Source: Nitrospirota bacterium (GTDB lineage Bacteria > Nitrospirota > UBA9217). Taken from it: 64,000 bases of DNA. The first letter of the stretch is position 1, and every line of letters starts with the position of its first letter. The notes beneath the pieces were generated by a model. It searched no databases. It saw only the letters and a program-made list of their open reading frames with translations, and had not been told where the DNA came from. Of this stretch, positions 1 through 64,000 are shown in pieces. The stretch covers positions 96,001 through 160,000 of the forward strand of contig CAVWHO010000017.1 in assembly GCA_963754875.1 (NCBI GenBank). The letters are read 5' to 3'. The position numbers were made by a program, and so were the translations under genes.

Positions 1-29
1 CTTCGAAGGAAAAGCTTATTGGATGGAGC

Positions 30-2147
30 ATGAAGGATAGTCTCACGAATGCGTCCATGACCTCCGCGCTCGCCAAGGCTTATTCGGGATCGACGGGGGT
101 TTTTGAAGGGGACTACACAGCCGTTTCGAGCGGAAAGAAAATAGTTGTACGGGAGATATTCAGCCCACTCCTCAAGGAAGACGGAACCTTGCGAGGTATT
201 CTCTTCATGATCGACGATATCACGGGGCGCAAGCTGACCGAGGATTTACTCCGTGCAAGCCAGAGCATGTACAAGGCTATCGTAGAAAATCAAGCGGAGT
301 TTGTCGTGCGCTATGTCCGCGGCGGGATATTGACATTCGTTAACGATACCTTATGCCACTATTTGAACTTGCAACGGAGCGATCTTATCGGCAAATCCTA
401 TTATCCTTTTATACACAAAGAAGACAGGACGGCATCTATCAGGCAGGTGGAGGAACTCAGCGTCAAGAAGCCGTTGACGGTGATTGAGTCGAGAATCGTG
501 CTGAGCGATGGAAGTATAGCCTGGCATAAATGGACGCACAATGCTCTTTTCGATAAAGACGACAATATCATTGAATATCAGGCTACGGGAAGGGACATCA
601 CCGACAGCAGATCGATGGAAGAGGCCCTGCGCCAAAGTGTGCATTTCATAAGAAATATTCTCGACAGCGTTGATGAGGGCTTCATCGTTGTCGACCGTAA
701 CTATCAGGTTATTACTGCAAACAGGGCGTACTGCAACCAGGTCGGTTTGCCCGTCAGCGAAGTAGTGGGAAAACTATACTCCCGTGAATCCGAAATGCTC
801 GGAATCCCAAGCTGTGAAGAAGACGATGAGTGTGCGGTCAGGAGAGTCTTTGAAACAGGCAGGCCCTATGCTGCATACCGTCAGTATAACGACCGCGATG
901 GGAATATGGTCTATATAGAAACCAAGGCATTTCCGCTGAAGGACGCATCTGGGGTCGTTACATCAGTGGTCGAATCAATCAGCAACATTACGGAAAAACA
1001 TGAGCTGGAAAATGAGCGCTTGAAGACTCAGAAACTCGAGGCCATAGGCACCTTAGCCGGCGGCATTGCCCATGACTTTAATAATTTATTGCAAGGCGTG
1101 TTCGGATACATATCCCTCGCGAAAATGACGGCTGACAGGAAGGAAAAAAGCATTGCTGCGCTTGAACAGGCTGAGAAGGCATTGCACATGTCCGTCAAGC
1201 TGACAAACCAGCTATTGACGTTTTCCAAGGGGGGGAAACCGGTTAAGAGACTTTTCGATCTTTTGTCTGTCACTGAAAATGCGGCAAAGTTCGCACTGAG
1301 CGGATCGCGGTCTGACTACCATATCGTTGCCGACCGGGAGCTTTGGCAGGTCGAAGCCGACGACGGCCAGATCGGCCAGGTGATACAGAACATCGTACTG
1401 AACGCAGATCAGGCCATGCCGGAAGGCGGGCGGGTGGAGATTACGGCAAAAAATATCCAGACCACTGATAAGGACGTTCCACAGAGTTTGCAGAAGGGGA
1501 ACTATCTCCAGATCGCAATCAGGGACAGCGGCATCGGGATCTCCCCGCAATATATTGCTAAAATATTCGACCCCTATTTCACAACCAAGGAAAGAGGCAG
1601 CGGCTTAGGTCTGGCGACATCTTACTCCATCATTAGAAACCACGGTGGCCTGATTGATGTCAAATCCGAGCTGACCAAAGGAAGCACTTTTACTATTTAT
1701 CTTCCCGCAGTCGCAGAGAAAGACAAAGCCACTGTTCCGAAACTGACGCCAACAGTGGTACGCGTTCGCCCCTGCAAGGTCCTTCTCATGGACGATGAAC
1801 AGGTCATTCGTGACGTAGGCGGAGAGATAATCAGGGAACTGGGGCATGAGGTGGAGTTTGCGGTTCACGGCGAAGATGCAGTTAAGAAGTATCGGGAAGC
1901 GTTGGAATCAGGAAAGCCGTTTGATATGGTCATTCTTGACCTGACGATTCGAGGTGGAATGGGAGGTGCGGAAACACTCCAGAAACTCGTAAAAATCGAT
2001 CCAGGAGTAAAAGCCGTTGTATCCAGCGGATACTACGATGATGAACTTTTATCGAAGCACCAGGAACAAGGCTTCAAGACATTTCTCAAAAAACCCTATA
2101 ATGTCGAGGATTTAAAAAGAATTATTGATAGGCTGCTGAACTCATGA
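30..2147 (+). CDS. PAS-domain hybrid sensor histidine kinase/response regulator (probably begins upstream of the window)
   Basis: PAS/PAC repeats; H-box LAGGIAHDFNNLL; HATPase FDPYFTTK..GSGLGL; C-terminal receiver LLMDDE...ILDL...KPY. The frame is open back to the window edge. Confidence 0.92.
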   Translation: MKDSLTNASMTSALAKAYSGSTGVFEGDYTAVSSGKKIVVREIFSPLLKEDGTLRGILFMIDDITGRKLTEDLLRASQSMYKAIVENQAEFVVRYVRGGILTFVNDTLCHYLNLQRSDLIGKSYYPFIHKEDRTASIRQVEELSVKKPLTVIESRIVLSDGSIAWHKWTHNALFDKDDNIIEYQATGRDITDSRSMEEALRQSVHFIRNILDSVDEGFIVVDRNYQVITANRAYCNQVGLPVSEVVGKLYSRESEMLGIPSCEEDDECAVRRVFETGRPYAAYRQYNDRDGNMVYIETKAFPLKDASGVVTSVVESISNITEKHELENERLKTQKLEAIGTLAGGIAHDFNNLLQGVFGYISLAKMTADRKEKSIAALEQAEKALHMSVKLTNQLLTFSKGGKPVKRLFDLLSVTENAAKFALSGSRSDYHIVADRELWQVEADDGQIGQVIQNIVLNADQAMPEGGRVEITAKNIQTTDKDVPQSLQKGNYLQIAIRDSGIGISPQYIAKIFDPYFTTKERGSGLGLATSYSIIRNHGGLIDVKSELTKGSTFTIYLPAVAEKDKATVPKLTPTVVRVRPCKVLLMDDEQVIRDVGGEIIRELGHEVEFAVHGEDAVKKYREALESGKPFDMVILDLTIRGGMGGAETLQKLVKIDPGVKAVVSSGYYDDELLSKHQEQGFKTFLKKPYNVEDLKRIIDRLLNS

Positions 2148-2497
2148 TCACAACTACACAAGCCGACCTCCATGATCAGCGCGATCACATAGAATTCTCA
2201 TTTAAGTTTTTTCATCTACGAAATCTCCTGAAGCAACTGAAGTTTCTATTCTCGGGAGCAATTATATTGGCAGATTGGATTCGTTAACATTTGCATAAGT
2301 ATGCAATCGATACCGTTGATTTCCCCATAAATCTGGCAAATATTCGTAGAAAATTCGGTGCTCCTGTGATATACTCTGTTCTAACCCAGTGACATTATTA
2401 GCCTAAATGTTATCGGGAAGGCCATGTAAAGTGGCCGAGCCAGGCAACAGAGCAATCTGCACGATTTTGCATCCGCGAAAAACAATTCCCAAATGGA

Positions 2498-3997
2498 ATG
2501 AGGTGTTCTGCTATGACGTTACTGATACTAGGAATCGTCCTCGCCATTCTTTTTCTCGATCCCTCCATGTGCCGGGCTGATGCAATTTCACATTTAATCA
2601 ACGTGTTCACGGCTGACAGGGCTACGCCGTTAGCGATAGTAACAGGACTTATCATACTCGTAGAAGCTTTAATGCTGCGTAATTTATACGGTGCCTTCCA
2701 CGATCCTCTGACGGGCCTCCCCAACCGGACACTTTTCATGGACCGGCTCCAGCAGGCCATCACGGCGTCGCAACGCCGCCATGGTTCTCCCAGCTACGCG
2801 GTCTTCTTCCTCGGCATGGACCCGTTTAAGATCACCAAAGACAGCCTCGGTCATACCCTTAGCGAGCAACTCCTCGTCGCGGTCGCTCGAACGCTGGCCG
2901 ATTGCATCCGGCCCGGCGACACCATCGCGAGGCTGGGTGGCGATGAATTCGCGATTCTTCTGTCGAATGTCAGCGACCCCGCCTACACCGTCAACGTTGC
3001 CGAACGGATCCGGGAAAAATCGGCTTTTCCGCTCGATATCAAAGGCCATAAAGTAATTACGTCGATCAGTACGGGCATTGCCTTGGGCGCGGAAGGCTAT
3101 GAACGGCCGGAACAGGTCCTGCGCGATGCGGATATCGCCATGTACGAGGCAAAAGAACGGGGGAATGCATCATTTGAGATCTTCGATGCCAACCTGCATC
3201 CCCATCTTCTGGATCGGATGCAGCTGGTGGCGGATCTGCGGGGCGCAGTCGACAATAAGGAGCTTACTCTCTATTATCAGCCCATCATCGGCCTGAAAAC
3301 GCAACAGTTGACGGGATTTGAAGCACTCGTTCGCTGGAATCATCCGAAGCGGGGCCTCATCTGTCCCATGGAGTTCATCCCCCTGGCAGAGGAGCATGGA
3401 CTCATCTATCAGATTGGAGATTGGATTCTTTACGAAGCCTGCCGCGAGCTGAAATTGCTTCAGGTGCGGTACCCTGCGCAGCCACCGCTCAATATGAGCA
3501 TCAATATTTCAAGCAGGCAATTCTCGCAACAGGACCTTGTCGGCACCCTCTCCGGATTTCTGACCGAGACGGGCATTGATCCGCACACTTTGATATTGGA
3601 AATCACCGAAAGCATGATCATGGAGAACGTTGGCGCTGCCGTGGAGACAATGAACCGGCTGCGCAACATGGGGATACAGATCCATATTGATGATTTCGGC
3701 ACCGGCCATTCTTCGCTGAGCTACCTGCAACTCTTTCCGGTCAGCGCGCTCAAGATCGACCGCAGTTTTATCAACAAACTTACAGCCAACGGTGACAATC
3801 AGGAAATCATCACACACATTGTTTCCCTGGCCAAGAGCCTGAATTTCGAGGTGATTGCCGAGGGAGTCGAAATGGAGCACCAATTAGCCAATATCAAGAA
3901 CCTGCACTGCGGCTACGGCCAGGGTTTCCTCTTTGCCCGTCCCATGGCTTTTAATGCAATAGACGCATGGATGCAAAAGCAGAAGCGTCAAATGTAA
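2498..3997 (+). CDS. GGDEF-EAL diguanylate cyclase/phosphodiesterase with N-terminal hydrophobic segments
   Basis: HDPLTGLPNR, ARLGGDEF, FEALVRW, IDDFGTG, LKIDRSF and AEGVE motifs. Confidence 0.93.
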   Translation: MRCSAMTLLILGIVLAILFLDPSMCRADAISHLINVFTADRATPLAIVTGLIILVEALMLRNLYGAFHDPLTGLPNRTLFMDRLQQAITASQRRHGSPSYAVFFLGMDPFKITKDSLGHTLSEQLLVAVARTLADCIRPGDTIARLGGDEFAILLSNVSDPAYTVNVAERIREKSAFPLDIKGHKVITSISTGIALGAEGYERPEQVLRDADIAMYEAKERGNASFEIFDANLHPHLLDRMQLVADLRGAVDNKELTLYYQPIIGLKTQQLTGFEALVRWNHPKRGLICPMEFIPLAEEHGLIYQIGDWILYEACRELKLLQVRYPAQPPLNMSINISSRQFSQQDLVGTLSGFLTETGIDPHTLILEITESMIMENVGAAVETMNRLRNMGIQIHIDDFGTGHSSLSYLQLFPVSALKIDRSFINKLTANGDNQEIITHIVSLAKSLNFEVIAEGVEMEHQLANIKNLHCGYGQGFLFARPMAFNAIDAWMQKQKRQM

Positions 3998-4187
3998 GGC
4001 CTCATTATTCGGGATCAGGTGTCTCCTGAGTGGATCCGTCCCGAACGAGGCAGGACCGTCACGAGGGGAGGGGTTCGTAATCACCCCTTTGTGGCCCCCT
4101 CAAATTCTTCAAGCTCTTTTCCCTGCATTCTGGAGTTCCGAAACCATCTTGCCTGGTATGGTTTTCATCTCGCAATAGATACCCCGG

Positions 4188-6809
4188 CTAATTCTTGCTG
4201 GTAGTGAAGCTCCAGAAATAGTCATTCTGCATCATATTGCCTGCCAGGTCCCTCACCCCGGCGCTCACCCGGGCGGTGTACAGCGTATTTTTCTTAAGAG
4301 CGCTGGCCGGCGTGAAGATGGCTGTCGCACCGCTATAACTCACCGTGCAGGAAATAGTAGCGCCGCCTCCGCTGAGTGTAAAGGCAATGGTTGCCGGGTC
4401 CACCGGCTCACTAAACGTCACGCTGGGGGCTATATTCACAGCCACAGCCGTGGCTCCTGTCGCAGGGGTCGTGGCTGTGACGCCCGGCGGTAGTATGTCG
4501 GGCGCTGTTCCGGTCATGAAGCTCCACAAGTAATCATTCGGCATTGCATTGCCTGCCAGGTCCTTTACCCCGGCGCTCACGGTTGCCGTGTACTGGGTAC
4601 CGTATGTCAGAGAACTCGACGGTGTGAATATGGCTATTGTTCCGCTGTAAGTTATATTCCCGGCGACGGGAACACCTCCTGCATTGAGTGTAAAGGCAAT
4701 GGTTGCCTGGTTCACCGGTTCACTAAACGTCACGCTGGGGGCTATATTCACGGCCACACTCGTGGCTCCCGTCGCAGGGGTCGTGGCTGTAACGCCCGGC
4801 GGCAGTATGTCGGGCGCTGTTCCGGTCATGAAGCTCCAGAAGTAACCATTTGGCATCGCATTGCCTGCCAGGTCCTTTACTCCGGCGCTCACGGTTGCCG
4901 TGTACTGGGTACCGTATGTCAGAGAACTCGACGGCGTGAAGATGGCTGTTGTACCGCTATAACTCATCGTGCAGGGAACGGCAGCGCCGCCTGCGCTGAG
5001 CGTAAAGGCAATGGTTGCCTGGTTCACCGGTTCACTAAACGTCACGCTGGGGGCTATATTCACGGCTACACCCGTGGCTCCCGTCGCAGGGGTCGTGGCT
5101 GTTACGCCCGGCGGCAGTAGGTCCGGCGCTGTTCCGGTCATGAAGCTCCAGAAGTAACCATTCGGCATCGCATTGCCTGCCAGGTCCTTTACCCCGGCGC
5201 TCACGGTGGCCGTGTAGAGGGTACTGTATGCCAGAGAACTCGACGGCGTGAAGATGGCTGTTGTTCCGCTGTAAGTTATATTTCCGGCGATCGCCAAACC
5301 TCCCGCGCCGAGTGTAAGGGCAATGGTTGTCGGGTCCACCGGTTCACTAAACGTCACGCTGGGGGCTATATTCACGGCCACACCCGTGGCTCCTGTCGCG
5401 GGGGTCGTGGCTGTGACGCCCGGCGGCAGTATGTCCGGCGCTGTTCCTGTCATGAAGCTCCAGACGTAATCATTCGGCATCGCATTGCCTGCCAGGTCCT
5501 TTACTCCGGCGCTCACGGTTGCCGTGTACCGGGTACCGTATGTCAGAGAACTCGACGGCGTGAAGATGGCTGTTGTACCGCTATAACTCATCGTGCAGGG
5601 AACGGCAGCGCCGCCTGCGCTGAGCGTAAAGGCAATGGTTGCCTGGTCCACCGGCTCACTAAACGTCACGCTGGGGGCTATTGTCACAGCCACAGCCGCG
5701 GCTCCTGTCGCGGGGGTCGTGGCTGTGACGCCCGGCGGTAGTATGTCGGGCGCTGTTCCGGTCATGAAGCTCCAGAAGTAATCATTCGGCATTGCATTCC
5801 CTGCCACGTCCTTTACCCCGGCGCTCACGGTGGCCGTATACAGGGTAGCGTATGCCAGAGAACTCGACGGCGTGAAGATGGCTGTTGTACCGCTATAACT
5901 CATCGTGCAGGGAACGGCAGCGCCGCCTGCGCTGAGCGTAAAGGCAATGGTTGCCGGATCCACCGGCTCACTAAACGTCACGCTGGGGGCTATATTCACA
6001 GCCACACCTGCGGCTCCTGTCGCAGGGGTCATAGCTGTTACGCCCGGCGGTAGTATGTCCGGCGCTGTTCCTGTCATGAAGCTCCAGAAGTAACCATTTG
6101 GCATCGCATTGCCTGCCATGTCCTTTACTCCGGCGCTCACTGTTGCCGTGTACTGGGTACCGTATGTCAGAGAACTCGATGGTGTGAAAATAGCAGCTGT
6201 CCCGTTGTAAGTTATATTCCCGGCGACGGGAACACCTCCTGCGCTGAGTGTAAAGGTAATGGTTGCCTGGTCCACCGGCTCACTAAAGGTCATAATAATG
6301 GAAGCATTCGGCTGAACATTGACAATGCCATTTCCCGGCGTGGTGTCCATTACGCTGGGAGGTGTCGTGTCCGGTGACGTCCCCGTGTTAAATGAAGATA
6401 TGTAAGGGACGGACATGTGAATCCCGTACGAATCCTTCACGTTGGTGCCGACAGTGACTTGATAGAGAGTTGCTGGGTTCAGGATGGAAGACGGTTTGAA
6501 GACAGCAGCGGAGACACCGGCGGCGTCCGTGTATGTGATCGATCCCGGCAAACTGTTTAGGCCGTCAGCAAGCGTAATCGTTTGATCATTAATGGTGGAG
6601 GCATCCATCTCCTTACTGAACATTATCGTGATGCCGCCATTCAGGTTCACGGGGACATCCACCGACCCGTTCGCAGGAATCGTGGATTTTACCTGGGGCG
6701 GCGTCTTGTCTGGAGGCGGCATCGGTCCCTCGCGACCGCATGCTGAGAGCAGTGGCGCCGCTGCGAGAACAACTACCAATAGAAATGAGAGTTTCGTCAT
6801 ATCCTTCAC
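4188..6809 (-). CDS. Lipoprotein with about 8 tandem Ig-like (Big_5/SbsA-type) domains
   Basis: Lipobox LSAC; repeated PP.V..TTPA.GA..V..N....VTFSEPV...FTP...L...T.YTATV..GVKD.AGN.....WSF.T units. Confidence 0.88.
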   Translation of the reverse strand: MKDMTKLSFLLVVVLAAAPLLSACGREGPMPPPDKTPPQVKSTIPANGSVDVPVNLNGGITIMFSKEMDASTINDQTITLADGLNSLPGSITYTDAAGVSAAVFKPSSILNPATLYQVTVGTNVKDSYGIHMSVPYISSFNTGTSPDTTPPSVMDTTPGNGIVNVQPNASIIMTFSEPVDQATITFTLSAGGVPVAGNITYNGTAAIFTPSSSLTYGTQYTATVSAGVKDMAGNAMPNGYFWSFMTGTAPDILPPGVTAMTPATGAAGVAVNIAPSVTFSEPVDPATIAFTLSAGGAAVPCTMSYSGTTAIFTPSSSLAYATLYTATVSAGVKDVAGNAMPNDYFWSFMTGTAPDILPPGVTATTPATGAAAVAVTIAPSVTFSEPVDQATIAFTLSAGGAAVPCTMSYSGTTAIFTPSSSLTYGTRYTATVSAGVKDLAGNAMPNDYVWSFMTGTAPDILPPGVTATTPATGATGVAVNIAPSVTFSEPVDPTTIALTLGAGGLAIAGNITYSGTTAIFTPSSSLAYSTLYTATVSAGVKDLAGNAMPNGYFWSFMTGTAPDLLPPGVTATTPATGATGVAVNIAPSVTFSEPVNQATIAFTLSAGGAAVPCTMSYSGTTAIFTPSSSLTYGTQYTATVSAGVKDLAGNAMPNGYFWSFMTGTAPDILPPGVTATTPATGATSVAVNIAPSVTFSEPVNQATIAFTLNAGGVPVAGNITYSGTIAIFTPSSSLTYGTQYTATVSAGVKDLAGNAMPNDYLWSFMTGTAPDILPPGVTATTPATGATAVAVNIAPSVTFSEPVDPATIAFTLSGGGATISCTVSYSGATAIFTPASALKKNTLYTARVSAGVRDLAGNMMQNDYFWSFTTSKN
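4200..6370. repeat. Intragenic tandem repeat, 312-bp unit, about 7 similar copies
   Basis: GTCATGAAGCTCCA recurs at 4513, 4825, 5137, 5449, 5761 and 6073. Confidence 0.9.
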
Positions 6810-7335
6810 GCTATTTCCTTATGCCTGGGAGACAGTATCGGATATGCCTCAGATCCCGAGGAACGTGCTTGGCCTCAATTCCAGAACTCATTCAAATTTT
6901 ACGGTATGACTCTGCAGGTAAAATAGTTGGACACCGAGTTGCCCATCAGTGTCATAACCAGGACCTGAATGCCAATGATTCGCCTTCCCGCAACTCGACC
7001 GTCCTGTGGCCCCCCTACCTCAAGCACTTCACGTCTCCGCTCACAGGAGGTTCACCTCACATACGGGAGATGCTGTCGTTTAAAAGGCTTGGAGGTAATA
7101 TCTAAAAGAAATTAAACTACAGGATTCTCACGTATATTTTATTTCTAGCATAAAGCAAACATAAAGTAAATGGTTCGAAAGGGTATTTTTAGGGGACATT
7201 GAATAAACATGCAGGAAGAAGCAGATAACAACAAGGACCTTCACAGTCTGGCCCGTCGTCCAGGATGGCTACATCATACCCATGCCGTCATGCAAGTAAA
7301 CAGGAGAGAGGGCGTATGTTGAGTAACGGTCCTGA

Positions 7336-7740
7336 TCAGTATTGCGGGAGACATCCATTCAGTCTTGTAAGAATCCTATCCGGATCTCGAACCTGTTTGC
7401 TGGGTTCCACTTGTTTAATTTGATACCGAAGGTACTCTTCTTCAATTCGCGTAAGGGAAAGGAATCGGATGCCGCACCGGTATCGACTCCCGATTTGCTT
7501 ACGCCACAGCAGGACACCGCATGTTTGTCCATAAACAAATTCCTTGAAGCAGACAACGCCCGGCTGTATCGGGAGATCTGTCTCGATGCCGAGACCTATT
7601 ATGCTGCGATTTAGAATCTTGGCAAGATAATCTGTGCGCACGAGATTATTAAACGAGATGACCTCGACGGAACCGTTTAGATCACTTAAAAACGGTTGCC
7701 AGGTCACCTCTTTTCTCTGAGTACGTCTTTTCTCATCCAT
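7336..7740 (-). CDS. Small PilZ-like hypothetical protein
   Basis: N-terminal RRTQR, N.S..GLGI-like motif, C-terminal YRCGIRF. Confidence 0.5.
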   Translation of the reverse strand: MDEKRRTQRKEVTWQPFLSDLNGSVEVISFNNLVRTDYLAKILNRSIIGLGIETDLPIQPGVVCFKEFVYGQTCGVLLWRKQIGSRYRCGIRFLSLTRIEEEYLRYQIKQVEPSKQVRDPDRILTRLNGCLPQY

Positions 7741-8128
7741 TATGGTTTACTCCACAACTATAATGATTTGGTCTTATCCATCACTATGTACATATAATCA
7801 CAGTTATAAAAAGTTGTCAATATCAAGATCAAGGATTTATGATTGTCCACTTTAGTGCAGATAATCGCCAGAAGTTGAGGCGGTCCCTGCACGCCGGATA
7901 ACCAAAAATACCCTTAAAATACCCCGCACAGGAACTTGCACCGAAGCTTGATTTATGATAATCATATAAATAGTCAAAGTTGTTTTTTTAACAAGGCTCT
8001 GTGTAACTGAATGAGGGATGGCATCTCTCACGTGTCCTATTATTGCTGGTACACGATAATTCCAAGCCCTTCAGGTGAGTTGCCTAAAAGGATTTACCAC
8101 ACATCCTCAATGAAAACCAGGACGGCTT

Positions 8129-9427
8129 ATGTATAGCAAAATAGAATTCTTCCATGCCTTGATTCAAAACTCCTCAGACATCATCACGATTCTCAGCATT
8201 GATGGAACAGTACTCTATGAAAGCCCTTCAGTTGTTCGCATACTTGGCTATAATCAGGACGAATTAACCGGCAGTAACGCCTTCGAGATGATACACCCTG
8301 AAGACCTCCAAAAGGTCAGGAATGCTTTTGCCGAGGTTGTCGGGCATCGCGATTTAGCGCTGTCTGCCGACTTCCGCTTTCTGCACAAGGATGGGTCATG
8401 GCGCGCGCTCCATGCCACGGGAAGCAATCAACTTGCCAACCCCCTGATCGCCGGTATCGTGGTAAATTCCCGTGATATCACGGGGCGCAAACAAGCAGAA
8501 GAGAAGTTCCGGGAAAGCGAGGAACGATTCCGCAGAATCTTTGAGGACAGCCCCGTGGGCATTATTATCGTTGCACCGAACAATACGCTTCTCAAGGCTA
8601 ACAAGGCATTCTGCGAGATGCTAGGATATCCTGAAGAGGAACTTGTCGGACGCAGCATGAAAGAGCTTACTCACCCGGGGGATAGAGAAAAAAGTGCAAA
8701 AGCGTCACAGCAGTCTCAGAAGGGGGAAACCCCTCTCTTTCACCTTGAGAAACGATATCTCAAAAAGGACCAGGAAAGTCTCTGGGTTGACCTTAGCGCG
8801 ACCACGCTCCAAGATCAGGAAGGAAAGGTCCTCTATTCCCTGGGCATGGTTGAGGACATCGGTGAACGTAAAATTGCGGAACAGGAGAAAGAACAGCTTA
8901 TTACCGAACTTAGGGAAGCACTCGCCAAGATCAAGACATTGAAAGGGTTAATTCCCATTTGCGCCTGGTGCAAGAAGATTCGCGACGACAACGGGTACTG
9001 GACAAGAGTTGAAACCTATATCAGAGAGCATTCTGACGTAAGTTTCAGCCACTGTATATGCCCGACTTGTTTGAGCAAGGAAGACCCCGTTGCATACCAG
9101 GACATATTTACAGATGAAAAAAAAGCGGCGCAAGTCTCCAAATCTAAAATGGAGCATCGGAACATTGAACGTGTGAGGCTCCGGAAACCTGTGAATTGCG
9201 CCTTCAAGGTGGATTCCGGAGATTCGGGGAAAATGGTCATACATGCCACCCTCGAAGAGATCGACGATATGGGAATGTGCGTTAGGACAGATCATCTTCT
9301 TGAAGATGACTCCCTGTTATTCTCAAGCAGCGGCGCTGAGAATAAGATAGGAGTTGTCAAATGGAGAAAACCGGCCGCTTCCAAAGAGGGCGGCTACCGA
9401 GTCGGCATTCAATTTATCCAGGATTGA
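8129..9427 (+). CDS. Two-PAS sensor with Cys-rich (IPICAWCKKIRD..FSHCICP.C) domain and C-terminal PilZ-like domain
   Basis: Two PAS/PAC units; CxxC..HxxCxxC motif; EHRNIERVR...D.GMC...YRVGIQF. Confidence 0.8.
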   Translation: MYSKIEFFHALIQNSSDIITILSIDGTVLYESPSVVRILGYNQDELTGSNAFEMIHPEDLQKVRNAFAEVVGHRDLALSADFRFLHKDGSWRALHATGSNQLANPLIAGIVVNSRDITGRKQAEEKFRESEERFRRIFEDSPVGIIIVAPNNTLLKANKAFCEMLGYPEEELVGRSMKELTHPGDREKSAKASQQSQKGETPLFHLEKRYLKKDQESLWVDLSATTLQDQEGKVLYSLGMVEDIGERKIAEQEKEQLITELREALAKIKTLKGLIPICAWCKKIRDDNGYWTRVETYIREHSDVSFSHCICPTCLSKEDPVAYQDIFTDEKKAAQVSKSKMEHRNIERVRLRKPVNCAFKVDSGDSGKMVIHATLEEIDDMGMCVRTDHLLEDDSLLFSSSGAENKIGVVKWRKPAASKEGGYRVGIQFIQD

Positions 9428-10264
9428 CATCACTGCACCAGCGAGAACTGCCCAGGAATACTTCACGGCAATCATCACCTGACGGGATTTCTGTAATTGA
9501 AGATATAATCTATACCGTTCACTGAGTAAAGTCCCGATGGCTGAGATTCCCGGAGCGAAGTCTTTTCTTTGAAGTAATTGTTGTTTCGCAATAGTTCTAC
9601 AATATTTTATCCTTCCTGTACTCTTTCCTTCTTCAAATCCTCTCATTGTGTAGCATATCCTCCAGACATCGGAGCATAAGCCTCAGCCGGAAAAAAATAA
9701 AACTACGAACCTTTTGAAAAAATGGGCGTAAGATTGTGGTACGGTAATTGCTCTTATTGAGTATATAAAAATTGAAGTGAAGTTCCCGGCCCGTCTATCT
9801 ATAGTACTAAAGGCCGGAGAGAAATTGCAGCAACTTCTTTTTAAGTAGACTTCATTTGAGCAGAGTCGTATTTTAAAAAGAATTGTCGGCAGAGCGCCGC
9901 CATCGGGCTGAAAGGAAACAGTCGGCAGAGAGATAATAATATAGAGCTTCATTCTTCAACGACCGGTTTTTTGTTGCGGGATTATAACATCGCCATAGAA
10001 CGAGCCTTTCATAGAGCTAATTCCCTCACGTCAAGCCATTGATCTTCCTGGAACGAATTCCAATAATCTGTCAACGTGTCGATGATGGGTGTTTTGCGGC
10101 TATTCTCTGTTTGAAATCGATAATGATCACGAGTAGAGGTAGTAGAAATAGATGAGACGATATGCAAAAAACTCGTCGTGAAGTTTTTTGTAACCTTTTC
10201 GTCGCTGCTTCGTCTAATTCACAATTGCGGTAAAAATCAGTTTAATTTATGGAGGATGGAATCA

Positions 10265-12109
10265 ATGCGAAAGCACAAGAAACTCAGGGTAATGCTGGCT
10301 CTCACTCTCTTAATCGGTTCACTGTCGCTTCTGTTTGGTTGCGGCGGAGCAGGGAGCAGCAGCTTAACGACTCCGGGAGGGAATAGCGGCACAACAGGCA
10401 CTAACGGCACAAACGGAATGATCAGCGGCACAGCGGTCAAGGGGCCGATCAGCGGAGGAACAGTAACGGCATTTGCCATCACTAATGGGACCATGGGCAT
10501 GCAACTGGCCAGTGGAACAACGGACAGTCAGGGAAATTTCAATATGTCAATCGGCGACTACACAGGTTCCCTCATGCTGCAGATGAGCGGCGGGACCTAC
10601 GTGGATGAGGCAACCGGCGCTACGGTGACCATGGCTCCCGGCGATGTGATGACCGCCGTTATTTCATCGTTATCTACCGGTACGACGATTACCGGCATTC
10701 AAGTAACCCCTCTCACCTCCATGGCCCAGGCAATGGCGAATAATATGGCGGGCGGCATGATGGATGCAAATATCACCGCAGCAAACACCGCAATAGGAAA
10801 TTACTTCATGGTAAACGATATCCTGCATACACAGCCCATGAACCCGCTGGTGTCCGGTTCAAGCACCACCGCGACCCTGGACATGAGGAACTACGGGATG
10901 GCAATAGCCGCCATGACGCAGTATGCAAAGAACATCGGGATGACGTCCTCGTCCGGCATTGTAACTTCGATGATGATTGATGCATCGGATGGGGTCTTGA
11001 ACGGCATGATGGGAAGCACGCAAATAACGATGGGCGGAATCGGCGGCGGCATGATGGGCGGTGGAACCATGATGCAGTCTACCGCGGGAACCACGGGCTT
11101 GGCAACTGCGATGACGCAATTCATGGGATCGGCCCTGAACCGGTCCGGCCTCACGCTTACGGACATGCAGACACTTATGGACCGCTTAGGCTCATCAAGC
11201 GGACAACTCCTGGGCACTGGCGGAGTAGTGACCGGCGGTACGGGGACCGGCGGGGTAGTAACAGGCGGAACAGGGACCGGTGGAATGATGAGTGGATTGA
11301 TCAGCGGAACGGCATTTAACGGACCCATGGCAGGCGGAACGGTAATGGCATTCGCAATCAACAACGGGACCACGGGCGCGCAACTCGCAAGCGGGGCGAC
11401 TGACACAGAGGGGAACTTTATGATGTCCCTCGGCAATTACTCCGGCCCGCTTATGCTTCAGGTGAACGGCGGAGCATATACGGATTTAGCGACAGGCACA
11501 ACAGTCAGCATGACGGCGGTCTATGGAATGACTGCCATCATGCCATCGATATCGGCCGGCGCTACGATAACCGGGATTCAAATAACCCCGCTCACTTCCA
11601 TGGCCCAGACAATGGCGATAAATATGGCGGGCGGCATGACGAATGCAAATATCACGGCAGCGAACACAGCAGTAGGAAATTACTTCATGGTATCCGATAT
11701 TCTCGGCACCCAGCCTTTAAACCCGCTGGTTTCGGGATCCGGAACCGGCGCAACGCAAGATACGAGAAATTACGGGATGACGATAGCCGCCATGTCGCAG
11801 TACGCGAAGAACATCGGGATGACCAACTCATCAGGAATCATATCGGCCATGATGAGTGACGCATCGGATGGAATCATGAACGGCAAGACAGGAAGCACCC
11901 AGATAACTCTTTCCGGCATGGGAAGCGGGATGGGAGGCGGCATGATGGGCGGCGGTGGCACCATGATGCAGGGCACTGCCGGGACAAGCGGGTTGGCAAC
12001 TGCAATGACGGATTTCATGGGCTCATCGACGAACAAATCAGGTCTTTCAATCACGGACATGCAGACCCTCATCAACGCGTTGACTGCGTCAAACGGAACG
12101 ATCCAGTAA
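10265..12109 (+). CDS. Met/Gly/Thr-rich lipoprotein made of two duplicated ~270-aa halves
   Basis: GGAGG RBS at 10251; lipobox LFGC; duplicated ISGTA..GP..GGTV.AFAI.NG...ITPLTSMAQ...YGM.IAAM.QYAK blocks. Confidence 0.8.
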   Translation: MRKHKKLRVMLALTLLIGSLSLLFGCGGAGSSSLTTPGGNSGTTGTNGTNGMISGTAVKGPISGGTVTAFAITNGTMGMQLASGTTDSQGNFNMSIGDYTGSLMLQMSGGTYVDEATGATVTMAPGDVMTAVISSLSTGTTITGIQVTPLTSMAQAMANNMAGGMMDANITAANTAIGNYFMVNDILHTQPMNPLVSGSSTTATLDMRNYGMAIAAMTQYAKNIGMTSSSGIVTSMMIDASDGVLNGMMGSTQITMGGIGGGMMGGGTMMQSTAGTTGLATAMTQFMGSALNRSGLTLTDMQTLMDRLGSSSGQLLGTGGVVTGGTGTGGVVTGGTGTGGMMSGLISGTAFNGPMAGGTVMAFAINNGTTGAQLASGATDTEGNFMMSLGNYSGPLMLQVNGGAYTDLATGTTVSMTAVYGMTAIMPSISAGATITGIQITPLTSMAQTMAINMAGGMTNANITAANTAVGNYFMVSDILGTQPLNPLVSGSGTGATQDTRNYGMTIAAMSQYAKNIGMTNSSGIISAMMSDASDGIMNGKTGSTQITLSGMGSGMGGGMMGGGGTMMQGTAGTSGLATAMTDFMGSSTNKSGLSITDMQTLINALTASNGTIQ

Positions 12110-12150
12110 AGAGATGCTGTTGGATTGAGTTCAGCTTCGTCTAAAATAGC

Positions 12151-12188
12151 AATGGCAGCCGGAAATCAACCTGGCTGCCATTTTTTTA
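12151..12188 (+). terminator. Rho-independent terminator
   Basis: AATGGCAGCC...GGCTGCCATT stem followed by a T run, just after the 12109 stop. Confidence 0.8.
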
Positions 12189-12425
12189 TAATAATTAAAA
12201 TATATTCCAAGGCTAACAGGCTGCCACACTGGAAAGCCGCGCATTTTGAAGAACCCGTCCAATCATCCCCTGCATAAGATGGCGAACAAATCTCTTCTTT
12301 CCCAGCATATCTAGCGTCCAAATGAGATGTTGTATTCCAAAGCGTGCTGCATTGTCGCGTTTAAATTGTCAAATGTCAGGACATCGGTTACCCGTTTCTA
12401 ATGGTCCGAAATGTCAAGACATCGG

Positions 12426-13193
12426 TTACCCAAGGCTGGTAACGGAGTCCTCAGGTAGTAAGTCTTCAGGCAATCGGTACTCGAAAGTATCGACAGTGTC
12501 GTTCCCGAGGTAGAGCTGCACTGAATGGATTTTCGTCACAATTTGTGCCCTTACGTAAGAGTATACGAGGTCTTTTGATACCTCGAAGCGTTCACCGAAG
12601 ATGTCGAGTTTCCGATCACTTCGAATGAACCGAATGACAGAAATACATCCATCCGGAATGAAGCTGAGGTCAGGCATCTTGGTATTCGATCCTACTGTTA
12701 CCGGCGTAAAATTGTAGGCGGCCTGCCTCATCTCAAAAGGGGTTTTTCCCTTAAGGAAGCTGTAACGGTGATACTTGTTGTGAAACCGCTGGAAATTCTT
12801 GCTCTGCCGCTTCAGAACGGTATAGCTTGAAAACCATTGTCTGTGGTAGAACTTTTTGTCGTAGGTGTTGTTAAAATGCTCAACGACGCCGTTGCGCCAC
12901 GGTTCGGCAATCGGGATAAAGACCGGATGGACACCATAGGCCAAGCAAAGCCGTATGACCATTCCGAAAGATCGGGGGTAACGATTGCTGCCGCGGAAGT
13001 TCAGCGCATTGTCCATCTGGAGATAATCAGGAATCCCCATGGTCTTCCAGCAGCGTAAAAGCCCATGGCAGACGTGGGAATCCTCCTTTGTTCTTTGAGC
13101 CTCTATGTATACTTCACGGTCGAACAGATCGATAACGTTCATCGAATAGAATCTGCCGTCTCCTTTAATGTAACGCGGTCCTACCAGATCCAT
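12426..13193 (-). CDS. IS transposase integrase-core part (orfB), joined to orfA by a frameshift at A9
   Basis: DDE-like residues in MDLVG, QMDNA and NGVVEHFN. Confidence 0.87.
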   Translation of the reverse strand: MDLVGPRYIKGDGRFYSMNVIDLFDREVYIEAQRTKEDSHVCHGLLRCWKTMGIPDYLQMDNALNFRGSNRYPRSFGMVIRLCLAYGVHPVFIPIAEPWRNGVVEHFNNTYDKKFYHRQWFSSYTVLKRQSKNFQRFHNKYHRYSFLKGKTPFEMRQAAYNFTPVTVGSNTKMPDLSFIPDGCISVIRFIRSDRKLDIFGERFEVSKDLVYSYVRAQIVTKIHSVQLYLGNDTVDTFEYRLPEDLLPEDSVTSLG

Positions 13194-13626
13194 CTGGTGA
13201 ATGTTGTTGCTGCACAGAGCTTCGATGAAGTAAGGGTATTCGACCCCTTTCGGTACATAGGCTGTTTTTTTTTACGAGCCCTTCGCGCTTCAGCACTCGG
13301 TTAATTGTACTATCCGAAGGGAACGGTAAATCCTGCTTCTTGAGTTCCCACTTGATGGCCGAGACACCGATCTGGGAATAGGGAGCAGCTACCAACTGTT
13401 GTCTGGTCGAAAGGATGCGCTCTTTTTCTTCCTGGTCGATCTCTGAGGGCCTTGTTTTGGGAGCCCGGGATTGTTCTTTGTACCAGTCTGGTGCTCCGGT
13501 CTGATAGCGGTTCAGCCATTTGAAGAACCACTTTTTGGATCGGTTCAAGCTGGTATAGACATCCTTGGGTGATTCACCTCCTTGGATGTGTCTATTAATT
13601 GCGGTTTGTCTTAGTTCTTCTTCCAT
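13165..13626 (-). CDS. IS transposase N-terminal HTH part (orfA)
   Basis: HTH-like SKKWFFKWLNRY and PSDSTINRVLKREGL; ends across an A9 run. Confidence 0.85.
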   Translation of the reverse strand: MEEELRQTAINRHIQGGESPKDVYTSLNRSKKWFFKWLNRYQTGAPDWYKEQSRAPKTRPSEIDQEEKERILSTRQQLVAAPYSQIGVSAIKWELKKQDLPFPSDSTINRVLKREGLVKKNSLCTERGRIPLLHRSSVQQQHSPDGSGRTALH

Positions 13627-13998
13627 CAGTGCTCTCCTTTGACGATCTCGGATAAGGAGAGCATGATAGCATTAAATGCAGACTAGGACACCGATGTCCT
13701 GATGTAAAAAAAATGACGTTTCGGGTAACCGATGTCTTGACACATCTGGGTAACCGATGTCCTGAAACTTGTCATTTAATACTTAAAGCGCATTGACATG
13801 GATGACATGTTGCGATACTTATAAATTGTGAAATAGATTTTGTGTGAAATTTTGCGAAAAGTTTTCGTTGCCCTAAAGTTTGCCACGGCTGCGTGAACAA
13901 CGGGGCCGGCAATGCAAAACTCCAGGGCGCAAATCCGGTGCAAAGCCGCAAGGCCTGCCGCGGAAGAAATGAATCACCAAGAAAGGAGGAGCAGCCTT

Positions 13999-14823
13999 AT
14001 GGAACGAAAAACAAACACCATAGTGCTCATTCACGGCTTGTGGCTGACTCCGCGAAGCTGGGAGTCTTTCCGCGCGTTCTATGAAGCGCACGGGTACAAA
14101 GTGCTCGCTCCGGCGTGGCCGCGATTCCAGGGAGAGGTTGAAGATATCCGCCGCGACCCATCGGCCTTAGCAGGGCTGGGTGTGGTCGAGATTGCCGACC
14201 ATTACGAGCAGTTCATTAAATCCCTGGACGGGCCGCCCATCATTATGGGGCATTCTTTCGGGGGACTCATCGTGCAGATACTTCTGGACCGGGGCCTGGG
14301 CGCGGCCGGGGTCGGCATCGATTCCGTCGCTCCGAAAGGAGTTTCCCGATTGCCCTTTTCTGCACTCAAGGCGGCGAGCGGCGTCCTGTCGAACCCCTTA
14401 AACTACAGGCGCGTCCCGCCATTCACGTTCAGACAATTTCGCTATGCATTCGGCAACAATGTGAGCGAGGAAGACGCCCGGAAGTTCTATGAGCGGTATG
14501 CCATTCCCGGTCCCGGCCGCCCGATATTCCAGGTTGCCACCGCGAACCTAAACCCTCGTGCGGCCACCAAAGTGAACTACGGCAACAGCAGGCGTGCGCC
14601 GCTCCTCTTGCTCGCGGGCAGCGAGGACCATCAGGTGCCGGTCTCGATGGTCCGGGAGAACGTGAGGAGGTATGTCCGTTCAATGGCAACCACAGTGTTC
14701 AAGGAATTTCCCGGGCGCTCGCATCTTATTGCAATCCAGGATGGCTGGCAAGAGGTCGCAGGGTACGCATTGTCGTGGGCAGAAAGCCAGATTGAAAGCG
14801 GCGGATTGCGAAAGGCGGCGTAA
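13999..14823 (+). CDS. Alpha/beta hydrolase
   Basis: IHGLW oxyanion motif, GHSFGG nucleophile elbow, D and H triad positions; AGGAGG RBS. Confidence 0.9.
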   Translation: MERKTNTIVLIHGLWLTPRSWESFRAFYEAHGYKVLAPAWPRFQGEVEDIRRDPSALAGLGVVEIADHYEQFIKSLDGPPIIMGHSFGGLIVQILLDRGLGAAGVGIDSVAPKGVSRLPFSALKAASGVLSNPLNYRRVPPFTFRQFRYAFGNNVSEEDARKFYERYAIPGPGRPIFQVATANLNPRAATKVNYGNSRRAPLLLLAGSEDHQVPVSMVRENVRRYVRSMATTVFKEFPGRSHLIAIQDGWQEVAGYALSWAESQIESGGLRKAA

Positions 14824-14865
14824 CGGAATCAGGCAAGGGAAGTTGCAGCAGAAAAAAGGCGGGTG

Positions 14866-15681
14866 TTACAGTTCCCGGGGCGCTCTGTGCTTCGAGTTTC
14901 TTTCCTTTTGCTTTGCGGGATCGTCAGTAAGCGAGATCGCGCCATCTTCGCCGTAGCCGACGAAGATCGTGTAATGCGGAGTAACGGACACGTCCACCCC
15001 GGTGCCGTTGTACAGTTTCAGGATCCTCTGCACGTAGCTCTGTGTTTCCGGGAAGGGCGGGACGGTGCCCCATTTTTTTACGGCAGTCTCTCCGGCATTA
15101 TACGCTGCGAGGGCGAGCGACAAATTCCCGTCATACCGGTCGATAAGGTACCGCAGGTAGCGTACGCCGCCATCGACGTTCTCGTGGGGATTGAAGATAT
15201 TTTGCACGTTCATGATGCTGGCAGTCTGCGGCATGAGCTGCATAAGTCCCATGGCGCCTTTCCTGGACAGCGCATAGGGGTTGAAGCCCGACTCGACCTT
15301 TACGATCGCGTGGACCAGCTTGGGGTCTACACCATTGCGGTAGCAGGCGTTGTTGATGACAGCGACATAGTCAACGGGTGCATTTGTCGAGGTAAGGGAC
15401 GCTGTATCAGGAGCGGGGGAAACGGGTGTGGCATGCCGCGGATGCTTCGGCTCGGACCTTACTTTCTTGAATTTTTTAGCGTTGCCGACCCCGACATTGC
15501 TGAAATGGATGACGCCGTCCTGGTCGGTATATTGATAGATGTCGGCCACAGCGTGCCGGACAGGAAGGCAAAGGAAGGCAGTCAGGGCGCAAACGAGTTT
15601 TGCACGGCGTATCATCAAGGACCTCATGCCGAGGGTTTCGGACAATGAATGCTTTGGCGTAAGGCAATGCATTAGATACAT
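14866..15681 (-). CDS. Lytic transglycosylase (SLT) with N-terminal DUF4124-like domain; true start probably downstream of 15681
   Basis: IYQYTDQDGVIHFSN; VESGFNP, GAMGLMQLMP, ALAAYNAG, ETQSYV. Confidence 0.92.
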   Translation of the reverse strand: MYLMHCLTPKHSLSETLGMRSLMIRRAKLVCALTAFLCLPVRHAVADIYQYTDQDGVIHFSNVGVGNAKKFKKVRSEPKHPRHATPVSPAPDTASLTSTNAPVDYVAVINNACYRNGVDPKLVHAIVKVESGFNPYALSRKGAMGLMQLMPQTASIMNVQNIFNPHENVDGGVRYLRYLIDRYDGNLSLALAAYNAGETAVKKWGTVPPFPETQSYVQRILKLYNGTGVDVSVTPHYTIFVGYGEDGAISLTDDPAKQKERNSKHRAPREL

Positions 15682-15779
15682 TATAAATTACTAAAAACTG
15701 TTTTGTCAACTAAATATTGGCTGAATAACGAGGCTCGAAACAAGCCCGCCTCTTCCTCAGAGAGACCGTGTTTATCATT

Positions 15780-15807
15780 TTATCGGCAAAAAGGGCACTT
15801 TCCTTTA
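15780..15807 (-). promoter_or_regulatory. Candidate sigma-28 (FliA) promoter upstream of the lytic transglycosylase
   Basis: Minus strand reads TAAA-N16-GCCGATAA. Confidence 0.55.
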
Positions 15808-16185
15808 ATCGCAGATACGGGAATAAAGTTATTGCGATTAAATATGACGCGAAACCTCAAAATATCAATTGTTTAGTTTTCCCCGGTTTTTCTATCAGCT
15901 CCAACTTTCAAGACCCTCCCCTCAAAAAATTCATCGGAATATTTGACAGCAAAAAGTCTGTTGATCGCGCTTGCCTGACCTGGTGATGATGATTTTTTGC
16001 AGGAAAAAGCATTATGTCAATCCGGTCCCTATGGGACTGGGAATGCCCGGTCCATTCCTCATCTATATGGAGAAGAATCTGGCCCCCCCCCAAACACGCG
16101 GGAGTCAATTGCAAAGCCGTAAAAAATTTCGGTTAATTTTTTATGGATGCGTATACGCCTCGACTTGCCCCTTTAATCATAAGGT

Positions 16186-16242
16186 GTAGCTCGTCGGGCT
16201 CATAACACGAAGGCGAGGGGTTCAAATCCGGTCCCTCGCTAC
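16186..16242 (+). pseudogene. Degenerate tRNA-Met(CAT) fragment
   Basis: GTAGCTCGTCGGGCTCATAACACGAAGG..GGTTCAAATCCGGTCCCTCGCTAC aligns with 20046-20101. Confidence 0.8.
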
Positions 16243-16348
16243 TGCCGCTGTACGGCGTAAGGATCCTCTGCACGTAATTCTGCGCTTCCGGGCGGGACCG
16301 TTCCCAATTCTTAATGGCGGTCTCGCCGGCGTTATACGCTGCGAGCCC
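16243..16348 (-). pseudogene. Degenerate partial copy of the lytic transglycosylase 3' region
   Basis: LAAYNAGETAIKNW..PEAQNYVQRIL; aligns with 15003-15112. Confidence 0.8.
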
Positions 16349-16520
16349 CATAAACGGGGGGGGAGAGTGAAGAATTTTGAAGAGAGCGTCTTTGAATACA
16401 GACTGCTCGTTTTTATTGGTTTGTTCATACGATTGGGAAACGGACCATCGATCTCTTGAAGAATCCGGAGAATAGCTACCAGTCGTTCCGATTGATTTCT
16501 TCCACCTAATACAAACGCAC

Positions 16521-16830
16521 TAAGTCATGTTACAAAGTCTTCTGATTTTGCGTCTTGACCATGATTCAAGCGATCTCTGGACGGTGCCCCAGATCGCAAC
16601 GAGATTATCGAACCAGCGATTGGTAGTTGATTCATACCGAATTTGACGCCATATCCTCTCCTGCATATTCAAGGCGGCTGATAGGGAGGCAAATACACTA
16701 TTCGAAGCCGTTTATGCTTTTTCAGAAACTCTCGGATCGGATCGCCCTTATGCCAACGTGCTCGGTCAACATACAGCCAAACCGTGTAACCGCGAAGTCG
16801 GCGATAAAGGTGTTGCAACACCTTAAGGGG
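16521..16830 (-). pseudogene. Possible IS630-like transposase remnant
   Basis: Minus-strand TNRWFDNLVAIWGTVQRSLESWSRRKIRRLCNMT* resembles IS630 C-termini from memory; no ends found. Confidence 0.35.
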
Positions 16831-17222
16831 TATAGTTCCGGTAACATGAATTATGAGTCAACGTACTTTTTCAATATTCAGTTGGGTAACATTTATTGCG
16901 GGTCAATTCGAGCTTTACATTGACTTTGCAAAATTTAGTGATAAAATGTTATCGTAATTGTTTCTCTTTTCACAATCACTCCTTTTCATGCTATCTCGGA
17001 AAATAAGCTAAGCGCATTATTCTGATTCTGTAGCCAAATAAAAATCTGTCATCAGTCCTTGTTGACAGTTTACGAAGATGCACCTGCTCATAATAATTGT
17101 CACTGTTGTTGTAAACTGTACTAATATCGTCCCGTTTAGGGTGAACAGATGCATAGTGCTTTGCTGAACCATTCAGAATGTAAGACCCGCAATCCATCTC
17201 ACAATGAAAAAGGGAGGCTTCC

Positions 17223-18695
17223 ATGAAAAGATTTACCATTTTTGCCATGATAGCGGTTCTGGTTCTTGGAGCTGCGATATTCCTTGGCGCCTGCTCCGGT
17301 GGCGGCGGTGGTGGCAGCAGTAGCAGTTCATCATCGAGCAGTGGCGGGTCAACCACATATACTGTATCCTATAATGGCAACGGCAGTACCGGCGGCACCG
17401 TCCCGGTTGACGCGACCAACTACGCGGCGGGGCAGACCGTCACGGTGCTCGGCAATACAGGAAGCCTCGCATATACCGGCTATTCCTTCCTGGGCTGGAA
17501 CACGCTGTCTAACGGAACCGGAACGACCTATACACCAGGGCAGACTTTCACGATGGGTACGGCAGATGTTAGCCTGTACGCGGATTGGATCATAGGCTTT
17601 GCCTACGTGGCGAACAGCGGCGATGGTACCGTCTCTCAGTACACGATCGGCATGGATGGAACGCTCTCAGCCATAACTCCATCCACGGTTGCGGCGGGGT
17701 CGGGTCCCTACTCCGTCACGGTCGACCCCTCGGGCAAGTACGCCTACGTGGCGAATGAGTACGACAACACCGTCTCGCAGTACACGATTGGTGCGGACGG
17801 GTCTTTGACATCTATGGCAACGGCCACGGTTGCGGCGGGGACGAATCCCTGGTCCGTCACGGTCGACCCCAAGGGTCCGTACGTCTACGTGGCGGACTCT
17901 AACGCGTCGCTTAGCGGCACCGGCGTCTCCGGCATCTCGCAGTACACGATCGGCTCGAATGGGGCGCTTACACCCATGAGCCCGGCCATAGTCGCGGCGG
18001 GGAATGTACCCTATGTCGTCACGGTCGACCCCACGGGCAAGTATGTCTACGTGGCGAACGATAGCCCCTCTCTTACGCCCAGCACCACCTTCTTGGTATC
18101 GCAGTACACGATCGGCACGAATGGGGCGCTTACTCCCATGAGCCCGGCCACGGTCGAGGTGGGAGGGATGTATCCCACTTCCATTACTGTTGACCCTTCG
18201 GGAAAGTACGCCTATGTGACGAACTTCGGCGGCAACGTCGCGCAGTACACGATCGGCACGGGTGGCACGCTCTCAGCCATGACCCCATCCACCGTCGCGG
18301 CGGGGTCAGAGCCCACTTCCGTCGCGGTCGACCCCTCGAGTAAGTACGCCTACGTGACGAACTCTAACGACAACACCGTCTCGCAATACACGATCGGCAC
18401 GGATGGGGCGCTCACGCCCATGAGCCCACCCACGGTCGCGACGGAGACGAGTCCCAATTCCGTCACGGTCGACCCCTCGGGCAAATACGCCTATGTGGCG
18501 AACGTCAGCAGCGACAACATCGCTCAGTACAGGATCGACACAAATGGGGTGCTCACACTTTTGAGCCAACCCACGGTCCCGGCGGGGACGGGTCCCTGGT
18601 CCATCATCACCACCGTGGACAAGCAGCCTTCACCCGCCGCGAACTCAGGGATATGGGATTTATCTGAATGGGACAACGCCCAGTGGGGAACGTAA
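17223..18695 (+). CDS. Lipoprotein with InlB-B/Listeria-Bacteroides repeat and lactonase-like beta-propeller
   Basis: Lipobox LGAC; YTVSYNGNG..F.GWNT...LYA.W; repeated VTVDPSGKYAYVAN...VSQYTIG blades. Confidence 0.88.
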   Translation: MKRFTIFAMIAVLVLGAAIFLGACSGGGGGGSSSSSSSSSGGSTTYTVSYNGNGSTGGTVPVDATNYAAGQTVTVLGNTGSLAYTGYSFLGWNTLSNGTGTTYTPGQTFTMGTADVSLYADWIIGFAYVANSGDGTVSQYTIGMDGTLSAITPSTVAAGSGPYSVTVDPSGKYAYVANEYDNTVSQYTIGADGSLTSMATATVAAGTNPWSVTVDPKGPYVYVADSNASLSGTGVSGISQYTIGSNGALTPMSPAIVAAGNVPYVVTVDPTGKYVYVANDSPSLTPSTTFLVSQYTIGTNGALTPMSPATVEVGGMYPTSITVDPSGKYAYVTNFGGNVAQYTIGTGGTLSAMTPSTVAAGSEPTSVAVDPSSKYAYVTNSNDNTVSQYTIGTDGALTPMSPPTVATETSPNSVTVDPSGKYAYVANVSSDNIAQYRIDTNGVLTLLSQPTVPAGTGPWSIITTVDKQPSPAANSGIWDLSEWDNAQWGT

Positions 18696-18867
18696 GCTAA
18701 ACAGGCACGATGATCGTTCTTCATCGAAAAAGAAGAGGAGGGTTAATATGATTAGCGCTCTAAGCAAGAATTACGTCAAAACCGCATTTCGAATTTTAAA
18801 AATGAATAAAAAAAATTAGGGTGAGCAGCGTGGAAAAATACAATCAAATCGCAAAGGAGACGTTATT

Positions 18868-19464
18868 ATGAAATCAATTAAATTCGTAATTGCTGTTGTT
18901 TTTACGGTGACGCTTTCAGCGGGCTCCATTTTTGCCCAACAATTGACTATACCCAATACCTTCACCGCAGGCACAACAATTAGTTCAAGCCAGATGAATG
19001 CTAACTTTACTGCTATAAAAAATGCAGTAGATCCGCTGCAGGTGTCCAACTATTGGCAATTTGGGAATCTCAATTACGGCGGCACTAATGTTACTTCAAC
19101 CTGGACCCAACTCAGCATCGCCTCAACGCCATCTTTTTCATTTACAAAGAGCGTGGCTGCCTCAAATATTGAGGTCCATGTAAATTCTAATTTTTCTGCA
19201 GGCACTTTCGCTGGCGGCGCTTTAGGCATCATGTTTCAAGTAAGAATTGATGGTGTTGTTGGCCCGACGTTTGGAAATGCTGCGAGTATTTTGACATCCG
19301 GTGCGAGTGAATTCCTCTCTATTTATGCCGTTTTTCAAGGCCTCGCGGCCGGGCCTCATACCGTAAGTCTATGGGCAATGACTCCGACTGGATCTAGTAC
19401 AGGAGTTTCGGTAGATTTAGGAGGCTATGGAGGAGCAATTATTGTAAAAGAAACCGGAATATGA
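18868..19464 (+). CDS. Secreted hypothetical protein
   Basis: Signal peptide; IPNTFTAGTTISSSQMNANF motif; AGGAG RBS. Confidence 0.7.
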   Translation: MKSIKFVIAVVFTVTLSAGSIFAQQLTIPNTFTAGTTISSSQMNANFTAIKNAVDPLQVSNYWQFGNLNYGGTNVTSTWTQLSIASTPSFSFTKSVAASNIEVHVNSNFSAGTFAGGALGIMFQVRIDGVVGPTFGNAASILTSGASEFLSIYAVFQGLAAGPHTVSLWAMTPTGSSTGVSVDLGGYGGAIIVKETGI

Positions 19465-19752
19465 GCGAAGAGTTAAAAAATACAATGTCTACGATTTTTA
19501 TCCCGGTGCCGTAAGGGAGTTTTATAGTTCGCAAAAAAGGGGGGGGTAATACACCCCTTGTTGATGAAACCGTAGATTCACGGCGACATTCTCCCGGGCG
19601 GTGCGTACCTCCCATCACCATAGTCGCCCATTAATAATCAGCGGCATGTCCCGGCGCCCAGAGGACGCCGGGGCACTTTTCGGCTCATAGCCTTCCTTTT
19701 TGATAATTTTTTTTGAGAGGTGCGCAGTTGTGGCTTTACATACGCTCCTCAT

Positions 19753-19803
19753 CGCGGGGTGAAGCAAGCAGTCCGGTAACTCGACGGGCTTATAACACGA
19801 AGG
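19753..19803 (+). pseudogene. Degenerate 5' two-thirds of tRNA-Met(CAT)
   Basis: CGCGGGGTGAAGCAAGCAGTCCGGTAACTCGACGGGCTTATAACACGAAGG versus 20027-20073. Confidence 0.75.
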
Positions 19804-19985
19804 ATGTAACAGAAGGAGACGTTCACAGAGCAACGGTCCTATGCTGCCCTGGGATTTTGCTAATAGAAAATCCGGAAGAATGCCGGAAATGCCCATAAAC
19901 CGGAGGACACCGGGAGTGATCGGTGTCCTCCGGTCATTTACTGGCGTTTTTTTAATGCTAAAAACTGTCCATCCCTATAATTTTC

Positions 19986-20014
19986 TTGACATTCCGGGGG
20001 GTGTGCATTAATAT
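19986..20014 (+). promoter_or_regulatory. Sigma-70 promoter of tRNA-fMet
   Basis: TTGACA-17 nt-TAATAT, 12 nt upstream of the tRNA. Confidence 0.75.
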
Positions 20015-20026
20015 GCTCTCTCACAT

Positions 20027-20103
<77 letters not shown>

Positions 20104-20111
20104 AATCTATC

Positions 20112-20147
20112 AAGGGGTTACAGTTCATACTGTAACCCCTCTTTTTG
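20112..20147 (+). terminator. Terminator after tRNA-fMet
   Basis: AGGGGTTACAGT-TCAT-ACTGTAACCCCT followed by T-rich run. Confidence 0.85.
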
Positions 20148-20283
20148 TTTACAGGACAGGATCAGGACAGTTATAAATCTCTTCGCTCCACGCCCTCTGT
20201 TTTATCTTCTCATAAAGCATTTAATGTCAATGACCAGAAAAACTGCTCACGCTGTCACGGCAATCGATCGGGATAACACGAAA

Positions 20284-20931
20284 TCACTGCCCAATCACCA
20301 ACCTTACTCCCATATCAAATGCTTTTTGGCAATCCAGTGGAAATACTTCTTCATGCTGCTGCTTCTTCTTCACTGGGTCAAAACGGGTTGAAAGAACCTT
20401 GGAATAGTCATCAAACTGCAATGTGTCAAAACTGCATATATATTCAGATTCTCCAAAGATTCTCCGAAGTGCTCCATCATAGCGATTGAAATTGACTTCA
20501 TACTTCCATTCATGCATGACTTCCTCGGTGGTATTCATCGTGTAGATGAATCCGGTCTTAATCTTCCTGGTAAATACTGAATCTGGGGGATTGGTATAAG
20601 TCGTGTACTGAAATAGCAGACGCTCCAGGAATGACTTCATCTCGCCTGAGATATCGCCCCAATAAATAGGGGAACCCATCAAAATGGCATCAGCCTGTTC
20701 AATCCTACTGAAGATAGGGGCAAGGTCATCCTGAACGGCACACTTGCCATAGCTTTTCCCACCGAGGGTCTTACAGGCAAAACAACTTATGCATCCCTTG
20801 TAGTTGAGGTCATACAGATGAATCAGTTCTGTTTTGGCACCCTGTGAAGCAGCACCGTCAAGAGCTTTTTGCAGTAGGGTTGCCGTATTCCATTGCTTCC
20901 TTGGACTTCCATTGAACGCTATTATCTTCAT
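20284..20931 (-). CDS. Flavodoxin-family / iron-sulfur flavoprotein (NADPH-dependent FMN reductase-like)
   Basis: MKIIAFNGSPRK..NT; CISCFAC..C..DD; GSPIYWG. Confidence 0.88.
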   Translation of the reverse strand: MKIIAFNGSPRKQWNTATLLQKALDGAASQGAKTELIHLYDLNYKGCISCFACKTLGGKSYGKCAVQDDLAPIFSRIEQADAILMGSPIYWGDISGEMKSFLERLLFQYTTYTNPPDSVFTRKIKTGFIYTMNTTEEVMHEWKYEVNFNRYDGALRRIFGESEYICSFDTLQFDDYSKVLSTRFDPVKKKQQHEEVFPLDCQKAFDMGVRLVIGQ

Positions 20932-20941
20932 AATATCCTTT

Positions 20942-21357
20942 CTATGCCTTTTCACTGGCATAAATGTAGATAGTCCCGACTTTGGTGTTGTACCTTTTTA
21001 ACGTTTGAACATCCTGAAATCCCGCATCCCTCATTAAATCAGGTAGAAGCCCTTTGAAATTCGCTTCAACTTCTGGCTCAAACTTTGATGCAATGTTGCC
21101 AATTAGGGCGAACAGCGGATTTAGCTGCCTCCCGAAATCGGCAAGATAGAATTTCCCGTCTTTGACCAAGATTCGATTTATTTGAGTAGGGTGCCCGTTC
21201 CACATCCAAAATCGAGTATTGAGTCATTATCTGCGATATTCATGAAGCTAATCAAGTCCGACTTGATTCTTATTTCAGGAATGGCTCGTGAAATAAATAA
21301 ATCAAATAGATTTGACAGTAAATGGAAATCAAATGCGGGAATATATTTTTCTTTCAT
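20942..21357 (-). pseudogene. Class I SAM methyltransferase pseudogene with internal deletion
   Basis: MKEKYIPAF...ILDFGCGTGTLLK* jumps directly, in another frame, to INRILVKDGKFYLADFG. Confidence 0.75.
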
Positions 21358-21507
21358 GCTTTATCATTCCATCCACAGCGAATCAAAAAAAAGGCTTGAT
21401 GTTATCGGGCTGATTGTACTTGAACGAATTACTGTAACACTCCCTTATGCTATACTGGTTACAGAGTGTATTATCCTTTCATTAAGACTTAGTAAGGAGG
21501 TTCGAAC

Positions 21508-21744
21508 ATGAAGATGCAGGATATTCAAAAAATCGCAAAGAAGAAAGGCGTTAATGCTGAAAACATGAATGAAACACACCTTATCAGAGCGATTCAAAAA
21601 GCAGAAGGAAACAATGAATGTTTTGCTACCGCTTCTGTTCAGACATGTGGTCAGACGACTTGTCTTTGGCATAAAGACTGTGCATTATATTATGCTAAGG
21701 CTGTTTCGATAGACCGCTACTCCCATGACACGATGGGTAGATAA
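21508..21744 (+). CDS. Small SAP-like/Cys-containing protein
   Basis: LIRAIQKAEGN.ECF...CGQ..CLW..DC pattern; strong AAGGAGG RBS. Confidence 0.7.
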   Translation: MKMQDIQKIAKKKGVNAENMNETHLIRAIQKAEGNNECFATASVQTCGQTTCLWHKDCALYYAKAVSIDRYSHDTMGR

Positions 21745-21830
21745 TATATGACTCGGGTGTTTAAACTAAGCCCTGCTCGATGTTATCAGATTGTCGTACG
21801 TTAATGTGTTCACTATATGTGCGCTGAACT

Positions 21831-22232
21831 CTATTTAGAAAAATATTGTCGAACTCTAGCTGCAATCTGACGATGAGTCATCTTGTCAACTGTTTCAATT
21901 CCTTCAATGCGTCCGCTGAGCTTGTTTTTCTTGATACGCTTTTTTAGTTCGCCCTTTGCCTCACCTGGACCAAATATCAGAATGGCTTCTGCATCACGAA
22001 TACACGAAATAACAGCATCATAAAAAATGTTCAAATGACCCGTAAACACTCTCTGTAGACTGTCATCTGCCAGAATTTGCTTTTCATAGGGAGCTGTAGT
22101 CCGTATACCACCAGAACGACCGGGTTGCTTTTCAACCTTTGATATTATCAAATTTATTTCTTCCCCTTTTGATGTAACCACCACGATTACTGCTTTCTTG
22201 TGGTCAATCCACAAACCCGCTGTTGTTTTCAT
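21831..22232 (-). CDS. Host-attachment/eRF1-domain-like small protein
   Basis: GLWIDHKKAVI...ILIFGPGEAK...ETVDKMT..QIAA.VR.YF. Confidence 0.75.
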   Translation of the reverse strand: MKTTAGLWIDHKKAVIVVVTSKGEEINLIISKVEKQPGRSGGIRTTAPYEKQILADDSLQRVFTGHLNIFYDAVISCIRDAEAILIFGPGEAKGELKKRIKKNKLSGRIEGIETVDKMTHRQIAARVRQYFSK

Positions 22233-23189
22233 AAATGACTCCTTTGACTTGTGAAATAGTTAGCATGGAAAGCAATACAAATAGGTAATCAATAAATAAA
22301 CCCTCTATTTTTGCAACCTATTGTGGATTCTATCAACAGTTGAGGGATAAAGACAAAAAGAAACTCAAATGTACAGACACATCCATAGATCTTTTTATAC
22401 TCATAATTGACACTTTATGGCAAACTTTAGGTTATTCAGATATATAGGTGCTCATGATAGCTGGCGAATCGCTGTATTGTTATGAGACCATCGCATGATG
22501 AAATTTATCTCCTTGTACATGGAATGCACAGAATTATCGGGAAAGGGAAATCACATGCAACTTCAAACAGTCATGGTAATCGAATAAACCGGCGGCGCAA
22601 TCATTTCTGTACGCTCCTTCTCTGAGGACAAGGAAGGGAACAAGGAAGCGGAAGCACTCTTTGTGAAACTTGCGAAAGACAATGGTATGGATGACACTGA
22701 CATCGACACTTGCGTTGAAGAGGGGCTGTTTGAGGAAGGTGACTATCAGATTTTCCTCGCTCACTCGGAGGATTAATAGCCCCTCATTACTTCATTCCGG
22801 TTTTATTCACCATCTTACGTCCTATTACTTTGCGTTCCCATACCCTACGTGTAGTCGGAATGCTGGTTAATCTGGCAAAACGTTGTTTAGCCGATGAAAA
22901 ACCGCTTGCTGTCTTTCCTTGCCACAGAGGACGGCGTTTATGTGCCATTTTATCCACCTTCTCTCTTCGCTTTCTAATATCAACTTAAATTATATCAAAA
23001 ATGTGAAGAAAGGGGGCTAGAGCGAGAACTTCCCAAAATCTACGTTTACCTCCCCTGAGCCTCGCCAGCCCTATAGGTGCATTTGGCTATTGAGATTGAT
23101 ATTTTGGACGGGTTAATGTGAAAACATTCAAGTAATCTAGGAAAACCTTTTCGAGCGATTTCTACATACAAAAAAACAGAAAATGACGG

Positions 23190-23603
23190 TCAGGTTTTGG
23201 ATTCGAGAACAGCCTGAGGAAACAGCTTTTCAACTACCGCATGTATTTCCCCAGATGTAAACGGTTTTTTCAAAATACCCTTTGTCAGATGGAGAGTTTC
23301 CTCCGCATCTTCTTCATGTTCCGTTGAGATGACCGCAATAATAGGAATATGTTTAAATGCTTCTTGTTCATTGACCCTCTTGATGAAATCAATTCCACTC
23401 ATGTGAGGTTGCATATTCATATCGATAATAAGCAGATTTACGTCAGTGTTGCTGGCAAGCAGATTAAGCCCCTCTTGTCCGTTGATCGCCGTAAGAACAG
23501 GACATTTGTATCTCGCCAATATTAATTTATAAGTCTGATGAATTGCGGCTGAATTATCAACAATAAGAATTTTCTTTAACACGATAAATGGAACTCCTTC
23601 CAA
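23190..23603 (-). CDS. Single-domain response regulator (atypical acidic pocket)
   Basis: ILIVDNS, LLIIDMNM, KKPF. Confidence 0.8.
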   Translation of the reverse strand: MEGVPFIVLKKILIVDNSAAIHQTYKLILARYKCPVLTAINGQEGLNLLASNTDVNLLIIDMNMQPHMSGIDFIKRVNEQEAFKHIPIIAVISTEHEEDAEETLHLTKGILKKPFTSGEIHAVVEKLFPQAVLESKT

Positions 23604-23747
23604 GATGAAAGCTACCCCGCCCTCTACTCCTACCGTGATACCTTTTTCACGGAAATAACTGTTATCCTTTCGTGTATACTATATTATAGACGTTTGCTAG
23701 GATAAAAAGGGCTGAGATAAGGTCATGCAGTATAAAGGAGGATTTAC

Positions 23748-24158
23748 ATGAAAGAAATCAAATGTGCAAGTCTTGGATATACATGTAAGTGGAAACATAT
23801 CGCCAATACCGAGGAGTTACTCGCCGATTTCACGGCTATCCATCTGCGTGATGTTCACGGGGTGAAGGCCATCAGCCCAGATATGCTGGGAAAGATAAAA
23901 AATAGCTTTATGCCCCTAAGTGCAGCGGAAGCCGCAAAATATGCTGATGTAAAGCCGAAGGTATATAATTGCGATATAGGCCCGAAATGTTCCTGGCGGT
24001 ATGTAGCAATGACGGAGGAGCTGATTGTGGACGGAGCAGCAGTTCATGCTAGGGAAGCCCACGACATCAAGGAGTTTTCTCCCGCAATGATAGCCAAGGT
24101 TAAAAAAGCAGCTCAAGAATGGTCTTTGGATAGCGAGAAAAAAAGGAAGGTAGCGTAA
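23748..24158 (+). CDS. Tandem DUF1059-like small metal-binding protein
   Basis: Two C-x5-C...EEL....H....H units; GGAGG RBS. Confidence 0.78.
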   Translation: MKEIKCASLGYTCKWKHIANTEELLADFTAIHLRDVHGVKAISPDMLGKIKNSFMPLSAAEAAKYADVKPKVYNCDIGPKCSWRYVAMTEELIVDGAAVHAREAHDIKEFSPAMIAKVKKAAQEWSLDSEKKRKVA

Positions 24159-24228
24159 AATGGTAGTAAAGCATCAATGAATGAGGCTGAGGCTGTGCGG
24201 TGGTTATCGGTAACAGGAGGTGATGGCC

Positions 24229-24390
24229 ATGGCAGAGAAGATGAAAGAAGTTGAATGTCCATGTGGCGCTGTGGTGAAAAGCCATGACGAAAAGGAAATC
24301 ACCGAGTTTATAATCCTACATGCATGGAAATCGCATAACACGATTCTCACTGAAGAGGATGTAAAAGAGAATATGAAAGATGCTGCATAA
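24229..24390 (+). CDS. Single DUF1059-like small protein (53 aa, absent from the ORF track)
   Basis: MAEKMKEVECPCGAVVKSHDEKEITEFIILHAWKSH...; AGGAGG RBS. Confidence 0.7.
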   Translation: MAEKMKEVECPCGAVVKSHDEKEITEFIILHAWKSHNTILTEEDVKENMKDAA

Positions 24391-24536
24391 TTCTCAGAAG
24401 ACTGCGACGGAATGCTGTCTTAGTTAAGGGGCTTGGTGATTCCAAGCTTTTTTTTTGTGTGCGCGTATGGTCGGATAACTGTATAAAAAAAGCAAAGAAA
24501 AGAAGGGACGGCAGTTTGTCCCTTCCTATCGAAGTG

Positions 24537-24581
24537 GCTTCACACGGCAAGGGTCGCCGGTTTAAATCCATCACGTCCACC
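24537..24581 (+). pseudogene. Possible degenerate tRNA 3' half (Val-like)
   Basis: CTTCACACGGCAAGGGTCGCCGGTTTAAATCCATCACGTCCACC has anticodon-loop, variable-loop, T-arm and ACC layout. Confidence 0.4.
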
Positions 24582-24610
24582 GTAAATGCCACAGTTGCTA
24601 GCAATTTGCT

Positions 24611-24741
24611 TCGGTCCGAAAACCCCGAAGGTCGTCGGTTCAAATCCGGCCCCCGCTACCAAATCTATCAAGGGGTTACAGTTCATACTGTAACCCCTCT
24701 TTTTTTCTTCAGGACGGTATCAGGACAGTTACAGGACGGAA
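24611..24741 (+). repeat. att-like junction: tRNA-fMet 3' half plus terminator plus CAGGAC repeats
   Basis: Near-identical to 20066-20172; preceded by TCGGTCCGAAAA, as at 32539. Confidence 0.9.
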
Positions 24742-24873
24742 TCCTGTATGCTGCCAGAGTCGACTACGGGCCCAAAGTATTTTCTCGAAAGCAGCGGCAG
24801 TTCTCGGGCAAGCCTTCGATATTGCCATAGCGACAGAAGACTAGAAAAACAAGGGTAAATAGCAGGGGACTGT

Positions 24874-25197
24874 ATGAGCAAGTTCACGGATTACATCGAT
24901 GGCATTGCGGATAAGACTTCGACGCTGGCTAAAGATGAGCTAAATGAACTTATCATTTCAGCCAAGAAGGATGAGTCTGAATTTGTCAGATTGCAGGCGG
25001 TAAATGTGGAACACTGGATCGTCATGCTTGCCGCAGGCCAGGTGACACCCGCAGGTTTTAAAAGACTTGTGACGAATATGGATGTTCTCACAGAACTGGA
25101 GACCATTAAGCTGGATGTCGCGGCTAAAGCCAGTGCCGAGCGTCTGGCAGACGGCATTCAAAAACATATAATTGACGGACTCTTTAAGCTGTTATAG
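24874..25197 (+). CDS. Hypothetical helical protein
   Basis: Clean 107-aa ORF with AGGGG RBS. Confidence 0.7.
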   Translation: MSKFTDYIDGIADKTSTLAKDELNELIISAKKDESEFVRLQAVNVEHWIVMLAAGQVTPAGFKRLVTNMDVLTELETIKLDVAAKASAERLADGIQKHIIDGLFKLL

Positions 25198-25321
25198 CGG
25201 GAAGGCCGGCTCAGTACGATGCGCTATAAGCGGCAGTGTTCCGGCCGATTATATCATCAGACCATTAAATGAATTCCAACCCGGGCATCCTTAAAAAGCA
25301 ATGTTTAGGTGAGGGGACCAA

Positions 25322-25774
25322 ATGAAAGTACTTGGACTACACGTTGCCACCGGACAGCTCAGATACACAGTACTTGAAGGAACCAAAGCCGCACCGACAT
25401 TGCTCGGGAATGGTAGACTTCTTACCACGGATCCATCGAAGGTTGCCGAACTGATGGATTGGTACGAGAAACAGTTCATACAGCTCTTGAACCAGCACAT
25501 GCCTGACCGCATAGCATACCGATTGATGCTTGCGCCGAAGAAGAGCCAGCTGTTCACTTCTTGCTTTCCCTTCGGCATACTCTATTTGCTAGCCCACCAT
25601 CGGAACATACCTGTGTCGTCTTATGTGTCAGGGAATTATGTAGCGTCTCGTCTTGGACTTCCAAAAGGCACGGATATTTATGCACACTGCGACCACGTGC
25701 TGGGCTTGCATCCGCCATACTGGGACGAAAACCAGAAACACTCAGTGCTTGCCGCGTGGTTTGAATTAGAGTAG
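25322..25774 (+). CDS. Hypothetical protein, N-terminus reminiscent of the RuvC/RNase H fold
   Basis: MKVLGLHVATGQLRYTVLE start; GAGGGG RBS; canonical first Asp replaced by His. Confidence 0.6.
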   Translation: MKVLGLHVATGQLRYTVLEGTKAAPTLLGNGRLLTTDPSKVAELMDWYEKQFIQLLNQHMPDRIAYRLMLAPKKSQLFTSCFPFGILYLLAHHRNIPVSSYVSGNYVASRLGLPKGTDIYAHCDHVLGLHPPYWDENQKHSVLAAWFELE

Positions 25775-25982
25775 TCATGCCTCACAAGCTTCTATTCTAT
25801 GTGTATTATGCGATCTGTGATTTATTTATGAAAATGCGATGTCCATCCTGTAGCTGTTGAGTTTCACTGATTTACGAATCGACGACTCCTTCCTGTAACT
25901 GTGATTTTTAAATCCTATCTCAATATCACTACTTCACGTCGTAGTTTGGATTCTGCAGTTTAACATGAGAAGGTGATGCGCT

Positions 25983-26294
25983 ATGGGGTTAAGAATCCTG
26001 ATCGGAATAATAGTACTCGGGTCCGCGCTCCAAATGTCCGGAAATATCTATTGCGATATGAAGAGATCCAAGAGTGAAAATGAATCCAGATATCTGTATG
26101 GCATGAAGGTGGACCTATGGAAGGAGCCTTTGTCCTCTGAAGAGTTGGCGAAACTTGGTGTAAGCGTCAATGAAGAAAAGACTCTGGCAGACCTGATGAA
26201 AGGAGAAATCCTCTTCAGGATCGCCATGCCAGGGGAAAATGATCAGTTCCGCTTATCTCTTACGGGGGCCTCTCACGACTTTTCTACCGATTAA
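25983..26294 (+). CDS. Hypothetical protein with N-terminal hydrophobic segment
   Basis: ORF with GAAGGTG RBS. Confidence 0.5.
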   Translation: MGLRILIGIIVLGSALQMSGNIYCDMKRSKSENESRYLYGMKVDLWKEPLSSEELAKLGVSVNEEKTLADLMKGEILFRIAMPGENDQFRLSLTGASHDFSTD

Positions 26295-26353
26295 AGGTTT
26301 GAATCTCCCGGACCGTGGCACACCAGTCCCCTCTCTCCGGATTGGTATTTACC

Positions 26354-26674
26354 TTACCTCGCTATTGCGCGCATTACTCTGACTGCGATCTTTAGCTCAT
26401 CTTCTTCAATTATTTCATTTATGAGATGCCTCAGCATTTCTTTCAAGGCTTTCAAATTCACCTCATATTTATAATCGAACAAATCCCACAATTCGACATT
26501 CAAGGCTTCCGATATTTTAATAAGCATGTCGAGGGTGGGATTCTCCGTGCCTCGTTCCATACGGCTTACGTAGTTGGGGCTTATGTCGGCTTTTGATGCG
26601 ACTTCCTCCTGGGATAGTTCTCTTTTTTTCCTCAATACCTTAATCCTTCGACCAATCGATTGTTTCGTATTCAT
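26354..26674 (-). CDS. XRE-family HTH transcriptional regulator
   Basis: IGRRIKVLRKKRELSQEEVA..ISPNYVSRMERG..NPTL. Confidence 0.9.
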   Translation of the reverse strand: MNTKQSIGRRIKVLRKKRELSQEEVASKADISPNYVSRMERGTENPTLDMLIKISEALNVELWDLFDYKYEVNLKALKEMLRHLINEIIEEDELKIAVRVMRAIAR

Positions 26675-27083
26675 GATGATCTCCTTCATAGCCCCCCTAA
26701 CATTATTATAATCGGAGACAATAATGAACGCTTCAACAGGAAAAAAAGACTTGAAAAAAATGCTCATTGGGTGTAAAAATATGCTTGTTAATGCTTTTTA
26801 ATGACTAAATGTGTTCTCGATGGGCACAGATACAATAGTGTCTTCTCTCCAGAATCTCTGGAAAAAGCGGAATCGTATGGTTCACAATCACGAAAGAATG
26901 ACAACTCTGATCGTCGACGACGATGACCTTTTTCGAGACCTCTGGCTCAATTAGCCGGTTTCTGAGGGCTTCGAGGTGCACTGTGGCCATGATGGCATGT
27001 CAGCCACTCCTTAAATAAATGTCAAATTTACAGCCCAACATAAATTCATTCCCATCGTCTTCAAAGCAAGATAAGGAAGAACG

Positions 27084-29039
27084 ATGCATAGAAACGAACT
27101 CACGAGCGTTGAGGAAGTTCTGAATTCAATCGCCGACCCTATTTTAATCAGTGACAGAGATTATAAAATTGTCTTTGCCAATAAGGCGGCTCTTACACTT
27201 TGTGGTCTTCATCTCGACAAGGTTGTAGGCAAGACCTGTCATGAAGTTTCGCACCATTGTCCAACGCCATGCGCGTTTCCTGAGAAATGTCCACATCGTA
27301 AAGTATTCTCAACCGGCAAACCCTCTCAAGTCAAACATACACACTGCTGCCGGGAAGGCGAGGAAAGAATCTTCAGTATTACGGCCTCGCCGATAAAGGA
27401 CGGTTACGGGAATATTACACGCATGATTGAGGTTTTGCGCGATATAACGGATGATGAGAAAATGGCGGTATTGCTCAAAACAACGTTATCGGATTTAGAA
27501 ATATCCGGACATGCATTGCAAAAAAGCGAGGCCCTGATGAAAAGCATTCTTGAAAGTGTTGACGAGGGTTTTATCATAATCGACCCCGATTACCGGATTA
27601 TATCTGCAAATAAGGCGTACTGCAAGCAGGTAAAGTGTAAGACGGAAGACATTATCGGCAAACATTGCTTTGAGGTCTCTCACCACCGGGAGGAACCCTG
27701 CTTCCTTGCGGGAGAGGAATGCGCCCCTAAGCGGACATATGGGACAGGGGCTCCTTCCGTAGCAATCCACACCCACTATGATAGCGAGGAAAATTCGGTT
27801 TACATCGAAACGCGTTCTTATCCCATAAAGAATAAATCCGGCGCTGTCACCGGCGTCATTGAGACATTAAACAACATAACGGAAGTAAGGAGGCTCGAAG
27901 ACCAATTAAGGCACGCTCAGAAGATGGAGGCGATAGGTACGCTCGCCGGAGGTATTGCCCACGACTTCAATAATCTGTTGAGCGCCATCATAGGCTACGG
28001 GAACCTCATGCAGATGAAGATGAGAGAGGATGATCCTTTTTTGCCGCATTTGAAGGAGATACTCAAGGCAGGCGAAAAAGCGGCGAGTCTTACCAATGGG
28101 CTTCTTGCCTTCAGTAGAAAACAAGTGATGGACATGAAAGCCGTGAACATCAACGACATCATTGCGGAACTCCGAAAGATTCTCGAAAGGATTATCGGGG
28201 AAGATATCGAATTCAGCGTAATAGCCTCCCCCGAGGATTTGATCATTAGAGCCGATACGGGGCAGATTGAACAGGTTCTCATGAACTTATCCTCGAACGC
28301 CCGGGACGCAATGCCCCATGGCGGTATCCTGAAGGTTGAGGCAGGATTAATACCGGTGGGTAACAACTTCATTACTACCCATGGCTTTGGTGAACCGAGC
28401 CAATATGCTATGATCACCGTCAAGGACACTGGAACAGGAATGGATGAAGCGACCAGACAGCGGATTTTTGAACCCTATTTTACGACTAAGGAAGTCGGCC
28501 GGGGTACAGGGCTGGGGTTATCGATTGCTTTCGGCATTGTAAGACAGCATAAAGGTTTTATCGACTGCCTCAGCGAAAAGGGAAAAGGAACAACTTTCAA
28601 TATTTATCTTCCTCTTGCCGCGACAGAAGCGGAGAAAAACGCGGTAGAAGCGTCTGACTCTCCAACTGGAGGCGGGGAAACCGTGCTTCTTGCAGAGGAT
28701 GATGCGACGATCAGAACCCTCACTAAAGAGATTCTCGCTGATTTCGGTTATACGGTTATAGAAGCTGCTGATGGCGAGGACGCGGTGAGTAAGTTCAAGA
28801 CTAACCAGAACCGGATAAAGCTACTTCTGCTCGATGTCATTATGCCAAAAAAGAGCGGCAGGGCGGTTTACGAGGAGATAAGAAGGATAAGCCCAGACAT
28901 AAAAGCACTCTTTATCAGCGGCTATGCCCGGGATTTTATGCAAAACAGGGGTGTTCTTGAGAACGGCATCGAATTCATGCAGAAACCGGTTGCTCCGACA
29001 GTACTTCTAAACAAAATTAGGGCAATATTAGATAAGTAG
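27084..29039 (+). CDS. PAS hybrid histidine kinase/response regulator
   Basis: Two Cys/His-rich PAS domains; LAGGIAHDFNN; FTTK..GTGLGL; receiver LLAEDD..LDVIMP..KP. Confidence 0.93.
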   Translation: MHRNELTSVEEVLNSIADPILISDRDYKIVFANKAALTLCGLHLDKVVGKTCHEVSHHCPTPCAFPEKCPHRKVFSTGKPSQVKHTHCCREGEERIFSITASPIKDGYGNITRMIEVLRDITDDEKMAVLLKTTLSDLEISGHALQKSEALMKSILESVDEGFIIIDPDYRIISANKAYCKQVKCKTEDIIGKHCFEVSHHREEPCFLAGEECAPKRTYGTGAPSVAIHTHYDSEENSVYIETRSYPIKNKSGAVTGVIETLNNITEVRRLEDQLRHAQKMEAIGTLAGGIAHDFNNLLSAIIGYGNLMQMKMREDDPFLPHLKEILKAGEKAASLTNGLLAFSRKQVMDMKAVNINDIIAELRKILERIIGEDIEFSVIASPEDLIIRADTGQIEQVLMNLSSNARDAMPHGGILKVEAGLIPVGNNFITTHGFGEPSQYAMITVKDTGTGMDEATRQRIFEPYFTTKEVGRGTGLGLSIAFGIVRQHKGFIDCLSEKGKGTTFNIYLPLAATEAEKNAVEASDSPTGGGETVLLAEDDATIRTLTKEILADFGYTVIEAADGEDAVSKFKTNQNRIKLLLLDVIMPKKSGRAVYEEIRRISPDIKALFISGYARDFMQNRGVLENGIEFMQKPVAPTVLLNKIRAILDK

Positions 29040-29057
29040 TAGGATTGGATCAATACG

Positions 29058-29288
29058 GTGAACGATCCGCCCACTGCGCCTGTGATCAGTAGTCCCGCGA
29101 ATGGTGACGAGGTCGCTACCTATACGCCGCTCCTGATCCCGACCAACGCCACTGACCCGGACAGCCCTAGTCTTGCCTACAATCTCGATGTGGCACTGGA
29201 TCCCGGTTTCACCCAGATTGTGGCCACTACCACAGGCGTCCTGAGCAGCCAGACGTCGACTCTGGTTAGCTCAGGGACGACGTCCTGA
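29058..29288 (+). pseudogene. Fragment of an Ig/FN3-like surface protein
   Basis: NDPPTAPVISSPANG...NATDPDS..L.Y; no signal peptide or RBS. Confidence 0.45.
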
Positions 29289-29376
29289 CAGTTTCCCACA
29301 AATCTCAGCTTGGTTTTTAAAACCTCGCTTATTTGCGGTGATGGAGATTGGGAAATTTAAGTAGAGAGCTGTTTGG

Positions 29377-29545
29377 CTCACTGACCTTACATTACTCGGA
29401 TGTATTGGAGAGGTTGATACGATGCAAAAACTTCTGGAGATGGATCCAGCATTGAAGGCCATTGTCTCAAGTTGGTATTCCGATGACGTGGCTATGGCAA
29501 ATTACCTGTCCCTCGGGATTAAGTCATATCTCAAGAAACCTATGA
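29377..29545 (+). pseudogene. Degenerate receiver-domain fragment similar to the C-terminus of the 30-2147 kinase
   Basis: LTDLTLLGCIGEVDTMQKLLEMDPALKAIVSSWYSDD...YLKKP. Confidence 0.65.
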
Positions 29546-29783
29546 CATCACCGCTCCACGTCTTGACCTGTATGATGAAATGAACTTGAATCCGTCGACT
29601 TGCAATTTACCGGCCCCTACTGAAAGCTATTCTTTGCAACTTTATGAATCTATAACAGCAAGTCTTCAGTAAATAAACGCCGTATAAAACTAATGAATTT
29701 GATAATTTTATCCGATATGATATGCAATCGTATTTAATTTCGTTGTAGTCTTCTTCTGCAAAAAGGGAGATGATGGGAAGAAA

Positions 29784-31364
29784 ATGAAGCTCCTTAGTGA
29801 CGCAAGCTTAAAGTTAAAGATTGTGGCGGGCTTCATAACTTGCATCTTCTGCGGTGTGATTGTCCTTCCCATAGCTGCTCTCTTAATTCTCGGCACCGAA
29901 ACGACAACCACGATATTCAATTTGATCGCGCCCAAAATGCTCTTTCTTGTTGTTGTGGGAATTATCGGCCTTTTATGCGGAGCGATGATTATTTACTGGT
30001 TGGTAAAAATAGTAGTCCTTGATAAAGTGATAAGAATTGCTGAAAATGTAAACCGTTTAAAGTCAGGCGATCTTCAAGGAACCTTTAAGTCAGATAACAA
30101 TGACGAAATCGGCTTATTAGCAGATGACATGAACTCGATGACTCAATCACTTAACACTGTAATCAATGGGATATTATCAAACGCAAATAATGTCGTATCT
30201 ACAGTTGATGCACTTCGCTTTAGTGGGGATACTCTGGCATGCGGCGCCAAAGACCAGTCGGCGCAGGCATCACAAATTGCTGCAGCATCGGAAGAGATGA
30301 GTCAGACCATCTTAGACATTTCTAAGAATGCATCATCTGCTGCACAAACTTCTGCGGACGCAATGGAAATCGCATCAAAAGGGAAGGCAATAGCTGAAGG
30401 GGCCGTTGAGACCGTCAATAAAGTCTACCAGTCGAGCATTGAGTTGTCCACGCTGATCGATAAATTGAATAACCGCGTAGGAGAAATCGGCACGATTGTG
30501 ACAGTCATCACAGGCATTGCAGATCAGACGAATCTGCTCGCCTTGAATGCCGCAATCGAAGCAGCGCGGGCCGGGGAACAAGGACGTGGGTTTGCGGTCG
30601 TCGCCGATGAGGTCAGAAAACTCGCAGAGCGGACAATCAAGGCGACAGCGGAGATATCGGAAAAGATCGCGGCAGTTAAAGTTGAATCTGACCAGACAAA
30701 CATCTCCATGACGCAGGCGTCAGCGGATGTGACAAAAGCGGCGCAGTATATTACGAACGTAGGCAACTCTCTTAACGAAATCGTTAATGCTGTGCAAAAG
30801 TCACGCGACCAGATAACTCAGATCGCTACCGCTGTTGAGGAGCAATCGGCGGCGTCTGAAGAGGTTACGAACAACATCGAAAAAACATCGCGGATCTCGC
30901 AAAACATGGTAAATTTATCAAAAGATGTCATGCGCCAGGTCAGTGCGCTTATCGAGGTTGCCGAGCATTTACGCAGCTCGGCAGGGAGATTCAAAACTAC
31001 CGGTAGTGAACTGATGATCCTGGATCTAGCAAAGGTAGACCATCGAGTCTTTGTAGGCAAAATCGCTGCTTGCTTGCAAGGGGATGTACAATTGGAACCG
31101 GACAAACTGTCTGACCATCATAACTGTAGATTCGGTAAATGGTACGATGGCGAGGGAAGTGAAAACTGCCGCAATCTGCACAGCTTCAGGTCGATAAACG
31201 TTCCTCACGAGGCAATTCATGCTATTGCCAAAGAAGTAGTAAAGGCCAATCGTGCAGGAAATGATAAACAAGCGAAAGAGCTTTATGGACAGATGGAAAA
31301 AGTATCTCAAGAAATTGGAACTCAGCTCGATCTGCTTAAGCTGGAATACCAGCAATCCCGGTAG
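29784..31364 (+). CDS. Methyl-accepting chemotaxis protein with HAMP and C-terminal CZB zinc-binding domain
   Basis: Two TM segments; [67 protein letters not shown]. Confidence 0.95.
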
Positions 31365-31808
31365 CTTTCACTTTCACTGTATGCATCTTTCAACCAGAAG
31401 TTTATAAAATATTTCGTTGATCGGCGTCACAACTAGTAGGTGGAGTCGAGTTTCATATTATATTAGCGAAGGTGCAGAAATCATTTTGGAAATGAGAATA
31501 TCTGGCTGTGCTCTACGGTGCAGATTTACTGATTGAAATATGTACTATCGGAATCTGCAACCTCAGGATTTACGTATAACGAAGCCATGTTCGAGCGAAC
31601 ATAGTGAGTATGAAAAGGAATTCATAACGGGGTGATCAGAATCTCGGTAAAAGAAGGTCGTAAAATACCGCGCTGCAAAGGCAGCGAAGGACGCGCTTCT
31701 CGGAAGGGGATAGGGGTATTTTATTATCTATAATGATTGTACTCCACCGTGGAGGACTTGAGGCAATATAATATAATGATAAAAAACGTAAATCAGAACC
31801 ACCACGTA

Positions 31809-31856
31809 ATTCGCAATCAGCAGGTTGTCCGTTCAACCCGGATCGCCGGCCCTCCA
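31809..31856 (+). pseudogene. Degenerate tRNA 3' half (Thr-like)
   Basis: ATTCGCAATCAGCAGGTT GTCCG-TTCAACC-CGGAT CGCCGGC..TCCA; T-arm still pairs. Confidence 0.55.
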
Positions 31857-31991
31857 TTTATACCCTCTTCCACAGAGACATATATTATAGTATAATACTG
31901 TTCCGTAGCGCTGGATTCATATTTCAGATTGATAATTTGAGATATACTGTGCACACAATTATGTGAGTTTGACAATTTTACGGAGGTGACC

Positions 31992-32510
31992 ATGCGCAGA
32001 ATTACTTTTCCGATTGCAGTCTTTTTGATATTGTCTATTGCAGCAACTGTGTTGGCCGCGGAGCGAATGAAGCCGGGGTTGTGGCTCATTACGATTAAGT
32101 CTGAAGCGATGACGCAGATGCAGCATATGTCGCCGCAACAAATGGAAATCATGCGTCAACGAGGTATTAATCCAGGCGGTGGTATGGAATCCAGGGTCTG
32201 CATAACAAAAGAAATGGCTGAACGCGACCGTCCTCCAGTAGGGAAAAGTAAAAAAGATTGTCACATGGATAGTTTTGAGCGCAGTGGGAATAGCTATACC
32301 GTAAAAATGGTGTGTGATGGCCCGACTATTCAAGGTACTATCGTGACTAAAGGCGTGCATTCAGGACTCGAAAATTATAGCTGGATCAGTGATATGAAAG
32401 GAACCGCGCGCGGTCATAAGATCAATTCGCACCAAGAAGGCAGCGGCAAGTGGCTAGGTTCAGATTGTGGCGATGTTAAACCAATGACCGATTATGTGAA
32501 AGAGAAATAG
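31992..32510 (+). CDS. DUF3617-like secreted protein
   Basis: Signal peptide; MKPGLW.IT...VCIT...C.....C...KWLGSDC. Confidence 0.82.
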   Translation: MRRITFPIAVFLILSIAATVLAAERMKPGLWLITIKSEAMTQMQHMSPQQMEIMRQRGINPGGGMESRVCITKEMAERDRPPVGKSKKDCHMDSFERSGNSYTVKMVCDGPTIQGTIVTKGVHSGLENYSWISDMKGTARGHKINSHQEGSGKWLGSDCGDVKPMTDYVKEK

Positions 32511-32538
32511 CGACGTACAATACACTATATTGAATATG

Positions 32539-32667
32539 TCGGTCCGAAAACCCGAAGGTCGAAGGTAATAATCCGGCCCCCGCTACCAAACTTATCAAGG
32601 GGTTACAGCTTATACTGTAATCCCTCTTTTTTCTTCAGGACAGGGTCAGGACAGTTACAGGACGGAT
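32539..32667 (+). repeat. att-like junction: degenerate tRNA-fMet 3' half plus terminator plus CAGGAC repeats
   Basis: TCGGTCCGAAAACCCGAAGGTCG...ATCCGGCCCCCGCTACCA..AGGGGTTACAG..CTGTAATCCCT..CAGGACAGGGTCAGGACAGTTACAGGACGGA. Confidence 0.88.
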
Positions 32668-32708
32668 TTATGCGTTCCCCTTAGTATATACGTCAGGAGG
32701 TGAATGCT

Positions 32709-32951
32709 ATGTCAACGAAACTTACCCTGCGGCTTGACGAGAATGTAATTCGTAACGAGAAACGCGCAGACCGTGTCGTGGTGTCAGCCTCTCCCAGAAG
32801 GTGATCGGTTACTTCCATGCAGTATCCGGAAGAAGAAAAGACTGAGGCGACACCCGTTCTCGCGAGAATTTCTGGTGTGCTCAGTCCAAAGGCCGACGCA
32901 AAACAACTTATCGCAGGCTACCGGAAACATAGGGAAGAGAAATACCGATGA
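32709..32951 (+). pseudogene. Frameshifted DUF6364-like antitoxin; partner toxin deleted after its first codons
   Basis: MSTKLTLRLDENVIR... and, out of frame, ...YRKHREEKYR*, with ATGA overlap into MKIVL; AGGAGG RBS. Confidence 0.6.
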
Positions 32952-32962
32952 AAATAGTTCTA

Positions 32963-33298
32963 TCACTGACCATTTATTGATTTCCTTCTGACCATGCAAA
33001 CCGAGGTCAATCCTCTATCGTATGCTTCAAAACCAAAACGCCCGTAGTAGTTTACGAGTCTTTTTAGCGTTTCCTCGCTGTTATTGCCAAGGGGCCGGGC
33101 CGATACGAAAATTTCCTTCTGCATGCCATCAGCCATTAACAGAAGGCGATTAATGAGCATGGTGCCTACTCCCTTGTTGCGATGATGTGACGGGACCATA
33201 ACGATATCGAGCGAAAAAGACGTCTTGCTTTCAGAGAACTTTAGTTGGGCAAAGTCCCCATCTCCAAGAAACCATCTTATTTCGCCTGTTATATTCAC
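32963..33298 (-). CDS. GNAT-family N-acetyltransferase
   Basis: V...HRNKGVGT.L; LVNYYGRFGF. Confidence 0.8.
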   Translation of the reverse strand: MNITGEIRWFLGDGDFAQLKFSESKTSFSLDIVMVPSHHRNKGVGTMLINRLLLMADGMQKEIFVSARPLGNNSEETLKRLVNYYGRFGFEAYDRGLTSVCMVRRKSINGQ

Positions 33299-33379
33299 CT
33301 GTGCATCCCCACGGGGGAAGGAGCGAGAGGATACGACGGCTGTCCTAAACTTCCCATTCCCCTCAGCAGTCTGTCGTGC

Positions 33380-34513
33380 CTATCCAAGCTCCTCCATCAT
33401 AGGAGCAACCATCTTTTCCATCTGCATTTTCATAAGCGCCTGATTGCCGTCGCTCGCCATGATGCCAATGATGTGAATATGCGATTTTGAATCGACGCCC
33501 GAGCACCGCATGACGACTATACCCTTCGGCGTGCTGATGACAGTTTCCTTGCATGCATCTAACCCGATCTTTTTTGATGCCTCATGCGCTGACCGGAAGA
33601 TGTCGTTGAACGTCGCCCCGACAAGAGACAGATTGATGTTAGGGTCTTCAGATTCTGCGGCCATCATCTCGCCCGTAAAGTTCATCACACCTGCAGCCTT
33701 AAATCCTTTCACTTCTTTCAAACCTTGAAGATGTTTTTCCAGTGCCATAGTGTCCTCCTTGTTTATAGCGTTTTTTAGAGTTCTTTCTTCCTGTGTATCT
33801 CCGTTTTCCTGCTTTACCAATCCGTCAGCCTCGGTCTGCCTCCTTTTTCGTTCATCCTGCAATCTCATGCTTTCCATGAGGATTTCGTTCATGGATTCCT
33901 GAATGTTTTTCGTCTTCCGCTTGCAGCGGGGAGTAATTTCAATTTCCGTCTGCTTCCAGTCGAGCATCTGGTAGGCGGCATCAAGCCCGATTTTTTTCCC
34001 CACCTCAGCATCCAGCAACTCACCTTTCTGAAAATACCAGTAACCGAACTCTTCGTTGGAGTTGACCGTAAGGGTGCAGGTTCTTTTTTCCATCTCGATA
34101 AGTTGCAGGAAGGTGGGAAGGGTGATTCCCTGGAGATGTCCTGCAGAACCAAAATTCAGTTCGTTGAGAATTACGGCGGCGAGTTTTTTATAGTCGACTG
34201 GCTTCTCGATGTAATGAGATACTCCGTAGCCGTCTATTCTATTCTCGATGTCAGGAGTTCCATAGGCGGTCATCACAATCATCGGAATATGCGGATAGTG
34301 CTTGCTCATATGGACAAGCAGCTCGAAACCGTCCAGTACGGGCATTTTGAGGTCGGTTACGACAAGATCAATCGGCACAGAAGAAAGCTGGGCAATAGCC
34401 TTCGCCCCGTTCTGGGCTGGAATGACGTTAAAGTCCTTCGCATAAGCGCTCAAGCCTTCTTGGAGACTGAGTAAAAAAAGTTTCTCATCATCAACGATCA
34501 GAACATTTTTCAT
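33380..34513 (-). CDS. Response regulator: REC plus DUF4388/PatA_N plus C-terminal roadblock-like domain
   Basis: VLIVDDE..TDLKMP..KP; G.LQGITLPTFLQLIEMEK.T..L; C-terminal L..LKEVKGFKAAGVMNFTGE. Confidence 0.85.
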   Translation of the reverse strand: MKNVLIVDDEKLFLLSLQEGLSAYAKDFNVIPAQNGAKAIAQLSSVPIDLVVTDLKMPVLDGFELLVHMSKHYPHIPMIVMTAYGTPDIENRIDGYGVSHYIEKPVDYKKLAAVILNELNFGSAGHLQGITLPTFLQLIEMEKRTCTLTVNSNEEFGYWYFQKGELLDAEVGKKIGLDAAYQMLDWKQTEIEITPRCKRKTKNIQESMNEILMESMRLQDERKRRQTEADGLVKQENGDTQEERTLKNAINKEDTMALEKHLQGLKEVKGFKAAGVMNFTGEMMAAESEDPNINLSLVGATFNDIFRSAHEASKKIGLDACKETVISTPKGIVVMRCSGVDSKSHIHIIGIMASDGNQALMKMQMEKMVAPMMEELG

Positions 34514-34538
34514 AGTACCGTCCTTTGTTTTCTACTAA

Positions 34539-34554
34539 AGCAAACGACATGCCA
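34539..34554 (-). promoter_or_regulatory. Sigma-54 (-24/-12) promoter
   Basis: Minus strand TGGCATGTCGTTTGCT with GG-N10-GC spacing; lies next to an NtrC-type activator gene. Confidence 0.78.
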
Positions 34555-34661
34555 AGTAGAACGGTGCATAGATGTTCCATAAAATCAATTAGTTCCTGCA
34601 AAATGTCTGTGATTATCCCGGCGAAAGGTCCAAGATGAACCTCACAGTCTGAGCCCAGGGG

Positions 34662-36011
34662 TTAAGATGAGCTCTTTCTCGATATTGAATATTCCTTAAT
34701 TCTTCGTTTAAGGGTGGAAAGGGAAATGCCTAGGCGTCGTGCCGTTTCACGATAGTTGCCTTTGCCCTCGTTCAAGACACGATCAATATATGCCTTTTCC
34801 ACTTCTCCCAGCGGTACAAATATGTCGGACGCGGGAGGGTCCTTTAATTGCGACCCGGTGGGACGATCTTTTTTACCGAGAAGCGTAGCGGGGGATAGGT
34901 AAGGACCGTCCCTCAGAAGAACCGCCCGTTCGAGAATGTTCTTGAGTTCCCTGATATTTCCCGGCCAGGGGTAGTCCATAAGTTTCTGCATTTCTCCGTC
35001 TGGGATTTGAAGCGTGGCCGGTATGATTTTTTTCAACAAATTGAGGCAAAGACCGGGAATGTCCTCGCGTCTTTCGCGCAACGGCGGAAGATGGAGGTGG
35101 ATGACGCTTAGTCTGTAGTAGAGATCGGAGCGAAATGTCTTCATCCGGATGGCCACCTCGATATCCTGGTTAGTAATGGCAATTATCCTGACATTTACAG
35201 GCCTCAAAACGTCATCGCCAATTTTTTTTATATGTTTGCTGTCCAGGACTCCGAGGAGCTTCGCCTGGAGGTTGGGCGGCATTTCGGCGATTTCATCAAG
35301 CACCAGGGTCCCTCCCTCCGCCATTTCAAAAATTCCTTTTCGCGATGTTGAAGCGCCCGTGAAAGCCCCTTTTTCATAGCCGAAGAGTTCCGACTCGATA
35401 AGATTCTCCGGAAGAGCAGCGCAGTTGATCGCGATACAGGGGGCCTCACGTAACTGGCTGCAGTCATGGATGTACTGAGCGAGCACGTTCTTACCCGTCC
35501 CCGTCTCTCCCGTAATCAGAATTGGGGCATCAGACTGGGCTGCAAGGTCAATAAGCTTCGCCAGGGGGGCAAGACCCGCTTCACCGATAAAAGGGCCGGA
35601 ACGTTCCCGGCCGTTCTGATATAAATGGATCTGCTCAATCCTCTCTAGATCGATGGTTCTTAATGCCTTTTTCACAACAATATCCAGTTCTTCGAGCTCA
35701 AAGGGTTTGGACAGGTAGTCGAATGCTCCTGATTTCATCGCGTTCACCGCGTGCTTAAAATTCGGGAATGCCGTGATGAATATTATTTTAGTTTTATCAT
35801 GGTACTTCATGATTGATTGGCAAAAAGTGTGCCCCTCTCCATCGGGAAGTTTCTGGTCGAGGAGAACGACGTCAATGGTCTTCTGAGCGCAGTGAGCGAG
35901 TCCATCATACCCGCAGGAAACCGTGAGCACGTTCATGACACGGTCGAAATGGTCCTTGAGGGCGTCGCACAACAGGGCATCGTCATCTATTATCAGGAGC
36001 GTCTTTCGCAC
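34662..36011 (-). CDS. Sigma-54-dependent NtrC-family response regulator
   Basis: Receiver domain; GETGTGK; ESELFG.EKGAFTGA; WPGNIREL; C-terminal Fis-type HTH. Confidence 0.95.
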   Translation of the reverse strand: MRKTLLIIDDDALLCDALKDHFDRVMNVLTVSCGYDGLAHCAQKTIDVVLLDQKLPDGEGHTFCQSIMKYHDKTKIIFITAFPNFKHAVNAMKSGAFDYLSKPFELEELDIVVKKALRTIDLERIEQIHLYQNGRERSGPFIGEAGLAPLAKLIDLAAQSDAPILITGETGTGKNVLAQYIHDCSQLREAPCIAINCAALPENLIESELFGYEKGAFTGASTSRKGIFEMAEGGTLVLDEIAEMPPNLQAKLLGVLDSKHIKKIGDDVLRPVNVRIIAITNQDIEVAIRMKTFRSDLYYRLSVIHLHLPPLRERREDIPGLCLNLLKKIIPATLQIPDGEMQKLMDYPWPGNIRELKNILERAVLLRDGPYLSPATLLGKKDRPTGSQLKDPPASDIFVPLGEVEKAYIDRVLNEGKGNYRETARRLGISLSTLKRRIKEYSISRKSSS

Positions 36012-36018
36012 ATGGACC

Positions 36019-37527
36019 TCACTTGGGTATTAGAGGCACGGATACGTCTACGATGGTTCCGGCACCCTTCTGACTGGTAATCTCTATTGAACAGCTCATC
36101 TGGGTGAGCATCTTGCGGACGATTATCAATCCCAGGCCGGTTCCCTTGTCCTTCGCGGTGTAGAACGGTCTGAACATGTTCTGCTGCTCCTCCTCGCTCA
36201 TACCACATCCGTTATCTATGATTCTGATCACAACAAATTGCAGAGTCTGGAAAACGTGAATAACGATCTTCGGCTCATCCATTCCTTCCAGCGCGTCCGC
36301 GGAGTTTGTCAGAATGTTCAGAAGAATCTGTTTGAGCGCCCGCGGGTCAGCGAGCATTGTCTTGGTCTCGGGATGAAAAATGACTCGGATCGAGATGCCC
36401 TGGCTCCTGAAATCTTCCTGCACCAGCTCCAAGAACTTGTACATGAATGGTCCGGCGTCAATCGCTTGAAGCACCGGATGCTCATACATGTTAAAGTTTT
36501 TGAGACTACTTAGCAGCTCTTCCAATCGAAGTATTTCAGCCAGTGATCGTTCTATATACCGCCGGATGCTCTGCTGTGGAAAGGTCTCAACATTATCGAG
36601 CAAAACGCTCAACGCGACCTTGATTGAGTTGACTGGATTCCCGATCTCATGACGGATGCCGGAAAAGACATACCCGATGTTATTCATATTATTCACCGCT
36701 GCTGCGATAGACTCCAGCCTGACTTTTTCAGTAACATCTCTCATCACAGCTACAAAGTTTATGACTTCGCCCTGGTTGTTTTTTACCGGTTTAATTGTGA
36801 TCTCTTCTTCATAGCGGGAGCCATCCTTTTTTGAGCTCACCAGATGTTTTTCCCATGGTTCGCCTGCCTCAACGGCTTCCCACATTTCGTCACAAAATAT
36901 TTTGGAGTTCATACCTCCCTTGAAAGTACAGAAATTTTTTCCCAGAACCTCTTCTTTCGCATACCCCGTGATGATTTCGAATGCCGGGTTGACATACTGA
37001 AGAGCCCCCTCCGCATCCAATATCACAATGGATTCGGCCGCTGACTGAACTACCGCAGCCAGAAGCGAGTTCTTCTCCTGGATTATTTTCCGGTCGGTGA
37101 TATCTTGAAGCATGATCCAGCAATATCCCCTGCTGATTGGGTAAATCGTATACCCGATGAACCGCTCTCCTATGCGCATCGACTGGGGGACGTGGGGCGG
37201 GCAAGTTTTTTTATCATCCCCGTTCCCCCGCAGGAACACGGACGACAGTGATTCATAATCACGTGCTTGTACGACACCATCGAGAATACTCGTTGCGGTT
37301 TTGTTGATGAAGATGACCGACTGACTATCTCTATCAAGCACGACGATCCCAACTTGAATATTTTCCATGATGCCAGAGTATACGCATGCATTGTCTTGGG
37401 CATTTTTGTCGCCAGGGCAAACTCTTTCCATGTTCTGAAGATTGCGAAAAGACATGACAGATCCCCCAAATTCACTGTTGTCGCATTTACGTATCAAGGA
37501 CAGAGTCGTCTTACAATAATAGACCAA
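36019..37527 (-). CDS. PAS sensor histidine kinase (start uncertain)
   Basis: Two PAS domains; IRHEIGNP; QILLNILTN; DNGCG, FRPFYT, GTGLGL. Confidence 0.9.
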   Translation of the reverse strand: MVYYCKTTLSLIRKCDNSEFGGSVMSFRNLQNMERVCPGDKNAQDNACVYSGIMENIQVGIVVLDRDSQSVIFINKTATSILDGVVQARDYESLSSVFLRGNGDDKKTCPPHVPQSMRIGERFIGYTIYPISRGYCWIMLQDITDRKIIQEKNSLLAAVVQSAAESIVILDAEGALQYVNPAFEIITGYAKEEVLGKNFCTFKGGMNSKIFCDEMWEAVEAGEPWEKHLVSSKKDGSRYEEEITIKPVKNNQGEVINFVAVMRDVTEKVRLESIAAAVNNMNNIGYVFSGIRHEIGNPVNSIKVALSVLLDNVETFPQQSIRRYIERSLAEILRLEELLSSLKNFNMYEHPVLQAIDAGPFMYKFLELVQEDFRSQGISIRVIFHPETKTMLADPRALKQILLNILTNSADALEGMDEPKIVIHVFQTLQFVVIRIIDNGCGMSEEEQQNMFRPFYTAKDKGTGLGLIIVRKMLTQMSCSIEITSQKGAGTIVDVSVPLIPK

Positions 37528-37827
37528 GTACTAATAGGAGTATCATTACTAATGATATTCATCGTGCGTTGGCGCAGGACTGAGCATCATCATCTGCTAA
37601 CAATGAGGACCATAACTTTCCTGGCCTTGAGGTACTTTTCCTTGAGAGTGCTATCCCAAAGAGACAGTGTATTCACCATAACGAACATGCACAGTCCCGA
37701 GATCGGGTATAACGATGATGAGTAGTTTGCGGGCTAACTTGAGCGTTGAGGCAATTTCCAAGCGCTTTTTTCCGTAAAAAAAAGCGTTAGTTTAGTAGAT
37801 TACACTATCTGCAACAACTATATATAT

Positions 37828-37854
37828 TTATCGGCATAGCAGTTAAAAACTTAA
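37828..37854 (-). promoter_or_regulatory. Candidate sigma-28 promoter upstream of the kinase/NtrC operon
   Basis: TTAAGTTT-N11-GCCGATAA. Confidence 0.68.
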
Positions 37855-38173
37855 GCAGGGAATTCAAACCGCTAGTGATTCGTTCATTGGCGCTGGATCA
37901 TTCTGTGGACGATTGTATTGATTATGCCTATTTCATGGAAGATCAACTTTTTTAGCTAAAAATCAGACTGATAATTTTAGGGTAGCGCTTTTTCTTTAGT
38001 TTATTGAGAGGAACGCTGACGTATGAATTTGGGTATCATACCAACGATAGGAAATGTTTTTCTGCTCGAGAGCACTCAAATATGGCGTTTCAATGCTGCA
38101 AATTGTTAAGCAGAGCGGGATTATTTAATAAAAACTAAAAATAATAGTTTACAACGAAACAAATAGTCCTATA

Positions 38174-38719
38174 ATGATTCTACTGATATCTGACCCGAAT
38201 GAATTGATCGACTTTTTAAAGTCGAGTAGAGAGAAAAGCATCATCCTATCATCGAATTTCTCTCAAGATTTATTCTTTCCCTGGTATTGCGAATGGAATG
38301 CTATGAGGAGGATAAAGATAGTGAAAGTTAGAAAGTCAATTCTGATTGTAGATGATGAAGAACTCTTTGGCACTATCCTTAGGGACGCTTTGGAGCAGGA
38401 AGGTTATTTTGTATCATTCTGCAATAATCCGTCTGACGCAATACTCCTCTCTCAAAAAAACAATTTTGATATAATTGTGACAGATTATAACATGCTGGAA
38501 ATGAATGGGGCTGATTTCACAAGACTAAGACGTTTCCGTTTCGAAAATTCCTTTATTATTGGTTTAAGTTGTGAATCAACGGAAAGCGCATTTCTTGCAG
38601 CTGGCGCTGATGCATTCTTTGAAAAGCCTATTAACTATCGAGAACTGATTTCAATGATTAACGCGAATTCAATCTCGAAGTGTAGTGTTGAGGCTCCGAC
38701 CTCCAGTGGCGTTTTATAA
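38174..38719 (+). CDS. Single-domain response regulator (true start probably ~38303-38321)
   Basis: ILIVDDEE, VTDYNM, AGADAFFEKP. Confidence 0.8.
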   Translation: MILLISDPNELIDFLKSSREKSIILSSNFSQDLFFPWYCEWNAMRRIKIVKVRKSILIVDDEELFGTILRDALEQEGYFVSFCNNPSDAILLSQKNNFDIIVTDYNMLEMNGADFTRLRRFRFENSFIIGLSCESTESAFLAAGADAFFEKPINYRELISMINANSISKCSVEAPTSSGVL

Positions 38720-39195
38720 CCGAGGCACTTTCTCGGTCTGCTGTTAAGCAAGTATTCGACCCGGGCTACACCTCTTAGATCCTTCCGAAGCGCAAACTTG
38801 AATATTTCAAATTCCGATTCTATGGACCATATGACTGTCCTGATACAGTCCCGCTAAACAAAAAGAGAATTTTAAAGGCTCTTAGACCGTGATTTACTTG
38901 GTCACGGAAGAGGAGCATTTCACCCTTTGAGGTTGCGCACCCGAATGGTCGTTTGGATACGTTATTTGTATCTTCGACAGCAGAGAACGAATCTTCCCTT
39001 CAGTGATCCTTCATACGTAGACTATTTTAGGTACAATGGTGTCGTTAATTTCAACTAGAATAGTGGAGCCTTGCAGAATCGAGCGGGAGTGTGGAGTCTC
39101 GGTTGAAACCTGCGCATACAGCTCCTTCCTATAATCCTCATCAGTTGCATCTCGTGTACATTGCAAGATTCATATTGTAAATCTCACAACCAAGG

Positions 39196-39211
39196 TGTGA
39201 CTGTAATCACA
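39196..39211. promoter_or_regulatory. CRP-family binding site
   Basis: Perfect TGTGA-N6-TCACA about 160 nt upstream of 39369. Confidence 0.65.
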
Positions 39212-39368
39212 TATTTAGCGATAATAAACTAGCATAATTGACCTCGCCTGCTACAAGATTTCTACTCTGTATTTGGATTAGGAGTTTGGTTGAGGAGGGG
39301 CTGTTCCTCTTTAGGGAATGCCTTTATTGGATTTACTACAATTGAAAACGCAAAAGGAGGATGTAAGT

Positions 39369-41453
39369 ATGGAAAGAAAATTTATCATGTGCTCGATCCG
39401 ATTTAGTTTAATCACTTTTCTTTTGTTAGTTACTGTTCTAGTTTGTATTCTCGGAGAGCCGCAGAATGCATGGGCGAGATCCGGGGGGATAACCGGCTAC
39501 TCGGGCAAGACGGGTTCAATATGCAATAGCTGCCATTCGGGCGGGACGACCCCGACGGTGGCCCTCACCGGCCCGACCAGCCTTGCCACAGGCGCTTCCG
39601 GGGTTTACACGTTCACGATCACCGGCGGTGCGGCCGTTGTCGGCGGGCTCGATGTTGCGACGAGCGCCGGCAAACTCCAGGCAACCGGTTCCAACACCAA
39701 GCTCTCAGGCATCGAAATAACGCAAACAGCCGCCACCTCATTCACCGCAGGATCACTTGCCTTCACGTTCACCCTGGTCGCGCCGTCAACAGCAGGAACG
39801 GTCACTCTCTATGGTGCCGGTCTTTCAGCTAACAACAACGGCTCGACGAGCGGCGACAAGGCAACCGGAACAACGCTTGCCGTCAGCGTGACCAGCGCTT
39901 CAGCGCCGAACATCGTCGTAACCGATTCGGTCGCGCCTGCGACTGACCACCAGATCCCGTTCGGCACGGTAACCGACGGCCTCACTTCCAACCAGACCGT
40001 GACTGTCACCAACACCGGAAATGCGAATCTTGTCATCGGCACGATAGCAAGCGCAAATCCGCTCGCAGCTCCCTTCAGCATTACGGCTGATGCTTGTTCG
40101 GGCCAAACTATCGCTCCCGCAGGTGCCTGCGCGATGACGGTCCGCTTTGCCCCGACAGCAGCAGGCCCATCCAGTGATTCCTTCGACATCCCGAGCAATG
40201 ACTCCACTACGGGAACAGTCACCGTAAGCGTATCCGGCACTGGAACGGCAACACCTGTGCCCGTCATTTCCGTAACCGATTCCGTTGCACCCACAACTGA
40301 CCACCAGATCCCGTTCGGCACGGTAACCGACGGCCTCACTTCCGACCAGACCGTGACTGTCACCAACACCGGAAATGCGAACCTTATCATCGGCACGATA
40401 GCAAGCGCAAATCCGCTTGCAGCTCCGTTCAGCATCACGGCTGATGCTTGTTCGGGCCAAACCATTGCTCCCACAGGTGTCTGCAAGATGACGGTCCGTT
40501 TTGCCCCGACAGCAGCAGGCACATCCAGTGATTCCTTCGACATCCCGAGCAATGACTCCACTACGGGAACAGTCACCGTAAGCGTATCCGGCACTGGAAC
40601 GGCAACACCTGTGCCCGTCATTTCCGTAACCGATTCCGTTGCACCCACAACTGACCACCAGATCCCGTTCGGCACGGTAACCGACGGCCTCACTTCCGAC
40701 CAGACCGTGACTGTCACCAACACCGGAAATGCGAACCTTATCATCGGCACGATAGCAAGCGCAAATCCGCTTGCAGCTCCGTTCAGCATCACGGCTGATG
40801 CTTGTTCGGGCCAAATCATTGCTCCCGCAGGTGCCTGCAAGATGACGGTCCGTTTTGCCCCGACAGCAACAGGCTTATCCAGTGATTCCTTCGACATCCC
40901 GAGCAATGACAGCGTCGCTCCGTCGGTCACGATGAACGTGAGCGGAACGGGTCTTTCGTCGGCAACAAATAATCCGCCGAGCGCGCCGACCCTGGTCTCC
41001 CCCACGGACGGTCAGACTGGCGTCGGCACAACAGTCACACTTCAGTGGAACAAATCCACGGATCCGGACAATGATCAGCTCACGTACCACGTCTACGACT
41101 GCACGGACAGTACCTTTACGTCCTGTACACCCGTGGATGTCGCTTCCCGGGGCATGGCCGGGATCTACTTCGCGGGGTCCGGTCTCCTGTTCTTCGGATT
41201 CGTATTTACCCGCGGCAACCGCGGCAGAACGCTCATGCTTACGCTGATGATTGCAGCGCTCTTGATGACCGGCGCACTCTTTATTTCCTGCGGCAAGAGC
41301 AGCGGATCGGATGCACCGGCAACCACCACTGCGGATATGGCCCATCAGGTTTCCGGCCTGAGCAGCACAACGACGTATTACTGGAAGGTTGTCGCCGACG
41401 ACGGCAAGGGCGGCCTGACGTCGAGCGCGACATGGAGCTTCACGACGCAGTAG
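39369..41453 (+). CDS. Secreted protein with one CxxCH, three choice-of-anchor-D/Ig-like repeats and a C-terminal FN3-like region with a membrane hairpin
   Basis: ICNSCHSGG; 3x VTNTGNANL...C.MTVRFAP; YYWKVVADDG. Confidence 0.85.
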   Translation: MERKFIMCSIRFSLITFLLLVTVLVCILGEPQNAWARSGGITGYSGKTGSICNSCHSGGTTPTVALTGPTSLATGASGVYTFTITGGAAVVGGLDVATSAGKLQATGSNTKLSGIEITQTAATSFTAGSLAFTFTLVAPSTAGTVTLYGAGLSANNNGSTSGDKATGTTLAVSVTSASAPNIVVTDSVAPATDHQIPFGTVTDGLTSNQTVTVTNTGNANLVIGTIASANPLAAPFSITADACSGQTIAPAGACAMTVRFAPTAAGPSSDSFDIPSNDSTTGTVTVSVSGTGTATPVPVISVTDSVAPTTDHQIPFGTVTDGLTSDQTVTVTNTGNANLIIGTIASANPLAAPFSITADACSGQTIAPTGVCKMTVRFAPTAAGTSSDSFDIPSNDSTTGTVTVSVSGTGTATPVPVISVTDSVAPTTDHQIPFGTVTDGLTSDQTVTVTNTGNANLIIGTIASANPLAAPFSITADACSGQIIAPAGACKMTVRFAPTATGLSSDSFDIPSNDSVAPSVTMNVSGTGLSSATNNPPSAPTLVSPTDGQTGVGTTVTLQWNKSTDPDNDQLTYHVYDCTDSTFTSCTPVDVASRGMAGIYFAGSGLLFFGFVFTRGNRGRTLMLTLMIAALLMTGALFISCGKSSGSDAPATTTADMAHQVSGLSSTTTYYWKVVADDGKGGLTSSATWSFTTQ
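39921..40950. repeat. Intragenic 354-bp tandem repeat, three copies
   Basis: ACCGATTC unit start recurs at 39921, 40275 and 40629. Confidence 0.9.
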
Positions 41454-41762
41454 GAACTGATTTCGAGTAATTTGGGCAAAAGCTATACGGTCCGGGCGCT
41501 GTGATACGCGCCTGGACCACCTTTGTGAGTCATATCCTAGAAGATGCTTCAGCGGACTACAAAGTTAAGATATATTCCGAATTCCGCGTTTTTATCAACT
41601 GCACGTAAATAAAGCCCAAAACGCGACTTTACGCTTTTTTTAGCATATACCCTGAAAATACCCCGCATGGGGTATTGCATAGCCCCATTTTCAAATGTAA
41701 TATGACTAAAAATAATAGTAATTACTAAATAAATTAGTAATATTTGCATCCGGAGGTATAAA

Positions 41763-42173
41763 ATGCTTGAAAATAAATTAGATGTGCAGACAATGCAACA
41801 GGAAAAATGGATGTATTGGACTCCGAAGTCGTTCATTGTCAGTTGCGACGAGGATTTGAAGGAGATGCTCAAGTATGCCTTCGCCCCTTACGGTATACAG
41901 ACTTGTTTCTGCCAAGGCCGTGCAGAAGTCTTGACATTTTCGGAAATCGATCCATTCGATTGCATCATCATAGACTGCGATACACTGGGCATGGATGGTA
42001 TTAAGTTTATCAGACGACTTCGTGAGCAATTCTTATTCGCTATTATTATTGGCCTGGGCAAGGAAGACAAGGGAGCAGCATACCTTCGGGCAGGGGCGAA
42101 CGATTTTCTTCAAAAACCTTTTGTCCCCTACAGGCTCGCAATGATGCTGGACAGCCGAGATATCGATATCTGA
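41763..42173 (+). CDS. Atypical single-domain response regulator
   Basis: IIIDC..MDG..AGANDFLQKPF. Confidence 0.78.
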   Translation: MLENKLDVQTMQQEKWMYWTPKSFIVSCDEDLKEMLKYAFAPYGIQTCFCQGRAEVLTFSEIDPFDCIIIDCDTLGMDGIKFIRRLREQFLFAIIIGLGKEDKGAAYLRAGANDFLQKPFVPYRLAMMLDSRDIDI

Positions 42174-42328
42174 CGCTTCATGACTCGTGAACATTGTATC
42201 ACCAACGTGTGGGGATTGGTTTGAGAGAAAAAAAGACTCGAAGTTGGTGGAATAGGCCTGCCCGTCAATTGTAGAGGTAACATTTCTAAGAATGGATATT
42301 CTGAGAACTTTTAAAGGAGAAAGGAACA

Positions 42329-42664
42329 ATGGAAGCAATTACGGTAAAAGGAAAGACTCTGAGATTGGATGAGAATGGTTTCTTGGCTAATCCTAACGAA
42401 TGGAACATTGATGTGGCCAACTATTTCGCTGCGGTCGAAGGAATCGAGATGACCGAGCCTCGCTGGGAGGTAGTGGATTTCCTTCGCGAATATTACACGC
42501 AGTATAAGATCGCCCCTAAGATCAAGATCCTAGTTAATGAAATCGGAAATAAACCCTGCTCCGTAAAGGTCAATGCGAAGTACCTCTACAAGCTCTATCC
42601 GTGCGGCCCGGCCACGCAGGCATGTAAGATTGCCGGCTTTCCCAAATCAACCGGCTGCATATAA
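42329..42664 (+). CDS. TusE/DsrC/DsvC family sulfur-relay protein
   Basis: LDENGFL....WN.DVA; C-terminal GPA.QACKIAGFPK.TGCI with two Cys. Confidence 0.9.
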   Translation: MEAITVKGKTLRLDENGFLANPNEWNIDVANYFAAVEGIEMTEPRWEVVDFLREYYTQYKIAPKIKILVNEIGNKPCSVKVNAKYLYKLYPCGPATQACKIAGFPKSTGCI

Positions 42665-42959
42665 AAACGATGCTTGGTCTCATTTGTGAAGGCTCGCTGT
42701 AGAGATATAGAGTTTCGTATAATATTATGAAAAGCGATTAATTGACATTGAAGTATGCGTTACACCATTAATCTCGTAACAGCATTTTTTAAAATCCCAT
42801 GTCAATATCATTACTGTCATTGACTAAGGTTGCGCATTTGTGCTACAACAAGCATGCATTTTTGTATAACTTGCCTTACCTCACTTTTTTAGCTTGAAAT
42901 TCTGAATACGTACGAGAGAAATATTTGCATACATACTAGACTGTTATGGAGGGATAGTC

Positions 42960-43307
42960 GTGATTAAGGTTTTTTTAACAAATAGTGAACAGATAGAGTT
43001 TGAATTAGGTGATGAGAAAAAAGAAATTGATCTTGTTACTCGCTTTCACCATGGGCTTGATGGCAATACTGTATTAAATTTAAAAACAAACAATAAAGAA
43101 ACGCATTCTCGCATAAAGGTATCAGAAATAAAAAACATGCAGCACTTGAAAAATAAAAAAACCGGACCTGATTTAAATAGTCCGTTTCATGCTCCCCATG
43201 ATTCTAAATTCAAAACGCGTGATGAATATGAAAAATGGAAAAGGCAGAAGATTAGTGAGAGCAAACTTAATTCCACAAAAGACAGGACAACAAAAAGTCG
43301 CCCCTGA
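42960..43307 (+). CDS. Hypothetical protein (AT-rich)
   Basis: GGAGG RBS before GTG; 115-aa ORF. Confidence 0.55.
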   Translation: MIKVFLTNSEQIEFELGDEKKEIDLVTRFHHGLDGNTVLNLKTNNKETHSRIKVSEIKNMQHLKNKKTGPDLNSPFHAPHDSKFKTRDEYEKWKRQKISESKLNSTKDRTTKSRP

Positions 43308-43648
43308 TACGCTCAACACTCACCTGTTAAGGTATGCGGAGCGAAAGTTACAGCGCATGATTTTACAGGCATCATTCTGCATCTCTTCTTGTCAACCGGC
43401 GTCGCAAGATTGTAGGTGCTGATCGTATCGGTAGGATCATCGATGCTTGAAGATTCCTTGTTAAAGTTTTCAGTCCGGCGTTCTTGCTGTATTTGATGAG
43501 AGTGGCATTATTTTAAACTTATTGAGTTACAAAGTGAAATCACCAGCCGTCTACCCTGTAAAATGCCACTTACCCTCTATACGACTACCTTACAGTGAAC
43601 TCGGGAGGCATGTTGATTGCTCAGTAGAAAAAGGAAGAGGAGGCACCC

Positions 43649-44002
43649 ATGACCACGAACATTAAAGATAGAAGAAATGGCATAAGAATAAGATTGGAAA
43701 AAGAATTTCCCGTTGGGGTCAGGACTGGTGGACCCACCGGGGTGTCAAAACTGGCATACGCGATCGACCTCTCCCGCGGCGGTATGAAGATTGTGAGCCC
43801 GGTGCTTTATCTGTCTTTAGGAGAACAGGTTGAACTTCTGGTTGATAGAGACGAGAGGAAAATGGTGTTCCCCGGGCGTGTTTCGCGGAAAGAGGGCACT
43901 CATTATATTGAACGAATAAGCCAAAATGGAAATGGTTATTTTATCCGGGTCGAAGATATTGGGTTTGCTGGATTTATGTCTCACTATTATTTTATTAGCT
44001 AA
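43649..44002 (+). CDS. PilZ domain protein
   Basis: DRRNGIR (RxxxR) and DLSRGG (DxSxxG). Confidence 0.82.
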   Translation: MTTNIKDRRNGIRIRLEKEFPVGVRTGGPTGVSKLAYAIDLSRGGMKIVSPVLYLSLGEQVELLVDRDERKMVFPGRVSRKEGTHYIERISQNGNGYFIRVEDIGFAGFMSHYYFIS

Positions 44003-44099
44003 AGTCCATATCGATCAAAAAAAGAATATTCCGCGCGTTCGCATGTAAGATACAAAACGAAATTGTTATTTTTTCAGCTTCTATGCAAACCAATGTTTG

Positions 44100-44131
44100 T
44101 AGGTGTTATGTGGAGCTCCACATAACACCTA
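44100..44131. repeat. Perfect 32-bp palindrome
   Basis: TAGGTGTTATGTGGAGCTCCACATAACACCTA is its own reverse complement. Confidence 0.97.
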
Positions 44132-44515
44132 TTATGGTGCGCCCGGCAGGGCGCGCTCACTTGGAGGTGTAAGTCCTCTACGGACCCTGATGACGGGAAC
44201 CGTTAGCCGAACCGCAAGGGCTGCCGCCGCGAGGCGGGGTCTGAAGGAAGCGGAACGCAAATCCCCGGCCCGAAGTACATGAAGCGCATACGAGGCAGCC
44301 GCGTCTGGGCGAGAAGGCCATAATATTCAAAGCCCGATAGTCATTCGGAAGACGTGGAAGTAGATGCGACGGGTATATGGGGAGAAAGTGGGTGCGCAAT
44401 ACCCGGGGAGGTCTGCAAGCTTGCTATGGCTACCACCGTCAAGAGACGGCGGGATGAGCTTGCAGAAGTCAGCCGAGGGCATACTAGTCGCTGCGCACAG
44501 CGATGAAGGCCCGAA

Positions 44516-45394
44516 CATGGAAGGACGGAGGGGTGCCGAAACCTCGATGGACGAAGCAGACGCGCGAAGGAAGGCTGAGATGCCAGAGGACTCCCGGAAG
44601 GTAGCGGGCGGAACCCGTAAGAATACGGCGAGGGAGCGTCAAGCGTCCGCGGCGGCAGAGGAGAACGCCCAGCCGGAAGCGACGAATCTCTTAGAGGAGG
44701 TATTGCGCCGTGAGAACCTGATAGCAGCCTTACATCGCGTCCAGTCGAACAAAGGAGCGCCGGGAGTAGACGGCATGACCGTTCTTGAACTCACGCCCTA
44801 CCTTAAGACGAACTGGCCGCGCATCCGGGAAGAGTTGCTGAGCGGACAGTACGACCCTGCGGCCGTCCTTCGGGTAGAAATCCCGAAGCCGGACGGAAAG
44901 GGAATGCGACTGCTCGGAATCCCCACCGTGCTCGATCGGTTCATCGAACAAGCAATATTGCAGGTACTCACCCCTATCTTCGATCCACAATTTAGCGAAA
45001 GCAGCTATGGTTTCCGCCGTGGACGGGGCTGTCACGGCGCAGTAAAAGCAGCTCGCGCCCATGTGGAAGCAGGCTACCGCTTTGTGGTGGACATGGACTT
45101 GGAAAAGTTCTTTGACCGCGTCAACCACGACGTACTTATGGTGCGGGTGGCCAGACGGGTCAAAGACAAGAGACTCCTCCGACTCATAGGCCGCTATTTG
45201 AGGGCAGGCATCATGATCGGAGGGATCGTTCAAGCCCACGAAGAAGGGACGCCACAAGGTAGCCCACTCTCGCCGCTTTTGTCTAATATCATCTTGGATG
45301 ATCTGGACAAGGAACTAGAGCGAAGAGGCCACCACTTCTGCCGGTACGCCGATGACTGTAATATCTACGTCAAGTCGAAGGCAGCCGGAGAACA
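44516..45394 (+). pseudogene. ltrA: Group II intron reverse transcriptase/maturase, 5' part (start uncertain)
   Basis: NKGAPGVDG, IPKPDG, RLLGIPT, SYGFR, DLEKFFD, GTPQGSPLSPLL, RYADD. Confidence 0.92.
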
Positions 45395-45586
45395 TGTTAG
45401 CGCCGGTCATGCCTGGACCCACCCGCGGCCAGATTTCGGACCCACTCACCGATTTTTGATCTACTGAGCAAACACCGGTTACCAGACCCACCCTCTTATC
45501 TTTCTATCTCCTCCCTTTCTATTTCTCATCGACAAGCGCATCATGTCTGTCCATATGTTCCTCATTGATCTCAAAGCGGAGGAAGT

Positions 45587-46003
45587 ATGGAGAAGACGTG
45601 CGCGTGCTGCAGCAAGACATTCATCCCATTGCCTACGGTACGCAACCAGCTGTACTGTTCGGAGACACAGTGTCAGAAGGCCAGGAAGAAACGATGGCAG
45701 AAGCGGAAGCTGATGACCGACGAAGCCTATCGAGAAAATCAAAGCGATGCCCGGAAAGCATGGGTCAAGAAGAACAGCGACTACTGGAAACGGTATCGGG
45801 AAAAGAATCCAGCCTACACAGAGCGCAATCGTCTTCTCCAAAGGGAGCGCAACCGGAGGAAGAGAGGGGCTCCAGTGATTGCAAAGATGGACGAGTTAAC
45901 CCCGCGAAAAACAATAGTTCCCGGACGATACAGGCTGGTTCCTGTGATTGCAAATATGGACGAGCTGATTGTGGAAATAGGCGTCATATCAGGGGTTTCG
46001 TAG
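45587..46003 (+). CDS. IS passenger: basic protein with N-terminal Cys motif
   Basis: GGAGG RBS; CACC...YCSETQC; duplicated VIA.MDEL. Confidence 0.7.
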   Translation: MEKTCACCSKTFIPLPTVRNQLYCSETQCQKARKKRWQKRKLMTDEAYRENQSDARKAWVKKNSDYWKRYREKNPAYTERNRLLQRERNRRKRGAPVIAKMDELTPRKTIVPGRYRLVPVIANMDELIVEIGVISGVS

Positions 46004-46100
46004 AGCAGCCGGTAAGCTCCTGATTGCAAAGAGATGACTTGATGGCTTTTCGTCATGCTGCCTGTTATGCTGGCCGTGCTTTTTAAGAGGAAGATCTCGT

Positions 46101-46973
46101 ATGCATGAAGCATTTCCCATAGAAGACCTTGCGGTATCGGCGATCGGCCGGAAGTACGCGGAACTTCGCATCGTAAAACCCCGGGCGGACAGGGTCATGG
46201 AGAAATCGATACGACAGTACGGCCAGATGCTTCCGACGATATGCGTCAGGTCCGGATTGGGCTACGAGATGATCGACGGGTTCAAGAGACTCAGGGCCTG
46301 CCAGCGGCTGGGAAGAACAACGCTTTCAGCGCGGATCCGGGAGGAGATGCCGGAACGCGTGTGCAAGGCCGCCGTTGTCCAGTTGAACCAGACGAGCATG
46401 TCCATAAGCGATCTGGAGGAGGCCATGGTGATTCAGTCCCTATATCGTAAGGACGGGATGAATCAGCCAGAGATCGCAGTTTTGTTCGGACGGGACAAGA
46501 GCTGGGTAAGCCGTCGGCTGTCCCTGATTGAGAGGCTTTCGGAAGAGGTTCGGAAGAACATTATGCTGGGACTGGTTTCGGTTGTAACGGGGAGGGAGTT
46601 GGCGCGGTTGCCGCGCGGCAACCAGGATGAAGCCTTGGCCGCTGTCGTCAAGCACTGGCTCAGCACCAGAGACGTGGCGAAGCTGACAAGCCATCTGTTG
46701 TCCCGCCCGTCATGGGAGTATGCGGTGATTCTCAAGAACCCCTGGGAGGTGCTGGATCTTGAGTCGAAACCATCGTCGTTCGATTTAAAAACGAGACTCC
46801 TGTCCATGCGGAAAAGCTGCCGGGCGGTATCAGATATCGCATCTACCTGTGGACGGCAGGAAGCGGAAAGACAGTCGGTCCTGATAGAGGGCGCCATCGC
46901 CGAGGCTCTTACGGCAGTAGAAAACTTAAGAGGCCTTATCCGCGCAAATGAGCAGGGAGTCAAGCAGTGTTGA
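46101..46973 (+). CDS. IS passenger: ParB/Srx N-terminal domain plus HTH protein
   Basis: SIRQYGQ..P, YEMIDGFKRLRA (GxxR), LEEAMVI..L, Q.EIA..FGRDKSWVSRRL.L. Confidence 0.85.
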   Translation: MHEAFPIEDLAVSAIGRKYAELRIVKPRADRVMEKSIRQYGQMLPTICVRSGLGYEMIDGFKRLRACQRLGRTTLSARIREEMPERVCKAAVVQLNQTSMSISDLEEAMVIQSLYRKDGMNQPEIAVLFGRDKSWVSRRLSLIERLSEEVRKNIMLGLVSVVTGRELARLPRGNQDEALAAVVKHWLSTRDVAKLTSHLLSRPSWEYAVILKNPWEVLDLESKPSSFDLKTRLLSMRKSCRAVSDIASTCGRQEAERQSVLIEGAIAEALTAVENLRGLIRANEQGVKQC

Positions 46974-48574
46974 TTAGGAGCCGCAAAGAACTGGAACATA
47001 AAGTGATCATCATGCATGCCGAAGGCTCGAGTATCCGCGAGCTCTCCCGGCGTTTCCATTTGGGTCGTAACACCATCCGAAGAATCCTCCGGGACCATAC
47101 GAGCCGTCGTGATCAAGGGCATGATATCCTGACAAAGCCCCCTGTTCGGACGAGCAAGCTGGATGTCTATGCTCCACTGATTAAAGAAACGCTTGAGAAA
47201 TACCCGACCATCACGGGCCTGCGGGTCTATGAAAAACTTAAGGACGCCGGCTATGCTGGCGGCATCACCATCGTGCGGGAACAGCTCAGGAAGCTGGGAG
47301 CAGTGAAAAGGGATCCGGTAATCCGGTTCGAAACGGGTCCAGCGCAGCAATCGCAAATGGATTGGAGCCCCTACACGATCCACTTCACGCGCACGGGCAA
47401 GATGACGGTCTTGTGCTTCTCCTATATCCTGGGCTACTCCCGGAGACAGTATATCGACTTCACCCTTCGTCGTGACTTCCACACTCTTATCCGTCGGCAT
47501 CAAGATGCCTTTCAGTACTATGGCGGGGTTGCAAGGGAGTGTCTTTACGATAACGAGAAGACCGTTGTGCTTCGGTGGGAAGCAGGACGACCGATCTTTA
47601 ACCCGGCGTTCGCGGATTTTATAACGTTCTATCGCTGCAAACCAATAGCCTGTCGACCGAGGACGCCCCAAACAAAAGGAAAAATAGAATCCCCTTTTAA
47701 ATATGTGGAATCCAACTTGCTGGGTGGAAGAGATTTCCAGGATATCGAAGACCTTCGTGCTACCGCCAGATGGTGGCTCAAGGAGAAGTCCGATCTGCAT
47801 ATCCATGACACCACCCGACGAGCGCCGATCGAGCTGTTTCAGGAAGAGAAGCAGAAGCTTCAGCCCCTCCCTCTTCATCCTTACGATACCTCCGAGGTTG
47901 CACTACGGGTCTGTGAAGGAGACGGCTTCATAGAGTTTGAAGTGAACTGGTACTCCGTGCCGCCCAAAAACATAGCCGACATCGTAACGCCTAAAGCGAC
48001 GGAACGGGAAGTGTTGATTTACAGTCCGGAGCTGGAGCTGATTGCCCGGCACGAAAGGCAGCCCGCGGGGAGCCGCAAGCGGATGGAGAACCCGGAGCAT
48101 TTTGTGACAAAGAAAATCCGCTATGGTCTGGAGCCTGTACGAGAGGCGTTTATCGCGCTGGGAGACGGCGCTGAAAGCTTCCTCGCAGGGCTTACAAACA
48201 AACAGCCACGGAACTGCGGGTTCCATGCCCGGTTCATCCTGCGGCTTAGAGAAGAGTATCAAAGCGAGGACATTAATAACGCCCTAAAGCACGCGGAGCG
48301 GTACCAGGCATACGAGGGTGGAGCCGTGGAGCGGATTTTAAAAGCCATGGCCACCCCCCGTACCCTGGAGTCTATCCGCAATGAGCATGCGCGTCAGGAA
48401 CTAGGGAAGACCCTGCCCAGAATCACCCAGCGGTCGTTGGATGAATACCAATCCTTGATGGGAGAAGAAAAAAACCACCATGAACAAAAAAACGACGGTG
48501 CCGGACGAGACGGTGACGAACATCAAGAAACATCTTGCGACTCTGAAGCTGACGGGAATACAGAAGGTACTTGA
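46967..48574 (+). CDS. istA: IS21 transposase
   Basis: N-terminal HTH; RFETGP..Q.QMDW, YDNEKT, KGKIE DDE motifs. Confidence 0.93.
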   Translation: MLIRSRKELEHKVIIMHAEGSSIRELSRRFHLGRNTIRRILRDHTSRRDQGHDILTKPPVRTSKLDVYAPLIKETLEKYPTITGLRVYEKLKDAGYAGGITIVREQLRKLGAVKRDPVIRFETGPAQQSQMDWSPYTIHFTRTGKMTVLCFSYILGYSRRQYIDFTLRRDFHTLIRRHQDAFQYYGGVARECLYDNEKTVVLRWEAGRPIFNPAFADFITFYRCKPIACRPRTPQTKGKIESPFKYVESNLLGGRDFQDIEDLRATARWWLKEKSDLHIHDTTRRAPIELFQEEKQKLQPLPLHPYDTSEVALRVCEGDGFIEFEVNWYSVPPKNIADIVTPKATEREVLIYSPELELIARHERQPAGSRKRMENPEHFVTKKIRYGLEPVREAFIALGDGAESFLAGLTNKQPRNCGFHARFILRLREEYQSEDINNALKHAERYQAYEGGAVERILKAMATPRTLESIRNEHARQELGKTLPRITQRSLDEYQSLMGEEKNHHEQKNDGAGRDGDEHQETSCDSEADGNTEGT

Positions 48575-49286
48575 CGATGAACTGACCAAGGCAACGGCGA
48601 AGCATCTGCCTCCCACCGAACTCCTGGAGCGGGTGCTCTCGGTAGAAGCCCATGCCCGTGTCGAACGAAGGATCGAACGGAGGATCAGGGAAGCAAAGCT
48701 CTCGGAACGAAAGCTTCTTGCCGACTTCGACTTCGTCTTCCAGACCGGCGTGGACAAGGCGCAGATCATGGAGCTGGCCAAGCTGGACTTCGTGGGCCGC
48801 AGGCAGGGGCTGGTTATGGCGGGCAACTCGGGAACTGGCAAGAGCCATCTTGCCAAGGCGCTTCTTCTCATCGGTTGCACCAAGCTCTATCGCTGCCGCT
48901 ACACCACCGCGGCCGACATGCTGGTCGACCTTATGTCCGGCCTCGCCGACAACAGCCTTCCGAAGCGGCTCAAAGAGTATACCGTTCCTGATATCCTTTT
49001 TATCGATGAACTGGGGTTCGATCGTCTTGAGCAGTATGATGCCAGGAACGCATCCCTCTTCTTCAAGGTCATCGACGGCCGGTACTGCAAGGGATCCACG
49101 CTCATCACTACGAATATCGATTTTAAAGAACTCGGAGATTACCTGGGCGACCCCGTGGTCACAACTGCTATCGTGGACCGCATGGTGCACCACTCCGTCA
49201 TCATCAATATCAAGGGGCCGAGCTACCGTATGCACGAATCAAAGAAGCTCAACTCAAAAGTAAAGAAACCCTCCGAATCAAAGTAA
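48480..49286 (+). CDS. istB: IS21 helper AAA+ ATPase
   Basis: GNSGTGKSHLA, LFIDELG, ITTN, AIVDRMVHH, G.SYR. Confidence 0.95.
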   Translation: MNKKTTVPDETVTNIKKHLATLKLTGIQKVLDDELTKATAKHLPPTELLERVLSVEAHARVERRIERRIREAKLSERKLLADFDFVFQTGVDKAQIMELAKLDFVGRRQGLVMAGNSGTGKSHLAKALLLIGCTKLYRCRYTTAADMLVDLMSGLADNSLPKRLKEYTVPDILFIDELGFDRLEQYDARNASLFFKVIDGRYCKGSTLITTNIDFKELGDYLGDPVVTTAIVDRMVHHSVIINIKGPSYRMHESKKLNSKVKKPSESK

Positions 49287-49542
49287 AACCCTCAAACGCA
49301 ATCCGTCCGTTCTTCCTCTACATGCACCAACACACAACCCTCTGCGCTCAATCTTTACGCTCTAATGCTCATAAAAAAATCCAACTTCACAAGAAATATC
49401 TCTGACAAAAGGTAGAATCGAAATCTAGACGGGTCTTCAAACCGGCGCGGATCCTATCGGTTAATCAAAATCACGCAACTTCAAGTGGGTCCAGCAAAAC
49501 CGCTGAGGTGGGTCCGTTTCAAGCCGGTGGTAGCAGAGAACA

Positions 49543-50098
49543 GGTGATGCAGTCAATCACCCGGTTTCTTGCAAAGAAGCTACGCTTGACGGTTAACAAA
49601 GAAAAGAGCGCGGTAGACCGTCCTTGGAACCGCAAGTTCCTCGGTTACACCATGACATTGCATCGTAGCCCGAAACTCAAGGTGTCGCCGAAAAGCATCA
49701 AGAGAGCCAAGGCGCGTGTTAAGGAGATCACCCGAAAGGGACGGGGACGCTCACTGCCGAAGGTGATTGCCGAACTTACGAAGTACCTTCGGGGATGGGT
49801 AAATTACTTCCGGCTGTCCCAAGTGAAGATCGCTTTCGAGGAACTGGATCAATGGATACGGCGGAAACTGCGCTGTGTCCTCTGGCGACAATGGAAGAAG
49901 CCGCGAACCAGAGCCAAGAAACTTATCCAGCTAGGGATAGAAAAGGTAAGAGCTTTTGCCTCAGCCTACAATGGCCGGGGTCCATGGTGGAACGCCGGCG
50001 CGTCACATATGAACGCTGCGGTAACCGCCAAAGGGCTACAACAACAGGGACTCATGAGTCTTCTCACAGAGCATCGACGCTTTACAGACCTTGCGTGA
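49543..50098 (+). pseudogene. ltrA: Group II intron RT, 3' part (thumb/maturase X; no endonuclease domain)
   Basis: LRLTVNKEKS, FLGY, LRGWVNYF, LDQWIRRKLR; removing the IS restores ...AAGEQVMQS... Confidence 0.92.
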
Positions 50099-50720
50099 AC
50101 CGCCGTATGCCGAACGGCACGTACGTGTGGTGTGAGAGGCTGGGGCCGGAAGGCCCCCGCCTACTCGATTGAAGTTCCCCGTTATGTGAATCGTTTGCAT
50201 TAAATCCTTTATTAGTGCCTATTCTGCGAGAATTTACTCCACATAATAATGCCGCTGTCTTCGATATCCTCTTCATTGGAACCAATCAAATGAGGAGGTG
50301 CATATGGTCACGTCACAAGAGGAATGGAATTTGAATTGCACTGAATACTGTGCGATTTAAGCAGTCCCGTGAGTGTCTTTCTTCTTTTGAACCCGCTTAC
50401 ACGGTGACAATCTAAAATACCTGATCAAACAAAGAAACAACATTGTATACTGCTTTGATTCGTCGTAAGAGCCTCCGTTATGTGAAGTAAATTGTTAGAA
50501 AACCGCTGAATTTCCTTTGCTCACGACATTTGCTTCACATAACGGGGAACTTCACATAATAGGTGAACTTGAGAAAATCCAGTGTGCTAAAAAATATCAA
50601 AAAAGGCAAAATAGACGTAATTGATACAATCAATACATGATGGATAACACCTCGATTATCAAAGCAAAACGGGAAACCAGGCTTTAATCAAGGGTCTCTA
50701 AAAAATGGCTTGTTGTCGCG

Positions 50721-50830
50721 CATAACCCGAAGGTCGTCTGTTCAAATCCGGCCCCCGTGCCAATCAATACAAAGGGTTACAGCACATGCTGTAACCCTTT
50801 GCTATCCCAGTGGGCCGGTAATGGGCCGGT
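50721..50830 (+). repeat. att-like junction: tRNA-fMet 3' part plus variant terminator plus TGGGCCGGT repeat
   Basis: CATAACCCGAAGGTCGTCTGTTCAAATCCGGCCCCCG; AAAGGGTTACAGC-ACAT-GCTGTAACCCTTT. Confidence 0.85.
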
Positions 50831-50871
50831 CTCCTCAATGCTGTCCCCGCTACCTAAAATGGGAGATCGTC

Positions 50872-51168
50872 ATGAACCAAAAAGACAAGCCGATTGTCTC
50901 GATGACGAAGGAAGAACGAGAAGAATTTTGGGATGATGTTTATGTAAAAGAAGAGGGCATCAGCACTGAATTTAATTTGGACACTCATACAGGCAAAGTT
51001 CGTTCACTCCTGGACAATGCTAAGTATAAAATAGATGGTCGGGAACTCGTACGAACGAAAATTGAACTCCATGCCGGTGACAAAATTCTGTTTGCTCCGA
51101 TAGCAGATCCCGACGGAGATGATTACGCCAGGATCATCGGCTTGAAGGGCACTTCGTGCGGCTGTTGA
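50872..51168 (+). CDS. Hypothetical acidic protein, possible OB-like fold
   Basis: GGGAG RBS; EEGISTEFN...GKV...L..GDKI.F. Confidence 0.6.
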   Translation: MNQKDKPIVSMTKEEREEFWDDVYVKEEGISTEFNLDTHTGKVRSLLDNAKYKIDGRELVRTKIELHAGDKILFAPIADPDGDDYARIIGLKGTSCGC

Positions 51169-51329
51169 ACTGCGGCATATTATTTCCGGGAATCGAGGCG
51201 GGCCCTATTTCCGTTTGCAATTCTGGCCAAGCTTTGATAAAGTAATTGTGTGTTCAGGTGTCTGTTGGCTTAGGAAGTGTCTCATGCCAAAAACCATCGA
51301 GGCTATTTACTTGTAAGGAGGGGAGAGTC

Positions 51330-51611
51330 ATGACAAAACTTATTATTGAAACCGATGATGCCTGGGCTCGTGAAAAGATCAAATTTGCCATCGATACGGA
51401 AATTCACCTCCTAAAAAAAACAGTCGAAAAGATCGACCGTAAAATAAAAGACTTTGAGAAACAATATGGGCAGCTCGACCGAGAAAATCTCTACGGTAAA
51501 GTAGACGACATGATCCTTGTTGAATGGGAGGGAGAGGCAGAGGCAGAATCTCTGCGGCGTGTTCAGGGCAGACTGAAATCGCTTGAGGAGATCAGCTTTG
51601 AGTATCGATAG
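51330..51611 (+). CDS. Putative antitoxin (TumA-like)
   Basis: FEKQYG...D.D..EWE pattern; overlaps the downstream toxin gene. Confidence 0.65.
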   Translation: MTKLIIETDDAWAREKIKFAIDTEIHLLKKTVEKIDRKIKDFEKQYGQLDRENLYGKVDDMILVEWEGEAEAESLRRVQGRLKSLEEISFEYR

Positions 51612-51993
51612 TTATATTGCAGATTTCGAAACTGTCATTTCAACGCATTCCTTCGTCTCTTCCTACTCGCTCACCATCGATAGAAAAACTCGTGATATTA
51701 CTTTTCTCTCGGAAACCATAGAATTCAGGAATGGAACAGTACTTGATTTTAAGGAGTTTATCGAGAGTAAAGGCACGGCGATAGAAAAATATCTTTATGG
51801 ATACAATCATCGTCTGGGCAGTACTCTCATTTTCCGCTACGACAATTCCCCGGATCCACGCGCACGCCAGATAAGAACATTCCCGCACCACAAGCATCTT
51901 CCGCCGGACAAGCTTGTCGATTCCGACAGACTGATTGACTTGCCTGCTGATCTGAAGGAGATTGAGGGCTTACATACTGAATCGGAAGAATAA
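51583..51993 (+). CDS. Putative toxin, TumE/DUF6516 family
   Basis: Y.Y......IFRYDN.P......TFPHHKH. Confidence 0.75.
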   Translation: MRRSALSIDSYIADFETVISTHSFVSSYSLTIDRKTRDITFLSETIEFRNGTVLDFKEFIESKGTAIEKYLYGYNHRLGSTLIFRYDNSPDPRARQIRTFPHHKHLPPDKLVDSDRLIDLPADLKEIEGLHTESEE

Positions 51994-51995
51994 AA

Positions 51996-54691
51996 ATGAA
52001 CCTGAACCAGGAAATGTTGTCAGTAATCCTGCCGCATGGAGCTATACGGCTGGAATGGGCAGAGGCCCAGGAAGAAGTCAGTAAGGACCAGGAACTTCTC
52101 CAGCGGGAAATATTTCGGCGATTTGCCGACCATCCCGATGGCGCATTTCTTTTTCTCGGATTCTCCAATAAATCAGTTCCCCTTTCTCCTTCCCTCGATT
52201 ATTGGCGCAACGTATGCGGACTCTTCGCCAGGAAACTCGCTCACACTCCAAATCTGGAAATCCTTCGTCATAAGGCCATCGTCGAAATCAGCGAAGAAGA
52301 ATTAAACCATGTCCTTGCATCAGCGCCGCTGATGACTGGCGCTGAGTATTTGACCAGGGTCGTTATCGATGATCTTTGGCAGCGGCTTCATGACGAATTC
52401 AGCAAGGAGATCCAAAAGACAAAAGAGAGCGTCGAGGAGTTTATCCGGGCATACAGTCCCGATATCCATCTCATCGGCCGGGTGTTTTTCCACCTCGTGG
52501 AGAGCAAAAAAGATGATTACCCTTTTGCGTTTCTGGCTACGTATTCACCGGGACTGAACAGACAGGGCAAATCGCAGCATCTTCCCCTGAGACAAGCCCT
52601 GCAGGAATACGACAGGGACGGGAAAAAGCTTCTTGACCTCCTCGTGACGGTGCATCGAGCTGCCAAAGAAAGCGCCCTGGTGGCCCAGCTGCTTGAGAGC
52701 GGCGAACTGTTCCATCCGCTCGCCTGGACGGCTAAGGAAGCATACACCTTCCTCCGGGAGATTCCGATCTACGAACAAGCGGGAATATTGTGCCGCATTC
52801 CCGACTGGTGGAAGCGCGGCGCATCAAGTTTACAGGTCAATATATCCCTGGGAGGCCGCCAACCCTCAACGGTAGGCATGGATGCCCTGCTCAGTTTTGA
52901 CATAGACCTGCATCTTGAGGGTGAGCAGATATCCTATGAAGAGGCCAAACGGCTCATTGATGCGTCCGAAGGGCTTGCCTTGATCAAAAACCGTTGGATC
53001 GCCGTGGACCATGAAAAGCTGCGCCAGACCCTCGAAGCCTACGAAAAGCGCAAGCTCCCTCGCCAGTAGTGGAGGGTTGAGCTTTCGCGAGGCATTGCGG
53101 TTCGAACTGAATCCGAAGAGCTTTCTGGACCTTCCCGATAATGATTCAAGCGTGGTCATCACAAACGGACAATGGATGGAGTCGGTCATGGCGCGCATGC
53201 TCCACCCCGAAGCCATAGCGCCCGTACAGATGGAAACATCCTTCAAGGCGAAATTGCGGCCTTATCAGCAGAGAGGAGTAGCCTGGCTTTCGTTCCTCCA
53301 TTCCCTCAGATTCGGCATGTGCCTTGCCGATGACATGGGACTCGGTAAGACCGTGCAGGTTTTGGCGATGCTGCGAGAGTTTGAAATCGAATGGCGAAAA
53401 AGGGGCCAGCCTGCTTGTGGTTCCTGCATCTTTGCTCTCTAACTGGGCTGCTGAGATCGGGAAATTCACTCCTGAACTGTCATTCGCCATTGCTCATCCC
53501 TCCGGAAAGGATGAGACGGGCGAGATGCCGAAAGAAAGGAAAGAGATAGACAGGCTTGATCTCGTGATCACGACGTATTCGCTGGTGCAGAGATACGAAT
53601 TGCTGCAAACATACGAGTGGAAGTATGTGATCCTCGATGAGGCTCAGGCTATCAAAAATCCCGGGACGAAGCAAACGAAAGCGGTAAAAAAACTAATAGC
53701 AATAAACAGGATCGTCATGACCGGGACCCCGGTCGAAAACCGGCTGTCTGACCTCTGGTCGATCTTTGATTTCATCAACCCCGGACTCCTCGGCAGCAGC
53801 CAGGAGTTCAGTCGATTTGCCAAGAACTTGAATAAGGACCCCGAAGGATATGCACGTCTCAGGAAAGTCATCGGTCCCTATATCCTCCGGAGGCTAAAGA
53901 CCGATAAATCTGTTATTTCCGACTTGCCGGAAAAGGTCGAGATGAAGACCTGGTCGTACCTCGGGAAAAAACAGGCCGTCTTGTATCAGAAACTGGTCGA
54001 CGACCTTCGCAGGTCCGTTGAAAATGTCGAGGGAATTCAGCGGAAAGGAATTATTCTGAGTTCACTTATGAAATTCAAGCAGATATGCAATCATCCGGAC
54101 CAATACCTTGGGACTGGTTCCTTTGACGAAAAAGAAAGCGGCAAGTTCGGTCGACTGCGGGAAATCTGCGAGACCATCTATGAAAAGCGGGAACGGGTTC
54201 TCGTTTTCACCCAGTTCCGGGAGATGACTGAACCGCTCGCCGGCTTCTTGAGCACGTTGTTCGGTCATCAGGGCTTGGTATTGCACGGCGGTACGCCTGT
54301 AGGCAAGAGAAAGGAAATCGTGGCTCGTTTTCAGGACGAAGAATATGTTCCCTTCATGGTCCTGTCGCTAAAAGCCGGCGGTGTTGGACTCAATCTGACC
54401 GCCGCAAATCATGTCGTTCATTTCGACCGCTGGTGGAACCCGGCCGTCGAGAACCAGGCCACGGACCGGGCTTTCCGAATCGGCCAGAAGAAGAACGTGG
54501 TCGTGCACAAGTTTATTACTAAGGGTACGGTCGAGGAAAAGATAGACCAAATGATCGAGGGAAAGTTGAAACTGTCTAACGATGTGGTTCAGGCCGGCAG
54601 CGAGGCATGGATCACGGAAATGGACAATGACGAGCTGATGAGATATGTTTACGTTGACGCTGTGATGATAATGAGAAAGGGATTGCAATGA
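51996..54691 (+). pseudogene. SNF2-family helicase, broken by frameshifts
   Basis: [40 protein letters not shown] and QATDRAFRIGQ spread over three frames. Confidence 0.88.
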
Positions 54692-55542
54692 GCTGGAGTT
54701 TTCCTCGATATGTGGCTAAAGCCGAGAAACAGGCACGGGCGGCAAAAAAACTTGAACAGCTGAAGAAAAAGCGGGACGTGAGGCCGGTTATTATTCAGGG
54801 CAGCGCTATTGCGCGCACCTGGTGGGGCAAATCCTGGAACCGAAACCTGGAGCAGTATGCGGACTACAGCAACCGTATTGGAAGGGGACGCAGTTATGTA
54901 CGCCACGGCGCCGTTCTGGACCTTCAGATTAACGCCGGCGAGATCAAGGCGCTCGTGCAAGGTTCGAGGTCCAAGCCCTATGAGATACTTATTAAGATCG
55001 GGAAACTCGGCAAAAATACCTGGCAGCAGATATCGTCATCCTGTTCCGGGATGCTCGACTCCGTATCGGAACTTCTTTCGGGAAATTTTCCAAAAGAGCT
55101 CGGTGAATTGTTTCTGCAGCGCGATGCAGGCCTTTTCCCGTCGCCAAAGGAAATTGCCTTCGAGTGTTCCTGCCCTGACTGGGCGAGCATGTGCAAACAT
55201 GTGGCGGCAACGCTGTATGGTGTCGGCGCGCGGCTCGATGAAGACGCCACGCTCTTTTTCACGCTTCGCGGCGTTGATATGACCGATCTCATAACCCGGA
55301 CCGCTTCAGCCAAGGCTGAGAGCATGCTCGAAAAGGCAGCGAAGAAAAGTTCTCGGATTATCGATGATACGGACCTGTCCGCGCTTTTTGGCATAGAGCT
55401 GACAAATATTGATAAACCGGCGACTATGGCTGTCGATGTAAGGCCTGTGAAAAAAACAGTGCGCGTGAAAGCTGCAAAAAGCATGGTGAAAGCAAAGAGG
55501 AATATCTCCGAAGAGAAAGAAAAGAAAGGCATCAGACAGTAA
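54688..55542 (+). CDS. SWIM zinc-finger protein (SNF2 partner)
   Basis: WWGKSW, RGRSY, VQGS, CSCPDWA.MCKHVAA. Confidence 0.9.
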   Translation: MSWSFPRYVAKAEKQARAAKKLEQLKKKRDVRPVIIQGSAIARTWWGKSWNRNLEQYADYSNRIGRGRSYVRHGAVLDLQINAGEIKALVQGSRSKPYEILIKIGKLGKNTWQQISSSCSGMLDSVSELLSGNFPKELGELFLQRDAGLFPSPKEIAFECSCPDWASMCKHVAATLYGVGARLDEDATLFFTLRGVDMTDLITRTASAKAESMLEKAAKKSSRIIDDTDLSALFGIELTNIDKPATMAVDVRPVKKTVRVKAAKSMVKAKRNISEEKEKKGIRQ

Positions 55543-55911
55543 AAAGAAATCGATTTCGTCGACAAAATCAGTGAATAAAAAACATGTTGTGCAGAATGTG
55601 AAAAAAAGAAAGCGAGTTCGCTGATTAGATCAGAAAGCTAAAATGGTGTTAAATGGCTATGAGGCCGTCATCATGCTCTATAATATATCGATTAAAGGGA
55701 GTTTTTCCGATATCACAATATACCTCTAAGAAGGAATTTCATTCTCGTCTGGATACAGAGATATCCGAGAAGAATCTTTGTGAAGGTGCTGAAGAATCAT
55801 CGAGGTGGATGTAATAATGGAGGCAAAACGGATAAGTGAGATAAAACCGTATTTGCCGTGACTTGTAGCCACATATTAGTATAATGTATATACATGCGGA
55901 AAGGAGGAGCT

Positions 55912-56109
55912 ATGCCAACTGCAACAAAAAAGACCGCAAAGCATTTTAGGCTGGATGAAACGCTGATTAAGAGTGCCCAGAAGATACTCGGTTCCAAGAC
56001 TGAGACCGAAGCAATCGAAACAGCGCTCGCCGAGATTATCTACCAGGAGAAGATCAGGAAGTTTATTGAACAGACCGCCGGAAAGTTCAAGTTCGAGGGA
56101 CTTAATTGA
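55912..56109 (+). CDS. Putative VapB-like antitoxin
   Basis: RHH-like LDETLI..AQ..LG.KTETEAIE.AL; overlaps the PIN gene. Confidence 0.72.
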   Translation: MPTATKKTAKHFRLDETLIKSAQKILGSKTETEAIETALAEIIYQEKIRKFIEQTAGKFKFEGLN

Positions 56110-56504
56110 AATCGAAGGCTGTTCCTGATACTTCCTTCCTCATTGAGCATTTCAGAAGGGGAACTGTTCAAAAAGCTTTTCTGAATCTCACGCGCTACTA
56201 TCATGTCTCTTTCAGTTCTGTTGTGCTCATGGAGCTGCTCGCCGGTGCCTTCGATCCAAAGGAACAGAAGCTTATTGACCAGATAGCGCGAAATTTTACG
56301 GTCATATCAGTTACCGAGCGTGCATGGTTTGCTTGCGGCGAGATCATGATGAAACTGCGAAGGGATAAAAAGATCGACAGGCAGAGGATAAAGGGGCTCC
56401 TGGCGGACATCCTGATCGCGGTATCGGTCCGGGACACAGGAGCGGTTCTCATCACGAAGAACGAAAAGGACTTCAAACTTATTCGCGGAGTGTACAATTT
56501 TTAA
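56106..56504 (+). CDS. vapC: PIN-domain toxin
   Basis: DTSFLI, ELLAG, DILIA, LIT.N.KDF. Confidence 0.85.
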   Translation: MKSKAVPDTSFLIEHFRRGTVQKAFLNLTRYYHVSFSSVVLMELLAGAFDPKEQKLIDQIARNFTVISVTERAWFACGEIMMKLRRDKKIDRQRIKGLLADILIAVSVRDTGAVLITKNEKDFKLIRGVYNF

Positions 56505-56694
56505 TATGTCGTGATTGATTGATATTGACAGTGTTTTTTCCTGTTCCGTTACTTTCCTGTTAAATAAAAGTACATTTTTGTGAGTTCTAAGCCCTTGATT
56601 TGCCGGGTCGGGGAAGGGGGGGGCCGCTTTGCGGTGGCACACCAGAAGGACATTATGATTCGCTGTACAGTACCCATTGTTAATAAGAAAACAC

Positions 56695-56723
56695 TTGACG
56701 TTTAACGCGCGGCGTTATACTAT
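56695..56723 (+). promoter_or_regulatory. higBA promoter with palindromic operator
   Basis: TTGACG-17-TACTAT; the spacer contains TAACGC-gcg-GCGTTA. Confidence 0.72.
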
Positions 56724-56729
56724 GATCGC

Positions 56730-57011
56730 GTGATCAAGTCATTCAGGGACGGCGAAGCCGAGAAGATATATTCTCGTGAACGGTCACAGAAATTGCCGTC
56801 CGATATTCAGCAGGTTGCCTTAAGAAAGTTGCGCATGATAAACAACGCGAAGAATTTCAACGACCTTCGCATTCCTCCAGCAAACAGGCCAGAAAAACTG
56901 TCCGGCAATCGGGCAGGGCAGTACAGCATTCGCATAAATGACCAATGGCGCGTTTGCTTCGCATGGAAAGACGGCGACGCGGCAGACGTTGAGATCACTG
57001 ATTATCATTGA
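56730..57011 (+). CDS. higB: RelE/ParE-family HigB toxin
   Basis: MIKSFRD...DLRIPP.NR.EKL.G.R.GQYSIRINDQWR.CF.W....VEI.DYH. Confidence 0.92.
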   Translation: MIKSFRDGEAEKIYSRERSQKLPSDIQQVALRKLRMINNAKNFNDLRIPPANRPEKLSGNRAGQYSIRINDQWRVCFAWKDGDAADVEITDYH

Positions 57012-57023
57012 GAGTAAATTAGA

Positions 57024-57329
57024 ATGAAGAAAAAAGCATTGCATCCTGTCCACCCCGGCGAGGTTCTTCTTGAGGAGTTTCTTAATCCCTTGGGTTTGAG
57101 CCAAAATAAGCTTGCTGTGAATATTGGCGTTCCAGCGCGAAGAATCAACGAAATCGTTCTTGAAAAAAGAAAAGTTACCGCCGATACCGCGCTTAGGCTT
57201 GGGCGGTTTTTTAGTACGTCTTCAGAGTTCTGGCTTGGGCTTCAGTCGCAGTACGACCTTGATTTAGCCGCCGATGCTCTCGGAGACCGTCTCAAGAAGG
57301 AAGTTAAGGAATACTCAAAGGTAGCGTGA
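57024..57329 (+). CDS. higA: HigA antitoxin
   Basis: HPGEVL.EEFL.PLGLSQ..LA...RINEI...TADTALRL..FF.TS.EFWL.LQ. Confidence 0.93.
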   Translation: MKKKALHPVHPGEVLLEEFLNPLGLSQNKLAVNIGVPARRINEIVLEKRKVTADTALRLGRFFSTSSEFWLGLQSQYDLDLAADALGDRLKKEVKEYSKVA

Positions 57330-58221
57330 AAATCAGAAACCGTTTGAACAAACCGTTTGAACAAAATGCTCTAACGCATTGTTTGTACTTTCCTGAAGAT
57401 ATAGTTCCTACCTTTTTTGCCCCTGAACTCATATCATGAAGCGGCTCTACCCGCATCGATATTTTCCAACAGCTCTCATTACTGTCCTGTTTGTGCCCTG
57501 CAAAACAATAATGCATTTATGGATGCTCTAAGTTCTTGATTTGGTGGGAGGAGGAGAAGGAAAAGGAATATTGGCCCCCCTTCGGGTGATTACTCTGAAG
57601 GCCATTTGGTGACAGTATTCACTTTTTTCGGTAAACTGTGTCTTTGAAGATAATTTTGGATTGTATTCTTTTTTTAATATCACATTAAAAAAACGCAACT
57701 ACTGACATTATCATGCACCTTGCCGCGCATTGTTGCATAGCAGATTATTAATTGAATCTTGTTGTTGCGCCTGTTCTTATTCCGTTATTTATTGCAATAC
57801 CCTAAAAATACCCATATCAAAAATTCCCCCCCGTGCTAATATAAAGAAAGAGCCATTCAAATTACTTTTTTCGTATCGTAATAACAGTACATATATAAAT
57901 ATGCGCATATCTTGTATTTTTACGGATTGATGAATATTCTTTCCTGACAAAGCCAAAACCGTTTGCGCGAGTTGGACGGACAGAGGCAAGTCGCAGAGAC
58001 GGGTACATCAGCGCGCTCGGCTTTGTGGTTTCTCCACGAGCAGCTGCTCTATCAAGCTTATGCACTCGTCAAAGTCTGCCTCGATCTCTTGGATATCGAA
58101 GGTTACAAGTTCTCTCCAATGTCATATATGATAGACACCAGACGTCTACGCACTAAGGGGCTTACAAAATCGGATCAAGGGATCCAAAAGTCAGCAAAAG
58201 CAGCAGCAGAGGAGTGTCTCC

Positions 58222-59331
58222 GTGCTCGATCCAGTTAAAGTGGCCATGGGAGATCCGTATTTTTTCAGGGATGCACCCGTGTCCATCTGGGTGGAAGATT
58301 TTTCAGAGGTGAGGTCCCATTATCAGTCTTTAAGGAAGCAGGGCGTCCGGGATATGAGGACGTACTTTGCGCAACATCCCGAAGAAATCGTTTTGCTCGC
58401 AGGGAAAGTGAAAATCATTGATGTAAACAACGCCACACTTCGTCTCTATCAGGCCCTCAGTAAAAAGGATTTTTTCAAGGGCTTGAAACAGATCTTCGGC
58501 AAGTCCTCTTATGAAACCTTCAAGGAAGGGCTTATCGCGCTGGCCGAAGGCAGAAGGGAGTTCGCGAGAGAGTGCGTGAACCTCACGATGAAAAAAGAGG
58601 GGCTCAACGTTTTTCTGCAATGGTTTGTTCCCGCCGATTACGAGAATACCTGGTCCCGCGTCATTGTCTACGTCAGCGACATCACCGCTCTCAAGACAAG
58701 AGAGACCGAACTTCTGTACTCAGAGGAGAAGTATCGCAGGCTCTTTGAGTCCATCAATGAGGCCGTCTTCCTTGCCGACGTGGAGACCGGACTCGTTCTC
58801 GCGGTGAATAAGCGGGGCGGAGAGATTATCGGACTTCCATGCGACGATATCATCGGGATGCACTTTTCCCAGCTCCATCCTGCTGATCAAGCAGACTTCC
58901 ACATGGCGATGTTTAAGAAACACGTTCAGGGGGACGTGACCATATCCGATTGTGTTGAGGTCTATCGAGCAGACGGTGAAAGAATTCCAGTGTCGATAAT
59001 CTCAAGTCCTCTGACAATAGGGGGGAAGAAATGCATTTCAGCTATATTCAGACAACAGCCTCAAAAAGATCTGACACCCGCCGCATCAGCAACGACCACT
59101 GCTTATACCGCGATGCTGTCGCCACGTGAATGTGAAATCGTAAGATCGATTGCAGCAGGACTGAACAACCATCAGATGAGTAAAAAACATACTATCAGCG
59201 AGACAACGGTGAAGACCCACCGGACGAGGATCATGCAAAAACTGAAGCTGCATAAGACTGCAGAACTCGTACTGTTCGCAATAAAGTCAGGTCTGCTTGA
59301 CGAAAAAATAATCCTCCAAAAAGTTCAGTGA
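58222..59331 (+). CDS. PAS-PAS-LuxR family transcriptional regulator
   Basis: PAS domains; LSPRE.EI...GL......ISE.TVKTHR.RIMQKL. Confidence 0.88.
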   Translation: MLDPVKVAMGDPYFFRDAPVSIWVEDFSEVRSHYQSLRKQGVRDMRTYFAQHPEEIVLLAGKVKIIDVNNATLRLYQALSKKDFFKGLKQIFGKSSYETFKEGLIALAEGRREFARECVNLTMKKEGLNVFLQWFVPADYENTWSRVIVYVSDITALKTRETELLYSEEKYRRLFESINEAVFLADVETGLVLAVNKRGGEIIGLPCDDIIGMHFSQLHPADQADFHMAMFKKHVQGDVTISDCVEVYRADGERIPVSIISSPLTIGGKKCISAIFRQQPQKDLTPAASATTTAYTAMLSPRECEIVRSIAAGLNNHQMSKKHTISETTVKTHRTRIMQKLKLHKTAELVLFAIKSGLLDEKIILQKVQ

Positions 59332-59739
59332 ACCCTGCCTCTCTTATATCATGAAACATCACTTCAGCAGCCATCAAAGCACGCACGCCCTACACCTTTA
59401 ACCCGACAAAATCGGGTATAAGGTCTACAGGTATTTACTCCAAAAGGTCGATTGACAATGATCTATTTCTTAGCTAGCTTTAAAAAACAGTTTTTTGGAT
59501 AACTCTCTCAATTCGTAAAAACATAAAATATCAGAATGCAAGCATATCGTGCATTCTATCTCTTTTGATACGGGCTTCCCGCTTATTTGGCGGAACAGCT
59601 CATAGCGTGTTCGCTTATGCTCATGTAAGTGAGTAGGCGGAGCGATGCTTGGAACGTTTACGAATCGATTATATTTCAGTCAGGGCTGATGTTCTCGATT
59701 TTACGTGCTTCATTAAGATTTTTATCGTCTCGCAAAAAT

Positions 59740-60474
59740 ATGATTAATAAATTAATGAATAAGAATTATAACGCGATACTCATCTTTCTGTTAAGCTTGT
59801 TTCTGACTGCCTGCGCCGCTTCCGTGAGAAATCCACCAAGCGCTGCATCCCCGTTAGAGCAAGAATTTTCTTCGCTTCAAACACCGGAGTACCAGGTCAG
59901 GGCGGGAGACCAGCTTGACATCAAATTCTTCTACAATCCCGAACTGAACGAACAGGTCCTTGTTCGACCCGACGGCCGTATCTCCCTTCAGCTGGCGCAC
60001 GAAATTATCGCAGCAGGACTCACTCCCGCCGAGTTGACAAGTGTGCTCACCAAGAAATATGCTGCAGAACTTGATACCCCTGAGATCACGGTAATCGTCC
60101 GAGCCTTCGGCGGACAGCGGGTTTATGTCGACGGAGAGGTGAACAAACCGGGCATCATCAACCTGAGTACCCCGATGACCGTTGTGCAATCGCTTGCCGA
60201 GGCCGGCGGTGTCAAGGACACGGCGAAAACGAGTGAGCTTGTGATCATACGGCGCGGTCCGGATAGCAAGCCAATCGCGCTTGTGATGAACATGGAAAAA
60301 GTTGTCGATGGCACGGATATGGGCCGTGACCTTTATCTCATGCCGAATGACATTGTTTATGTGCCTAGATCCCGGATCGCTAACGTGAATCTGTGGATGG
60401 ATCAATACATACGGAAGAACATTCCGATATCAATTGGCGCCGGCTATTACTATAATTACACCCCCCACCCATAA
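59740..60474 (+). CDS. wza: Polysaccharide export lipoprotein (Wza/OPX)
   Basis: Lipobox LTAC; Y....GD.L.I, VRPDGRISL, VYV.GEV.KPG, L.P.DIVYVP. Confidence 0.9.
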   Translation: MINKLMNKNYNAILIFLLSLFLTACAASVRNPPSAASPLEQEFSSLQTPEYQVRAGDQLDIKFFYNPELNEQVLVRPDGRISLQLAHEIIAAGLTPAELTSVLTKKYAAELDTPEITVIVRAFGGQRVYVDGEVNKPGIINLSTPMTVVQSLAEAGGVKDTAKTSELVIIRRGPDSKPIALVMNMEKVVDGTDMGRDLYLMPNDIVYVPRSRIANVNLWMDQYIRKNIPISIGAGYYYNYTPHP

Positions 60475-60490
60475 TATATTGGATAAATTT

Positions 60491-61960
60491 ATGATAAACC
60501 AAAAGCAAGATACTGGCAGTTTAAGAGACTTTCTCACTGTCCTATTTAAGCATCAAACAAGGATGCTCACCATCTTATTCGCAACGGTCGCAACAGTCAC
60601 GATCGCTTCTTTCCTCATGTCGCCTCAGTATGAAGCCAAATCAAGCATTCTGGTAAATGTCGGCAGAGAATATATCTACCGCCCCGACGCTGGCGGTCAG
60701 ATGATTTCGATCAACCAGGAAGAGGCCGTAAATTCCGAAATCAATATACTTCTGAGCCGGGACTTGATAGAAAGCGTCATTACTACCTTGCAAGTTAAGA
60801 ATCTCTATCCGGATTTGAGCAAAGAATCCTTCTCTTTGCTGCCAGCTACGGGGAATGGTATAAAGATGACCCCTTTACAAGCAGCCGTAATGAGATTTGA
60901 AAAAAAGCTAACCGCGGAAGTGGTTAGAAAATCGAGTGTTATCGAGGTCACTTTTCAGCATAAGGACCCGGAGATCGCGGCCAAGGCTCTCAATCTGCTC
61001 GTTGAATTGTACAAGGGAAAACACTTTCAAGTCCACACCGGTGCACAGTCCTCCTTCCTGGAACAACAACTATCCGATCACGAAATAAAACTGAAACAAT
61101 CGGAAACCAAGTTGGAACAATTCAAACAAAAAAATCGCGTTTATTCCCTTGAAGAACAGAGGAGCCTTCTGCTTAAACAGCGAATGGAGCTGGACACGGA
61201 TTTTAAAAACACTAACAACCGTATTGCGGAACTTCAAAAAAAGTTATCTTCTCTGGAATCACAAATGAAGGTAATTGCTAATGATAAAAGCCGATACACC
61301 CAGACCGAGCGGGACAAAATCATCATTGAAGCAAAATCAAAACTTCTCGATCTCCAGCTGAAAGAACAGGGGCTCCTGCAGAAATATAAAGAAAAGAACC
61401 GTTTGGTCGTGAATGTCCACAAGGAACTAGAACTCGTTAAGGATTTTCTCAAGCAGCAAGAGGTGGCTATCACCAGCAAGGTGAACACAGGAAACGCTGT
61501 CTACCAGGAAGCGGAGCGGTCGATTCTCCAAACAAAGGCAGACCTTGACTCTCTAGAGGCGAAAGACAGTGCGCTCAGACGCCAGCTGGCACAAGTCGAT
61601 GGAGAGATTCAATCCTTGGACCTCAATGAAAAAATGAACCAGGAATTGAAACGAGAAGTTGCGACTAATGACAAGAATTACAGAACGTATCTTGATAGAC
61701 TCGAAGAAGCCCGCATTTCGGATGATATGAATCTGCAACGGATGTCGAATGTCAGCATAATCCAGGCAGCCACAGTCTCCGCAAAACCGATCAAACCGAA
61801 GAAGGCGTTGAATATCCTGCTGGGAATCATCCTTGGTACAGTTTCGGGTTTTGGCTATGCATTTTTCTCGGAGTATTTATCTCAAGGACTCTCTACTCCT
61901 GAAAGCGTGGAAAAAAGACTGGGGTTGCCTGTTTTGACGACCATTTCTTATAAAAAATGA
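60491..61960 (+). CDS. Polysaccharide co-polymerase / chain-length determinant (GumC/Wzc N-part)
   Basis: Two TM segments flanking a coiled coil; PIKPKK; LGLPVL. Confidence 0.88.
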   Translation: MINQKQDTGSLRDFLTVLFKHQTRMLTILFATVATVTIASFLMSPQYEAKSSILVNVGREYIYRPDAGGQMISINQEEAVNSEINILLSRDLIESVITTLQVKNLYPDLSKESFSLLPATGNGIKMTPLQAAVMRFEKKLTAEVVRKSSVIEVTFQHKDPEIAAKALNLLVELYKGKHFQVHTGAQSSFLEQQLSDHEIKLKQSETKLEQFKQKNRVYSLEEQRSLLLKQRMELDTDFKNTNNRIAELQKKLSSLESQMKVIANDKSRYTQTERDKIIIEAKSKLLDLQLKEQGLLQKYKEKNRLVVNVHKELELVKDFLKQQEVAITSKVNTGNAVYQEAERSILQTKADLDSLEAKDSALRRQLAQVDGEIQSLDLNEKMNQELKREVATNDKNYRTYLDRLEEARISDDMNLQRMSNVSIIQAATVSAKPIKPKKALNILLGIILGTVSGFGYAFFSEYLSQGLSTPESVEKRLGLPVLTTISYKK

Positions 61961-62140
61961 GGGCTGACGGCCGCTCGTCAAAAGGAATGCAATGTACCTC
62001 GAAAGCCTGAGATATCTAGGGTCAGCTTTCATGGGAACTGCACAAATTGGTCATGAAAAAGGACTCCGGTACCAAAAGCATCTGGAGCCCGGCAGAGCAG
62101 AAAATAGTCTTTCCCCCCGCATTCCATCCACAGAGGACAC

Positions 62141-62887
62141 ATGGGTAAGATATACGAAGCACTGAAACAAGCACAAAAAGAAAAGCAAGTAACCCTGACA
62201 TCGTCTCTGGTCCCGGCACGACAGCAGTCTTTAAACGTGTCCGCGCCCGAATGGGAAGAGAGGGGACAGGAAAAAGCGCTGCACAGCCTCTACCAGCGTA
62301 TTGATTCCCATATTTCCCAGGCTCGGGGAAAAGTGGTTCAGTTCATAGGCTCGCGGGCAGGAGAAGGCACCTCGACGATTGCATGCATGTTCGGGAGAAT
62401 GACAGCGACTAATCTGAATAAATCGGTCTTGATCTTGGATGCCGACCAGCAGAATCCGAAACAACACATCTTATCGGGGATCACGCCCGAGTACGGCTGG
62501 GAGGATTTGCTGGAAAATGGTGGTGCCCTCGACAATGTTATTTATCAAGTGAATGAATCGAACCTCTATGTATGCCCCGTCTCTCCAAGCGCCGTCATAA
62601 CCCACCATGTTTTTGATTCGCCAACGATTGTGGACCTGTGGAACATGTTGAAAGAACACTTCGATCTCGTCATTGTGGATTCCCCTCCGGCTACAGCGTC
62701 GCCCGACGGGATCGCGATCTCACGGCATGTGGACGGCGTCGTCCTGGTTCTAGAGGCTGAAAAAACCCGCTTGCCGGTGGCGGTCAAGGCCAAGGAAACC
62801 ATCGAAAAGCACGGAGGGAAGCTCCTCGGCGTCGTCTTCAATAAGAGACGGTACTATATCCCCGATTTTATCTATCGCAGGTTGTAG
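62141..62887 (+). CDS. CpsD/CapB-like BY-kinase domain protein (degenerate Walker A)
   Basis: MGKIYEAL; GEGTST; LILDAD; VIVDSPP; LGVVFN. Confidence 0.85.
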   Translation: MGKIYEALKQAQKEKQVTLTSSLVPARQQSLNVSAPEWEERGQEKALHSLYQRIDSHISQARGKVVQFIGSRAGEGTSTIACMFGRMTATNLNKSVLILDADQQNPKQHILSGITPEYGWEDLLENGGALDNVIYQVNESNLYVCPVSPSAVITHHVFDSPTIVDLWNMLKEHFDLVIVDSPPATASPDGIAISRHVDGVVLVLEAEKTRLPVAVKAKETIEKHGGKLLGVVFNKRRYYIPDFIYRRL

Positions 62888-62952
62888 AAGACTTTCCAGC
62901 CTGCAGGTTAACCAGCTGGCAGGCTTACACGCTAATCCGCTTACCTCTTAAT

Positions 62953-64000
62953 TGTCAAATGTCAGGACATCGGTTACCCGTTTCTAATGGTCCGAAATGT
63001 CAAGACATCGGTTACCCAAGGCTGGTAACGGAGTCCTCAGGTAGTAAGTCTTCAGGCAATCGGTACTCGAAAGTATCGACAGTGTCGTTCCCGAGGTAGA
63101 GCTGCACTGAATGGATTTTCGTCACAATTTGTGCCCTTACGTAAGAGTATACGAGGTCTTTTGATACCTCGAAGCGTTCACCGAAGATGTCGAGTTTCCG
63201 ATCACTTCGAATGAACCGAATGACAGAAATACATCCATCCGGAATGAAGCTGAGGTCAGGCATCTTGGTATTCGATCCTACTGTTACCGGCGTAAAATTG
63301 TAGGCGGCCTGCCTCATCTCAAAAGGGGTTTTTCCCTTAAGGAAGCTGTAACGGTGATACTTGTTGTGAAACCGCTGGAAATTCTTGCTCTGCCGCTTCA
63401 GAACGGTATAGCTTGAAAACCATTGTCTGTGGTAGAACTTTTTGTCGTAGGTGTTGTTAAAATGCTCAACGACGCCGTTGCGCCACGGTTCGGCAATCGG
63501 GATAAAGACCGGATGGACACCATAGGCCAAGCAAAGCCGTATGACCATTCCGAAAGATCGGGGGTAACGATTGCTGCCGCGGAAGTTCAGCGCATTGTCC
63601 ATCTGGAGATAATCAGGAATCCCCATGGTCTTCCAGCAGCGTAAAAGCCCATGGCAGACGTGGGAATCCTCCTTTGTTCTTTGAGCCTCTATGTATACTT
63701 CACGGTCGAACAGATCGATAACGTTCATCGAATAGAATCTGCCGTCTCCTTTAATGTAACGCGGTCCTACCAGATCCATCTGGTGAATGTTGTTGCTGCA
63801 CAGAGCTTCGATGAAGTAAGGGTATTCGACCCCTTTCGGTACATAGGCTGTTTTTTTTTACGAGCCCTTCGCGCTTCAGCACTCGGTTAATTGTACTATC
63901 CGAAGGGAACGGTAAATCCTGCTTCTTGAGTTCCCACTTGATGGCCGAGACACCGATCTGGGAATAGGGAGCAGCTACCAACTGTTGTCTGGTCGAAAGG
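62953..64000 (-). mobile_element. Second copy of the IS at 12367-13774, running off the window
   Basis: Matches 12367 onward, including the IR and the A9 run. Confidence 0.92.
63012..63779 (-). CDS. IS transposase integrase core (orfB), copy 2
   Basis: Same translation as 12426-13193. Confidence 0.88.
   Translation of the reverse strand: MDLVGPRYIKGDGRFYSMNVIDLFDREVYIEAQRTKEDSHVCHGLLRCWKTMGIPDYLQMDNALNFRGSNRYPRSFGMVIRLCLAYGVHPVFIPIAEPWRNGVVEHFNNTYDKKFYHRQWFSSYTVLKRQSKNFQRFHNKYHRYSFLKGKTPFEMRQAAYNFTPVTVGSNTKMPDLSFIPDGCISVIRFIRSDRKLDIFGERFEVSKDLVYSYVRAQIVTKIHSVQLYLGNDTVDTFEYRLPEDLLPEDSVTSLG

Follow-up and report, generated by a model that had tools for sequence, protein, structure and literature searches.

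An internally deleted RIT element with a side palindrome and a group IIC intron in a Nitrospirota genome

The window analysed here, a 64,000-nucleotide stretch of a Nitrospirota contig (CAVWHO010000017.1), carries an intron whose removal reveals short inverted repeats beside a palindrome, raising the question of what element these ends belonged to and whether it can still move. The original prediction proposed an internally deleted, non-autonomous element resembling RITs (recombinase-in-trio elements) that could invert or excise in trans. RITs are widespread, often beside catabolic and plasmid genes, and are known from Cupriavidus metallidurans CH34, C. necator pHG1 and Sphingobium herbicidovorans MH (PMC3414803, PMC2864759, PMC5737581, PMC8138268, PMC10214605). 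In the sections of these papers cited here, their ends are described as a 28-9 bp repeat with an overlapping palindrome, not fitting the usual core and arm sites (PMC3414803), end palindromes are reported and hairpin intermediates suggested (PMC5737581), and the target rule, the intermediate and the movement are listed as untested (PMC10214605). The repeat and palindrome of RIT ends were already in print in 2012. Our literature search returned no paper on mini-RITs; Ricker et al. 2013, which may describe minis and a role of the palindrome, was outside its reach.

Layout of the unit around the intron

Once the intron is removed, positions 44126-44136 and 50170-50190 join into a 32-base sequence exactly reverse-complementary to 50534-50565, and each end displays two direct cores 17 bp apart plus one inner inverted core, both as originally described. 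The TTATG or CATAA cores stand at 44106, 44121, 44132, 50182, 50242, 50478, 50538 and 50555 (Table 1). Repeat to repeat, the intron-free unit measures 395 bp and is bounded by perfect terminal inverted repeats of 26 bp, or 32 bp with the spacer; the element's own repeat is the 26-bp part, the remaining 6 bp being a spacer that varies among relatives. The TAGGTG said to bracket the unit was found on both sides, and the complete order without the intron reads 6-mer, 20-bp palindrome, reverse-complement 6-mer, 395-bp unit and 6-mer, with the 6-mers direct, inverted and direct. Terminal repeat, palindrome and double core each occur once in the 4.3-Mb assembly, and a promoter scan of 50150-50850 gave 1 site versus 1.6 expected. 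Overall, the RIT remnant amounts to about 0.43 kb.

The 20-bp palindrome that had been noticed is present, and with two mirrored 6-mers the perfect palindrome extends to 32 bp (44100-44131), one of two of that size and one of five of at least 24 bp in the assembly. Folded as single-stranded DNA, it reaches -16.9 kcal/mol (z -8.7), none of 200 shuffles being as stable.

Table 1. Features of the unit and of the elements nested in it (window positions)
Feature	Position	Strand	Evidence
Outer left 6-bp spacer TAGGTG, likely target 6-mer	44100..44105	+	Same 6-mer at 50560; left-flank homologues in 3/63 family genomes
20-bp palindrome, two back-to-back recombinase-type arms, element-borne	44106..44125	.	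27/83 related ends; missing from reconstructed targets
Inner 6-bp spacer CACCTA, at the centre of a full CATAA-N6-TTATG site and reverse-complementary to the outer spacers	44126..44131	+	
Left 26-bp terminal repeat, first 5 bp (5' exon of the intron)	44132..44136	+	
Group IIC intron in the left repeat, RT/maturase gene split	44137..50169	+	Rfam RF02001, RF01998; TIGR04416; copies on C18 and C20
IS21-family element (ParB-like gene, istA, istB) inside the intron ORF	45395..49535	+	7-bp direct repeat 45388-45394 and 49536-49542
Left terminal repeat, other 21 bp, including the second core	50170..50190	+	
Inner inverted core of the left end	50236..50246	-	Kept in full and mini relatives
Ribosome-binding site and decayed 5' ritA remnant (ATG 50304, stop after 18 codons)	50293..50387	+	69% identity over 221 columns to the L052 ritA end
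Decayed 3' ritC remnant; deletion joint within 50368-50387	50368..50477	+	66-72% identity over about 193 columns to the L050, L052 and L082 ritC ends
Inner inverted core of the right end	50478..50488	+	
Right 26-bp terminal repeat, intact, two cores 17 bp apart	50534..50559	-	
Outer right 6-bp spacer TAGGTG	50560..50565	+	

The intron-encoded RT/maturase matches TIGR04416 above its cut-off, and the intron contains domains matching Rfam RF02001 and RF01998. Its limits are supported by two other copies, about 99% identical, on contigs C18 and C20, and by contigs from other runs that cross the whole intron with no IS in it. It was inserted 5 nt past the 32-bp hairpin, splitting the outer core of the left repeat. 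A hairpin of about -14 to -16 kcal/mol precedes each of the three copies in the genome, and the ones before the C18 and C20 copies are terminator-like. From this target habit and a short domain 5 with a CGC triad, we take the intron to be of group IIC. As far as the cited part of PMC7923331 describes them, group IIC introns insert just after stem-loops. No second intron was found at the corresponding position of a RIT, either in metagenomes, where the junction pattern had 11 matches, none continuing into an intron and two being ends of another RIT type, or in 64 genomes, where the pattern search returned the window and one match with 1 mismatch.

Complete and miniature relatives

Species-representative genomes were scanned with a degenerate form of the repeat, which gave 84 loci, 80 of which were examined. 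At 11 of the 80, paired repeats stand 3.15-3.5 kb apart around three overlapping genes, ritA-ritB-ritC, and at 11 others they are 282-465 bp apart, forming minis; the remaining loci reached a contig edge or had no partner repeat within 6 kb. The RIT-like reading was thus borne out by complete recombinase trios and other minis flanked by the same repeats. All six trio proteins tested belong to Phage_integrase, and each of nine proteins from L049, L052 and L055 has as best match the protein of the same position in the S. herbicidovorans MH or pHG1 trios (28-41% identity). The most closely related full elements belong to Nitrospirota records and one Bacteroidales record; viral contigs searched with the repeat gave no match.

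The interior of the unit is a ritA start fused to a ritC tail and matches complete ritABC elements that share its ends (L050, L052, L082) at 66-75% identity; one alignment covers the left end with the ritA start, the other the ritC tail with the right end, and the two overlap at 50368-50387. The GGAGG-ATG first taken for an orphan is in fact the ritA start, with its ATG at 50304, because the left half of the unit aligns with the ritA end of full elements. Set beside RITs, the unit has a terminal repeat of comparable size (26 bp perfect or 32 bp including the spacer, with the intron removed, for about 28-34 bp) and a palindrome at one end, at 44106-44125. It is 395 bp long without the intron, for about 3.5 kb in RITs, and the ritA start and ritC tail alone remain of the three adjacent overlapping tyrosine recombinase genes, for which reason we class it as a deletion derivative of a RIT and not as a member. 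On these alignments, the derivation appears real and well supported: the unit lacks the RIT gene content yet shares the RIT build. As in miniature elements, its ends are intact and coding capacity is absent, the left end having been intact only before the intron arrived.

The minis comprise at least four deletion types, as judged from alignment and identity, and three of them (L084, L095, L114) are 98-99% identical at three places in one genome. The deletion type of the window, present as one copy in its own genome, recurs in 3 of 14 same-genus genomes, namely G001 (two copies), G002 and G003, with unrelated flanks and 69-79% identity, these related genomes not being independent samples; G012 matches at one end only. 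That a full RIT inserted here and lost its middle in place, the minis being dead ends that do not move, would agree with the single copy, with an assembly devoid of a helper trio and with the stops in the ritA remnant. Such in-place decay is nevertheless improbable given the same deletion joint at unrelated flanks in three other genomes and the three near-identical minis at three places in a single one.

The window's assembly, which is 90% complete, holds no ritABC trio among 14 PF00589 matches, and nine Rit proteins searched against it found Xer-like genes as best matches (21-31% identity). A family-wide RitA search (E 1e-50) had no match in 64 genomes and a RitB search none in five, both without a positive control, whereas the RitC search gave a match in G001 only, at 33-39% identity. 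G081, which carries three near-identical minis, gave no RitB match, also without a positive control. Two adjacent recombinases at C22:48140-50054 were considered as a helper and discarded, being a Xer-like pair beside a primase-like gene, without the cores. An IS91-plus-integrase unit in L010 was likewise rejected as autonomous partner, having its own ends and other sites.

With its left repeat interrupted by 6 kb of intron DNA, and with no cognate ritABC detected in an assembly that is 90% complete, the window copy is unlikely to invert now and is probably an inert relic. The internally deleted, non-autonomous RIT-like element of the original prediction therefore stands as a ritA/ritC deletion product, while its inversion at present is unlikely.

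An element-borne palindrome and its spacers

A palindrome lies exactly 6 bp outside the repeat at 27 of the 83 ends with enough flank; the other 56 have no adjacent palindrome, which is expected for half of the ends, with one palindromic end per element. Some complete units, among them L053 and L100, show none in the flank read, L082 has the palindrome on both sides of one element, and lone palindromes occur at L129, L133 and L134. Among 15 classifiable palindrome ends, 6 are on the ritA side and 9 on the ritC side, 12 more being unclassified. Near-identical elements (L055/L087 and L095/L114) have opposite orientations relative to the palindrome; insertion either way round could also explain these orientations.

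The palindrome had originally been regarded as a target. At five loci (L055, L065, L077, L087, L108), however, an open frame through N-H-x-(H/N)-L reappears once the palindrome, the inner spacer, the element and a single 6-mer are taken out, and because the disrupted gene is restored when palindrome and element are removed together, the palindrome does not belong to the target. In one branch of the family, insertion takes place at His-x codons of the HUH motif in IS200-type transposases, four of six flank pieces giving weak matches to Pfam Y1_Tnp (E 1e-4 to 3e-3, below the curated cut-off). The same reconstruction at six Nitrospirota-type loci revealed no such HUH motif. As judged from the targets reconstructed at relatives, which lack it, the palindrome is element-borne, and it likely gives the element a second recombination site. 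The mobile unit would then consist of palindrome, spacer and element. The lone palindromes, the doubly flanked element of L082 and the hairpin intermediates suggested for RITs in the cited part of a mobilome study (PMC5737581) could instead indicate a target that existed beforehand or a scar left by insertion, such as a replicated hairpin end, and not a travelling part with a role. We regard this as unlikely, as the palindrome is missing from the reconstructed targets, its arms do not always match the adjacent repeat (AAATG variants that recur at unrelated sites), which fits inheritance, and the inner 6-mer is often unlike the local target.

The 6-mers were compared in 19 palindrome-element rows, in which one element is counted twice and the window is included. 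The outer 6-mers are identical in 14 rows and have at most 1 mismatch in 18, all three 6-mers agree in 13, and the inner one is at least 2 bases off both outer ones in 3; L071 is a poor fit, its outer pair differing at 2 places. Of 17 His-type palindrome ends, 12 have an inner 6-mer unlike the outer one next to it, and in 11 of these 12 the inner 6-mer still begins with a His codon, as a leftover of an earlier HUH target should, although at most His-type ends the far spacer lies beyond the contig and the target's own 6-mer among the three is thus not fixed. From these comparisons, the inner 6-mer often looks like the footprint of an earlier target.

The inner site does attract other elements, as IS91-plus-integrase units occupy precisely this point in four other loci. 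This exact placement, together with the resemblance of CATAA-N6-TTATG to Xer-type core geometry, might suggest that a recombinase other than RitABC acts at the sites: host Xer, the IS91-linked integrase or an integron integrase. We give this very little credence: all 11 long elements carry ritA, ritB and ritC between the paired repeats, and the IS91 elements possess ends of their own and occur in many copies elsewhere.

An empty-site allele in relatives had been proposed as a check. None joining both flanks was found in 63 family genomes or four read runs, and the runs, which covered the intron and hardly the mini-element, showed no inverted allele either, a negative that carries no weight at such coverage. 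Left-flank homologues in 3 of the 63 family genomes pass one TAGGTG into non-element DNA without the palindrome, and just one of the three resembles the right flank, at 9 of 15 bases. For the L055 and L114 targets, too, a search for empty copies gave no clean example.

Proposed history and comparison with known systems

Taken together, these observations lead us to propose, with a probability of about 0.7, that the locus is an internally deleted RIT with its side palindrome, likely moved here by RitABC acting in trans and later likely immobilised by a group IIC intron in the left repeat. The deletion would have arisen in a shared ancestor, followed by insertion here, arrival of the intron and finally that of the IS21 element. 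In this mechanism, RitABC would act on the palindrome's outer arm and the element's far arm, joining them across a 6-mer into a circle with two mirror-image CATAA-N6-TTATG sites. Insertion would use up one of these on the new target, the other remaining inside, at first with the 6-mer of the earlier site. If the element then flipped between the inner site and its own far end, the inner 6-mer would become the reverse complement of the target, as in the window; such inversion would explain both the two orientations and the agreement of all three 6-mers. Minis would take the same route with recombinases supplied in trans. Here, the 32-bp hairpin may then have served the IIC intron as its usual target.

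More tentatively, and with somewhat less than even confidence, RITs in general could be two-site tyrosine transposons, in which a travelling 20-bp palindrome gives the circle two mirror-image crossover sites, one of which stays unused and preserves the 6-mer of the previous target until the element flips. Minis of 370-400 bp would arise repeatedly and spread in trans, and the idle inner site would be a landing spot for IS91-integrase units and, in the window, for the IIC intron. With both outermost arms intact, excision of the entire 6.5-kb nest as cargo could still occur.

The window copy is of value for the anatomy that it displays and as an example of a group IIC intron exploiting the hairpin of a recombination site. 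A natural 0.4-kb mini defines the cis-acting parts of a RIT, its three spacers yield clear predictions on movement in trans, and the palindrome as a part of the element is a clue to how the RIT family moves.

Like MITEs, as generally known, the unit has kept its ends and lost its genes, with spread in trans being inferred, but its ends are tyrosine-recombinase sites and not repeats for a DDE transposase. The intron resembles group IIC introns, including IIC-attC, in its insertion a few bases past a stem-loop and its short IBS1 (as far as the cited part of PMC7923331 describes them), and differs, in this one case, in that the hairpin is a RIT palindrome and not a terminator or attC. With RITs the window copy shares a terminal repeat of similar length with TTATG cores and a palindrome at one end, its full relatives being 3.15-3.5 kb long with overlapping ritA-ritB-ritC; unlike them, it has no recombinase gene in its 395 bp and its left repeat is split by an intron. 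It also displays palindrome, spacers and cores as a legible four-arm layout, which the cited sections of the RIT papers leave uninterpreted. Tn554 and the strand-biased circularizing elements (SEs) are, like RITs, multi-recombinase tyrosine elements, and they carry a 6-bp footprint from the donor to the new site, according to the cited part of PMC10214605. Their genes are different, and they have one junction, leaving the footprint at an outer end, whereas here an extra palindrome makes an inner site that appears to hold it.

Neighbourhood of the mini-element in the window

A tRNA-Met gene is followed by four degenerate copies of the tRNA 3' end, terminator included, one of which lies 150 bp to the right of the mini-element, the gutted remnant of a recombinase-in-trio (RIT) element; together, the gene and these copies look like tandem islands with tRNA-Met as integration site. 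Two small genes are found side by side further right, the second matching Pfam TumE, and they probably constitute a toxin-antitoxin pair. In the IS21-family element, nested in the intron that splits the left repeat of the mini-element, a small ORF together with a gene for a ParB-like protein precedes istA and istB; this element is present in one copy in the whole assembly.

Coordinates of the features (window positions unless a contig of the same assembly is named)
Feature	Position
tRNA-Met gene	20027-20103
Degenerate tRNA-Met 3'-end copy	24624
Degenerate tRNA-Met 3'-end copy	32549
Degenerate tRNA-Met 3'-end copy right of the mini-element	50718-50797
Degenerate tRNA-Met 3'-end copy	C17:173641
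IS21-family element	45395-49535
Small gene pair	51330-51993
Second perfect palindrome, 32 bp	G000:C20:179251-179282

Palindromes without an adjoining element

The second perfect 32-bp palindrome of the assembly, which is similar to the 20-bp palindrome of a different RIT type (L027), is solitary and flanked by two integrase C-terminal fragments oriented head-to-head. Solo palindromes with no element adjoining also occur in three family genomes (L129, L133, L134), with the same 6-bp spacer as in the window, TAGGTG.

Insertions, targets and sizes of RIT elements

Units of about 2.55 kb carrying an IS91-family transposase and an integron-like integrase are inserted at RIT sites in L050, L054, L069 and L097, and the same type of insertion was encountered at RIT ends in L025, L026 and L029. 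The insertion point is precisely where the 6-bp spacer meets the TT of a core, and in every case it is the same end of the unit that faces the spacer. Loci L055, L065, L077, L087 and L108, with other Desulfobacterota-type loci, form one RIT branch, whose target lies in IS200/Y1-type transposase genes, at the His-x codons within their HUH motif.

Minis, the RIT units that lack recombinase genes and retain both ends, group at 372-397 bp across differing deletion types (L053, L054, L084, L094, L095, L097, L100, L114, L116 and the window), a clustering that may reflect a constraint on size or spacing.

Follow-up and report, generated by a model that had tools for sequence, protein, structure and literature searches.

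RESULTS

Architecture of the element and its insertion site

The window, a 64,000-nucleotide stretch of a contig from a Nitrospirota bacterium, contains an IS21-type element that spans 4141 bp (45395-49535), begins with TG, ends with CA and splits the reverse transcriptase gene of a group II intron. Its four reading frames, encoding a basic Cys-motif protein, a ParB/Srx-HTH protein, IstA and IstB, are by ORF and profile analysis as an earlier note on this DNA had described them. The features of the locus are as follows.

44137..50169, forward strand: host group II intron, reverse transcriptase gene split by the element (TIGR04416 on both halves; Rfam RF02001, RF01998)
45388..45394, forward strand: left copy of the target duplication GAGAACA (which occurs once in the C18 empty site)
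45395..45448, forward strand: left end, starting with TG and bearing the GGACCCAC repeat twice (45415, 45438)
45587..46003, forward strand: ORF1, basic Cys4 zinc-finger leader, 138 aa
45877..45893, forward strand: box 1, GATTGCAAAGATGGACG, inside ORF1, translated IAKMD
45946..45962, forward strand: box 2, inside ORF1, 69 bp past box 1
46022..46038, forward strand: box 3, non-coding, 76 bp past box 2, just 5' of the predicted -35 position
46063..46071, forward strand: predicted extended -10 element TGnTATGCT, 42 nt past the TTG of box 3
46101..46973, forward strand: parB, 290-aa ParB-like protein with a DGFKR-containing ParB/Srx fold, an HTH domain and a helical C-terminal part
46607..46622, no strand assigned: parS-like perfect palindrome GTTGCCGCGCGGCAAC, 16 bp (18 bp with flanks), inside parB
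46967..48574, forward strand: istA, DDE transposase, 535 aa (NF033546, 254 bits, cut-off 160)
48480..49286, forward strand: istB, AAA+ helper ATPase, 268 aa (NF038214, 224.8 bits, cut-off 200; PF01695, E=2e-60)
49482..49535, reverse strand: right end, two GGACCCAC repeats (49485, 49508) and CA terminus
49536..49542, forward strand: right copy of the target duplication

The earlier note had bounded the element by inverted repeats and GAGAACA. The span and the duplication stand, the flanking repeat matching at 7 nt only when lengths of 4-11 were tested, but the terminal inverted repeats are imperfect in ungapped comparison (9/13, 18/30 and 29/54), and the conserved part of the ends is the pair of GGACCCAC repeats that each carries. 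Those at the left end are likely IstA sites, and the ends of relatives bear similar repeats. Removal of the element with one repeat restores the reverse transcriptase frame, as had been claimed, leaving 477 open codons with the sole stop terminal. An uninterrupted intron copy on C18, 99.8% identical and with one GAGAACA, provides an independent empty site, and one contig of run X4 jumps from 45387 to 49536, skipping the element. Two contigs of run X3, at ~90% identity, span 45395-46134 and 46105-49536, the second continuing into other DNA past the right end. The element is present once in the host genome, where the intron has two further copies; relatives are multicopy (15 near-identical copies), with target duplications of 6-8 bp, intact in 9 of the 15, and at least 3 of these copies sit within long open frames. 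No shared consensus was found among the nine intact duplications. For the window copy, the intact frames and the target duplication imply recent insertion.

IstA retains D132, D195 and E241, which are invariant in 43 sequences, is matched by the IstA of IS5376 (E=6e-44) and belongs to a clade of its own with respect to canonical IS21 (SH-like 98); both Walker A and Walker B are present in IstB. Canonical elements (IS21, IS5376), as described in PMC10122671 and PMC11208146, have the same overlapping pair of DDE istA and AAA+ istB, the same TG..CA ends with two internal repeats each (PMC10122671), and a short target duplication without clear target sequence. The family is defined in PMC10122671 by inverted repeats that end in CA and each contain at least two direct repeats, and the window element has such ends. 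Its clade duplicates 6-8 bp, whereas IS5376 duplicates 5 bp; duplications of 7-8 bp are tabulated for Paracoccus IS21 elements in PMC3281130. Unlike canonical IS21, the element is 4.1 kb long, with two more conserved genes within its ends and an added parS-like site and triple-box promoter module. Given four conserved genes inside the ends, it is a variant with an IS21 core rather than a canonical two-frame member, and no description of a four-gene IS21 transposon with ParB was found in the literature searched.

The ParB-like protein and the palindrome in its gene

The ParB-like protein matches 6sdk (E=6e-18) and has Foldseek support (E=5e-12), and scores 50.9 bits, below the NCBIfam ParB cut-off of 58.45. 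The GxxR motif of Box II, noticed earlier as GFKR, is kept throughout (G60 and R63 in 149/149 representatives covering the site), whereas the catalytic Glu of GERRxR is replaced by Phe in 144/149. This Glu serves hydrolysis, not binding, and PMC11790492 describes KorB as also lacking it. In Box III (ENxxR), Asn96 is present in 149 of 150 representatives, the Glu is Leu in 116 and the Arg position is variable. The ParA-binding LG(R/K)GL peptide occurs in 0/150 representatives and parA in none of the elements mapped; the four genes fill the window element. Chromosomal ParB/Spo0J and Noc share the ParB/Srx fold, the HTH and a 16-bp palindromic site, but in the window protein GERR has become GFKR and ENxxR has become LNxxS, and it has neither a ParA nor a ParA-binding motif. 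The retained GxxR and Box III Asn make the protein a putative CTP-binding clamp, with the provisos that the catalytic Glu is replaced and that, according to PMC12704722, the ParB/Srx fold also binds ATP or GTP, unpredictably from sequence. A ParB profile at E<=1e-30 retrieves 617 clusters (50% identity), and records of the clade carry the labels of more than 10 phyla.

The 16-bp palindrome, located 1.2 and 2.9 kb from the element ends, occurs once in the host genome and shows compensatory changes among relatives. It is a parS-type candidate site and, on this comparative evidence, is under selection. Its four central bases are asymmetric in an Acidobacteria clade, and a scan returned no palindrome in 4/66 metagenome loci having long upstream DNA.

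The zinc-finger leader, its boxes and the predicted promoter

In ORF1, C5, C8, C24 and C29 are invariant, and long helices are followed by a C-terminal beta hairpin. The window protein belongs to no family in Pfam, NCBIfam or PHROG, its fold search gives a weak YacG match (E=2.6) and its dN/dS is 0.23. The 3' end of the leader carries the three boxes, spaced 69-81 bp across relatives, with box 3 just upstream of a -10-like hexamer in 53/68; the -35 signal is weak (mean below 2/6 matches). The extended -10 at 46063..46071 is the predicted promoter element for parB-istA-istB. The three boxes that the leader carries are under selection, and the last of them adjoins a promoter-like site. They occur together with the leader and the -10-like site, although the full triad is absent in 17/85 type-1 leaders, and the Acidobacteria-labelled clade and a number of type-3 leaders yielded none.

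Serine- and tyrosine-recombinase elements unrelated to IS21 begin with the same leader and boxes, so the Cys protein is not specific to IS21. Box sequence tracks leader type, not ParB; one ParB clade is preceded by leaders from at least four swapped subfamilies, and the leader occurs elsewhere without this ParB. This swapping and separate occurrence indicate that a specific leader-ParB contact is not required, and the two parts may act independently of each other. Alternatively, a host factor could recognise the boxes, or they could function as RNA. The earlier note contained neither cis element nor the occurrence of the leader outside IS21.

Linkage of the extra genes to istA and istB

Gene order was counted in loci chosen by IstA similarity only. 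In this set parB lies directly upstream of istA in 66/67 loci and the zinc-finger leader upstream of parB in 56/56, counts that overstate the linkage because related sequences are not independent. The ParB, IstA and IstB trees are congruent, the genes are under purifying selection (dN/dS 0.16-0.23), and the overlap of the parB stop (46971-46973) with the istA start (GTG 46967 or TTG 46970), which the earlier note had reported for the window, recurs in 39/42. Both exceptions to the linkage (L123 and L282) have a 5'-truncated istA, and no intact loss of the extra genes was seen within the clade; one locus (L199) has parB and no leader. Read from these comparisons, the four genes travel together in the IS21-type clade. 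Casual cargo with no role in the life cycle might be suspected from the 29 distant IS21 loci examined (25-36% IstA identity), where parB is found in none and the leader in one (L124, together with a winged helix). Within the clade, however, parB in 66/67, the leader in 56/56, congruent trees and dN/dS of about 0.2, in addition to the coupled frames and selected cis sites, render cargo very improbable. The proposal that the extra genes are dedicated is thereby borne out, and the outcome that would speak against it, upstream ORFs usually absent from IstA homologues, was not obtained.

DISCUSSION

A proposed switch for transposition

The best explanation of these results is an intact IS21-type transposon from a large clade that places a control module of two parts ahead of its IstA/IstB engine. 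Each extra DNA-binding gene has a likely binding site in the element, which points to a built-in transposition switch. The ParB-like dimer would very probably load on the palindrome within its own gene and slide along the element with bound nucleotide (probably CTP), and the zinc-finger leader probably occupies the three boxes. The clamp would then travel ~580 bp upstream to the leader-bound promoter and switch parB-istA-istB, an operon coupled at translation, in the way that BisD acts with BisC or KorB with KorA; to this whole model we assign a probability of about 0.5. Box 3 lies upstream of a poor -35, which tips the balance slightly towards activation rather than repression. Of the roles suggested earlier, regulation gains from the cis sites and promoter geometry, targeting finds little support and circle maintenance none.

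A close parallel is BisD/BisC of ICEclc (PMC12409273), in which an orphan ParB-like protein on a mobile element has palindromic loading sites within genes, as predicted here for parB, and a second protein on promoter boxes controls mobility genes, for which we propose a counterpart here. There, activation with feedback produces bursts in few cells (PMC12409273). ICEclc is an experimentally tested ICE of tens of kb, whereas here the distance is ~0.6 kb, and the engine is a DDE transposase; ORF1 is likened to BisC by its proposed role. KorB with KorA of plasmid RK2 represses (PMC11790492). The same source gives KorB a second function, partition together with IncC, and a ParA-binding peptide, which the window protein lacks, and ORF1 is a zinc finger with no KorA fold among the matches listed.

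Alternatively, the clamp may act on the transposition reaction itself rather than on transcription. Spreading from the palindrome across the 4-kb element, it would license or block end pairing, or would displace IstB from element and flanking DNA alike (self-immunity), with the leader alone regulating the promoter. ParB keeps closer company with IstA/IstB than with the leader, the 39/42 overlap suggests fixed stoichiometry with IstA, the distances from palindrome to ends are within the reported clamp range, and IS21 target immunity is presented as an open question in PMC11208146. However, IstA and IstB suffice by themselves for the integration of two-gene IS21 elements in vitro (PMC10122671), and orphan ParB clamps on mobile DNA are gene regulators in the literature examined; we consider direct action a less probable second choice.

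An excised circle is unlikely to depend on the extra genes for its maintenance, segregation or replication. ParB/parS systems do serve in segregation, and relatives add replication-flavoured genes (a CHC2 primase-type zinc finger and an HTH_36 winged helix), but parA and the LG(R/K)GL peptide are missing as described above, and no end-to-end junction was found among the loci examined in a pattern-based search, on assemblies that would rarely show one. Iterons are spaced at ~20 bp, unlike the 69-81 bp of the boxes. Less probable still is target-site choice by ParB or the leader. Although 3 of ~14 insertion events in one genome (G301) lie in CRISPR arrays (~0.6% of the genome) and the window copy is lodged in another mobile element, the CRISPR excess comes from that single genome and may reflect tolerated sites, the intact duplications lack a consensus, copies do land inside long open frames and the palindrome is nowhere else in the host genome.

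ATPase-assisted transposition has its structural model in IS21, described as a system of two genes, to which a large clade adds a putative ParB-type clamp with its own predicted loading site. ParB-type long-range control, known from plasmids and ICEs, would thereby reach an insertion sequence and give access to the question of how IS21 elements restrain or time themselves, target immunity included. The small size of the element and the exactness of the predicted sites make silent-mutation tests cheap.

The large serine recombinase-ParB-RepB elements and tandem tyrosine recombinase elements, known from plasmid-record annotations, have a leader of the ORF1 family, and the left edge of each unit carries the three boxes and the predicted promoter in the arrangement seen here. 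Their recombination chemistry is unrelated to that of the window element, their ParB is of another family, and no conserved 16-bp palindrome was found under the criteria applied (16 loci); no paper on these ORF1-led elements was found in the literature searched. That one leader cassette accompanies three different recombination chemistries suggests that mobile elements without common descent share a layer of control. It is possible, though we hold it doubtful, that leader, three boxes and promoter form a portable ignition cassette, used alike by DDE transposons, by large serine recombinase elements and by tandem tyrosine recombinase elements, and that the window element is an insertion sequence with its own ParB/parS sliding-clamp switch. 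If so, a single diffusible leader could act in trans to turn on mobile elements of unrelated kinds, and the clamp would render transposition bistable or nucleotide-sensing.

Structure of the element and its host intron

An IS21 variant with a leader gene and a parB gene is real and widespread across relatives of the window element, and it is apparently new to the literature searched, in which no description of a ParB-bearing IS21 variant was found. As the earlier note had proposed, an IS21-type element with inverted repeats and a 7-bp target duplication occupies 45395-49535 (4141 bp, GAGAACA on either side), and four ORFs lie inside it. It starts TG and ends CA, and its omission opens a 477-codon reverse transcriptase frame. 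The ends are imperfect repeats (18/30), each with two GGACCCAC units.

Genes of the element (window coordinates)
45587-46003, ORF1 (leader), no family assigned
46101-46973, ParB-like, HTH_ParB above the cut-off and ParB_N slightly under it
46967-48574, istA
48480-49286, istB

All core features of canonical IS21, as given in the excerpts of PMC10122671 taken as reference, are present, whereas the two-gene layout is absent. The excerpts of PMC11208146 covered do not mention ParB for IS21, and those of PMC13139386, PMC3281130 and PMC7371123 have no bearing on such a variant.

The host genome holds one copy of the element and two further copies of the host intron, one (contig C18) uninterrupted with one GAGAACA, the other (C20) broken elsewhere by another element, about 1.15 kb long. 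An empty insertion site is carried by one contig of run X4, and two contigs of run X3, about 90% identical to the element, together cover 45395-49536. A hairpin lies directly upstream of all three intron copies (44100-44136 in the window; two with a T run), the arrangement typical of class IIC introns. Directly 3' of the intron, 50170-50554 contains an inverted repeat of 21 bp without mismatches, along with additional GTTATGTG-type repeats, related to the 5' hairpin. Just past the intron, 50707-50762 is a near-copy of the 3' part of a tRNA-Met 30 kb upstream (20027-20103), and the two may bound an integrated region. Further on (51996-55542) are a gene in two frames, presumably an SNF2-type helicase, and a second, presumably SWIM-finger-like, gene.

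Co-occurrence of the extra genes with IstA

The association of the extra genes with IstA homologues, anticipated by the earlier note, is borne out. Of at least 586 metagenome loci selected by IstA, the best 80 were used (5 duplicates and 8 too short dropped). In these, parB lies directly upstream in 66/67, the sole exception having a 5'-truncated istA, and a zinc-finger leader precedes parB in 56/56 (10 of the 66 being too short), of which 31 are of type 1, the window's subfamily, 23 of type 2 and 2 other. A first set of 16 genome loci, also selected by IstA (46–69% identity, five from one genome), has parB in 15/15 with upstream DNA, and ORF1 in 13/13 reaching far enough upstream. In reverse, istA follows parB in 59/62 of the best 80 of 220 parB loci (64 distinct, 2 too short), the exceptions being an insertion-split istA, a truncated parB and, at the end of a contig, a leader-parB-winged-helix locus. 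In 39/42 elements the parB stop codon overlaps the istA start or lies immediately next to it. Distant IstA loci (L124-L150, 25–36% identity) have parB in 0/27 examined. IS21-type IstA occurs in 47/301 genomes of the phylum sample, with two close relatives, one complete with a type-2 leader (G107) and one a truncated remnant without parB (G261), where a reverse transcriptase gene, retron-like as judged by eye, stands in place of the 5' part of istA (L151:4298-5302). Some relatives carry a fifth gene after istB, for a CHC2 zinc finger or an HTH_36 winged helix (L019:8146-8664, L033:8190-8600, others); the latter also precedes istA in other clades.

On a FastTree phylogeny of 96 IstA rows, the window IstA falls in a 56-row clade (SH-like 98; parB is present in 54 rows, the other two being a truncated one and one that is too short), which informs on relationships rather than frequency because most of these rows were found via ParB or ORF1. 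A second ParB-bearing clade (11 rows, 24–27% identity) and a winged-helix clade are both separate. Near-identical copies, 15 of 4821 bp in one genome (G301) and five in another, indicate that relatives are active.

The leader beyond IS21

ORF1 is not specific to IS21. Among 73 distinct loci (from the best 80 of 321), it is followed by parB-istA in 25 (2 through a winged helix, and in 4 istB is followed by a CHC2 finger), parB only in 4 (one weak), winged helix-istA-istB in 8, istA-istB directly in 2, a large serine recombinase in 22 (18 then with ParB/RepB genes), winged helix plus tyrosine recombinases in 4 and winged helix only in 1; 6 are too short and 1 is unresolved. Annotated plasmid records and 5/7 viral contigs give the same contexts. 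In recombinase elements ORF1 sits leftmost within the shared unit; the serine recombinase elements (L065-L118) often continue with a type I methylase gene or a conserved unnamed 456-aa gene. In the predicted structure a Cys4 knuckle is accompanied by long basic helices and a beta hairpin; 29/72 members show weak similarity to a family of phage HNH endonucleases, and the fold search gave 0 significant matches. In an Acidobacteria-labelled clade (L201-L228), the leader consists of two zinc-finger frames. They meet at a run of 6–7 T in 14/15 loci inspected, which may be a site of programmed frameshifting.

Boxes around the 3' end of ORF1 and a palindrome inside parB

Three boxes, TTGCAAA(G/T)A, lie at and just beyond the 3' end of ORF1, at 45879, 45948 and 46024. 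Of 85 distinct type-1 leaders, 82 have one or more boxes and 68 the full triad, with spacings of 81/78/69, then mostly 67–80 bp; the third box falls out of frame in 53 and beyond the ORF1 stop in 48. In boxes 1 and 2, 123/125 Ala codons are GCA against a background of 0.19, a preference that the search pattern itself partly imposes; 118/129 Asp codons, which lie mostly outside the pattern, are GAC (background 0.52). A putative promoter hexamer, TAnnnT, follows box 3 by 40–43 nt in 53/68, versus 1/68 for boxes 1 and 2 and 0–15 in control windows; the -35 signal is weak. All three boxes are altered together in L009 and L011. Type-2 leaders have different boxes, TT(C/T)AAGA(G/T/C)G, about 69 bp apart before the same ParB family, and the box sequence follows the leader type. 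Among 17 distinct loci, 8 show three matches at that spacing and 7 show two. One locus (L198) has a third sequence spaced 69/69 bp, whereas the Acidobacteria clade showed no triad. In G107 a residual type-1 box upstream of the type-2 leader (L152:390-450) is likely a scar of leader exchange. As ORF1 is the only protein encoded by every box-bearing element, we infer that it reads the boxes.

A single perfect palindrome of at least 12 bp occurs in the element, within parB (46606-46623). When 582 positions were compared across 81 distinct parB genes, this site came out as the most symmetric, with 6.98 of 8 pairs against 3.78 for the runner-up and a median of 2.07. Pairing is 8/8 in 38, 7/8 in 14 and 6/8 in 25, counts that include related sequences and are thus not independent; the remaining 4 rows, misaligned in this comparison, give 7–8/8 in a separate scan. 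Variants alter both arms plus the protein (arms GTTGCC, GTTGGC, GTTTAT, TGTGCC), and in 27/27 genes that encode Pro-Arg here, the unconstrained third codon positions form a complementary pair (GC 18, AT 7, CG 2). In the 4.3-Mb host genome the pattern has a single occurrence; in the metagenome set it was seen in 57/66 (4 too short, 4 not found, 1 spurious match); its centre is asymmetric in the Acidobacteria-labelled clade.

Possible roles and insertion targets

The reading that we prefer, at a probability of about 0.5, is joint promoter control: the ParB-like clamp would sit on the palindrome inside its own gene, the leader would occupy the boxes, and together they would set a promoter 583 bp from the palindrome. 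This resembles BisD/BisC of ICEclc, or KorB locked by KorA of RK2; in the excerpts of PMC12409273 covered, BisD loads at bisS sites within genes and activates BisC-bound promoters. Leaders have been swapped before one ParB clade and the leader acts elsewhere without that clade, so the two parts may be independent. A weaker, rather doubtful candidate is that the clamp acts directly on the pairing of the ends or on immunity, and maintenance of a circle by the extra genes seems improbable. Simple cargo is the least credible role; ParB, IstA and IstB trees agree for 43 elements (Spearman 0.90, 0.91, 0.93; 2/14 strong ParB splits conflicting with IstA), and median dN/dS is 0.23 for ORF1 upstream of the boxes (63 pairs), 0.16 for parB, 0.16 for istA and 0.12 for istB.

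Targeting by the extra genes is, in our estimate, very unlikely. The nine intact duplications (6–8 bp) of the 15-copy relative gave no target consensus. Three insertion events of this relative lie in CRISPR arrays (L022, L031, L023/L027), two within repeats; in this one genome of 12.5 Mb the arrays, with 935 repeats, take up about 70 kb, and the insertions could reflect that such sites are tolerated. The pairs L019/L034 and L023/L027 have crossed duplications in common, which suggests recombination between copies.
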